From: Eukaryota sp. GEM-RC1
Lineage: Eukaryota
Direction of reading: 5' to 3'
Assembly: GCA_040285855.1 (NCBI GenBank)
Contig: JAUFOQ010000003.1
Span: 186,001 to 250,000, forward strand
DNA length: 64,000 bases
Shown: in pieces, positions 1-64,000 of the stretch
Position numbering within the stretch: position 1 is the stretch's first letter
How the letters are laid out: every line of letters starts with the position of its first letter
Position numbers and translations under genes: made by a program
The notes under the pieces: model-generated
Databases searched by the model: none
What the model was told of the DNA's origin: nothing
The model's input: the letters and a program-made list of their open reading frames with translations, nothing else

Positions 1-3000
1 AAGAAATGACCGATGACCTGGCATTAGCACGCAGTTTCTCATAATCTTTCGGACTACTATTATAAATCCTCAAAGCTCTTTGAATAGCAGCTACAAAGTC
101 ATCAACCTGATATCCTTGAAAAGTGAATCCATTTCCCTCTTCAAGAACGTCAACATCAGGGCAGAACTCATGTACAGTATCTTTCAGACCACCAGTTTCA
201 AAAGCTACTACTGGTGTGCCACACAAAAAGAATTCTTGTTGTACAATACCACCAGGTTCAAACAAAGATGGCATTAAGCCTAAATCACTACCAAGATTAA
301 GTAATTGCCCATCTAAAAAGAATCGATCTGGAGCTGCCCAAAAGTTATTTGGATAGTCATTACGAAGCCTCCAGCATTCGTGAACACATTGTTGACCATA
401 GGGATCGTCCTTGGCCGCCATTCCTCCAATAATGAATTGAAGAGGTCGCCCTGATTGGAGAAGATGACGTGCAGCTGCCAGAATTAAATGAACTCCTTTT
501 TGTTGAGTGAATCTGCCAACAAAACCACAAACAACCTGAGAACTATCAGCAGATCCGAAATACTTTTCTTGTAGTTTAGCCTTTGCATTTACATGGTCAA
601 CTACAGGCAAATCTTTCAAAATCTCTTGAATTGCAGACGTCCGTGTTTCTACATCAACACCATTGTTAATACCAGCAGCTCTTGGGAACTTTGACAAGAA
701 ACAATTCCAAGTTCCGTCATGTTTAATATCCTGAAGATAGGTTTTAGAAACAGTACCAACATTGTCACAAAATTGGAAGGCAGAACGTGATAGGGAAACT
801 CTATTGGAAGGACCAAAGGGATCAATAAAGCAATCAATCCTAATACCCCCAGACAATCTGCTGACGGCATCACTATTAAGGTACATGTAACCCTCGTAAC
901 CAGTTGATAGATTATGAATTAAATGGAAGAATTTAACTTTTTTGGTAGGGAAGAATTGATAGTTCTTTCCAAAAACAGCAGTTGGAGCGGCCATCCAATC
1001 ATTAGTAATAACACACATTTTGTCTGAAACCTCAGAGAATTCCTCTGGTAATACCCCTGGTTTTGTCAGTACTTCTAAAGCACCTTTAGAAAGACCACAA
1101 CAAGCCTTAAACTTGTGACCATCATTAGCAAACTCATAAGGATAATTGAAAAGCTCTTGTGAATGAAGGGAAGATGTGGTAGACTTTCCCATAGAAACCC
1201 TTATGAACTCCCAAACGAACTTGATTGTCAAGCAAAAGGAAACATCGTGCTCCAGGGAGTGCTGGAATTCGTCTTTAAGATAACCAGACTTTTGGTACTT
1301 GTTGTAATGATAGTAGGGAGAAATGACGACGACTTTTTGACCTAGTTCAGCAAGTTTCTGAGAGAGCTCATATACCATGACCCCCAGACCACCGATTGTT
1401 GACCACTTACCTAATTCGGCAGTTACCAAAACAATCAATCCTTGAGTGTTCATTTGGGAAACTTCCTCTAGAATCTTCTTCCCAGTCGAATACATTGGTC
1501 CTTCTGATTTCTTACTTTCAGTCAGAACATCTTTCAACGTATTTAAAGCAGAAGAACCCCAGTGGTGACCAATAGAGTCATAAGAGGCGTGTAGAAGGAA
1601 CTTTTGCAAAACGCTTGAGAATTTGGTTAATAGTTCTGCATTGTTATCGAAATAAGTCAATAGATTGGTGAAGGTAGCTTGGAAATCTTTAGGTTTAGTT
1701 TCAAATAAAGTGATCAACTCGTTTCCAATGAAATTATGCCGATAATCATGACCCTTCTCAAGTGCTTTTAACAACCTTTCAAAAGAATGCTGTACAGCAA
1801 GCTTCTTGTTCTCAAGAGTATCAGGAAGTAGAGCAATCTTGAGAACCATGGATTCACCTGGTTGAAGTACGTGGAGAAGACGTGATTTGACGAACTCGTT
1901 CTTGTCAAATAGTTCTGGTATCATGTCCTTGTCTTTAAAGTTTGAGATTGAAATAACATAACCAGAGTTTGAGGTGGAATCGGTATTGATTGTTTCAGTT
2001 AAGGAGTTCAAGACAGTGTCGTGATCGTGGTAGAAAAAGACCTCACCACTGTCATTGAGAGATAGTGCGATTAGTGCACAGCTTGATAATTCCAAAGACT
2101 TCTGTTTGACTTCTCGAGAAGTTCTAGGACCAATAATTCTAATCCATGATGCAACTTTGAGATGAGTTCCTTCAGAATGTTTGCTTTCAATGGGGACCAA
2201 AAGTCCATAATTCAACACGTCATGTTGAGCTCTTAACGCCATTCTATCCTTAAGATTCTGTCTGAGAGCAAACAGACAATCAGCAAATAACGTATCAATA
2301 CAAGGATAATTGTTCTTAGAAAGAGTTACTAAATCAACAAGAGCCTTCTGATGAGCAAGAGACAATGACGATCCAACAATATTACTAGAGATTTTAACAA
2401 ATTGGAACGATTTCGAAGCGATCTTTTCTAACATTTCCACTGGTTTAAATGAATCGCCAGAGGACAATAACTGAGTAAAGTACTCAGAGATATCTCCAGA
2501 CAATGGAGCACAACCAGAAAGAAGACAAGCATCAGCATAGGAAGTGGAATCGGTATCAATGGCCATTAGAGCAGTTGGGAACTCTAACCAAATTTTAGAG
2601 ATTAATTTTAAAATCACTGGATTTGGCCACGTCATTCCACCTTGCTGAGTTAATTCCCAAAGATTCCTCAAGACTCCTGTCTTTTCATCACCGACAAAAG
2701 AACCAAAGTCAGGGATGTTACCAAGGGAAAATAGAAAAGGTTGCTCTAATGAAAGAACTTTAGGCCAAGCTGCAGTAGCGGGAAGAATAAATCCATTTTC
2801 AAGTTGATTGTCTCTCATAAAGGAGATCAAAACGTCATACAGTGTAGTCCAAAAACGTGATGATCGATAGTTTGGCATCAATCGTCCATCTTTTTTGATT
2901 GGCTTTAGGTCAACTAGTGGTAACGGACCTTCTTCACTATCTAAACCTTCACTCATGACCTCCTTAACAGTAGACAATGAACGATGTCGTTGAACTGGAG

Positions 3001-4487
3001 AAGCAACGTAGATAGGAAGTGCAAGATCCTGGTGACTAGGATCTTCAAAGGTTTGAACAAAATGATGACGTAACCGACTGTCAACAAGACCAAACTTAGG
3101 CTCAATGACGTTGTGGATGGCAGCACAAATCTTGATATCACGAGAACCAGCAGATTTGATTAACTTTTGACATTCTGGTTTTAACACGGGATTTGTCGCC
3201 ATCTCAGCCAATCCATTAACAAACAAAGTGTTAACTGACTTTTGATGGAGTGAACCCAGGGAATTAGCTAGTCCAGCTAAGTCCTTGGCTTTACTTAGGG
3301 TGGAGAATGAAGCTACTTGTTGTGACTCTGTGGGGAAAGCCATTAGCCTTCCAGTATATCTAAGAGCCTCACTAGCATCAGGAACTTTAATCAACTGACC
3401 ATCAGAGGACAGAGTTAGGTAGCAAAAGTCATATAGACCTGGGTGATCAATTGAAATCTGAGAATATTCGTCAAACTCTGACCTTGAGAAGAGATCAACC
3501 TTATAACCATTGGAAGTAGGTTTTTTCAACAGAATAACAAACCTAGTCTGCTCTGTCCACGTGTCTTTTGATGGAGGAACAGGGAGGGAGAAGGTGGATC
3601 CAACAGTAACAGGGGTAACTGGGAAGGGTTCATTGAGTTGTAAAGCCACTCCATCGTAGAGGCAGTTAAGGAGACGAAGAGCCATACAAGCAGCAACTCG
3701 GTCAGCCAGACCCATACATGAGATCAGGAGATCTTCAATCTTTTGGTATATCCTTGACTCAGATATTAGAGTGGGAAGGGAAGAGAACAAGGTCAGCTCG
3801 GATACTGTCAACAAGGATCTGGGATCGGTGGGGATCATAGAGGTGCCAGAGTTCGTCAGAGTAGCGTTGGAAGTGGGTAAGAGGATCACGTTTAATCCAA
3901 CGTTGGGCGAGACTTAGAACAGTTTTGCGGCATTCTACTGGGTTTTCTGGTACGAGAGCAGAGGGGGGAATAAGAGATTGGTTGATGAAGGAGGTGGAAG
4001 AATCAATACAGCCATCGATGAGAGTTGACACCAGAAAAGAATTGAGAAGAGGACGGCAAAAAGAAATTTGACGGATGCAAGAGAGATAGTACAGAGCCTG
4101 AAGCTGAATAACCAGCTGCGAGCCATTGGACTTCGCTGATTTCGTGGTGAAAACAAACGGCGGGAGATTATCTAGCTGACCTTGAGATGAAGGAACCAGT
4201 TCAGCGTATGAGGCATGGATCAGGGCGATCATGTAGTGAATATCAGGAGGATAATGATACACACCTATACCGTCCTTCATCTCATCGGAAATCAGATCAA
4301 TAACAGCAGGATCGATTAATCGAGGAACGTCTTTCGCAACAGTTCGGCAATTATCAAGGAAGCGGTTAGAGCTAGTGACTTTCGACGGCTCTTTGATCAA
4401 AGAGATGAGCTTGGCGTTTAAATGAAGTGATGGGCCAGTCACAACACTAGGCTTGACAATGACTGGAGAATCATCATGTGCAGTCAT
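1..4487 (-). CDS. Large GT5-type glycogen/starch synthase with ~1000-aa N-terminal extension; runs off the window start; one +1 frameshift near 3775
   Basis: Manual minus-strand translation gives LVTAELGKWSTIGGLGV (~1390-1430), VITNDWMAAP (~990), GFVGRFTQQKGV (~500-530) and LMPSLFEPGGIVQQEF (~230-280). ORF 3759-4574 (likely ATG 4487) joins the frame that is open from ~3780 to base 1, which is absent from the ORF track because it has no stop in the window. Confidence 0.85.
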
Positions 4488-5045
4488 CTTGAAAGAAAAA
4501 TGGTATACAAGAAGGAATTTTTTTTGGAAGAAGAGGTCCGGAGAAGTCGAGGTCGTCAGGTTGTCATTTCGCAATCCAGAAATCTGACTCTCAAGAAGTC
4601 ATTTCCGAACAATAACTCTTTTGTAGGACTTACACAATGCATTAATTTGGTCTTTGGTAGCATCATGTGGAAATTACCACAAGTTAGAATCTGATTATAG
4701 TCAGTTTGAAACTATAACTCCTATTCACAACTACAATACAATAGAAGAACTTAAGGATAGTCTATGAGTATAAATTACAACGTGGCCTTTGTTGTTGGCA
4801 ATTGACTGAAAAGTGTTTACCGCAAACTTTTTAGCTAGGCAACTCTTATATCTCTCTGTCATTCATATAGCTTATGTCCGTTTATGTACGTTAATACTGT
4901 GTTAAACATGATTCATATTGTAGATCAATGATGAACATGTTAGAAGAAGTTTTGAAAAGAACTTCTACATGTACGTACTGTAATTTTCTCTCTTCCAGTG
5001 ATCTAACCGGGTCACTATTATTTGACATTAATAAGCTATTAGCTT

Positions 5046-5981
5046 ATGTCCGTTTCTCCTTCAGGTGAAGAATTCTCTCGAAGGCTCTCTAATCTTCGAG
5101 AAGTTAACACCTCTCTACGAAACATGGTTTCCAGATTTGAATCAGCTTCAGATTCACCACCACGACAATCTCCTCAATATTCTCCCAGTCTTTCTCCTTT
5201 TGCTACTTCCTCACGAGAGTCTGTCCCTGATGATGAATCTGTAGTTGCTCGATATCTAGCTCAGCAAAAGAAAGAATATTCTCAAAACATTGCACGTGTA
5301 GCTCTTCAATCTAAAAGTGAAATATCAGAGTTACAGCAACAACTAGCTCTCGCTGTTCAAAGAGCTGAATCTGCTGAAAGACTTGCAAAAGACCTAGAGA
5401 GTCAGAACAAGTTTCTAGTATCAGAGAATTCTAAACTAAAACAGCAAGAAGAAGGCTCACAGTCAAAGCTACAGGATATTTCCGCTCAAATCCAGGAGCT
5501 GTCTACAGAGAATCAATCATTAACTGACCTAAGTAACCAATGTGAGACACATATTAAGAAGTTGAATGAATCATTTGATGAGGAGAAGTCGAAGTTGTTA
5601 CAAGATTTTGAAGACTATGAAGCTAAGTATACAACACAGTTACTTACTTTTGAGGAAACTAAGCGAGTTAATTCTACTCTAAAGCACCAAAATCAACAGT
5701 TGTCCTCTGAACTAACTACTTGCAAAGCTAGGAAGGAGAAGCTAGAATCAGACATTGAACACATTAGAAAATCCATACCGCCGTCTTTACTTGGTTCTTC
5801 TGATAACATTGATACCGCCACATTGTTGTCCAATGCTCTAAGTTCAATTAAAGAAGAGTCCTCAACTCTCTATGAATCTCAACTTCAACAACTAATTGAT
5901 GAGTCTATTGGTCTTTTAGATGATCTGCCTCAACCACTATCTTTAAAGAGTTTTGTTGAAAGTCTTGGTATAACACATTGA
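5046..5981 (+). CDS. Coiled-coil protein, function unknown
   Basis: 311-aa ORF with E/K/Q/L heptad-like composition. Confidence 0.75.
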   Translation: MSVSPSGEEFSRRLSNLREVNTSLRNMVSRFESASDSPPRQSPQYSPSLSPFATSSRESVPDDESVVARYLAQQKKEYSQNIARVALQSKSEISELQQQLALAVQRAESAERLAKDLESQNKFLVSENSKLKQQEEGSQSKLQDISAQIQELSTENQSLTDLSNQCETHIKKLNESFDEEKSKLLQDFEDYEAKYTTQLLTFEETKRVNSTLKHQNQQLSSELTTCKARKEKLESDIEHIRKSIPPSLLGSSDNIDTATLLSNALSSIKEESSTLYESQLQQLIDESIGLLDDLPQPLSLKSFVESLGITH

Positions 5982-6046
5982 CTTGATTGTAATATATAAA
6001 TGATTGGAAGTTGTATTTGTTTATGTGATATATTTACAAAGTTGTT

Positions 6047-6652
6047 CTATACAAAGTACTGGCCAATAAGGTGTTCAACAAACACTTTTGACAGTTGAGG
6101 GAAGAAGCTTGGTTCTGTACACGTGATATGAGCTGGAAGATGTTTGGATCTAAGAACTGACCGTGTCATACTCAAAGAAGGTGATGGTTGTTGTGTGGAA
6201 GCACAAATAAAGGCAGTTAACAAACTGCTTGCTAAGGGTGCTAGTGGAGGATACAGCTTATTAACAGAGGAGTAAGTAACATCGTAACATATTCCTCGTT
6301 TTGCGCTGTTTAGAAAGGAGATGGACGATCGTTTGATATTGTTTGCTGCATAGAAAGCTAGAGTGGATCCAGCGAGACCTCGAACACCCATAGGAAGAAA
6401 CTGTAAGGGACCTTTCAGACTTAGATGATATGTCACTAGCCAGGAAGAGTTGCTGAACAGTGAAGCATATCCTGATGGTGAGAGTTTAGTACTTTTCACA
6501 TAATGTTTGTAGAAAAACTTTGCACAACGATAGTATGGAGAGTGTTTGGTAGATTTGATTGTGGAAATGATAGCAGGACTGTTAGAAAGAACAGATCCTA
6601 GTACAGATGCTGATAAGCCAGCAAAGAAGGCCTTGGAACTTTGTTGTATCAT
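6047..6652 (-). CDS. Uncharacterised hydrophobic/basic protein (~200 aa)
   Basis: ORF 6047-6706; first ATG at 6652 (MIQQSSKAFFAGLSASV). Confidence 0.6.
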   Translation of the reverse strand: MIQQSSKAFFAGLSASVLGSVLSNSPAIISTIKSTKHSPYYRCAKFFYKHYVKSTKLSPSGYASLFSNSSWLVTYHLSLKGPLQFLPMGVRGLAGSTLAFYAANNIKRSSISFLNSAKRGICYDVTYSSVNKLYPPLAPLASSLLTAFICASTQQPSPSLSMTRSVLRSKHLPAHITCTEPSFFPQLSKVFVEHLIGQYFV

Positions 6653-6784
6653 ACGAAACTCAACGATAAGAGGGTTTGTCCCTCTTGTAGTAAAACAGAA
6701 TTCCAACAGGATTTCTGTAACTGTTACAAAAAATAGTTAGATCTGACGACACCAACTTACCACGTACAATGTACACTAACCAAA

Positions 6785-7030
6785 ACTAGAAGACATTAGT
6801 TAAAGTATCTGAACTAAACTCCACCTGACTAGAATCAAATCATTTAGCTAAAATAGAATTGAAATATCTATATATCGACCGAAACAACGCAAAAGTCAAT
6901 CTTGATAGACAAAATCCCGCATTGAACGTGTTTTAATACTCTAAACACAATTTTCCAAAAGAGACTAAAAACTGATACGCTGTGTGACACAGCAAAAGAC
7001 TGAAAAAACAAAACAATTATATCTATCAGC
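6785..7030 (-). mobile_element. Degenerate 3' relic of RLE-type non-LTR retrotransposon
   Basis: Minus strand reads FQSFAVS...LSRLTFALFRSIYRYFNSILAK*, which aligns by eye with the C-termini at 58962-59200 and 11800-12047. Confidence 0.6.
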
Positions 7031-7065
7031 ATTCAGCCTAACTATTACATATGTCATTGTGTGCC

Positions 7066-7720
7066 CAGGGCAGTGATCGTCAAAATACAAAACCGTAAAT
7101 ACGGTAACTTTTTGAACAACTCCGTAAATAAATAATTTCCGCGGTTTACGGAACGTTATATTTTACGGCAACAATGCTATTTTCCGTAAATAAGTACAAT
7201 ACGGAACCGTATTTCACCGTAAATTTACTTTTGGGTTTCCACGCAACTACAACAAGAAATGTTATCAAACTGTTCGTTTGTTTGAAGTGAAAACCATCGT
7301 AAAAATAATATGTATTTTTAACGCCACAATCCTCTTATTTTAGTTTTGGCAAAGTTTGGCACATCATTCTGAACAATATTTTTCTGATGTTCCGAAGATT
7401 CAAAACTTTAATAAACATCAAAAAGATCAGTTTTGGCATGACACAGAGTGTCTATGTATCACTTACCCTTCTTAATCCAAGCCAAAAATCGCGTTTGGTA
7501 GTACTTACACATGTAGCAGCCAGAAGAGATTACATAATGATACCTGACAGGATGTTACGGGTCTTCCAGCTTCATGAAGCAGTATTTGAAACGTATCGTC
7601 TTGACATTGTTTACGGAAAAATACATCTTTCACGGAAAACAATAGTAGGTACCGTACCGTATTTACGGCAATTCCGTAAATACGCTATTTTTATTTTACG
7701 GTTTGATTTTACTGGCGCAG
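7066..7720. mobile_element. Degenerate non-autonomous TIR element (probably hAT-derived)
   Basis: Many subterminal CCGTAAA/TTTACGG motifs are clustered at both ends in inverted arrangement; a clean TIR or TSD was not resolved. Confidence 0.5.
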
Positions 7721-7899
7721 GATGACACATCCCCACAAACGCTAATCCAATCCTTGTTGTTAACGTTGTGCTAGAAACTCCAGTATATATTAATGATTGA
7801 TTATACATGAGCCGGTTTTTTATGTTCCATTTAATGTAATTTGAATACTTTTTTAATACTTTATTTACCTTAAACTAACTTTACGGAACAACAACAGTA

Positions 7900-8470
7900 A
7901 GACAAATACAAAAACTAAAACTCAATTTCAATATAGAAACATTCGTTGCCATTAAAACTGACATCAGATAAAATATGATATAATCTGATATTTCTTCATA
8001 AAATATACTGGGTGCTAATTGAATTTTTGAAACCATAATCGGAATTGTTTTAATTAATGTGAAGACAATACGATTCAACCTAAATTTAAAATCAAATTTC
8101 TTGTTCAGTCTTTTTTGACAACTTTCTCAAAATCAGAGGGAAAACAAAGCGCATCTTGACCAAGTTGATCATAAATTGAAATTGCAAAACAACATAATTT
8201 GTACTCAACATGTCTACATGTAGTATGTTTGAGAGCAGTCAAGGGAACATCATATTTGTTTCTCTTATATTGTTCTGAAAAATCAAGTGGAGACACTTCA
8301 TTTTTAGCATCCTTGAATGCACTTTTTTTGCAAACATCCACAGTAATCACATCAACAACCTTCAGTTCATTAAATGTAATAGACTAAACAACAAAAATTG
8401 ATATCATTAAAACAACCCGTCGCTATCTATTCTTACAACAGATTTGTCATCGTAAAAGGAACTCACAGCT
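7900..8470 (-). mobile_element. Degenerate RLE-domain relic of non-LTR retrotransposon
   Basis: DVITVDVC...PL...E..KRNKY...FAISIY.QLG (ORF 8105-8350), then NRIVFTL (ORF 7881-8078), in the same motif order as ORF 11061-12047. Confidence 0.7.
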
Positions 8471-8637
8471 AATAAAGATTGTGCCGGTATTGGTTTTTCA
8501 ATCAATCGATTGATGCTGATCTCCGATCGGAATTTTATTCCAGTATTTGATTCAACATTGATGACCCCAAGATAAGGAGTCCGAGTTGGTTAAGGAGTAT
8601 TCCTACAATAGCAACAATCAATATTGGTAACCAAAAA

Positions 8638-8719
8638 TGCACAGGACGAGACTCGAACTCGCGCGGCTCACGCCATTGGGGCTTAAATCCAACTCCTTAA
8701 CCAACTCGGACACCTGTGC
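8638..8719 (-). tRNA. tRNA-Leu(UAA)
   Basis: GCACAGG/CCTGTGC acceptor stem, D-arm GTCCGAGTTGGTTAAGGAG, anticodon loop TTTAAGC, long variable arm, GTTCGAGTC T-loop, followed by a T5 terminator. Confidence 0.93.
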
Positions 8720-8788
8720 AGATGAAGTTGATCATCATGATTGGGATGATGAAGTATAACAGTTAAACTGTCAATAAATGCTCATAAG

Positions 8789-9442
8789 CATAGTTGTGGA
8801 TACCTATGTCCCAATAAAAAGAATACCTAATACCTACCAAAATACCAAAATACCGAATACCTCAGCCTGATACCTGAATGCCCAGAAAAATGATTGAACA
8901 CATTATCGAAGCTACAATTTGTAATTTATATAACCTGTTGTACAAACATCTAACTCAACAATATACAGTGCTACAAACTATGTTACTCGTCGCTTCGTCT
9001 TGTTTTTCTTCCACTTTGGCATAGTCCAACCCTATGGTTGACAACCATTACACATGATATCCACAAGTTCTTTCTTGATAACCTTGGCTGTGACAAGCTT
9101 CCACAATGGGTTCTTAGAAGTTTGCCTAATGGTGGCAAAAGAAGTGTCCTTTTTTGGGAAATGATGATTCAAAGAGAAGGTTGGCAACAATTCAACAAAC
9201 AGTTTTAATCTGGTGTTGACTTAGAGCACTTACACTGTATCCATTTGTTCAAAAATAGAAGACTTGATTAATCCAAATGAATGTACTTAACAAAATTAAT
9301 ACATGTACTATTTAAATGTAGCGTTAGAAAGGTACTTTTGGTAGTGACAGGTATCTCCAATATGAGACATGAAAAGAACTAATACCTACCTCAATACCTA
9401 ATACATACCGAAATACCTCGAATTCAGGTATACACAACTATG
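8789..9442. mobile_element. hAT-type non-autonomous element, 654 bp
   Basis: TIRs CATAGTTGTGGATACCT / AGGTATACACAACTATG; 8-bp TSD CTCATAAG at 8781-8788 and 9443-9450; subterminal AATACC repeats. Confidence 0.9.
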
Positions 9443-11060
9443 CTCATAAGGGATCAACAACTAAACCATGAAAAATTCATTTTAAATTACAAAATACAAA
9501 AAGTCTTGATGTGATTAACAACACTCATCACGGAGACTTACATGGTCTCTTATTCCAATCAAACTATGTTTGATGGTACAACAGTAAATCCGCGTGATCA
9601 AACTTAATATGAATATGTGAAAGCATGACTGTAGTTGATTATAACCACTTAGCTACGACAGAAAAACCTACAATAGATTAGCAGGAAAGTTTGCTATTTG
9701 TAAGTATGTTAGTACTGGTGAATCAATTAGTTATTTCACCAATATGCACGTAGATTGGATCCATGTGAAAGTTTTCAGCGTAACAGATTCAATTTACCAA
9801 TTTGGCGAACCGTTTGATTTTTACTCTGTTCCGATCATAATGAATCGTCACTAAGTTGTATAAGAACAGTGGCACTGTTGATCAAGAATTTATTATGCCA
9901 TAATTAATGGATTCTACTATCTATTTTCGTCTGCTTCGGGTGCAACCCTCTACGAAAGAAAAAAAAGATTCAGTTGAATTACAATGTAAGTTTTTACCAA
10001 AGCGTTTTATAGCGGGTTTCATGGTACGAAGAAATTTGATTCAATATATCGGTGTATAGTCCAGAAATGGATCGAAACATTGGTCCTTTGTTGATGCCGT
10101 AGCTAAAAGAAATTTAATATTGGTTAAAGAAATTTGGGATGATCTCGATGTGGCAGAAGATGGTCGACGCTATTAGGTTTATGTTGGGAGACCAGCCAGC
10201 GAATTATATTGCCGAATTTCTACATCTCAAATTTCCACAATGAAAGACCCATGTAGATTCACTACACATCTAACAAAAGCAAAAGGTAAACGTGCTGCAA
10301 AAATTCAATCACAGAAGAACAAAAACTTTCACGAATGTCTTGGACATCAGCCAATCACATCAGTCAAACAAAATTTCAAAATTCTGATTTACTTTGATGA
10401 ATATGGTTTGGACACTGTTTGGAAACAGGGACTGGCAACAATTTATTGGTATTGCAATATATTGGTATTGGCAATAGTTTTTATTGATTGCAACCCGTTT
10501 TCGAATTATTTTCCAATACCAATATATTGCCAATAGTTCTTTTCTTTGTTGTAAAATGTGCCTACTTCTTGAAGATTAATTGTTCAGAATTCTTCAAGGT
10601 GTACCTTTTGAAACTTGACTTGAATATAAAAAGTGTCATAAACAGCAACACCTTTGAAACAGTTTGGGCTTCATTTCATTCACCCATGGGCAGACATGAA
10701 TGAGCCAGATGCTATTGCTGAACATTTCTTTCGTGATTGAAGGTGCTTTTGTTGTAGTTACGTTGGACTGTTTATCGGAGGATGGTAAAAGATACTCAGT
10801 TTACAAAAATTGCCTCAGCTGGTTAGGTCGCTCAACTATTTCTATGCTCATCGATTATGAGCCAAAAGTATCCAAAACGTTTGGATTAAATTGGAATTAG
10901 CACCCCATGGCGCCAAACAGTTTACTATAATGATTGGTCGAGGAACTTTGTGATTAAGGCAAATGACGGAGATGATCACTTATCAGGTATTTTAAATAGA
11001 ATATTCCAATATGACCAATAAAGTACTAATGAAGGAAGCATATTTCATTGTATCGCACTG

Positions 11061-12120
11061 TTGTTTTTGTCTCCTGAAATGTGGGAATCTTTGTTTCCTG
11101 CTCATTTGAAGGAGACTCCTTTAACAAATATTTCGTCTCTACCGTCTGCTGTATGTAAGCTGCAAAATAAATTGACAAAGGAGTTTGAACTCTTGGTCTT
11201 TAATAATCGTATTAGCTTGGCTAAAACTAATAGTCCCGAGTTCGCTACTTTTTTAATTGACCTTTGTAATAGTGGACCTTCTGGATTTATTTCTCAAATT
11301 CCTAAGATTTACGAATTACGTCTATCTGATGAAGCTTGGAAGATCAATTTGCGTCTTCGTTTGGCTATTTGGCCTGCAAATTTATTACACTATTCAACTT
11401 GCTCTTGTGGAGCTAATGGTGTTTTTCGTCATTTAATTAATTGTCGCTATTTTATTCATCTACGTGCAGTAATTCATGATGGTGTACGTGATTCTTGTTA
11501 TTCCATGTTTAATGCACATGGTTTTCACTCTAAAGTTGAACCAGTTTTGAATCATCTTTCAGAACATGAATTTACTGATCAAAAAAGAGGGGATCTACAT
11601 ACTTCGTGGCTTAAATCGAGTCAATCATTAATGGATTTTACTACAGTAGATGTATGTAACAAATCTTGTGTTAGTAGGATATTAGATTCTTATTTTAATC
11701 CACTAACAGCTGCTGAAAAGCTCAAACACTCCAAGTATGACTCTCAAGTAGAAGAATTAAACAGAAACTCATATTGCAAATTTGTCTTTCAACCTTTTGC
11801 TGTTTCTCTTTTTGGATCTATTAGTCCTGCTGGTGATCATTTTTTCAAGGATTTCGAAGAATTGTGTAAAGAAAAGAACCGTAAGTTTAGAATGGCTGAA
11901 TGGAAAAACCGTATTGTGTTTTCCATATATCGGAATATGCCTTTCTATTTCTCTAGATTAATTGAGAAATTGTACAAGTTTGGTGTGAAGGTTAATGTTG
12001 ATAAACGTAATCTTTTACCGGGTGGTGATGAAGTCGTTTGGATTTAATCTTAGTATTATTTGTTTGTTTTTACAATTTCATAGTTTGTAGGAAGGTTATC
12101 TTATTGGGTGCCGAATAATG
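11061..12120 (+). mobile_element. 5'-truncated non-LTR retrotransposon (RLE class, CRE/R2-like C-terminus: CCHC knuckle plus restriction-like endonuclease) with 3' UTR
   Basis: 328-aa ORF with LRLRL, CSCG..HLINC, HDGVRD, RGDL, DFTTVD, EKLKHSKY and FQPFAVSLFG. No RT core is present. Confidence 0.8.
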
Positions 12121-12490
12121 GTTATTGAAATTTCATTTTTATGATAATTGTTTGATAGAATGTCGAAGAAGGGAATACTATCCAAGCGGTATTTTTAAAA
12201 AAGCCCACTTTACAGTTTTTACCAAAGCGTTGAATATTACGTTGGAATTATAGCACGATAATATAATCGCGCTTATATTACTTTATATTATTACTTTTAT
12301 AGTGCGTAAATTAGAGGGCCTGCCAACCCTTAAAATTGAATGATGTTCTCCATACTGAACTGCGTAGTTCTTAAGAAAGAGTTGGAATTACAATCTAAGT
12401 TCTTAAGCGCGTCAAGCTTGAGTTCAATTAATTTAGTACGGGTCAAATTTCACATCAATATTGTGCCCACCCCTGTACAACTCATGAATC

Positions 12491-12561
12491 GCGTGGATAG
12501 TACAATGGTAGTATGCCTGCCTTCCAAGCAGATGACCCGGGTTCGATTCCCGGTCCATGCA
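12491..12561 (+). tRNA. tRNA-Gly(UCC)
   Basis: GCGTGGA/TCCATGC acceptor stem, TAGTACAATGGTAGTA D-arm, anticodon loop CTTCCAA, GTTCGATTC T-loop, TTTT downstream. Confidence 0.93.
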
Positions 12562-12792
12562 TTTTGTAATCATCATGTAGGTGTTAAATTTTTCACCTAA
12601 ATCCACGGGTATATAACGTGTATTCCACAAATGCTGTCTTCTATTCTTAGATAATAGTTAACACAAAAACAAGATTAATCCAGGACTGTATTCTAGAACT
12701 AAACCTAAGAAGACCTCAAAACAAAACTATCATAATACACAAGACATTGCTACAACAATCACCATGATCAAAAATCAAAAAATCTACTGTAA

Positions 12793-15700
12793 TTACTCTA
12801 CACGAACTCTTTTGAAATCAGATTCAGCACTCATTGTCCTCTTTTCTCCAACACCAGTAACTTCTTGTTCAGCGAGATTCTCTTCCTCTAATAACTCCTT
12901 AGCAGCCTGACTTGATAACTTCTGATCTCTAGTCAAAACCAATGACGTGATTCTGTCCTTGATTTGAGCTCTTTCCAAAATACGTTCTTCGATTGTGTTC
13001 CTTGTGACAAGACGATAGACGGTAACTTGCCTAGTTTGGCCCAATCGATGAGCTCTATCCATTGCTTGAAGGTCATTAGTAGGATTCCAATCAGAATCGT
13101 AAAAAATAACAGTATCAGCCGCTGTTAGATTAATTCCAATACCTCCAGCACGAGTAGAAAGTAAGAAGCAAAATATAGAAGAATCATTCTGGAATTTGTG
13201 AACTAAATCTCGTCGTTCATCTGTTGAAGAACTACCATCAAATCGAACAAAGGAATGGCCACGAAGAATCATATAATCAGACAGAATATCAAGCATCTTA
13301 GTCATTTGAGAGTATACCAAACAACGATGGCCGTGAGGTTTTAGTTTAGTTAATAGATTATCAAAAGCTTGGATTTTTCCAGAATCAGTAAGTAGAGATG
13401 CAAGTCGAGGGAGATCGATTGACCATGATAAATGATTGAAGTAGTTTTGACCTAGCTCATAAGGCACTTCCAATGATTGCTTGAAGAAATTACCTGAATG
13501 ATACAAATTGTATGAAACAGAAGGTGATATAGGAGATGCTACGACTTTTGGACTGACCATACCAGTAAAATAATTAGAAATTTCAAAATTCCGTGCAAAA
13601 AGCTCATTTCGGCAATAAGAAGTAAGTTTGTCAATTTTCGACAAATTTAAAATGAGAGGATGTAAAAGCATAAGCAACTGTGTCGCAAAGCCCTCCTCCT
13701 CAAGAAAACTAACAGTATTGGAAAGTTGACGCCAATCAATCATTTTTGATTGGATCCACTTCAATCAGATGGCAAATTTAAACAAGTACTACTCAATAGC
13801 TTTCTAATTTCGCTAAAACCTTCCTTAGTGACAAGAGACAAAAACGAAAATACCAATGAATTTTTCAAAACTTCTTCTATTTTCGTTTTTGGTCGAATAA
13901 ATCACAAACTAGTCCAGGATAATAAACATTAGAATTGATTGGATTACGGTCAAACTTACCAGAAAAAAGTCGATATTGTCCCTGACCCGTACTTAAAGAA
14001 GAACTTTCCGAAACTGAATAATTGACTGAGTGCTTACCCATCAATGGCTCAGCAGAGGGCAATATCGGATGGGCATCAATAAAATTATAAGAAAAACAGG
14101 GTTCACGACGCTCAAAAATGCCAGGATGATTGCACACCTTCCTCAACTGCATAACTAAATTCAACAGAGTATCACCATCACCATGTTGAGAATTAGATAT
14201 CAGTCCTTCAAGAGGTTGTCCTTTCTTCAAGGCATTATAAAGAGACGTCTGCCTCGAACTCATGTTACACTTAACCACAATCTCAATCTTCCTAGCTAAC
14301 TCAGATTCAACGTCTTTCTTCTCCCTTCTCAGCATAAAAGGCTTTAGAATAACATGGAGTCGCTCTAAATGTTGAGTTTCTTTTGATTCTTCATCTGCTG
14401 CTTGAGCTTCAATTCCTTTAGCAAACCACTCCTCAAACTCACCGTGACTGTCAAAGAGAGTCGGCATGATGAAATGAAGAAGAGACCAGAGCTCAATCAT
14501 CGAGTTTTGGATTGGTGTGCCAGTCAGAAGCAATCGGTTTCGACACTTAAACGTCAATAGAGTTTTCCAACGTTGAGATGAATGGCATTTGATTGCTTGA
14601 GCTTCATCGAGAATCATGTATTCCCAAATAACTCTCTTAAAGAACTTCTCGTCTTGTACTGCGAACTGGTATGACGTCACCAACACGTGGAAGGGGGAAT
14701 CTTCTTTACCAAGCACGTGTTTCTTAGAAGTAAACATTGTTCTAATAACTTTTCGTTCTTTTGGTGAACCCCAGTAAGGCACGACTTTCATTTTTGGTGC
14801 AAATTTTGAAATTTCTTCCTGCCAATTATGTAGAATCGTAGAATGCCCAATGACAATAAAAGGTCCCCATTGGCCTCTAGTTTCACACAAATGAGCAAGA
14901 AAAGCAATAGATTGAATAGTCTTTCCCAGCCCCATTTCATCAGCCAGAATTCCATTAATTCCCTGATCATAGAGAGAAACCAGCCAATTCATTCCTTTAA
15001 GTTGATACTGTTTTAGAGTACCATTAAACATCCTAGGCTGCTCAATGTCAGTGTAGAGAAGAGAGGAAGGATCTTCTGAGGTTGATGGTTCAGGTGGGAT
15101 TTCTTCAGAAGTCATTGGCTCAACACGTGGAGGCAGTGGTTGGATTTCTGGAATGGGTTTGACAGGAGCGAAATCATTGAGCTCTTCATGACGTTTTTTA
15201 ACTGCCTTTTCTGCAATGATTGAGGCTGCCACGTAAGCACTATCCTCTGACCACGTTTCATCCTCATAGGAAACTGATGGGACTGTTGATTGAAAGATCT
15301 CAGCTCCCGGTGTCTCAACAGGTTGATCGTCCTTTCTCAACATGAAATGAGAGTACAACTCTGTCTGTGTAAGGAGAAAGTTAAGCTTACGTTGTTGTCT
15401 TCTTGCTTCTCGCTCCTCCTCCAACTTCTTCTCCATTGCTCTCTGTTCAGAATCTACTTTTTTTTGTACGTCGTTGTCCTTTGAGATTAGATCTTCTCCA
15501 ATAGAGTTGCATTTCTCTAGTTAGCTTCTTGCCTCTAATCATGGCATTAGTCTTACCAATGTAGAATCTAACTTCTCTCTTCTGTTTCTCCTTTAAACAA
15601 CTAATGGCGAGATGCTTGGACTGTTTCCTGAGTTCTCTAAACTTCAGAGTTCTAGCCTTGTGAGCTCGAGGGATTTGTCCAATGACTGTGTCGAACTTCT

Positions 15701-16112
15701 TGGCAATGGCAGTGACGGGGAGATTGACAAGAGATTGGGAAAGAGTTTCTTCATACTGAATCACTTCTTCTTGTAACATCTTCAGCTTCTCTTGAGAGTA
15801 ACCCATTCTCCTTTGGGAAAGACGTTCTTCAAGAAGATGGAAGTACTGCTGCTCAGAGAAAGCCTTAGAAACAGGGCGAATGAGAGCAGGAGGCCGTTTT
15901 CCAGAGAGGTAGTCGATGAAAGAGGGAGGAACTTGGTTTGAAGATCTTCCGGTAAGGATAACGTTGGCAGTTTCTTCGTCTGCTTCAGGATCAGAATCAG
16001 ATTCATCTTTGACAACTTCGCCAGCGCGAGGAAGTCGAGTAAGCCACACGGGATATTGTGGGGTATCCAGACTCAACAAGACAGGAAGGGAGAGTTGTGA
16101 GGTATTTGCCAT
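12793..16112 (-). CDS. INO80: INO80 chromatin-remodelling ATPase, split by several 1-nt indels
   Basis: DBINO motif RQQRKLNFLLTQTELYSHF, GILADEMGLGKT, DEAQAIK, QLRKVCNHP, and C-terminal LLSTRAGGIGINLTAADTV / QAMDRAHRLGQ. Joins ORFs 15447-16148, 13877-15436 and 12793-13764. Confidence 0.95.
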
Positions 16113-16501
16113 TGAACTGTGAGTCCTGGAAAATGAAGTCTTGTTCAAGAATTGAAGAGGATGATGTGTATGTGGAATTAATTCGTATTTGAAACCCTGC
16201 TGAATCAGTGTAATCAGTTAATTGTTGCTGTTCAATCAAGACTACTGTAGTATAATCTATACAGGCATATACAGTACTATATTGACCAACTTATTTAAGG
16301 GATAAAATGATTGAAAGGTGACGTTTGATTCTTATTATATGTAAAGCGCTACAACATGAACATCTGCAAAGCTGCTTTCACAGTCAACAGGGCCATGATG
16401 ATGACGTCATCACGACGATATATTTCAGGAAATATCAATTTCCGTAGGACTACTCAAATACTGTACAAAGTACATTGTACATACAGAAATATCACAATAA
16501 T

Positions 16502-18140
16502 TTATTGAACTAAATCCTTGTACTTTCTCAACACTGAAACTAAAGCCATCAAGTCATCAAAAGTAGTAGGAAATCCAATACTGGCACGCAGAACTCCAGA
16601 AGGCTGACCTCCAGGATAGGAAGCAGGCCAACATTCCGAATTAGAATCATCAATCAATTCTGATTGATGATCAGTTTCCACCAGGCTATACCCCGGCAGA
16701 GGCTTAACAGTAGCACAACACCCAGATTCACACTCACAACCAGTCTTAAACCGTTCATAAACATCAGAATTAGTCACATTTGCCAAGTAGAAACAGGATC
16801 CATGGTTACAAACACAACCAGCTCTTATAGAAACTCCATTATTACTGCATTTACTTAGAACCTCAGAATGTGGAATGAATTTACCATTGGCATCACACAT
16901 TGAGAAGGAAACAATAGGACCTTGACCAGTTGAACCAGGCATTGTCTGCTTAGAATATTTAAAATTTCCATACAAATGGAACATTTCTCGTCCATTCGAG
17001 TGCTTCATTTCACCCAGGGTATCCGCAAGGTAATTAGCTAGTGACATGGTATGACCAGCAATATTAGCCATTCCTAAATTCTTCATGAAGTTGAAACCTT
17101 CTGTTAACGAAATGATATCAGTAAAAGAAATTGTTCCAAATTCAAGTCGTGAGTGATCTTGACTTCTTCTGACTTCCCAATCTTGATTAGGAAGAACTGC
17201 CGCAACAGCCCCACCTCCAAAGTATTTGGGATTGACGTCACCAATTGAGCTCTTCTTTGCAATCAAAGCTCCTAATCCAGTGGGATATCCAAACATTTTG
17301 TAAAAGGAGATTGGAATGAAATCAGCGAAATCGTGGTTGTTGAGATCAAAACAACAGCATGAGACCATTGAGGCAGCATCAAGAACTATTTTCCATCGTG
17401 CAACACCGTGATTATCACAATTGTCATAAATTTTTGAAATAATATCTAATGGATATCGATTACCAGCAAAATTAGATTGAGCAGGGAAAGCAAACACATT
17501 CATCACGTCAACTGATCCTTTCTTAGAGAGGTCAGAATTGATCTCATCAACACGTGATAACACCTCATCAAAATGAAGACCTTCAAAAGTACCTCCAACT
17601 TCCTTAACGTGAGCTCTTAGCCCAAGTACAGAAACATGGTTATCAATAGTGTACAAAAGAGTAGAAGAAGAAGTCCAGGGAAGTCCTTCGCCTAGGAGTC
17701 GTAGTCCAGCAGTAGTACCACTGGTGAAGATGACAGTCCAATGGTCAGGGTCTGCATTGAAGTGTGTAAGGACAGCAGCACGAGCTTCGTTGACTCCTTG
17801 AGTAGAGCGACTACTGGAAGGGGGAGTTTGTGTGGGGGTTTCCTAGGGTGTGTGAAGTGAGGAGCTTGTAGAGGGAGTATGCTTGGGAATGGGACGGGAT
17901 ACCAGCTCCCGCATAGTCTAAGTAGGCTCCTTCGTTTAGTTGAGGATATTCGAGTTTACGGAGAAGGTCAATTGTGTTGTTGAAGCCATAGTCTTGTCCA
18001 TACAGTTTCAGGAACTCTTCCTTTTCCGGTGGTAATGAATGGAATGTATCAGAAGATGGAAAATGTACAATAAAGACTGCACCAAACAGAGAAAGAGTGG
18101 TGAGTAGCACCAGGAGATGTCCTGGACTTATTCTCTTCAT
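16502..18140 (-). CDS. Class-V PLP enzyme, molybdenum cofactor sulfurase (MOCOS/ABA3)-like, with N-terminal signal anchor and no MOSC domain; +1 frameshift near 17822
   Basis: YLDYAG, GNPH, VIFTSGTT, DNHVSVLGLR, FPAQSNFAG, ISFYKMFGYPTGLG, RAGCVCN, LRASIG; hydrophobic N-terminus LLVLLTTLSLFGAVFIVH. Confidence 0.85.
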
Positions 18141-18199
18141 TATTTGGATGATAGGAAGATGTGAAATTGAAAACTTGAGTTGGTCAAACTGCACATCAA

Positions 18200-19612
18200 A
18201 TGTTTCGAAGAACATCTTATCGACGAAAACAACAGACTGTACGACTTGTATGCTGCTCTGTACTTTCAGGGTTGCTTGTAGCCACTCTTCTTATGTATAT
18301 TAATAACTTAATTATTGAACCTGATTCATCTCCACCCAAACAAAAACCCTCTCAAAATAACGATCTTCGTTCCATCATAGACAACTCCCCCACAAAACCT
18401 GCAAAAGACTCTTCAAATCCCACAAATTCTAAACCAAACAAACCAGACCAACCTGATCAAAGTCCTTCTTCTAAACCAGTTAAACCCACAGAAAAAGAGC
18501 CTGAGTTTGACGAAGCATTGTTCAACGAGTACTTTGCTTCTACTCCAGAACCAAAACAATTCGAGAAACCTTTTCTCTCTCTTTCTGAAATGGAATTGGG
18601 AAAGCTTCGTCCAGGGAAGAAAGCCATATCCGATGATCCCAAAGCAGTGGATGTGGTGTATACTTATGTCGATGCTTCAGATACTTACTGGAAGAAAGCA
18701 CGTAACGACATCATGACTTCCGCTGACTTCTCCAAGGAATCTCAATGGAGAGACACTAAAGAGCTGCTCTTTTCCCTGCGTTCTCTCTTAAAACACGTGT
18801 CTTTCATCCGCCACGTGTACATTGTTGTCTCTGCTCCTACTCAAATCCCTTCTTGGTTGGATTCCAATCATCCTCATGTAACAATTGTTTACCACACTGA
18901 GATCTTCCCAGACAGAAGCTATCTACCTACATTCAATAGTCTCTCAATTGAAGCTAACATTTGGAGAATACCAGGGCTATCAGACAACTTTCTTTACCTT
19001 AATGACGACTTCTTTGTTGGCAGAGACGTACCTTATAGGTATTTCTTTGATAATGCAATGGGTGTTGTTCATGTAGAAAGATATTGGTTTCCTAAGCCAG
19101 ATTCGACTTTTTATCATAATAATATTTATGAAGCTTCAACTATTTTAAAAAGTCATTTTGGATTTGGGCGGGAAACTCAAGCGGGAACTTACCGAGCTAT
19201 AATGCATGCCCCCAAACTTCTCAACAGAATCGCCGCAAACTTCACTTCCTCTGTATTCTACGACGCCTATCACATCAGCAGTATGGCGAGATTCAGACAA
19301 CCAAAGGGAACACCTTACTTTGTGGGCATGATGTCACATTCTTGGGTTCAGGAAAGTTTCCGATCACCGGGGTTTTTTTCGACATCTGCCAAGTATCATC
19401 GATGTTCTCCTTCTGAGTTTAGGTTTGAGTATATGAAGAACAATCCAGGGGAGTTGAAGTTGATGGGGCAACGAATTGGAAGAATAAGACCTCAGTTTTA
19501 TTGTGTTAATAATGATTTGGAGAGTCAGACAGAAGAGGCATCAAAGATGTTTATTGATGTAATGAAGGGTTTGTACCCAGATAAAAGTCCATGGGAAAAG
19601 GAATCAGTATAA
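18200..19612 (+). CDS. Stealth-family hexose-1-phosphate transferase, type II membrane protein
   Basis: CR1 VDVVYTYVD; CR2 ELLFSLRSL...PTFNSLSIE...IPGLSDNFLYLNDDFF; CR3 HAPK; CR4 FYCVNND...YPDKSPWE; N-terminal TM followed by a Pro-rich stem. Confidence 0.9.
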   Translation: MFRRTSYRRKQQTVRLVCCSVLSGLLVATLLMYINNLIIEPDSSPPKQKPSQNNDLRSIIDNSPTKPAKDSSNPTNSKPNKPDQPDQSPSSKPVKPTEKEPEFDEALFNEYFASTPEPKQFEKPFLSLSEMELGKLRPGKKAISDDPKAVDVVYTYVDASDTYWKKARNDIMTSADFSKESQWRDTKELLFSLRSLLKHVSFIRHVYIVVSAPTQIPSWLDSNHPHVTIVYHTEIFPDRSYLPTFNSLSIEANIWRIPGLSDNFLYLNDDFFVGRDVPYRYFFDNAMGVVHVERYWFPKPDSTFYHNNIYEASTILKSHFGFGRETQAGTYRAIMHAPKLLNRIAANFTSSVFYDAYHISSMARFRQPKGTPYFVGMMSHSWVQESFRSPGFFSTSAKYHRCSPSEFRFEYMKNNPGELKLMGQRIGRIRPQFYCVNNDLESQTEEASKMFIDVMKGLYPDKSPWEKESV

Positions 19613-19875
19613 ACACTTTTTAGAATTGGTAGCATTTTTGAAATATTTTAATAGTACAATCAGCGATGTAATGATGGCAGTTGGAACAATTGAATTGAAT
19701 AACGATATCATCAATTACCAGTAGATCTCTGGTGAAGAAAGAACTATATCAGATTTTCACTAGTAATGAACCGCGATTTAAACGACAACAGCCGAATGTT
19801 TCCTGTGAAAAACATCTAATATCACCGTTACGGCAAGAAAATCGGATTTTACACAGTCAAAAATGAAAAAGCTGT

Positions 19876-20872
19876 CTAACATGAAAGATTAAGATCATCA
19901 GAAGAAGAACATTCATATCCATCATTTGGATTGTTATCTTCAATTAATTTTTTCAATATACTTTCCGTTTGAGAAGAGGCTTCACTCAAAGCTTCTTCGA
20001 TAATAAAAGGAAAATCATCAACAACCTCCTTAATACAACTTCGAATTGTTTCCAGTAATTCTGTTGGTTAGATTCTCAACTAATAGAGTTCTGAGTTTAC
20101 CAGTAGGAGTATTAACAGGAGCTGTACTTCTTTTAATTGGTGGTTCAAGATCTGATTGAACTCTAGTTGGTGATGATCGTGTCCTGTCACGTGATTCTGT
20201 TTTGACGAATCTTCGTCTGGGTGTCTTTTTAACTGGTAGAGATGATGGAGATCTGAAAGGAGGTACTGGTTCGCCTAACAATTCAAAAACTGTAACATAT
20301 TTAAATCGTTTTGGCAGCTTCCGATCTGCTTCTAGCTTGCCCTTACTGTATTTCAAAAACGTAGTCCCTTCATCTGAACCTAGGTTGGCTCCCACCGCAG
20401 TGAATGTAGTTCTCCCTTTAGGAGTTAAGAAATAACAACGTGTCCCATGGATAACTTCAGAAAATACAAAAGATGATTCAAATTTTTGAAGGGCCAGTTT
20501 AATATAAGTTTTCCAAGTGGTGGTTACGTTTTTCAAAGGAAGGGGGATATTACGGGCTTTGTTGATGAGTTTTACTTCACTGAGGGCAGCCTGGATGAAT
20601 TCAAGGGTAACTGGTTCCTGGTAGAAGCGTAGGCAGGACATTGTGGCTTCAGCAAAGGAGATGAAGTACCAAGATGGTGGAATAAATTTTTGGAAGAGTG
20701 TGTGTCTAGGAAGTGTAGACAATAGCTGGATCTGTGAGGCTGAGGTGGGAGTGGAAGATTCTTCGTCACTCAGTCCAGAATCGGTGTCATATTCGTCCGA
20801 TTCATCGACGAAAACTTCAACTACTGGTTGGGATCCTTTCATTAAGGGATTGAACAGAAGAAGAATGTCCAA
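19876..20872 (-). CDS. Uncharacterised protein; probably continues past a frameshift near 20045
   Basis: 280-aa ORF; the +1 frame continues RSCIKEVVDDFPFIIEE... to a stop at 19876. Confidence 0.6.
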
Positions 20873-21069
20873 TTAAAAGTTAGTTAAGAAAGAAACATTG
20901 CTTTAATTACAATGTAGTGTGTTTTCAGGCCAATCATTGACTCTCATGCTGGTTCTCAACACTTATAAATACTGAGACATGTTGTTAGAGCCTATAATCA
21001 TCTTGTTTTCACATATTTGTTCTGGCCAATTTATTGTCATTTTTTCTATTTCTGAAGGCGACAACCCTA

Positions 21070-21864
21070 AAAATTGTTTATTCGGCACAGGGATGTTACA
21101 AAATATATTTAAATATATAAATTATTGTGTGGGCTTGTAATAGATATATTGATATTGTGTGGGCTGGCAATAAATCTATTGATATTGTCGGGCATCACAA
21201 TAAATAAATATATTTATTGACAATATTATCTGCTGCAACTTTAGTACTGGTATAATGTAAAAAAAACCGGGTTGTTCATAATCTCTGTGGTGACTTTTTA
21301 CATGAGAGAACAGATTTTGATAGCCCGATTTTGCGGCTATCCAGATGACAACATCGATGTTCTTTTTCTTGCATTCAACACATCCCCAAGGTTCAGTTCC
21401 GCGAGCAGACGCAAGGCGAACAGGTTGTGGATCAAGTAGCCGAAAGTAATGTTCAGCAACAAGTTTTGGTTTGAGAGTCATCAAGAAAAAAAAGAACAAC
21501 TAAAATTTCTTTAGCCATTTTGTTCCATGATGGTAAGATCAACTGTTTGTATCCTTGGTTACAAAATTGAGACAGTACTGTACGAATTGAAATGAAGAAT
21601 GTTCGATATTTGCATATGAAAACACAACAATTTGGCATGAAAATATATTGTCACAATATTGCAATATATTGCAATATTATTGCATATTGCGATTTTAGAC
21701 AATAAATATATTGTTGATCCAGCTGCTGACAATAAATAAATAAATAATATTTATTGCAATAAATAAAATAAAAATATATTTTTTAACATCCCTGATTCGG
21801 CACCCAATAAGGTAACCTTCCTACAAACTATGAAATTGTAAAAACAAACAAAAAATACTAAAGT
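21070..21864 (-). mobile_element. ~80-bp copy of the non-LTR element 3' UTR with 11-bp TSD, interrupted by a hAT element
   Basis: 21795-21862 is the reverse complement of ~12050-12117 with few mismatches; direct repeat CGACAACCCTA at 21059-21069 and 21865-21875. Confidence 0.75.
21088..21794. mobile_element. hAT-type non-autonomous element (707 bp) retaining a BED zinc-finger remnant
   Basis: TIRs CAGGGATGTTA / TAACATCCCTG; 8-bp TSD ATTCGGCA (21080-21087, 21795-21802); internal ORF with W.CVEC...SGYQNLFSHVKSHH. Confidence 0.92.
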
Positions 21865-21874
21865 CGACAACCCT

Positions 21875-22590
21875 ATCAAAAAGCAGCTAATTTGAATCAT
21901 GCTGAGTCAATTTTCAAATTAGGAAGTTGTTATTATTTGGGTTTAGGGATTGAAACACATTTTGTGAAAGCAGCTGAATATTTTAAAAAATCTGCTGAGT
22001 TGGGACACGTGTTTGGTATGGTTAATATCGGATATTGTTATTTCATTGGCAAAGGTGTCTTCAGATCCAAAAGGCAAGCTTTTAACTGGTTCAAAAAAGC
22101 AACAGATTTAAACAACTCAGAAAATTTGTATTGGTTGTCAATCTGTTACAGGGATGGCAAAGGAGTTGAAAAGAATCTCGAAGAAAGTATTAGACTTTTA
22201 AAAATTGCTGTTGAACTAGGCAATGCCGGTGCAATGAATGATCTAGGTCATTTTTATTCTCGTGGTGTAGGAGTTGAAAAAGTCGGTGCTGAAGCCATAA
22301 GGTACTACCAAATGGCCACTGACGGTGGAAGTTCAACTGGAATGAAGAATTTAGGGGTGATTTATGAGAAAGGAATTGGTGTTGAACAGAGCTATGAAAT
22401 GGCGTTTGAATTTTTGAAAAACTCAGCGGAATTAAATTCCAAAGTGGGAATTCAACAGTTGATTTCTTGTTTTAAGAATGGAGTAGTACATGGATGTGAT
22501 GAATCCACTGTAATCTATTGGGAACAAAAGAAGAAAGAATTAGAACGATCTGAGCCTTTAGATCAGTTGAGGAGAATGGGTTTGTTGTAA
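21875..22590 (+). pseudogene. SEL1-repeat protein, 5'-truncated (begins mid-repeat, no in-frame ATG at the start)
   Basis: Repeated LGxxYxxGxGVxK...A..yy.kAae.G units; the frame starts at YQKAANL directly after the TE insertion. Confidence 0.75.
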
Positions 22591-22644
22591 ATAGTAATAA
22601 GGTTGATCATTCAGTGTAATAAATGTTTTTGCAAAAAATAATAA

Positions 22645-22790
22645 CTAACAGACACTAACTAAAGTATCTAAACTATGATCATTCTGTCCGTCACCGAACA
22701 ACTTACCTAAAATTGACTTAAAGTATCTGTGCATTGAACGAAACAACACAAACGGTGACTGACTCAACCAAAAATTTGGACATCATTCAT
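22645..22790 (-). mobile_element. 3' relic of RLE non-LTR retrotransposon
   Basis: Minus strand reads FWLSQSPFVLFRSMHRYFKSILGKLFG...*, homologous to 58962-59100 and 6785-6910. Confidence 0.6.
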
Positions 22791-23086
22791 CTCGATAAAC
22801 TAAGTATTTCGACGGAGATGGATCACATAAAAACTGCAAAACAAAATATTGTACAAGTCAAACTAATGATTGTGAATGGAACATATATAATCAGTAACAG
22901 TTTGTCTCTTAACATCTCATTCAGGGTATGAGTGACACTTGACCAACAGAACGTAGTATAAGTATAAGAATATTTGATATCGTTGGGAAATATTCAGATT
23001 GGTGTGAGACCTGCGGACATACATGTAGCAAGAAGAAAAACAAATGTAAATATATCAAAATAAAATAAAAGAATTTACCAAAAAAA

Positions 23087-23778
23087 CTAAATCAATCTAG
23101 AAACTAATTCATCAAAAGATGACTCCACAAACCCTCCCTTGAGCTCTTCTTTTCACCACTTTCTGTCGTTGGTGCATTCAACTTGAGAGGTGCTAGGAAA
23201 GAGGAAACTGTCGAGAAAATGCTAGAACACACAGACAATTCATGGATAATATCTTCGATACATATAAGTCCATGTGATCCTAGATGTTCTTCTACTATTC
23301 GGTTATCATTAATAGGAACACGTTCCTTTTCTATTTGAGCAAAACCCTTCTTCAGAATGAGTGAGCGGATAACTTCCAGGGAGATAGTTCCCCAAATCAC
23401 ATGAGGTTCGACGGATCGTAAGGTCTTGAGGGTGGCATCACTGAGTTGTAGAAAAACACCATGAAACTTGTCTGTTAGTCGTAGGTTTTGAAGAATGCGT
23501 AAACTATTGGGATGGATAGCTCCTTTGGGGGGAACGCGAAAAGCAAACACGATTTTGGCATCGGCAGGAACAGGGATTTTGGACTTCGTCCTTGAGACTC
23601 GCTTATGACGCCAGCCTTCTGACTCTTTCAGGCGAGAGTCCTTCAGAAAATTTTCTGCTCGTTTAAACTTTAAAGTAGGTTTATTAAGTCGAGAGTCCTT
23701 TTTAAGATGTTGACGTTCAAGTGCTTCAGCTCTAAGACGATGAAGAGTCTTTCGTTTCTTAAAGATTGCTTCAGCCAT
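23087..23778 (-). CDS. uL30/RPL7-family protein (possibly the nucleolar RLP7-like paralog)
   Basis: KIVFAFRV, ILQNLRL...GVFL, VEPHVIWG, LILKKGFA, NDNRIVEEHLG...ICIEDIIHE; a terminal frameshift restores GFVESSFDELVSRLI*. Confidence 0.85.
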
Positions 23779-23810
23779 TTGGAAAAGAGAAAGAATTGTG
23801 TCTTCGCAAA

Positions 23811-24251
23811 ATGCCAACACCCTCTCAACTACTTGATGCTTTAGCTGAACTTAAATCAGCATCATCCACAGATAGTGTTTCTTTTGCCAAAAAGATGTCA
23901 TCGTTTCTTGAATTGATAACCTCCAAGTCTCATCCCGAAGGCTTTGTTCCTCTAAGTACATTACAAACCATTGATTCGAATGTACATCCAGTTAAGGAAT
24001 CTGTAGACGCAGCTAAAGAAGTAATTGATCTACAACTTCAGGAAAACGCTAAAGTTAAAGCAATAGAGCTTCTCCTTGAAGGACTAGAGTCTAATGCTAA
24101 AACTGCGTATCCTGATCTTTTGAGTTTTACAGTACAACAATCATACAGTAATCTCTTCGATTTTCCTTTGTTTTCCGTCTGTGTTGATTACGAAAGTTAT
24201 AGTAAACTCAATGTGATTCTAGCACTTACTCGTTTTGAAATATGTCCTTGA
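23811..24251 (+). CDS. Small uncharacterised helical protein
   Basis: ATG at 23811 (MPTPSQLLDAL), divergent from the RPL7-like gene; 3' end uncertain. Confidence 0.55.
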   Translation: MPTPSQLLDALAELKSASSTDSVSFAKKMSSFLELITSKSHPEGFVPLSTLQTIDSNVHPVKESVDAAKEVIDLQLQENAKVKAIELLLEGLESNAKTAYPDLLSFTVQQSYSNLFDFPLFSVCVDYESYSKLNVILALTRFEICP

Positions 24252-24628
24252 TTAATCACAATTTTGTCTCCATTATCTTGTATGTATTTTATCATTTAAT
24301 TTTTTTGAAATTCTGTTTAATTTTCAACCACCATTAGATTCATCAATTTCTTTGGAACAAAAATCTTGTTTTCATGAGTAGCAACGTACGCTCGATTTAT
24401 AAATATATCCTTTTGTCCATTCTTGATGTCATTCTTCACAATCATCCATACTGATCAATATTACCAATATATTGGTATTGGTTTTTCGGCAACCAATCAA
24501 TAATGGTACATATTTATTGGCAATACTGAATTGGCAATTCAATATTACAGAGCTGTCATGCTGTAATATTGTAGTTTAATTCTCAATTCATCCAACCTGA
24601 ACCTTAAATTAGACACATCTTGTCCCAA

Positions 24629-25849
24629 ATGAGACACTTGGATAGCCCGGATAAGGCACTGGCTCGACGTAAGTTCCACACTCTTCGAAGCTATCTATCT
24701 GATCGATGTTACTTAGAATCAGATTCAGCGCCACATATCTCCTCCGAACATCTCAATGACATCATCCACAGACTACAAATACCTGTAAAACACACCTTCC
24801 TATCAGATGTGGAACAATATTGTTCCGCTAAAGAATCTCTTATTGATTTCTCCAAGCTTCTCGATCGCTTATCCTTCAAACACAAACGAGGAAAACTCAC
24901 AGCCTTCGTCTACGTCCCTTCTTCCGATGAACTTGTTAATAACTCTTCTTCTTCATCATCATCAGAAGATACCTCTTCCAATAGCCTTCCTCCTCAGCAG
25001 CGTCCACAGTCAGCCCCCGCTGTGGCCATGACTACAACCATAACTCACCCCTTTGCAGTCGACTGTACATCTGAAACAAACGAATGCCTGACAAGACTTT
25101 CTGTATGGAAGAAAATCTCTGCTTTTAAACACCGCTTAGCACACTTTGACTTTTGTTGCAATGGTGAAATTGATTTTTCAATGTTTTGTGAGATTTTGAG
25201 ATCATTCAGGGTCTCCTACAGTAAACATTTCTTAGCCCAAATATTATCAAAATTTCAAATAGAGGAAGGTAGTGATCTCATCTCATACCAGAAAGTTTTT
25301 GATTTCTTGAAACTTGATTATGACAGTCTGAACAATTCAAAAGACTTTATGACTGATTATAAGCCTTGGATTATCCCTCATGGTACAGCGGAAGATCAGT
25401 ACAAACACGGATTTGTCAATGAAAATTTTAATAATGATGGTACTCACGTTTTCAGATCAATGGTGAAAAGGCCAAAAACCGCGTGTACAATTGATCCTGG
25501 TCCACGTGATCGATTGAAATTTGCAGAGGAACCGGCAGTTTCCAGAAATGATAAGGTAGAGATTGCTAAATCACGAAATCCATTGTTGTCTGCTCGTTTT
25601 ACTGATTTAGGCAAGTGTCAGAGCTATCTAAGTAGTTGTGATTCTACTAGGACAATGGGTGAACCTTATCCAATCAAGAAGGAATCAATTATTGATGTGA
25701 TTGCCAATCAGTTCTGTAATCGACAATCAAATTTTGTTCGAAATCCAAAAGTGTTCAAAAGGAAAAACTTTGGTTATTCAAAGTCAACCAAAACGTGTAA
25801 TTTAAGAACAGAATTTATTAAGAACAGATTGAAAAACATGACCGTGTAA
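24629..25849 (+). CDS. Uncharacterised protein with degenerate EF-hand-like motifs
   Basis: Long ORF with FDFCCNGEIDFSMFCEIL and DLISYQKVFDFL. Confidence 0.65.
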   Translation: MRHLDSPDKALARRKFHTLRSYLSDRCYLESDSAPHISSEHLNDIIHRLQIPVKHTFLSDVEQYCSAKESLIDFSKLLDRLSFKHKRGKLTAFVYVPSSDELVNNSSSSSSSEDTSSNSLPPQQRPQSAPAVAMTTTITHPFAVDCTSETNECLTRLSVWKKISAFKHRLAHFDFCCNGEIDFSMFCEILRSFRVSYSKHFLAQILSKFQIEEGSDLISYQKVFDFLKLDYDSLNNSKDFMTDYKPWIIPHGTAEDQYKHGFVNENFNNDGTHVFRSMVKRPKTACTIDPGPRDRLKFAEEPAVSRNDKVEIAKSRNPLLSARFTDLGKCQSYLSSCDSTRTMGEPYPIKKESIIDVIANQFCNRQSNFVRNPKVFKRKNFGYSKSTKTCNLRTEFIKNRLKNMTV

Positions 25850-26115
25850 TCTAATTAATACCTAGTTAATACCTACTAATTACTGGCTCAAATTATTGAA
25901 ATGACCAACTGTGTAGCATAATTTTGTAATAAAATCTTTCAAAATTTGAATTCAATCTTAATTATTAAAATCCAGTCATTACTAACAGTTTCTAAGTACG
26001 TAAAACTTAAGTAAACTGTTTACCTAATAACAATCAATACATACTTGCCTATTCAAGAACTAACCAGGAGTATTGTCACTGTAAAAATAATTTAAATATA
26101 TTAAATATACAGAAC

Positions 26116-27456
26116 TCAGCTCAACATTCGGAGTAGTTGTTGACGTTGTTTCAAAACATCTATAAAATCCTGGGAAAACTTAACTTTGAGAGTATCAAAA
26201 TCTCTAAAGAACTCATTAATTTTAGAAAATGCCAAATCAATTTCATGATTTTTCATTAAACAAAGAGTTAAATTTAAAAAACATTGAGGATGATACTCGT
26301 TTGCTAGAGACAAAGGTACGTTCTCGCAAATAGATAGACAATTACAAAAGAAAGAGCTTGCCTCGTGATATTCTTGAGAAATCAGCAGAATTCTACCTTT
26401 TTCAAGTAGACTTTTCAAGACTGTTTCTGAACAAATCCAATAATTCTGTCGAACTTCGTTAAATTTAACATCTTGCTGATCAAAATACTGAAGAGATTGA
26501 TTGAAACATTCCCAAGCTGAGTAGAACTCATTAATCTCCATTAATAAATCAGATTTTTGTTGAAGAACTTCTCCAATCAAACCTCTATCATTTTTTGATA
26601 GCTGACCGTCAGACCTTCCTATTACGGTGTCTATATCAGCTAACGCCTGGCTTCTTCTTCCCAAACCAACACAAATGCTCGCACGCAGAACTAAAGCAGA
26701 AATATTGAAGGGATACTTAGCCAAAACAGATGTAACAACATTAAACGCAGAAACCAAATCCTTACCTTGAACTAAGTTCCTAGCTCTCACCAACAAAGCT
26801 TCATCAGGAGTATTAGCATGTTGATCACTAGAACAAAAGGTTTCTGGTCTCTCCTCTCTAGAACAAAGAGACCCAGCAGGAGTTAGATTGACTTTGATTG
26901 ACAGAGTCTTTCTGACTGGAGGGAGGGCAGCGTGGGTGGTAGGAGTTGATGTGGGGGAAGGTTTAATAGGGAGAGATGAAACAGTGTTGGCAATGACGGA
27001 CTGTTCATGAGCCATTAACTCATCTAAATGCTGCCGTTCTTGTTTTTGAAGAGAGTATTGGTGAGAAAGAGATTGTCTATCAACTTGTTGTTGGGTTTCT
27101 GAGTGTTTTTGGTCTTGGGATTGGAGATGAGAAGTGTAGCGGTTAAGGGATTCAGTACGACGTGATAAACGAGCTTGTTTTGACATTTCCTTGTCTGGAA
27201 TAGTGACATAGGGCCAATACTGGTCTGTTGTTTTTTTGAGGGAAATTGTAACCTCACCAAAGACAGACTTGAAGGAAGATTCAGAGATGGATACTTCATA
27301 AGGAAGGTCAAGGAGAAGAACATAAGGAGCAGAGTTTACCTTGACATGGACGTCACTAATGATGACATCAATATCACCAGGCTTCTTGGACGGTAGTTCA
27401 ACTGTGACATCAATTCTTGAAAAGGATTGAGAGACGGTGTACAATGGGGTTAACAT
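26116..27456 (-). CDS. DNAAF4: Dynein axonemal assembly factor 4 (DYX1C1)-like: CS domain, coiled coil, TPRs
   Basis: N-terminal CS-like VKVNSAPYVLLLDL...ISLKK...W, then coiled coil and TPR-like helices. The true ATG is at 27456; the ORF extension upstream lies inside a transposon. Confidence 0.7.
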   Translation of the reverse strand: MLTPLYTVSQSFSRIDVTVELPSKKPGDIDVIISDVHVKVNSAPYVLLLDLPYEVSISESSFKSVFGEVTISLKKTTDQYWPYVTIPDKEMSKQARLSRRTESLNRYTSHLQSQDQKHSETQQQVDRQSLSHQYSLQKQERQHLDELMAHEQSVIANTVSSLPIKPSPTSTPTTHAALPPVRKTLSIKVNLTPAGSLCSREERPETFCSSDQHANTPDEALLVRARNLVQGKDLVSAFNVVTSVLAKYPFNISALVLRASICVGLGRRSQALADIDTVIGRSDGQLSKNDRGLIGEVLQQKSDLLMEINEFYSAWECFNQSLQYFDQQDVKFNEVRQNYWICSETVLKSLLEKGRILLISQEYHEASSFFCNCLSICENVPLSLANEYHPQCFLNLTLCLMKNHEIDLAFSKINEFFRDFDTLKVKFSQDFIDVLKQRQQLLRMLS

Positions 27457-27479
27457 CTCGACTTTTTTACAATCTACAC

Positions 27480-28157
27480 CAGGGATGTTCAAAAATAATT
27501 GCATTATGCAATTATTGCAATACTCTACAATACAGTATTGCAATAATGTATTGCAACATGATGGAGTATTGCAATTATTTATTGCATAATTTTGTCTACC
27601 TTAGAGCAAATAAACTAACATATCAATTCAATAAAAATGCAAATATTTCCTTTATTAACAGAACAAAATGACAAATTGTTAAGAACAATCAATAGAAGAC
27701 AGTCTTATGCTAACTTGAACCGTCAACAAGCTCAATCTTTTGTACAGTCACCATTTCTTTCACAGTGTTCATATTCCAATAACTTCGATTGATTGACAAG
27801 AATAGCTGAGCTTCAAGTCTTTCATGACTAAGAGCCATTCGTGATAATTCTTTTGCTATTCTAACACGACTTTGCCTTTTGCTCGGAAGTAAAAGGGGGC
27901 ATATGGTAACTGCTGAGTACAAAAGTGCCCAGAGTAAGAGTAGAACAGTGTTAGGGGTAAGAAAATTGGCACTACTTAGTAGACGTATTTTTCTACCTCC
28001 ACAACTGTATATTGTTAAATTTTCAGTATTGGAATAATGTATTGTAGAAACAATGTGTATTGCAATAATGTATTGCAGAATCATTGTGTATTGCAATAGT
28101 GTATTGTGAATCAATTTTTAGTTACAATATATTGCAATATATTTTTGAACATCCCTG
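27480..28157. mobile_element. hAT-type non-autonomous element (678 bp) with transposase C-terminal remnant
   Basis: TIRs CAGGGATGTTCAAAAAT / ATTTTTGAACATCCCTG; 8-bp TSD ATCTACAC (27472-27479, 28158-28165); internal RMALSHERLEAQLFLSINRSYW; TATTGCAAT subterminal repeats. Confidence 0.92.
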
Positions 28158-28162
28158 ATCTA

Positions 28163-28262
28163 CACTTTAGGAAACATTTAGTCTCACTGAGACTAATTCT
28201 GTACTGAGACTATTTTTGTACTGAGACTAATTCTGCACTGAGACTAAATGTTTCCTGGAGTG
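28163..28262. mobile_element. 100-bp TA-flanked MITE with internal tandem repeats
   Basis: TIRs CACTTTAGGAAACATTTAGTCTCA / TGAGACTAAATGTTTCCTGGAGTG, flanked by TA; four ACTGAGACTA units at ~17-nt spacing. Confidence 0.8.
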
Positions 28263-28827
28263 TACATAGCCAGAATAATGTTTCACCTTCTATTACTGCA
28301 CTTTATTGACAAGGTAGTTTTTACTGTGATTAAGAGTCTACATGATAACGTTAGGGCGCACCTATATTTAAAGGAATGAAAGGGAGGTTGATCAAATCGT
28401 ATGTCTGCTTCAAATATTTCTACAGTTCTCCCCTAGAGAACAGAACTCCCACGAAAAACATAATGAAGACAAGCAAAAACCGAACAATTTAATTATATCT
28501 TACGAACAAAACGAATGTTTATCACTGCTTAATTTCCAGTTTCTGATTAAAACGAAAAAATTTTTGATCTTAAGAAAACAGTCTGGTATTTAATTTATCC
28601 CTAGTGAAAATTCAAAAGGATACACTGAAAAATTTGGCTATAGTTGTTCAACTTTGACGTATCAGTGAATTAAAAAGTTACTAACGGAACAAACCAAATA
28701 AATACTAGTAAATATCAAAGTAAATAAACAACAAATCCCACAAATGATTAAACCTTAACGCTTTTCTCCAATAGAGAATATCAAAAATCTATGAGGCAGA
28801 GTGCCACGTCACCTAATTAAATAAGAC

Positions 28828-31800
28828 CTAAAACTGACGCAAACAAGACAACCTTTTTGTAGTAATTTCAGAAAATCCCTGTGCATTTTTAGTAACCTCG
28901 TAATAATCTTCAGGAAGCTCAAAAGACTCGTTTCCAGTTGCCTGATAGGCTTCAATCAATTGATTGATGAAATCACCATCATGAGTGATTATAACCAACT
29001 GTAGACTCTGAGTTCCAGTCACAGTAAGTTTAGCTAGACTATTAGCTAATCCCCTAGCATTATCCACATCTAGATTAGTAGTCGGTTCATCTAAAGTAAG
29101 GAAGTTACACCGAACTCCAAAGGTTTCAGCTAAAGCCAATCTAATAATAATACTTGCCAAAACTTTCTGACCGGCTGAACATTGTCCTTTCATATCAACA
29201 GAAACCCCATTCTGAACAAATACAACACGGTATTTGTACTTTCTTGCTTGATTTCTAGCAGTGATCTCAGTATTGGTTTCGATTTTAACAGAATCAATAT
29301 CTTTTCCATGATAAGTCTGTTGCCACAGATATCCAATCTTTTCATTTAAAATTTCTAATTTAGTTCGATGATATTCAATGATTGCAGTATTAACCAGATC
29401 CATATACTCAGTGGTGTCCTTGATTCCAGCATCTACAGCCTCGAAATCAACACAAACTTGTTTAACCAAATGGTCTAAATTTTCAAAATCTCTTCCACAC
29501 AACTGTTTCTGTGCATTGCTCATTGATTGTTTTTGAGCAGCTTTTCGTCCTTCTAAATGAGATATCTTATTTAAATAATTCTGACGAAGATTTTCTTTTT
29601 CTTTGTGTCTTTGTTTAATTTCTGACAATTGAGTAGCAAGTTTCCATTCAGGAGACGTTTCCAATGATTGGATTTGAACAACGAGTTCATTCTGAGCTTC
29701 ATCATTTTGTAAAAGTTGAATATTCATTAAAATGACATTTTCTAAATTTTGGAGACGACCGAGAGCTTCTTTTTCCTTAGCTAATTGATCTTTTTGTTCA
29801 TTAAAACGATTCTCTAGAGTTTCATACTCAGATTTAATCTGATCAACTCTGTCCACAGTTTCTTTGATTTCAATCAATTCTGATCGTCTGGAACCTATCT
29901 TTTCCAAAAGTGATTTAATATTTTGAATAATAGGAGTCAACGACTTTACAGACTCGTTCAAGGTAGAAATCTCAGTTTTTAAACTTGAAGCGAGACTATT
30001 AAATCGAGATTCTACTCTGGATTTTTCCTCAATTAGAGATTGATGGGGTTTCTCAACAGAAACTTTCTTTAACTTTAAATCTTGTAAGGTACTTTGGGTT
30101 TCCAAGTAATCGTTGTTTGACATTGGCCAGGTCTGCAACTTGATTTTTCAAATCTGAGACTAAATTTAATTTAACAGATCTCTCATTCATTAAGGAAAGA
30201 TGTCGTTCTTGGAAGTGACTCAGGGTAGATTCCAAGTCAGTTTTAGTAGATTCTAACTCAGAAATTGAAGCTGAAATTACTTCTGGTGGGTCAAACAGTC
30301 CTTGTTCTTGGTCAATAGTTGACTGGAGGTTAGACAATTGCTGATTAATGGTGCTGATTTTCTTGAAATTGAATTTGATTTCCTCCAATGAACGTTTGCG
30401 ACTGTCACATGTTTTTAACTCTCGTAGTACCCGCTCCTTTTCCTGATTGATTGAATCAACAGCGTCATCCAAAGATGATTGCTGGTCAGTGAGCTCCTGA
30501 AATTTAACATTAATAGAAGAAAGTTCAGTAACATCCTTTTGATACTTAAGGTAAAGTTCTTTAATTGAGTTCAGTTTTTTTAAATTTTCAGTTAACTTCT
30601 CCTCTTCGCCGACTAACTTTCCCACAATCTGTTCCGCTTCTACTTTCCGTTCACTAAGTTCTTCTAGGAAATCAGGTAGTCTTTCTTTAGTGAGTTTGGA
30701 TTTACAAAGAGAACAAGAGGAGGAAGTACAAGAATCATCATAGAACTCATCAAATGACGTGATAAGAGCTCTTTTGACTGTAATCTTTCGAGAAACCTGA
30801 GCTAGAGTCTCCTCACTTGATGAGATTTCAGCCAACACATCCTGAGAACCGTAGGTCTGCTCATATGTTTTAATATCTTTTGAATTCTCTTAAAACTTTT
30901 ACGAAGTGTCTTATGATTGGTATTAATCAACCTAATCTCAGCTTCCTTATCTGCTAACTGATACTGAACTTGATCTAAGGACCGCTGTAGACTCTGTCTG
31001 GAACCTTCAACAGTTTCAAGTTGAGTATTAAGCTGAGATACAGAGGATAAGTTATCTAAAGTAGTCAAATTAGAAAGGTCGCTTTCAGTGAAGGTTTGAT
31101 TGATGACACGTTGCAGATGATCAGTTTCCCGATTTAAAACAGCAATCTCAGCTTTGTAATTGGCAAGTTTGTTGGATAATGAATGAGCCTTAGACAAGAG
31201 CTCTTTCTTTTCCACAAGAGACTTTTGAATCAGATTAATCTCCCCATGAAGATTCTTCATCTTTTCTTCCTGTTTTAAATGTTTCTGTAACTCAATATCT
31301 GCCATAGTATACTCTGACTCAGCTGAAGAAAGTTGAGACAAAGAGAACCTCCTGAAGCTAATTTGGCTTCGAACTGGGGAATAGCACTATTGAGAGAGGA
31401 CATTTGCTTGTCAATTTGTTCAGATTCGCGTTTAATAGAGATAATCTTTGAGTCAATTTCTCTTAAACTAGCATAATACCGAGTCTGTTGAGATTCCATC
31501 AACGCCTGTTGTTCGTACAACTTCTTCTCCAAAACTTCTTTGTGATTAACTGCTGAAGAAAGGGTAGACGCTATGAACTGATTGAACATTGAGAAATCGT
31601 CTTCAAATGAGTGGCTGGAAGGAACATAGTTCTTTAATACGGATGGAATAGAGATACCAAAAGTACTGAGGGAAACACTTGACTTAATTAACTCAACTTC
31701 AAGATCAACAATTTGATTGGTACGTTCAGTGATTGCTCCAATTGACGCTGCAACGTTATCATACATCTTCTTTGAGTCTAGATAACGTTTCCGCACGTGA

Positions 31801-32797
31801 TCAATTCCAGTAGAAAGTTTTTGAATCAATTCTTCCTTTTGAATAATATCATTAGGCAACGTAGTCAACTTTTCAGTTAACTTTGGAATAGTTGCTCCAG
31901 AAATCACCGTAACATCCTTTAACCTGTCTTGTTCTTTCATTAAATGTTTAATTTTCTCCTCCAGTCGTTGGGCTTCTCGAGAGAAAGTCTCGGCAATTTC
32001 TAAATTGTCTGCTAATTTAATAACTTGTTCTTCTATTTCTTGTAGTCCTCGTGTTAATCCTTGTAATTCTTCAATATTCTTCTTAATTTCAGCAGCACCA
32101 GTGTCAGAAAACTCTTTCAAAGTAGCAAATCTCTTTTGTCTTTCCACTAATTCAGCTCTAGACCCTTCAATCTCAAGTTTCTTATCTTTTAAAAATTTTG
32201 TATGATCTTTTAAAACCCCTAGAGCTTGAGTATACTTGTGACTAGCAAATATCTTGTCAAACAATTCCTGAACCTTCTTGTCATCACCAAAAGGCCACAA
32301 GTTATCTTCCTGATGGCAAAGATTACATAATCCAAGAGCGCTTTGTTCAAACCCAATTTCTTGAGAATCACTTCGTTTACATCACTATTATTGGAGTTAG
32401 AGACCAAGGACTGACCTGCTTCTTGGTTTGTAAGGGTTGACTCCATTTTAGAGAAGGAATATTTGTTCCCACGAAGGACAACTTTCATGGACCTAGTGAT
32501 ACCAAAGAGAGAGTCAGGCTGGCGGACATCACGAAGCCAGACGACTATCTTGGCTTGGTTTTCAGTCTGGTTGGAGAGGCGAGGGTCGTTGACAAAGCGT
32601 TGTCCCTTCATTGAGTTTGGAGGAGGATCTCCTGTACAGACATAGCGGAGAGATTCAATGATTGTGGTCTTTCCGGAGCCATTTGCTCCCTTGATCATAG
32701 TTATAGGATATCGAAACTGGATAGATTGGGAAGTATTATGGATAGGGGGTTGAAAGCTTCTCACACCAGCCACATCCACGGAGTGAAGAGCGTACAT
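28828..32797 (-). CDS. RAD50: RAD50 (MRN complex ATPase), split by ~4 single-base indels
   Basis: GVRSF, Walker A GANGSGKTTIIESL, F(C)HQEDNLWP, long coiled coil with CSLC hook, CSAGQKVLASIIIRLALAETF, LDEPTTNLD, QLVIITHD. Confidence 0.95.
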
Positions 32798-32878
32798 GAA
32801 GAAACTGGCCGAGATGAAGGGGAAAAATGCCGGGAAATAAAGTTGCCGGCCTTTTGTTTCACCCTCCACACACCCCAA

Positions 32879-35800
32879 ATGAGTCTGGATGTTTACGTGT
32901 CTAAGTTGAACAGCAAAGATTCATCCGCCAAGAGAACAGGATACTTCTCTGAAATCTGTGATCTTCTGTCTGTAGAAGCAAACAGACACAAACTGGATTC
33001 TTACACACTCTCATCTGCTCCTTTAAACTGGCAAGTCGTTATTGAACAATTAGCCACCTTTCTCACTTCCATTTCCAAAACTGAGTCCAAACTTCTCCAA
33101 GTGAATTCCAAATTCGCCAAGGACCTTTTCCCCATCCTCCTAGACAACAGTCTTCGATTCCTCAACTCCCTTGACCTCCTTCTTGCTCTAGGCGAAAGGT
33201 TTACTTTCCCCTCAGTTCAATCCGTCTATCTATCTCTCTACGCAGACCTCTTCTCCTGCAAGGACTTCGCTCACTTCTTCTTCAAGTATCAGGTCTATGA
33301 GACTTATGTGTTACCTCTTATAGATGATCTCTTGGTCTCCTTCAACTCTACTACTGGTCAAAGCTCTTCTTTTATAAAGTTGGTGACGAGGTTTTTGATG
33401 GCTGAAACTGCACCTCATGAACTGGCTTTGTGTAAGTTTAAATATTTGACAACTATTTGGAACAGTATTACAGCTCATCATTTGGAAATTTTAAAATTAT
33501 TTGATTGCTGTTTCGAAAAGTTGTCCAATCTGCGCCCCCACAAACTTTTTGAGCCCAGTTTGTTCGTATTTTTTCCCTTTTTTATCGAATGTTTCCGTAA
33601 CTGTAACTCACCAGGTGTAATAGAAGTCCTTTGTAAAATTATAACATCAATACTGAACTCTCTCAATCACTCAAATTTGATTGATTGTGATGAGCTCAAG
33701 TGTTTCCTATTTTCTCTTCAACGATCCCTACTATTTAAATTGGGAAATGGAACTGATCGTAGGACTGTTTTTCAGTCAAGTTTTCCTCATCTTTTGGCTA
33801 CGTGTTGTTCTTTAATGGGTCTTGTAAAACAAGAACCTGTTCCTTCTAGGAAAAGAACTTCTTCACAGAAATCACCTCATAATACCTCTCAAATTAATAC
33901 TCAGATGAATTTTGTGATTGAAGTTGTTGATCTGTTGAACGATTCGAGTGTTATACCTGACAAAAAACGTGATATTTTGACGTTTTTGCAGATATTTCAC
34001 TCACAGTTCTACTCTCCTTCTGTTTCAGTTCCATCATTGATTCCTTCACTAGTAGGCAATGGTTCTAATTCTGGACTTATTTCATACGTTGTGATTGCAT
34101 TGAGCTCTATATTAGATGCCACTACGACGCCTTCTTTTTCAGAGCAGAATTACAATGAAATTTTCCTCCTAATTAAAGACAATTTGTTTAAAAATTATGC
34201 ATTGACAGGAATTTTTCTTTCTCTGTTGACTTCTCTTTTAAAGAAATATCCCTTTACTGAAGGTTTTGCTTTTCTACATTCTAGTATTTTCGAGTTTTTG
34301 ACCTTTTTTGAAACGACCCCCAATGACGTCAGCAATCATCTTGATGGATTTCTTTCCTCTTTAAATTTGATTTTAAAACGTTTCAGGTTCAACTCAAGTG
34401 ATGAGAATCTGAGATTAACTGTTTTAAAATTCTGTTGTAATTTAGGTCTGAATGATTTAAAGATAAGTACATTACCAGAACTAGCTCATACCGTCTCTTC
34501 TTTGTGTATTTCAAAGTTAAATCGCGAAGACGAAGTTTTGATTGATTACGTGACCAACAGTCATCTGATTGATTGCCGAGATTTCCTGTGCCATCACGTA
34601 AAGCATCTTTTTGATACTGTAGAATCTATCCCTCTGAATGATTGTTGTCGTCTTTTGCTAGTTGTTTTACTAGAACATGACCAACTTCTGTCCTTGGGTG
34701 CTATCAATTACCATTTTAGTCAGCTTATTTTAAAACTGGTGGAATTTGTCTTGAACAATTTTACTGACGTTTACTCTGAAATGAATGGAATTATGAGTTT
34801 TTTGCCCAATAATTTCAATTTAAGCAAGAACTTGGCTAGTGATGTATTAGGTTCATTTTCGTCTTCTTATGAGGCCTTTCTTGAGAAGATTTGTAACCAA
34901 TCATTTTCCATAGATGTATTAGAATTGGCTATCAATTTCAATTTCAAAATTTTTGGTCAAATTTCGATTTTGCCCGAACTAGGTACATTAATTACTCATG
35001 GAAATGAAATCATCAACTTTATGTTAGATAACTCTTTCAGCTCGTCCTATCTATGTTCCATTTTCAACGCTATTACTACTCAAAAACTATACCAACAATT
35101 CCCTTGTCAAATAGTCGAAATGTTATGTCAGTTATGTCGTAAGAAATCAATCTATATGAAGCTACGGTCGATTTCTCTGTCGTTAACGCGAGTGTTTTCT
35201 TCATGTTTTACTGTTTTATCTCAGAATTGCCATCTTGAAGACAATTTGAATTGTTTAACAGTATTATTTCACTTCATTTTTGAAGAAGACTTTCTGACAT
35301 CCATACAAGATTACGTTTCCGCTGAATCCTTGACTTTTCATAGCATATTATTTGAATTTCTGATAAGTCTATCTCACAAGCAACTCTCACAGTTCCACCT
35401 CAACAATGACCAATTGATTCGATTATTCCAATTTGTTCAAGTATATCAGACAATTACAGATATATCTCCTGATGTGTTTCCTAAACTCATCGATTGTATT
35501 TGTTCAGCATTAAGTTGTGCAGCCGCTTTATTATCAAACAAAGTGAACCCTTTAATCAATCTATTTTTAGGTACAACATGTGAATTATTATCTCCATGGT
35601 TTGAATCTTTAGAATTTACTGTGGATAATTTATTTAATTTTTCTATTATAGTAGACTTCTTGTCTACTGCTCTCACTGAAACACCATGGTTTTCAATGTT
35701 TGTAAGACCTTTTGTCAAATTTTTAGTTTTCCTTTCAAGATTCAAAGCTTCAGTGGGTGATATTTTATCTATTCTGGTTCTTTTGGTCAACTTCAAAGTT

Positions 35801-49189: not shown

Positions 49190-49846
49190 TATTGTTTCTA
49201 TAGATTATGGGAAGTACTAGACTTATTACGATATAGATTATGACTGCTGTCGCAACTATGGCTATAGGAACTGTGTAATGATGTAATTTCTTCTTTTCTA
49301 CGTAGGACTGATTTTCTTCGCTATCCATTTTAGTATAGCATTTTTATTTCTTTTGCGATAAATCTTGTGCAACTAGTTGACCTTCTAGAGATTGAAGATT
49401 TGGATTATTAACCATATTTGTTGGTGGTACACTAACTTCCCAAACAGGTCTAAATACATTTTCTCCTATTTGTCCTCCACCTATCTGAGTGTAATTATAT
49501 GCAGGATCATTAGGTCTAACAGCTCCTCTTCTATTTTGTTCACGTCTATTAATAAGATTCATATTGAATTGTAATCTTAGATGAATACCAGTAATTTGTA
49601 TAATTTCATTTTTTCTTATACCTGGTCTATCACCTACATTGTGAACTAGAGGTATCAATCCAAGACTATCCCAATAATAAGTTTGTCTAGTTAATCCCAA
49701 TACATCATCATCACCACCTTTTGAGAATCCACTTAGTCTATACTTTTGTTGAAAACCTTTAGGTAATAGATCATTGAATACTTGTTGACCTTGAGGTAAC
49801 TCATCTTCTGCAATATTAGGTAAAGGATTATCATAATTAATTAAGT
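49190..49846 (-). other. Endogenous virus-like fragment: partial capsid-like ORF (open from ~49850 to stop at 49344) followed 15 bp later by a small TM-protein ORF (ATG 49328)
   Basis: N/P/G/Q-rich open frame with strongly A/T-ending codons; LIPLVHNVGDRPGIRKNEIIQITGIHLRLQF resembles by eye the G...R.G..I....I..R motif of CRESS-DNA virus jelly-roll capsids. The 49190 boundary is approximate. Confidence 0.5.
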
Positions 49847-50250
49847 CTAAAGGATTTCAACAAAAGTATAGACTAAGTGGATTCTCAAAAGGTGGTGATG
49901 ATGATGTATTGGGATTAACTAGACAAACTTATTATTGGGATAGTCTTGGATTGATACCTCTAGTTCACAATGTAGGTGATAGACCAGGTATAAGAAAAAT
50001 GAAATTATACAAATTACTGGTATTCATCTAAGATTACAATTCAATATGAATCTTATTAATAGACGTGAACAAAATAGAAGAGGAGCTGTTAGACCTAATG
50101 ATCCTGCATATAATTACACTCAGATAGGTGGAGGACAAATAGGAGAAAATGTATTTAGACCTGTTTGGGAAGTTAGTGTACCACCAACAAATATGGTTAA
50201 TAATCCAAATCTTCAATCTCTAGAAGGTCAACTAGTTGCACAAGATTTAT
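49358..50250. repeat. Near-perfect inverted repeat: arms 49358-49762 and 49847-50250 (~405 bp), 84-bp spacer
   Basis: Direct comparison of the arms showed one substitution near the inner end and one A-run length difference; identical peptides appear in ORFs 49392+/50034- and 49344-/50046+. Confidence 0.97.
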
Positions 50251-50354
50251 ATGGATGAGTTCATTTTCGTCATTTGATCTCTACATGTCAAAACAGGAGG
50301 AAATCAACACTAAATGCTGCCTACTGGTTAAGGTAGACTAAAAAGTTTGTAAAA
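50231..50354 (-). ncRNA. Candidate Fanzor omega-RNA: scaffold 50354-50251 plus guide starting at 50250
   Basis: Lies directly 3' of the Fanzor stop. Minus-strand stems GTCTAC/GTAGGC, CAGCAT/GTGTTG and TTGATTTC/GAGATCAA rely on G-U pairs that form only on this strand. It ends ...ACTCATCCAT at the repeat boundary. Confidence 0.55.
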
Positions 50355-53300
50355 CTAAGAACCAGACTGATTGATCAAAACGTCCACATTTTCTTCACTC
50401 TCATCTTCTGTAACGACGTCCTTTTCCTCACTCTCCTCAGTCTCAAGACATTGTACACAACTAATCTCAGAAGTCATTTGTTCAGATTGGCTTCTGCTGA
50501 GAATAGTTGGCCTGGGTAGCCAGCTAACTTTGCCTTCATGATTTCCATAATGTTGATTCCTGAATTGAAATCCCTGTCCCACATAGTAGTACAATACTTA
50601 CACTTGAGCAAACCCCACGGTTTCACTTCAGCACGTTTCTCAAATTCCTCTTCAGCTTTTCTCCACTCTTCTTGGAAATCCATACTGTTTTTCTTACAGT
50701 ACCACTTCAGCCACTTCTTTTTCCGTTTCTTCTTTCGATGGATGTTCGGATCTGGACATGTGATTCCATGATTGTGGGTATTTTCACCAAATATTCCGTC
50801 CTTAGCACACTTAGAGCAACACTTACTAGTTCGGTACTCATCCACTAGAAAAATCTTGAACCCTGCTTTTCTAAATAGCTTCCTCATTGCTTTTCCTTTA
50901 ATTGTCGGAACAAAACCTTTCGAGCGAAAAGCAGAGTCGTTCCAATCACCATAACCGATGAGAACTTTGTTTGGTTCACCAAATTTTTTCTTGAAACGGT
51001 TGATCATTTGGTCTTCTCCCCGTTTTTTGTTGGAGTACAATTGAAGTTGCCTCTTTCTAAACCAAGTAGTACTATACAAATTCCAAGTCCTCAAGTTAAA
51101 CAGTTCTTTGTGGTATATGTACTCACAAAACTCTCCACGAACACAAGATTGTTTTTGTCCTTGATTGACAGCAGCAGAGAAGAGATTCATTGCATCTTTA
51201 CCAGTTACATCAAGACAGGTAGTCGATTCGAGCTTTCGTTGTTCTGTTTTACGGTATTTTTTGAATTTGGAGTCGTAGTTACGTTCTCCTTGAGTATAAA
51301 CAAACTTCTTAAACTTGTCTTTTTCTCTCAGCTTAACATCTTTAGAGACTTGAACTTCAGGTTTGGGTGTTCTGTGGTTTCTTCTGTTTTTAATGACACG
51401 TCCTGATGGCTTTCGTGGCCTTGTGGTTGCATCTTCTTTGATTCCTTCTTTTCCAATTCCTCAGCAGACTTTTCTGTGACAGCAACAGTTGGGGCATACT
51501 TATTTGGATCAATGCCCACAAGAGTTCTTTCTCTGAGATTTAATTCCTCAATATCGGCATCGGTTAAATCATCCAGATACTTTTCTTCAGTATGCAATTG
51601 AATTGTAGAATATTTTTTCCTACTAAATCGTTTCTTTGTAAAACAAGTGAAACTGAAACACCATCAGTTTGGAGTGAGTTTTTGAAGCAGTAATTTGCCT
51701 TAGTAGATTTGGAAGCATCTAGCATCTCTGTTAAGTAGGGAATCCCAAATTTCTGTTCCATATTGGACAGAACGACTTGTGTAAAATTTCTTTGTTTGTT
51801 TTTTGAAAATTTTCTCTCCAGCAATCTTGGATTCTAAATCGTGAGCTTCAGACATGGCTTCTTTTTTGAAAAAATTACCTAAAACAACTTTAGTGTCGAC
51901 TCTAAAATGCTGTGGAATGACAGTGTCGGTAAAAGGAAGACAATTTGGAATACTGCAAGGATTTCCTCTTTCATCAGTTTCAGCTCTAACAAGCCTTGTT
52001 ATAAAAAATTGCATGAGGCAACAACTTCCTTAGATGGACCTTTTGAGAATAGAATAAGTTTTTATCTTTGACAAATATTGAAGTAAAATGACTTTCCAGA
52101 TAGTCTTTAAAATTTCTACAAATACTTCTTTCAGGATTTTCAAATAAGTCAAAATTGATTTCAGAAATTTTACAATCAATAATTTTTTCTCTCAATTGTT
52201 TGAACTGGGTCAACAATTCTTGTTTTTCAATCACATGGTCTTTTAACTCTGTTATTCTCGATTTTTTATTCAAACAAATGTTCATGGCACGGAAAATGTA
52301 TTCATGAAAGTGCATTTTCAAATGAGTAGCATAATTTGCACGTACATGTCTTGAATGGTATTTCAAAATTTGATCCATTAATTTGTAGGAAGGAGCTAGG
52401 AAATCGTAATCATCCTCAAAAACTTGAGGTTGTAAATATGTCCATGATGCGACATTTTGTTCAACGGAGATCATTTCGAGAATTGGCAAGTAATAGTCCA
52501 AACATAGGTGAGCCATCCTACATCTCATTGAGACTAGATCACTAGACACAGTACCTCTTTTCGATGTTCTTTCAACAAGTTCCACAGTTTCCGAATCTTC
52601 CATTTCGATCTCTTCTTCTTCCTGTTCAATTTTGTTGTACAATACTTGCATCTTTTCATCACAACCTTGTTTTTCATAGTAGTGTTCCAATTCACTTCTT
52701 TTTGACAAACAGACCACCATAAAGACTCCAGAACCTTGTTTTTTCTTGAAGAATGTCCAAGTTGGGTAATTCGTGAGGTTTTTCATTTATTTGACGATCA
52801 TATTCATCAATAAAGAATAACTTTAAGAGCATTCTACCTCTGGTATTGATTCTACTAAAATTCTTTCCAATTCTGCGAAATTTATTAAGATCAGATTGTT
52901 GATCATGGGGATTGGGATCTTTGAGAATTTGACGAAGATCACATTTGACAGATTTAACAGCAGGAAGAAACAACATTGTTTGCAATTTTTTATCTAAGAA
53001 GAAGTCTACTAAGTGACGACATAATTCAACATCATTAATACAATAACAAGCAAGAGACGTACGGTCTTCATCTGAACCATTCCACAATCGTTCAATTTCT
53101 TTCAACTTAGCTAAAGTAGTTTGATTTCTTAACATTTCATAACCTTGACTCTTGTACTTAGTTTTAAGACGAACTTTCTCATCTTCGGATAAAAGACCCA
53201 ATTTTTGAATGTGTGAACCTTCAAACAGATATGAAACAACATTTTCCAATGATCTACCTCCGGGAAACGTATAAGTAGAACGTAAGAGTTGATACAAATC

Positions 53301-53850
53301 CAGAGACCAAATAGAAGCAAGATTTGATTTTTTAGCCCATCTTTGAAAAACCCACAGACAACAAACAGAACCTTCACCCAGTTTAATTAAGAAATTGATT
53401 TCCACACCAAGCAGTTGACATCGACGAACAATAAACGGCAAATCAAATGAATTTAAATTGTAGCCACAAATGAGTTTTGGCTTTTCCAATTTCAGGAGAT
53501 TGATAAATTCAACCAACATTTCCTTTTCATTTTCAAAATGAAGAACTTCAGCATTGAGATCATCAGTAAGAACTGGCTTAGAAGTAAACAAGAAACTCCT
53601 TGACTCTTGTAAAGGATGTTCAAAAGTATTTACAAGTTGGATTCCAATCTGGATGATTGAATCATTTTCAAAGTCAGGTTTCAACTGATCTGGTTCTTCA
53701 GACAATTCAGAGATTGGTTTGGCTTCTGAATCGAGTTCATCGTCTGCAGCATCTTTTTTCTCCGAAGTTTTAGGGAGTTTTACAGTATGCAATTCTTTTG
53801 CCGAAAGAGATTCAATGTCCAGAAAAGATATAACTCCTCAGCTTCTAGAA
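50355..53850 (-). CDS. Fanzor1-type RNA-guided nuclease with N-terminal PolB-type DEDDy 3'-5' exonuclease domain (~1150 aa after correcting ~7-8 indels; intact gene versus pseudogene unresolved)
   Basis: Exo I FLDIES (53808-53819), Exo II GYNLNSFD, Exo III YCIND. Then KSVKCDL, HLKMHF, IPQHFRVDT, QTDGVSVS, RuvC-I GIDPN (D at 51508-51510), FRKRQL, IGYGDW, RuvC-II VDEYRTSKCCSKC (E at 50837-50839), KCKYC, RuvC-III WDRDFNSGINI (D at 50570-50572), RPTILSR. Confidence 0.9.
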
Positions 53851-54071
53851 ACTGCAAAGGAGATTCGGACAGTACAGTTTTCTTCTTATGAGCAGGTTCT
53901 GTACCAAGACTTGAAAGACTCAATCTTGTACCGATGGGATCAGATTTGGGATCAGATTGTGGACCTGGAATGGATTCCACATCACCATCAGACGTAAGAT
54001 CAATTTTGAACTGCAGTCTACAATCAAAACTGACAGAAATTTGCAAAAAACGACACTTCAATAAAATTTGA

Positions 54072-54102
54072 CCACCACCACCAAAACCACCACCACCACC
54101 AC
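54072..54102. repeat. Interrupted (CCA)n/(GGT)n microsatellite upstream of the Fanzor ORF
   Basis: CCACCACCACCAAAACCACCACCACCACCAC. Confidence 0.8.
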
Positions 54103-55366
54103 CGATCCACTGAATTTTACAAGGAGGCAAGTTTGGGGGCTGGAAAGCAGTGTGTTGCCCTGGTGGTTCTATCACCATGCTGGGCATGTAAAAATGATAG
54201 GCCTGACTGCCAAATACAACACACATACTCCCATAAAAAACCCTCGACTTCGAAAAAATGAAAAATTTGGATTGAATTGGATCAATGACCAAAAATGCCT
54301 TCCTTGGGGTTTTGATTGAACAATGATGCCTTTGAATAGCATATTGCCGCCCGGTCCCACCCAGGCTGTATGGATACAAGATATCTAAAGAAGTTGCTTC
54401 TGTAGAATTCCACCTGATTTGATAGGACGACTTTCCCACCAAAAAGAGGCCTCTCATAACCGTCGAATCAATGAACATCGACATGTGAGCAGAAAATGGA
54501 CCATTTTGTGGGTTGTTGGTATTTATAGATGTGTCTATGTCATGTCAGTCAAGACATTTATTGACGATTGTCTTCATTTTTCACTTTTCAGTGTCCTCTA
54601 CATGGACAATTGTCATGAATTTGCTCCTTTCAGTTGTTCTTTCAACAATTCACATCTTTCTTTTGATTTCACATTCATATATCACAACCCTTCATGATTG
54701 CTTTGGTACAGAATCTTCCATAAACTTCTCTCAACGACTCCTCTCTTCCTCGGTTCCCTTATCAGACTTCTACTCTGTTGTTGTAAATGTAGAATTGGAC
54801 GACACAATTTGGTCTCAATGGCTTCCATGGAGACGTTTTGCTGGAGGAAGGAGATACCAAGAACATTAAACGAGCCCTCCCAAGTCTCAGTCTTTCATCT
54901 TACATCACTCAGTCAACTCTCGTCTTTCCGATGCATCAACAGACATGTAACATTCCCTTTTCAATATAGATTTATCTTCTCTTAGTGTTACCACTCTTGC
55001 TATGTATCAATCTCATACTACAAGTCAGAAGATACTCCAGAATCATAGTCCATTGTGATGCTTATTTATCTTCATCAATAAACCAAACAACTTTTCTACT
55101 TTTTGTGCTAACTTCTTCAAATGGACAAAACAAGAGAAAAAGTTCATTACAATTCCTCTCCATTGGGATCCCTAATAGCCCAGAAATCAAAAGATTCACG
55201 TTTTGGACCTTTAATTCTTGCAATCATTTCACGTTTCTTGTGAGTCGGAACGTCCCAAGCGGTGAGAACAGTCATTTGATCTCCATGTGTGACTCAGCCA
55301 CGGCAAATAAAAGCTATGAATATGACAAATTACTGGGCGTATTTCTGTTGGAACTAATAGTTCTTA

Positions 55367-56013
55367 TCGTCGAGGTCCTAATACAAGCAAGGTCCTAATA
55401 CAAGCGTAGTAGAGGGTATGCTTGTATTGTTTCACAAAATAAACTCACAGATTTCTTTTATAAAATACTGTTTTCTATATATAAAACCGCCGAGATTCAT
55501 ATTGGAATTATATATAGATCTCATTTACTAGTTACAAAAGCACTTATCCATTACTAATTGAAAAGACTAGAACACCTGATGAACAAGTCTGTAACGCAAG
55601 AATAGCTAAACTTCTAGGATACAACGATACAATGATGTGTCTCAACTTTTACGGCAATTTATATTGGTTCTATAGACACTAGTTTTAGTTATGCATTTGA
55701 TCTCAAGGTGGTCGATAATTTACGAGATTAACGAAAACCTTGTTTGACCAAGAAATTGTAGACGTGACTCATTTTGCTGTTTATTTTGGTTCGATTAATC
55801 TAGATGTCGGTCAGGATTGATCGACATACTGGAAAAGATAACTGATTGACGTTATTAAGTATCCATCTCAATGTTAGTGATCTTGTTATGAATATTATTT
55901 GATTATACAAAGGGAGATTTCGAGGACCCTAATACAAGCAAGTTTCCAATACAAGCATAGTAAAGGGTATGCTTGTATATTATTTAAGGTTGCTTGTATT
56001 GGGACCCTGACGA
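55367..56013. mobile_element. Non-autonomous TIR element (~647 bp), TA-flanked
   Basis: TCGTCGAGGTCCTAATACAAGCAA versus TTGCTTGTATTGGGACCCTGACGA; repeated AATACAAGC and AGGGTATGCTTGTAT subterminal units. Confidence 0.8.
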
Positions 56014-57611
56014 TATTGGTCAAATTTAGATTCTAAATGATATATCGTTGAGAAACACTGGAATACATACTAGTACTACAGAACATACATGTATCGGAAG
56101 ACGTGAACACTGTATCTTGAAGACATTGTACATATTAGCACACCACCGCTGTGTCTTTTCAAAAGCACCGTTTAAAGGTGGTAAAACAATAATGCAATAC
56201 ATAAGTTAGCCATATCATTTTGTTTTAAATTCTCCAACAGAATGAATCATCTCAGATTACAAAAGAATAAACGCATTAACTGGTTATTTAAGAGCTTTCT
56301 TGGAAGTGTAGTATTTATATCCATCAATTATGATGTATTGAATGATTTTCGGGAACAAATACATGTACTGTCGTTGGAATTCTCTCAAATAATCTTTAGT
56401 CTCATTAACGACTATCAGTATGAGTACAGTAAATGTAGATGGATATTGATATGGGAACGACGCAATAGTATAGGTAGTGTAAATGCTCATTGTAATAGTT
56501 TTACAATGTTGATTGTAAGCACTATTGTAATACAGATCAAATAACACCAATGACACGTCACTATACGTGGCAACACCCCATATATTTGTTCGCAGTTCTA
56601 GAAACCTTTTCACCACTACAAAAACATTTGTTGCTTAAGATTGAATGGAATATCAAACGTCAATTTTTGAAACAATTTTTAATTCTGTTCTGACCTAGGC
56701 TTTTCAATGAAAGAGTCTACTGCACATACCAGTAGTGGCCACAGTTTAGGTTAATTACAATTAATGGAATCATAAAAAATTTGAGCGCATTCATATTCTG
56801 GGTAGATTAATTCACAGTAATTCATTAATCTAGATTTGTTTAATAGGCAAAAAACGGAATGGTGATTCTCTCAAACTTATTTACATTTGAGTGCTGGAAA
56901 GTTTACCAGTGGAATCCAATTCCATGAAGGTCTTCCAGCACATTCAGAAGCAATCATCTTACGCAGGAAATCTTAAAATGCAAAAAGTAGTAAGTCTTAG
57001 TTTAATGGACTAGTACATTGCTCAAAGAAGACACATAATCAGAAAGTCTAGCACAAATCATTTCTTTGTTAGATTCATCTATTTCAGCTATCAGAGTGGT
57101 AGAGTATAACGTCACCAAGAACATACTAGTAGAACAATGCTATATTTGTGATCAACGAACTCCAGGTTTTTACGTTCGAGCTCACATAAAATAATATTCT
57201 TCGGGGTTACTATAGTGGTACATTCGTGAACAAATCTCGAAGGGATGAACGTGATAAAAATCCTTCAAACGAAACGTCTTTTCAGTAAAGATTTCCTTAA
57301 TGTTATTTGTATTCCAAAGAAAGGGCTTGTTGCTTAAGAATGAATTGAATGTCAACAGCAGTTTTCGAAACAATGTCATAGAAAAGTTCGATAACAGTTC
57401 AAGGAAGTTCCAATCCTACAGAGAGGATGTGCATTGACAAAGTAGCTCGAAATAGCAGAACTAAACAGAATGTAGATGGCACAAAGAAAACCTCTCCGTT
57501 AAACATGCAAAATAGTGCTAGATTGATGAACTAGTAACAATGAAACAGTGGAAGTACTGTTCAAAAGAGGAAAGTTCGCATTTCATACCCATTTCTTCAA
57601 CTACTAATCGA

Positions 57612-58427
57612 ATGAACATCTTCTTCTTGTCCATCGACCCTGAAGAGGCTGCCAGAGACATGTGTGATCCCCATGTTGTTAAAATGACATTGGAATCCAC
57701 GCAACTTCTCTTCACTTGCCATCACCTTGTTTCTACTTCCACTGAGTGGATTTTAAGATTCCAATCAGAAACTGGTAAAGAACCATACAAAGCCTCGCAT
57801 CAGAAACATGGTTGTCAGATATGGCTTCAACAAGGAAGTGCCAACTACGAGTGGTTATGTCGGCATGCGGTGGCAATGGTTGCTGAGTACAAAAGAAGGT
57901 ATGGAGACAAACCAATGTCTGTTGAACCTCTTCTTCAATGGCTTCAAAACAACGTTCCAGACAATTTACCAAGAACTAAACAATTGACAGAGATCTACTT
58001 GGCAATGCCCGAAGAATGTAAGTATTACTGGTATGTCGAATCAACTGAATCATACGAGAATATGTTAAATCGGACAGTACAATCTTATAGATTGTACTAT
58101 CTATTATTCAAGTCCAGATTTGCTCGCTACTATTATACTAAAGTGCCGTACTGGCTGGAAGAAACATTGTTCTATATCCAAAGTCTTTCAGATTCTGACT
58201 ATTTGTCCCTAATTCCCCAAGAATCTCCAATGAGGAAGGTTATCTTAAAAAAACCACCGAAAGTTCCCAAGGGAATTAGGTCAAGGGTTGCAAGAAAAAG
58301 AACAAAGAGTATAAACGCTGATAAACAGATCACAGCTCCCATTGTAAAAGATGAACCTTATCCGGACGTTAAGTTCAGAAGAATAACAAGATCCATGACA
58401 GAGAGTCCGCTGCATAATCTATTGTGA
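57612..58427 (+). CDS. Pyrimidine-dimer DNA glycosylase family (T4 endonuclease V-like) protein with basic C-terminal tail
   Basis: MNIFFLSIDPEEAARDMCDPHVVKMTLESTQLL, YKASHQKHGCQIW, NYEWL, EYKRRYG, LAMPEECK and VQSYRLYY match the motif pattern of the phage, bacterial and giant-virus family. Confidence 0.8.
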   Translation: MNIFFLSIDPEEAARDMCDPHVVKMTLESTQLLFTCHHLVSTSTEWILRFQSETGKEPYKASHQKHGCQIWLQQGSANYEWLCRHAVAMVAEYKRRYGDKPMSVEPLLQWLQNNVPDNLPRTKQLTEIYLAMPEECKYYWYVESTESYENMLNRTVQSYRLYYLLFKSRFARYYYTKVPYWLEETLFYIQSLSDSDYLSLIPQESPMRKVILKKPPKVPKGIRSRVARKRTKSINADKQITAPIVKDEPYPDVKFRRITRSMTESPLHNLL

Positions 58428-58889
58428 ATTTGATTAAACCATTACTCTTTGGTTGTTCAACATGTTTTGTGTTTTTTCTCTAGTTTAGTTGTTGTATTCT
58501 CTATGTTAGAATTTTGTTGATGTGATCAATCAATCAATCAATGAGGTTGATTTTAGGTGATACAATACATTTCCAGTAAGTTGAATACTGTAAGCTTGTT
58601 AGTGGGTGGAGAACCACTTCAGGGCAGTGTTCGAAGACACGAAACACAAAGCCTTTTCAAATACACGCATCAAAGACACTCTATGGACACGCGTGAATGG
58701 TCTCTTTTTCTAAACTGTTTCTAAAACACATGAGAAATTTCGAACACCACTTCAGAGGCTTTCACAAAATGTGTACAATGAATTTGGTTCTTAACTACTA
58801 CAATAGTTGCACATGTGTACCATTTGTTACTCAACACTGTTTCTACAACAACAATGAAAGTGTGTAGCTCATCGGAAAGGATTTACAGT

Positions 58890-59215
58890 ATCAAAAAAAA
58901 AAAACGGATTTATGTGCGGAGAAAAACACATAATAAGATAAGTACAAATAAATAAACACTATTAAACCACATTATCAAACGAACTACCTAATTCCGAAAA
59001 GTAGTTGCCTCCAAACAACTTGGACAAAATGGAATCAACATATCTATACATAGACCTAAAAATCGAAAAAGTAAATTTACTCTTCCAGTACGATCTGTTA
59101 AACTTCTTGCCAAATTCTGAACACAAATTTTCAAATAAACTTAAAAACTCCTTGGTAGAAGAACCGAAATTTCCGTACAATGAAACTGCAAAAGGCTGAA
59201 AGACGATACAGTATC
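58890..59215 (-). mobile_element. 5'-truncated RLE non-LTR retrotransposon relic with 3' UTR
   Basis: VFQPFAVSLYGNFG...YWKSKFTFSIFRSMYRY, homologous to the end of ORF 11061-12047. Confidence 0.75.
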
Positions 59216-59327
59216 TAATTTTAAATATATATATACATGTCGGAGTAATTCAGTTTTCCTAAGACTGGAATTGAATAAAACAAATTTATAATCTAAAAAA
59301 GAATGCAGGATAATACATACAAGGAAA

Positions 59328-62300
59328 CTAGCGGGAATGACTAGTTGGGATCATATGCACAAGTGGGTTTTGAAGTAAATTTGTGGCAAAATTGGACTTC
59401 CTCAGTGCCTGTTCAGTAACAGAACCATACATGAAGGAAAAGAGACAAATAATTACAGATACTAGCACAATTAGTCCAATAACCAGCAGGTACAAGTTGA
59501 CGAACAACTCTGAAACATTAACCACATCCATTGATCTCATAAAAACTAACATAAAAAGAAGAGCTTCAGTAATAAAATAGACAGATTGAAGGGAATGAGC
59601 ACGAGGAATTCTCAACAAACGGGACTTTGAGTTTAATGCAAATGCGACCAAACAGAACAGGAAACCTAAAACACTTTGGAATATAGAACCAGCGCCTTCA
59701 ATCATAAACAAAACACCAAGGACAGAAATTAAATGGATCTGGAAGAGCAACTCGTTTGAGTAAGTACTGGTACTTATGGAAGTGGTGAACTTGTTCTGGA
59801 CATTTTTAAAGCAAATCCAAAAGTTGACTACAAAGTAAAATCCATATAAGCAAACAGCCAAAAGAACCTTCATCAGCCAAAATCCAGTCCCACATGCAAG
59901 ATCATTATAGAAAGGAGAAAATGGTGAGGTGGAACTGTCAATGGTTCTACAACTAAACACTGATAACACGTTAAACGCGGGAACTGCAAAGAAAATCTGA
60001 AACATTACAGATGAAAGTTCCACTCCTTTAAGTAAGAAACCAATACCCAAGACAGCAGGAAGAAGTACAGCAGAGGACCAGTACAAAGAGTAGAATCCTG
60101 AAGGGAGCCCAGCACAAGCAGTGATGGGAGCTCCCCAAGGACGGAGAACAACGAGATCTAAGACATCTAGAACTGAGTGAACAGCCGGTGGAAGTGGAAT
60201 AGCGGTAATTGTACGAATACCACATAAAACTTGGATAAATCTAATTAGAGGTAGGTAAAACTGAAGAGATTCAAACTTCTTCTTCTTGTCCATCTTTAAT
60301 AGGGGAATAAGTGAAGCATAACACACAATTTGAGCAAAAATAACTCCAAAAATGACGAAGTGACTTGGACATTCAGAACATAGATTTCCTTGAGAGTAGA
60401 AACCTTCCTCACAATGAGTACACAGAGGTCCAGTAAAGCCTTCATTACAATTAGTAGATTCAGTACAATTACCAAGACACCCAGACTTCTTACAAGGAAG
60501 AACATTGCCGTCATTTGATTGGTAAAATCCTGGTAACACACAGAATCTATTGTAGGCTTCACATAAGAGACCAGTAGGACACTCAATACACTCTCCACCG
60601 TCAAAGTACAAGTTACCATCACAAACACATTCAGTTAGGTCATCATTACCTGAGAATCGTGCAGGACAAGAACTACACTCAGTACTACCAATATCAGGAG
60701 CTATTTCCTTTAATTTACAAGAAACACAACCAGTATCATTGAGGTTTCTCTTAGTACCAGGCATGCAAGGAGAACATTGAGTAGAACGAGAAGACCATGA
60801 CCATTCACCAATGGGACAAGGAACACACTCAAAGTCAACAGACTTAGTTCCAGGAGGGCAATCGTAACATCCTTGGGCATTAAGACCCTGACCTTCTTCA
60901 CAGTCACCACCAGTTAAAAGGAAATGAGCAGAAGAAAGACCGGGAGAGACCGCGACAATTTGATGAGTTCCTGGGTGACCTATAATTGAGACCATAAATG
61001 ACTCAGAGTTACCAGATCTCTTTGAAGGAGCAGATAGAGCAAATTGAGAAGAAAGGGGGGCAAGAATGACGGTTTTAGGGTCAACAATCACGTTATCATA
61101 GGCATCAAGGAATGAAAGAGCTACACTTCTACCTTCAGTTGAAACAGAAACTTTAGTGGGAAATGAAGCAAAGTTATTACCATAAGATTTGGCTTGATTA
61201 CCACTTGAAAAGATTGAAACTAAATTGACTGGATTTTTGGAGTTGGAAAGAAAGAACCACCGATATCAGCCTTATTATTTGAAAAAGTCGAGAATTGAAC
61301 AATTGAGGAGTTTGAAAGATCTTCAGCGTAAACAGCACCACCCAATGAAGTAGCTTCATTATCAATAAAAGTAGAATTAGCAATAGACATGAGAGACGAG
61401 GAATCAATGTAGATAGCTCCACCATTAATAGCAGAACAAGATGAGAAGAAAGAATTAGTAAGTGATAACTCTGAACGAGATTCCATGAATAAAGCCCCAC
61501 CTTTAGAACCACGACAATTAAAGAAAGAAACGTTTGAAAGAGACAACAAAGTTGAGTCACTGCAATAGATAGCAGAATTTTCAATATTCATAAATTCTGA
61601 TTCAGAAATAGAAACTACGGAGAATACACGAGAATCGACAACAGAAGTAGAAAACGCAGAAAAGACAGATGAATATACAGAAAGATGTGATTTTTCAATA
61701 GAAATTAACGGTTGAGCAATTGAATTACGTGATTGTGCCAACGACATTAACGGAGATTCAACATGATAATCGGAAAACACACAGTTTTCCAACAAAATAT
61801 TGGAATCTACAGCGAAAATTAGAGAGAACGAAGGAGAAAGAATCGAATTGCTTAAGATTGCAGATGATTTGAAGGTTGAAATCAAGACGTCATCAATTTG
61901 ATTATTAATCAACTTGAGATCGTGAATAGAGGATCGAGAATGAACGGAATTCAAAAGATGAGTCATTTTTGAATTCGAAATTGACACATTTGTGAGAGAA
62001 ACGAAATCATCAGTAGACGAACAAATAGAAGAAAAATCACATGAATCAATTGATATTTCAGACAAACTAACAGTAGAAGCCATGGAACTAAACAAAACAA
62101 GAGATGAATCGGAAACTGACAAATGCTGTCCAGAGACACGGGAAAACTGAGAAGTGAAAACAAAGTGAGATGATGAAGAAATAGACAAATTAGTAAAAGA
62201 TAAATGAGATGAGGACAATACCGTGAATAAAGGACCAATCAAATTTGAATATCTAGTATCCTTTAATTCTACTGTACTCACAGATAGATCAAAGATTCGT

Positions 62301-64000
62301 CCTTTAGAAGATGACTGAGCAGTAGATTTTACATCAAGATTAGTAATAACAAGAGAACTAGAAACTGACTCGATGGCTGTAAGACAATTTTCAAAAGCAA
62401 CATCATTAATTTGAAGGTCCTTTTCACTGGTAATCTTCATTCCAGGTTCTGATTGGGTACAAACAAATAGAACGTCTTTTCCCTCAAAGACACCAAGCTG
62501 AGAATTATCCAAATTAATTGGAGTATATCCGTCATAAGTTCCTGGTAAAAGAGTTAGCTTGTCTCCTGGTAAAGTTTTTGATAAAGCCATTGGAATAGAC
62601 AAACAAGGAGCAGTAGAGGTTCCGCAACAAACGGAATCAAAACCAAATGGAGAAACATAGAACTCAAAGGAATGATCAGGATCAATTTTAGCTCCAACTT
62701 GAGCAAACATGTAATCATCAGTATAATTAAATCCAAAATTAAAGAGACAATTACCAGTGATACGTTCGAACTTATAGTCATGAAGACCATGTGAGAAGAA
62801 GTGGAACTTTGTAGCTGGATTAATTGGGTGGGAAGGGAAAAAGTCGAGGTAGAAGGTACCATTGTAATGAATGTAATCAGACGTAACGGAATCATGAATG
62901 TAAACGTCATTGGAGTGGTAGAGACTCAACGTGAAGTTAGAAGAAGGGGTCAGAATGATTGACCCTGAGTGATTGAGATGATCACGTACGCTGATTGTAC
63001 CCTCATTTGATAAGTGACCAACTGTAGAAGAGTCACCACTGGAAATGAGAGATTGACCAAATGGAATAGTTAGTTCCTCAAAGATAAAGAGAGAAGAAAT
63101 CAATTCCACGTCAGATGACATCAGCTTTGGATAAGTAATGGTCAGATTACCGTAGTTAGTTAATCCATTAAGATGAGTAGGACTTGTAAAGTTGAGTTGA
63201 TCCGACACGTGGACAATTAAAGGAGAAGTAAACGTGACCAGAGAATCAACGTGGTCAATGACTGTAAGTAGATGAGGAGCAAAGACGTGATCACCTTGGG
63301 AGAATACAATAGAAGAGTTATAAAGATTAAGTAGGGATTCACATTGGACAAAGGAAGAATTAGTGATAAGAAGATGAACTTGATCAAGGACAGCCTCACC
63401 ACAAGAAAGAAGTTGATTTGATTCAATAAGGGAATTAACGAGAGTTCCACCTTGAACAAATGAATTAATAACAGTAGCGTTACTTTCAAACGATCCACCA
63501 GAAATAGTAACAGTATCTAAAACAAGATGAGTATAAGAGACAAAAGATCCACCTGAAACATTGACAAAACATTTTGATAACAAATTACAATCAACAGTCA
63601 CGTTTTCATTGATTGATAGATTACCTCCAAGGATGGTTAGTGTTACATCAGAAGGATTAATGAAGGATTCGGGCTCAAATGTGACAGAGAGAATATCAGA
63701 AATTTCAAATATATCAGGAATTGAGTGAATTTGCGATTCAGACGTAAAGACAACATCACCATTGGATGCATCAGAAAGAGAAAGCTTAGTAATTGATGAC
63801 GAAACAGAGATGTTTCCTCCGTTAATGGAGATCAAATGAAGGTCAGGAACGTCAGCATTAATGAAAACACTACCACCAATTGAAGAAATACGTGTTGAAC
63901 TTTCAAAAGTAGCATCCATGGAAAGATGAGTGATCCCTTCCATAGACAAAATCGAAACATTTTGATTGATTGAAGTAGGTGACATCACCAACTGTCCAGA
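59328..64000 (-). CDS. Very large surface protein: beta-helix/GGAI repeats, Cys-rich repeats and C-terminal multi-TM domain; starts beyond the window; one frameshift near 61250
   Basis: ORFs 61220-63991 and 59328-61091 join through a -1 shift; GGAL/GGAI/GGAV repeats, CG...PC motif, CxxCPxG repeats and several hydrophobic helices. Confidence 0.85.

Follow-up and report, generated by a model that had tools for sequence, protein, structure and literature searches.

A capsid-like palindrome close behind a Fanzor1 gene: a probable repair scar rather than an acquired guide

The window analysed here is the whole of a 64,000-nucleotide stretch of DNA from Eukaryota sp. GEM-RC1, with positions counted from its first letter. 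It is eukaryotic sequence with a GC content of about 36%; introns are short, and the genes are those usual for a protist, among them INO80-like and Rad50-like genes, a PI3K/FATC kinase, a phosphatidylserine synthase and a cyclophilin. Between the cyclophilin gene and a gene for a Fanzor nuclease lies a large inverted repeat that carries a capsid-like reading frame (Table 1).

Table 1. Features around the inverted repeat, in window coordinates
Feature	Position	Strand	Basis or remark
Cyclophilin gene (host), short introns	48577..49160	-	PF00160, E 2e-43; introns read from sequence
Left flank, not capsid; contains TTTTGCG	49190..49357	-	codon score, frame reading
Open frame, 170 codons, 166 capsid-like	49347..49856	-	ESM Atlas and motif placement
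Palindrome arm 1	49358..49762	-	capsid-like frame on minus strand, open through arm 1 and loop
Fold-back junction	49755..49856		7-bp inverted microhomology, 49756-49762 with 49847-49853
Loop, single copy, 84 nt	49763..49846	-	in frame with arm 1
Palindrome arm 2	49847..50250	+	same capsid end base as arm 1; adjoins Fanzor 3' region
Candidate omega-RNA region, 104 nt	50251..50354	-	Fanzor stop to palindrome
Fanzor1 nuclease part, frameshifted	50355..52760	-	motifs; PF07282 above cut-off
PolB-type 3'-5' exonuclease domain	52731..53825	-	PF03104, E 8e-20
2A-like motif DVESIPGP	53960..53989	-	relatives have canonical asparagine

The original prediction had named the nuclease a Fanzor, and its motifs together with PF07282 confirm it as Fanzor1. 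The RuvC triad of the DP[GN] type with its alternative glutamate, the zinc finger, the RD and the TDG are all present (TDG at 51668, the DPN of RuvC-I at 51516, the glutamate of RuvC-II at 50842 and the RD of RuvC-III at 50575). The neighbour gene is a real Fanzor1 fused to a PolB exonuclease and to a motif, DVESIPGP, that we take to be 2A-like. In intact relatives the PolB exonuclease is likewise fused to the Fanzor, with both parts in one protein in P0001-P0003, and the 2A-like form DxExNPGP, N-terminal in this family, occurs in 18 of the 37 relatives listed. A tree of 23 rows, among them seven of the fetched proteins and 15 of the 80 viral loci considered below, groups the window Fanzor with named Fanzor-PolB fusions (support 98/95). 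Within the size range of 575-2000 aa, the best relatives are proteins of 1,181-1,560 aa from Eukaryota sp. TZLM3-RCL, which align along window positions 54000-50400. As there are 45 of these proteins in four clusters, they represent a multi-copy family in that organism; three of the clusters join a PolB exonuclease to the nuclease and one joins a Ulp1 protease.

The nuclease frame is not intact as assembled. Frameshift-aware comparison with P0023 and P0020 gives eight frameshifts and no internal stop over about 1,250 codons, with three of the eight at six-base homopolymers, and the frameshifts may be uncorrected long-read errors more than signs of decay. The RuvC-III frame ends at 50474, and a frameshift near 50517 leads to an RP..L.R motif and an acidic tail ending at 50355. 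The stop previously placed at this position is credible, since motif and tail resemble those of the relatives. Pfam found no transposase domain in the family (window 50355-54000 and proteins P0001-P0039), and between 53900 and 64000 there is no terminal inverted repeat above shuffled background. A direct repeat of 18-20 nt, at 50269 and 55271, was considered as an element end and rejected because shuffled sequences score equally well. A metagenome scan for the window Fanzor gave 19 loci, with best segments 24-35% identical, none near enough to reveal the element end. No description of a fusion of Fanzor1, 2A-like motif and PolB exonuclease was found in excerpts of PMC10432273, PMC10711439, PMC3627910, PMC10530073, PMC11423790 and bioRxiv 2024.09.03.611062, and it is absent from the titles and abstracts among the matches listed for Fanzor and 2A peptides.

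The insert, at 49358-50250, is a near-perfect palindrome of 893 nt, with arms of 405 and 404 nt around the 84-nt loop and a predicted fold of -721 kcal/mol with 430 pairs. The arms differ at two places only, by an indel in a homopolymer and by a single mismatch next to the loop, and the outer ~395 bp hold no substitution at all, implying that the event is recent or that the arms are being homogenised. The single arm-to-arm substitution, 49755 against 49854, stands directly past the 7-bp inverted microhomology. This is where a lone substitution would be expected if a 3' end had paired imperfectly and then been extended, and we infer that the microhomology primed copying, with arm 1 and the loop as the original single-stranded fragment and arm 2 as its fold-back copy. 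The marks of a fold-back inverted insertion are found together here: a single-copy loop bounded by microhomology, a common template end base and unrelated flanks.

What the palindrome encodes is foreign to the host. Third positions are G or C in 15 of 166 codons of the capsid-like frame, and third-position GC is 0.10 compared with 0.34 in 12 host ORFs, so the insert is foreign coding DNA. In both ESM Atlas searches clusters of Cressdnaviricota rank first, with feature-level scores of 0.90-0.92; the best cluster (0.92) has 184 of 256 features in common with the fragment, and 17-42% of the members of the top named clusters carry the Gemini_coat annotation. The Atlas recognition scores for the fragment are low (1351 and 1589). 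When aligned by HH with a 28-member cluster of capsid-like ORFs, which were drawn from 127 Rep-motif contigs, the fragment falls at the cluster's conserved QG...R.GN.I motif, with a score that 4 of 40 shuffles equal. The matching motif is followed by 72-198 residues (median 172) in 20 of the 28 CRESS-like capsid ORFs and by 86 in the fragment, implying that the capsid gene is truncated at the arm end. The fragment is thus likely to be the middle of a CRESS-virus capsid of the geminivirus/TNV type, ending about 85 residues short of the usual C-terminus. Language-model features, with low recognition, and codon bias lead us to regard the CRESS-type assignment with good confidence, and the arms, earlier described as virus-like, are probably viral.

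Conventional searches identified no relative of this fragment. No capsid homologue was found in Pfam, PHROGs, NCBIfam or PDB sequences, nor in a set of 5.8 billion proteins at near or greater length; HMMER against 1.84 billion representative proteins gave only two matches, both short and to bacterial-type BTRD1 repeat proteins, and HMMER profiles from 12 ORF clusters of the 127 Rep-motif contigs gave no match. These two proteins, one IMG/VR match of 12 residues and phage matches at E 2-5 were all set aside, either as chance similarity or as short repeats whose scores had added up. A real virus as the source of the target was likewise not found in the two protein sets or in IMG/VR, and with no detectable relative the virus family of the insert cannot be named. 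A single-sequence AlphaFold prediction of the fragment reaches a pLDDT of 32. A Pfam scan of the 39 longer window ORFs revealed no Rep family.

The limits of the insert are equally sharp. The capsid frame stops 4 codons beyond the left junction and 2 codons beyond the right, and third-position GC, 15/166 inside, rises to 19 of 56 codons past the left junction (p=5e-5) and to 11 of 35 past the right (p=1e-3). Early stops and a GC jump at both junctions imply that the capsid gene was cut at one base on both arms, and a foreign codon signature with sharp edges is set into host sequence. The junction beside the Fanzor does read on the minus strand as first described, at the outer end of the inverted repeat. 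Two further statements of the original prediction hold: a search of the window beyond the other end of the element found no continuation of the viral sequence, and the arrangement is not that of an element simply inserted into an endogenous virus. Neither flank continues the capsid.

The flank to the left of arm 1 holds a 46-codon hydrophobic frame, with an ATG at 49328, that is in frame with the cyclophilin start; its other frames either contain stops or are the different hydrophobic frame. Codon use in the 46-codon frame is unlike that of the host, an equally low score being found in 1 of 124 host windows, and no viral relative of it was found. The frame across 49190-49357 may represent another fragment that was captured, or it may supply the host cyclophilin gene with a membrane anchor.

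These limits also decide what can be made of the supposed target site. A perfect match had been reported at 49358, preceded by TTTTGCG, the supposed TAM, and the match is real, in that the 20-mer by the junction recurs once in the window, at 49358 (+), after TTTTGCG. As an independent target it fails, being the mirror arm of the same palindrome. Since the capsid ends at 49358, where the frame stops and the GC shifts, TTTTGCG is not capsid DNA and lies outside the sequence for which it was to serve as TAM. An acquired spacer calls for a TAM by its target; here the sole target seen is the mirror arm and the bases that precede it are not capsid.

Whether the junction coincides with the guide depends on where the omega-RNA ends. 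A Fanzor1 guide consists of the 14-15 nt that follow the conserved end, and in S. punctatus the guides vary (PMC10432273; this and other papers are cited from excerpts); the terminal bases of the omega-RNA form a stem (PMC10711439, excerpts). As a proxy we used 80 viral Fanzor1 loci, of which 77 could be parsed and 71 have a sharp shared end. These 71 relatives carry 68 different 15-nt flanks, so that a Fanzor guide is whatever adjoins the element. Their stop-to-end distance is 31-131 nt, a range that includes the 104 nt at the window junction. The distance from the RD motif to the end, however, is 204-287 nt in the relatives compared with 325 nt to the window junction, 38 nt beyond the range, and the last 7 nt, which pair at long range in 71/71 relatives (median 0.91, cut-off 0.3), reach 0.17 at 50251. 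Among 80 nearby positions the terminal-stem test is passed by 18, with the highest scores near 50298, 50279 and 50261, and so it cannot itself place the element end. The two proxy tests, RD-to-end and terminal stem, tend to speak against a scaffold end at the junction. They show no more than a tendency because the viral relatives, with 28-49% protein identity in their best segments, are distant and also partly redundant, with many near-duplicates.

The several stems earlier seen in the 104 nt are no better than chance, for the region folds at -18.2 kcal/mol with a z of -1.08, and 33 of 200 shuffles do as well. A covariance model of the omega-RNA, built from 30 viral Fanzor1 loci with compensatory changes at 15 of 22 pairs, has its best match in the window elsewhere (E 0.79) and nothing significant at the locus; Rfam gave no relevant match. 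A scaffold running into the left flank was also considered, on an empty-site model that joins the Fanzor 3' region to that flank, and is unsupported, its fold being like that of shuffles and random flanks.

We conclude that the locus is more likely a scar left by DNA repair than a guide that was acquired. The explanation we favour, and hold to be reasonably probable, is that one single-stranded viral fragment folded back and was then patched into a chromosome break behind the Fanzor1. The steps are read from the shape of the palindrome. A viral fragment of ~500 nt would have been present in the nucleus as a single strand, its 3' end would have annealed, across 84 nt, to an inverted microhomology of 7-10 nt, and a polymerase would have copied the remainder of the fragment to its very end, giving the second arm; such folding back, with copying as far as the template reaches, yields two arms with one end point. 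The hairpin would then have been ligated into a chromosome break that had the Fanzor 3' region on one side and the cyclophilin upstream DNA on the other, and unfolded by replication. That the break was made by the Fanzor element's own activity is a speculative possibility. The foreign insert begins only 104 nt behind the Fanzor stop, and such proximity suggests that it is linked to the element, which counts against plain capture.

Precedents exist for the main steps. In yeast, inversions arise in transformed ssDNA that contains an inverted microhomology of 8 nt, and are inserted at breaks (PMC11724301, excerpts). The window locus resembles these fold-back insertions in its imperfect 7-10-nt inverted microhomology, its loop of tens of bases, its mirror copy and its unrelated flanks; it differs in being natural, about 900 nt long rather than tens of bases, derived from a viral donor, found in a protist and recognised from its shape. 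CRESS elements are present in the genomes of Entamoeba and Giardia (Kinsella 2020, PMC7493932, excerpts), a parallel for a CRESS-like gene in a protist chromosome and for a possible small-RNA response. Unlike those elements, the window insert is a capsid fragment alone, palindromic, with no Rep nearby among the 39 ORFs scanned. The inverted-repeat integrations of tomato pararetroviruses (PMC9868043, excerpts) likewise consist of rearranged viral DNA in a host genome, although virus class and host are different and our locus is known from its sequence.

A quite different meaning would attach to the locus if capture had occurred exactly at the end of the omega-RNA scaffold. The guide of this Fanzor copy would then pair with the capsid gene of the virus, and the nuclease could cut a double-stranded replicative form, whether reprogrammed by accident or under selection. 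The stop-to-junction distance and the known position of Fanzor guides would allow this, all three RuvC motifs are present, and the frameshifts without nonsense codons look more like read errors than decay. We nevertheless regard it as rather improbable. The junction fails the terminal-stem test and exceeds the RD-to-end range, and the target match follows trivially from the palindrome. The viral context upstream of the target has been lost, so that cleavage would need a chance TAM, a TAM beside the target being guaranteed by normal transposition and not by capture; were TTTTGCG a working TAM, arm 1 would itself be cut, and the arms bear no scar. SpuFz1 does not cut targeted ssDNA (PMC10432273, excerpts), so immunity would require a double-stranded target, and a single locus demonstrates no acquisition system. 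The proposal that this Fanzor is programmed against a virus is thus unsupported, its probability lowered but not abolished, because the relatives used in the end tests are distant. Its extended form, in which a viral hairpin at the guide position of an active Fanzor1 aims the nuclease at a small DNA virus while the locus also yields an antiviral hairpin RNA of 400 bp, is doubtful to the same degree. Hairpin RNA could also matter independently of any guide, in a manner compatible with fold-back capture: read-through transcripts from the Fanzor would be predicted to give a hairpin of ~400 bp, a possible source of siRNAs and hence of heritable defence against the virus. The predicted fold of the repeat would suit this role, tomato inverted-repeat viral integrations give antiviral-type siRNAs (PMC9868043, excerpts) and Entamoeba small RNAs map to CRESS elements (PMC7493932, excerpts); as the locus bears no sign of age or selection, we think such a function unlikely.

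The palindrome might instead be an artefact or have arisen by an older route. Fold-backs with microhomology are a known artefact of amplification and of long-read sequencing, and a fold-back molecule of a virus in the sample could have been joined to host DNA in chimeric reads. The essentially identical arms and an assembly whose frameshift pattern looks error-prone are consistent with this. Such an origin would, however, require two separate host-virus junctions, with flanks that are different and plausible, and a plain read fold-back would have mirrored the flank as well, which is not the case; we consider it quite improbable. Highly improbable is the transposition of the Fanzor into an existing endogenous viral copy, followed by recombination or deletion that made the palindrome and removed the other half. 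This would be the normal route by which a Fanzor gains a viral guide, and the relatives are multi-copy. It predicts, however, that the capsid continues on one side of the target, and neither flank does so; the window sequence upstream of the element contains no similar stretch, and a second event would have to cut arm 1 at the same base.

If fold-back capture is accepted, the locus shows clearly, and in nature, how a single-stranded virus fragment is caught as a snap-back palindrome. The insert hints at an undescribed CRESS-like virus of a protist host, and the locus also exposes a Fanzor1 family that carries a 2A-like motif and a PolB exonuclease. In comparison with the Fanzor1/omega-RNA systems SpuFz1 and GtFz1 (Saito 2023, PMC10432273; Yoon 2023, PMC10711439; excerpts), the window Fanzor has the same TDG, DPN, E-x-R-TS, zinc finger and RD, a non-coding stretch of ~100 nt past the stop and a guide expected from the 3' flank. 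It differs from them in its fusion to the 2A-like motif and PolB exonuclease (1,300-1,500 aa in relatives), in having no terminal inverted repeat or transposase within the window and in being frameshifted in the assembly.

Should the guide after all lie on the virus, the locus would show the accidental turning of a eukaryotic RNA-guided nuclease against a virus and, within a eukaryote, the natural beginning of a path that leads from transposon homing to CRISPR-like immunity. No report of a Fanzor guide turned against a virus by accident appears in the titles and abstract openings among the matches listed. In CRISPR spacer acquisition foreign DNA is placed beside an RNA-guided nuclease locus. 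The window locus shares that adjacency; unlike CRISPR, it has no array, repeat, integrase or motif-directed selection, and consists of one 900-nt palindrome.

Finally, several minor observations may be recorded. The giant-virus Fanzor1 elements (L002-L081) have in common a sharply defined 3' end, ...CAAGGGTGTAAA, together with an omega-RNA fold that shows covariation, and are ready material for the analysis of guides and TAMs. The Rad50-like gene at 28831-32920 (-) is spread across several overlapping frames, pointing to short introns or assembly indels. An ORF at 57522-58427 (+) resembles a pyrimidine-dimer DNA glycosylase (PF03013, E 3e-4, below cut-off), a family that occurs in phages and giant viruses. 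Four short coding fragments, at 58962-59249, 11784-11975, 6792-6974 and 22597-22776, are mutually related and resemble the C-terminal endonuclease end of non-LTR retrotransposons. A MITE-like element of ~650 nt occupies 55365-56015, bounded by terminal inverted repeats of 26 nt and containing direct repeats, and further small inverted-repeat elements and short tandem arrays are found at 8781-9450, at 27463-28267 and at 12050-12130 with 21781-21861. A stretch of 37 nt at 57355-57391 matches the cyclophilin exon-intron edge at 49024-49060, 8 kb away, at 86%, as a relic duplication or by chance; it overlaps a degenerate 49-nt repeat at 56628-56676 and 57327-57374.

Follow-up and report, generated by a model that had tools for sequence, protein, structure and literature searches.

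A PolB-type proofreading exonuclease is joined in one reading frame to a Fanzor1 nuclease in a group of skoliomonad proteins, and comparison of these sequences indicates that the fusion is real, conserved and not specific to the copy in which it was noticed. That copy lies in a 64,000-nucleotide stretch of Eukaryota sp. GEM-RC1 DNA (the window), which is eukaryotic, with a cyclophilin gene nearby that carries a short GT-AG intron. The other copies were compared as proteins, and are grouped here into family A (window-like), family B (P0023), family C (P0001), and family D (P0006). Among 31 proteins of families A to C, 18 run from Exo III into the start of Fanzor in one frame, the remainder being fragments that end short of the joint, and in nine a single ORF contains the complete set of exonuclease and RuvC motifs. 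The objection that the fusion might be confined to one decayed copy, anticipated in the earlier note, fails on this evidence, as the 18 proteins come from two named organisms. Sister copies named Eukaryota sp. GEM-RC1 are 91–97% identical to the exonuclease region of the window. When longer relatives of the RuvC piece were sought, 585 candidates yielded six proteins; three of these carry the exonuclease family, all three are named Eukaryota sp. TZLM3-RCL, and they represent clusters of 4, 6, and 12 members. Both names belong to skoliomonads, which are free-living metamonads, and the term “Fanzor” has zero occurrences in the accessible text of the paper that describes them (PMC11316075).

Conservation extends to both active sites and to the length of the joint. 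Among the proteins that cover them (three reference proteins included), the exonuclease catalytic residues are present in 19/19, 19/19, 19/19, 18/18, and 18/18, and those of RuvC in 19/19, 16/16, and 15/15. The exonuclease domains of families A to C share 42, 36, and 37% identity, and the two Fanzor lobes share 38.5% and 41.4% between families B and C. The distance between the Exo III aspartate and the first Fanzor strand was measured in five proteins from three families and is 25 residues in each. The catalytic residues, the spacing, and the comparable divergence of both parts argue that the fusion is old and has been maintained. The linker ahead of the exonuclease shows 32–41% identity; this value rests on few aligned columns, so the linker is no clean neutral control for conservation. 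Many copies are seen at the protein level, and the family is multi-copy and probably mobile.

Features of the window copy and its flanks (coordinates are positions in the window).
Feature	Coordinates	Strand	Basis or remark
Short leader peptide with a 2A/StopGo-like motif at its end	53960..54187	-	protein comparison with sister copies
2A-like core DVESIPGP	53983-53960	-	I at the conserved N in the window copy
Low-complexity linker, 2A motif to exonuclease	53827..53959	-	47 residues in the window copy
PolB (Pol delta-type) DEDDy 3'-5' exonuclease and 25-residue joint to Fanzor	52956..53826	-	Pfam PF03104, E 8e-20
Fanzor1 WED/REC lobe, interrupted by single-base indels	51520..52955	-	tblastn and frameshift-aware alignment to relatives
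Fanzor1 RuvC, zinc-finger/TNB region and acidic C-terminal tail	50355..51519	-	stop codon 50355-50357
Candidate omegaRNA/right-end region	50251..50354	-	placed by analogy only
Direct repeat copy, 18/20 nt, possible target-site duplication (weak)	50269..50288	.	partner at 55271-55288
Upstream partner, candidate target-site duplication (weak)	55271..55288	.	pairs with 50269..50288
Near-perfect inverted repeat, 405 bp, loop 84 bp, with capsid-like fragment	49358..50250	.	flank

The exonuclease in the window is recognized by the Pfam family DNA_pol_B_exo1, and satisfies the PolB DEDDy signature of Exo I DxE, Exo II D, and Exo III YxxxD: DIES has its D at 53819 and E at 53813, GYNLNSFD has its D at 53444, and YCIND has its Y at 53045 and D at 53033. 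The closest solved relative in the PDB is Pol delta, at E 6e-9 with the single sequence (Exo III stretch aligned) and E 1e-11 with a profile, and a low-confidence model (mean pLDDT 43) also finds Pol delta as its best Foldseek match, at E 9e-6. The sequence is thus best described as a Pol delta-type PolB domain, for which either host Pol delta or a viral relative would fit as the source. Both the presence of the three Exo motifs in frame and the statement that no polymerase palm motifs follow them, read originally from the letters of the window, hold up; the DNA_pol_B polymerase domain had zero matches in the 12 + 46 + 51 window ORFs scanned and in the fused relatives.

On the Fanzor side, the D-E-D triad of RuvC (D 51510 in IDPN, E 50839 in DEYRTS, D 50572 in DRDFN) and both CxxC pairs are present in the window copy, as had been proposed and as motif inspection confirms, and the RuvC/TNB piece at 50474-51460 matches Cas12f1-like_TNB (E 1.5e-6). 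Fanzor1 has been defined by a C-terminal motif of the form D-X(125-275)-[TS][TS]-xx-C4 zinc finger-X-RD (PMC3627910); this motif and the triad are satisfied by IDPN, DEYRTSKCCSKC, CKYC, and DRDFN in the window, and they are retained in relatives. A structure model of the kind that the earlier note had proposed was obtained for a relative, P0003. In this AF2 model (mean pLDDT 67.5) the Fanzor part lies mostly at 80–97 and the exonuclease at 30–78. Its top seven Foldseek matches are Fanzor1 structures (SpuFz, PpFz, and GtFz, with E from 2e-19 to 9e-15), and PolB chains come next. The Fanzor part is therefore predicted to have the Fanzor1 WED/REC/RuvC fold. The second structure model is poor (the same mean pLDDT of 43 given above), and the linker is predicted to be disordered in both.

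Within the window, an ORF at 52692-53837 (minus strand) runs without a stop from the exonuclease motifs into the Fanzor start (KSVKCDLRQIL...GRMLLKLFFI...LPNLD). The gene had been drawn up to 53850, which is too short: sister copies align from 54187 (P0213, 460 of 474 residues identical), and their single frame holds the 2A motif, the linker, the exonuclease, and the Fanzor start, placing the true start upstream. A 254-residue ORF at 53780-54544 was considered as a polymerase N-terminal domain or a transposase and rejected; it has no Pfam match, one PHROG match at E 0.34, and no usable match in the Atlas, and the sister copies show that its end is the 2A motif. The earlier claim of one uninterrupted frame for exonuclease and Fanzor stands for the exonuclease and the first ~80 Fanzor residues, whereas reaching the end of RuvC requires crossing seven further breaks. 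Because only those ~80 residues share the exonuclease frame in the window, the case for one protein rests on the relatives, where it is strong.

Alignment to relatives places eight single-base breaks in the window copy. One lies upstream of the exonuclease (near 53826) and seven lie between the exonuclease frame and the end of RuvC, five of them in the WED/REC lobe (near 52744, 52712, 52003, 51708, and 51616) and two in RuvC/TNB (near 51452 and 50517). Most fall within or next to homopolymer runs, and none of six alignments of the window copy to relatives contains an in-frame stop. In nearby host genes, 10 of 14 frame junctions have no intron-like motif, which suggests indel errors across the whole assembly, and the eight breaks are probably assembly errors as well. 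Introns are ruled out as their cause, since the breaks are single-base relative to sister copies. Programmed -1 frameshifting was considered for the break near 52744, which is common to three family A copies, and rejected: families B and C read through, and the sequence there does not match the canonical slippery heptamer. One might still ask whether the whole architecture is an artefact, a Fanzor beside a polymerase remnant that sequencing error joined in one decayed copy. The eight breaks, together with the frame shifts of the neighboring host genes, would suit such an account, but it is refuted by the relatives, in which 18 proteins from two named organisms carry the joint in frame and with the same spacing at 36–42% identity, and we consider it almost certainly wrong.

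Ahead of the exonuclease, the proteins carry a motif of the 2A type, a candidate ribosome-skipping site. In family A the sister copies P0211 and P0213 have GDVESNPGP and P0210 has GNVESNPGP (N for D), while families B, C, and D have GDIEKNPGP, GDVEANPGP, and GDIESNPGP, respectively. The D(V/I)ExNPGP core is thus intact in P0211, P0213, and families B, C, and D, and deviates in P0210 and in the window copy. The leaders ahead of the motif are unrelated from family to family, and the linker that follows it grows from 47 residues in the window copy to 74 in family B and 169 in family C. Motifs of this kind near the N-terminus of long ORFs are known from non-LTR retrotransposons (PMC3708506), and 2A motifs have been described as rare in cellular genomes (10.64898/2026.09.24.754024). 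A literature search for Fanzor with “2A peptide” returned no natural Fanzor 2A, judged by titles and the opening lines of abstracts. Neither the 2A motif nor the sister family with a Ulp1 protease, described next, was part of the earlier note.

Family D is the largest of the TZLM3-RCL clusters looked up (23 members, 15 of them listed), and its order is 2A motif, Ulp1 protease (E 3e-7), degenerate exonuclease, and Fanzor. Its exonuclease is still recognized by profile at E 1e-11 to 3e-14, with the catalytic motifs and the Exo III helix gone. Since family D is abundant without these motifs, exonuclease activity is not required for abundance; judged from the motifs, one abundant lineage at least can do without it. 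In a midpoint-rooted FastTree tree of 119 Fanzor cores, from which representatives below 590 residues and most near-duplicate copies were left out, all 11 skoliomonad rows group together (SH-like 96), family D being sister to the others (99). This tree, which includes two further families, P0192 and P0195, known only without their N-termini, fits a single capture of the exonuclease followed by decay in family D.

The ends of the element are less clear than its coding part. No terminal inverted repeat was found around the gene, and no transposase family matched in the ORFs scanned around it (51 short ones and the longer ones) or in the fused proteins. A direct repeat of 18/20 nt would bound an element of ~5 kb; its score was reached by 0/33 natural windows, 6/500 shuffles, and 11/500 random pieces, with the compared regions chosen post hoc, and it is a possible, weak candidate for a target-site duplication. 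In the 3' region, predicted RNA structure was unremarkable against shuffles (z +0.31; best z -1.38 among seven windows), and Rfam gave no relevant match. The Fanzor stop is followed, after 105 bp, by a 405-bp hairpin, which is seen at the window locus alone. The Atlas matches of the hairpin ORF are all Cressdnaviricota clusters (top score 0.90, recognition value low), and Pfam, PHROGs, and the PDB gave no match to this capsid-like ORF; a search among viral contigs gave one 12-residue match, which we set aside as unconvincing. The resemblance to a CRESS-DNA virus capsid is a lead only, and the hairpin probably lies outside the element.

The fusion also appears to be rare. When 1.84 billion representatives were searched with a profile, 3909 matched at E 0.001, and among the best 150 of these the exonuclease profile was scored only by P0001 and P0041, both skoliomonad; the search for further co-occurrences suggested earlier thus returned the fusion in skoliomonad proteins only, within those 150 matches. 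We also surveyed 134 loci (53 from metagenomes, the best 80 of 149 viral, and one unrelated). At the 132 of them with a Fanzor, no exonuclease or 2A motif was present in the Fanzor ORFs, of which the longest has 921 residues and some end at contig ends; across the 134 loci there were two exonuclease matches, both in separate polymerase genes. None of 96 pattern matches in metagenomes was confirmed as a close relative, nor did the exonuclease profile in viral contigs give any (0/37). Word-index searches for exonuclease relatives yielded 2 of 7347 and 2 of 7994 candidates, a yield that makes them weak as a test of absence. In the literature, the word “exonuclease” has 0 occurrences in the accessible main texts of PMC3627910, PMC10432273, PMC10530073, 10.1101/2023.08.09.552727, and PMC11423790 and none in the readable supplements of PMC10432273 and PMC10530073, while other supplements may list such a fusion. 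Literature searches and the Fanzor passages of 10.64898/2026.06.03.729735 likewise contained no natural Fanzor-exonuclease fusion. Within the Fanzor papers searched, the suspicion that the architecture was undescribed is therefore upheld, and a Fanzor1 with a proofreading exonuclease is apparently new to that literature.

What might such a protein do? Our favored explanation, to which we give somewhat less than an even chance, is that a multi-copy, probably mobile family encodes a single protein whose exonuclease likely trims the 3' tail left at a predicted RNA-guided cut, so that the element is copied in. Fanzor1 cuts the non-target strand 14–17 nt from the TAM (PMC10432273), and for TnpB, cleavage of element-free donor joints serves to keep the element in place (PMC10055086). 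Cutting an empty site would leave the TAM-side fragment with a displaced, single-stranded 3' tail consisting of protospacer sequence, which could not pair with the left end of the element in the donor copy; the tethered exonuclease would remove this tail back towards the TAM, producing a primer for copying through the element. In favor of this reading, the nearest solved relative of the domain, Pol delta, is an enzyme that works on DNA, and its proofreading contributes 3' chew-back and tail removal in break repair in yeast (PMC9477423). In Dada transposases, too, a DEDDy domain lies in frame, and processing of the cleaved 3' ends has been proposed as its task (PMC3706591). Skipping at the 2A motif would separate the enzyme from the leader translated ahead of it. 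To reach new loci, the element would depend on a transposase or retro-machinery acting in trans, neither of which was found in the ORFs scanned around the gene. Several findings count against 3'-tail trimming: family D is abundant without exonuclease catalytic motifs; copy-back repair alone yields no dispersed copies; and the joint sets the exonuclease at the WED end, whereas the RuvC cut falls at the opposite end of the duplex. Reach of the exonuclease to the tail is putative, judged from nucleic-acid-free models that are weak in the exonuclease (pLDDT mostly 30–78). A bolder version, in which the captured domain resects the cut strand to the insertion point, host repair copies the element with no need for its own transposase, and guides come from flanks that may contain viral DNA, is one that we regard as speculative and rather unlikely.

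The rival readings differ mainly in what the exonuclease is thought to act on. The protein could be cargo with no functional coupling to the Fanzor cut, a transposon polyprotein in which the exonuclease serves a transposase or reverse transcriptase in trans or merely binds. This is improbable, if deserving of attention: 2A motifs and DEDDy domains occur as accessory parts in mobile elements (PMC3708506, PMC3706591, PMC5408684), and yet here the 2A motif sits upstream of the exonuclease, with none between exonuclease and Fanzor, and the joint does not vary in length over three families, two features that argue for a coupled, rigid unit. Family D, which gained Ulp1 as its exonuclease decayed, speaks for the cargo account. 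Ulp1 domains are themselves accessory parts of transposons, which we count on the same side. Destruction of the target is a reading that we hold to be improbable: cut ends would be degraded, with no re-ligation, leading to deletions or loss of the target, possibly of invading DNA such as small circular viruses. The catalytic residues of both nucleases are intact, engineered exonuclease-Cas fusions have been published, and the capsid-like hairpin sits near where a guide would be read. However, the hairpin is known from one locus and its viral nature is a lead, with the candidate right end at 50289 the guide would come from the duplicated flank and not from the capsid arm, and many dispersed near-identical copies are easier to reconcile with a selfish element than with a gene for host defence.

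Guide maturation, finally, would have the exonuclease trim the 3' end of a read-through transcript to the length of a mature omegaRNA. Fanzor omegaRNAs stop a fixed 14–15 nt past the scaffold (PMC10432273), DEDDy enzymes include RNA 3'-processing enzymes (PMC5408684), and a fixed joint would suit a ruler. Against this, the domain is of the polymerase-proofreading type and nearest to Pol delta, not to RNase D, and in yeast the guides of Fanzors that lack this fused domain mature all the same (PMC10432273); we judge this reading quite improbable. The earlier interpretation, a cut-and-chew effector or one that trims its guide or captured DNA, is thus supported in part: the architecture holds, the fusion is conserved, and the Fanzor papers searched do not contain it; for a selfish multi-copy element, we infer that trimming of a 3' tail to prime copy-back suits better than deletion-biasing cut-and-chew.

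In a Fanzor with a conserved second catalytic domain, the step after the cut becomes directly accessible through mutation of either active site, and public databases contain nine intact full-length relatives. Should the exonuclease shape the cut ends, the protein would parallel in nature the engineered exonuclease-Cas fusions and could help to direct the outcome of repair; if the copy-in version with guides from the flanks were true, it would amount to an editor in a single chain that also controls how ends are processed. In view of the 2A motif and the Ulp1-bearing sister family, Fanzor is seen here at the center of a modular polyprotein, an arrangement otherwise familiar from retrotransposons and RNA viruses.

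Compared with known systems, these proteins share with the Fanzor1 enzymes SpuFz1, GtFz1, and PpFz1 the WED/REC/RuvC/TNB fold, the D-E-D triad, the C4 zinc finger, and the occurrence of many copies that lack their own transposase (PMC10432273). Unlike them, they measure ~1200–1500 residues, as against 590–730 in the matched solved chains, and they bear the N-terminal proofreading exonuclease and the 2A-like motif; inverted ends and an omegaRNA were not found here. With the proofreading domain of Pol delta they have Exo I, II, and III and the NGxxxxRxxLAxYCxxD stretch in common, whereas palm, fingers, and thumb are missing, a charged insertion follows Exo I, and Fanzor is joined after the Exo III helix. 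Dada transposases and bdelloid retroelements resemble them, if the family is indeed mobile, as mobile-element enzymes with an intact 3'-5' exonuclease and proposed 3'-end processing (PMC3706591, PMC5408684; the exonucleases of bdelloid retroelements are also mentioned in PMC6338049). Their partner, however, is a DDE transposase or the retroelement ORFs, where here it is a nuclease of the RNA-guided RuvC type; the bdelloid DEDDy domains are RNase D-like (PMC5408684) and the one here PolB-type, and unlike in Dada no DDE transposase matched among the fused proteins or the ORFs scanned nearby. The non-LTR retrotransposons Ingi, L1Tc, CR1, L2, and Rex1 likewise have D(V/I)ExNPGP near the N-terminus of a long ORF (PMC3708506), but here there is no reverse transcriptase, APE domain, or poly(A) tail after the ORF. 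Cas9-TREX2 and similar engineered fusions also place a guided nuclease and a 3'-5' exonuclease in one chain, whereas the fusion described here is natural and rigidly joined, and its exonuclease is derived from a polymerase.

Among the relatives of the fused exonuclease-Fanzor1 gene that lie outside the window, the P0006 family (a cluster of 23 members) carries a 1560-residue ORF that joins a 2A motif, an Ulp1/C48 protease, a catalytically dead exonuclease and Fanzor1 in a single frame. This protease-Fanzor fusion merits separate study. Two additional Fanzor1 families of skoliomonads among the relatives, P0195 with 26 cluster members and P0192 with 2, finish past RuvC in a knuckle-like CxxC-xxxx-H-xxxx-C tail.

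Two frame breaks, both in A-runs, are each common to three copies of family A, the window-like fused proteins: the break at ~52744 is found in the window copy, P0210 and P0213, and that at ~51452 in the window copy, P0190 and P0191. These common breaks reflect either a systematic read error or a lesion that the copies have in common.

A near-perfect inverted repeat (49358-50250), with 405-bp arms that differ by one mismatch and one indel and an 84-bp loop, contains a gene fragment similar to a CRESS-DNA virus capsid; it could produce an antiviral hairpin RNA, or else be a fold-back from assembly. Further features are tabulated below. The MITE-like unit adjoins the candidate left end of the Fanzor element on its upstream side, and the pyrimidine-dimer glycosylase-like ORF is of a type frequent among viruses.

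Additional elements and ORFs in the window
Feature	Position	Strand	Details
Stealth-family protein, in protist	18179-19609	+	CR2, CR4
Cyclophilin gene	48577-49160		one side of region
MITE-like unit	55365-56015		26-nt inverted ends (88%); internal 51-nt direct repeats
Short decayed cyclophilin duplicate	57327-57391		other side of region
Pyrimidine-dimer glycosylase-like ORF	57522-58427	+	phrog_624 E 5e-43; Pfam E 3e-4, below cut-off

According to PMC11423790, the solved Fanzor1 PpFz1 binds cyclophilins; the parallel with the cyclophilin sequences flanking our region is probably a coincidence, because it concerns one locus only.
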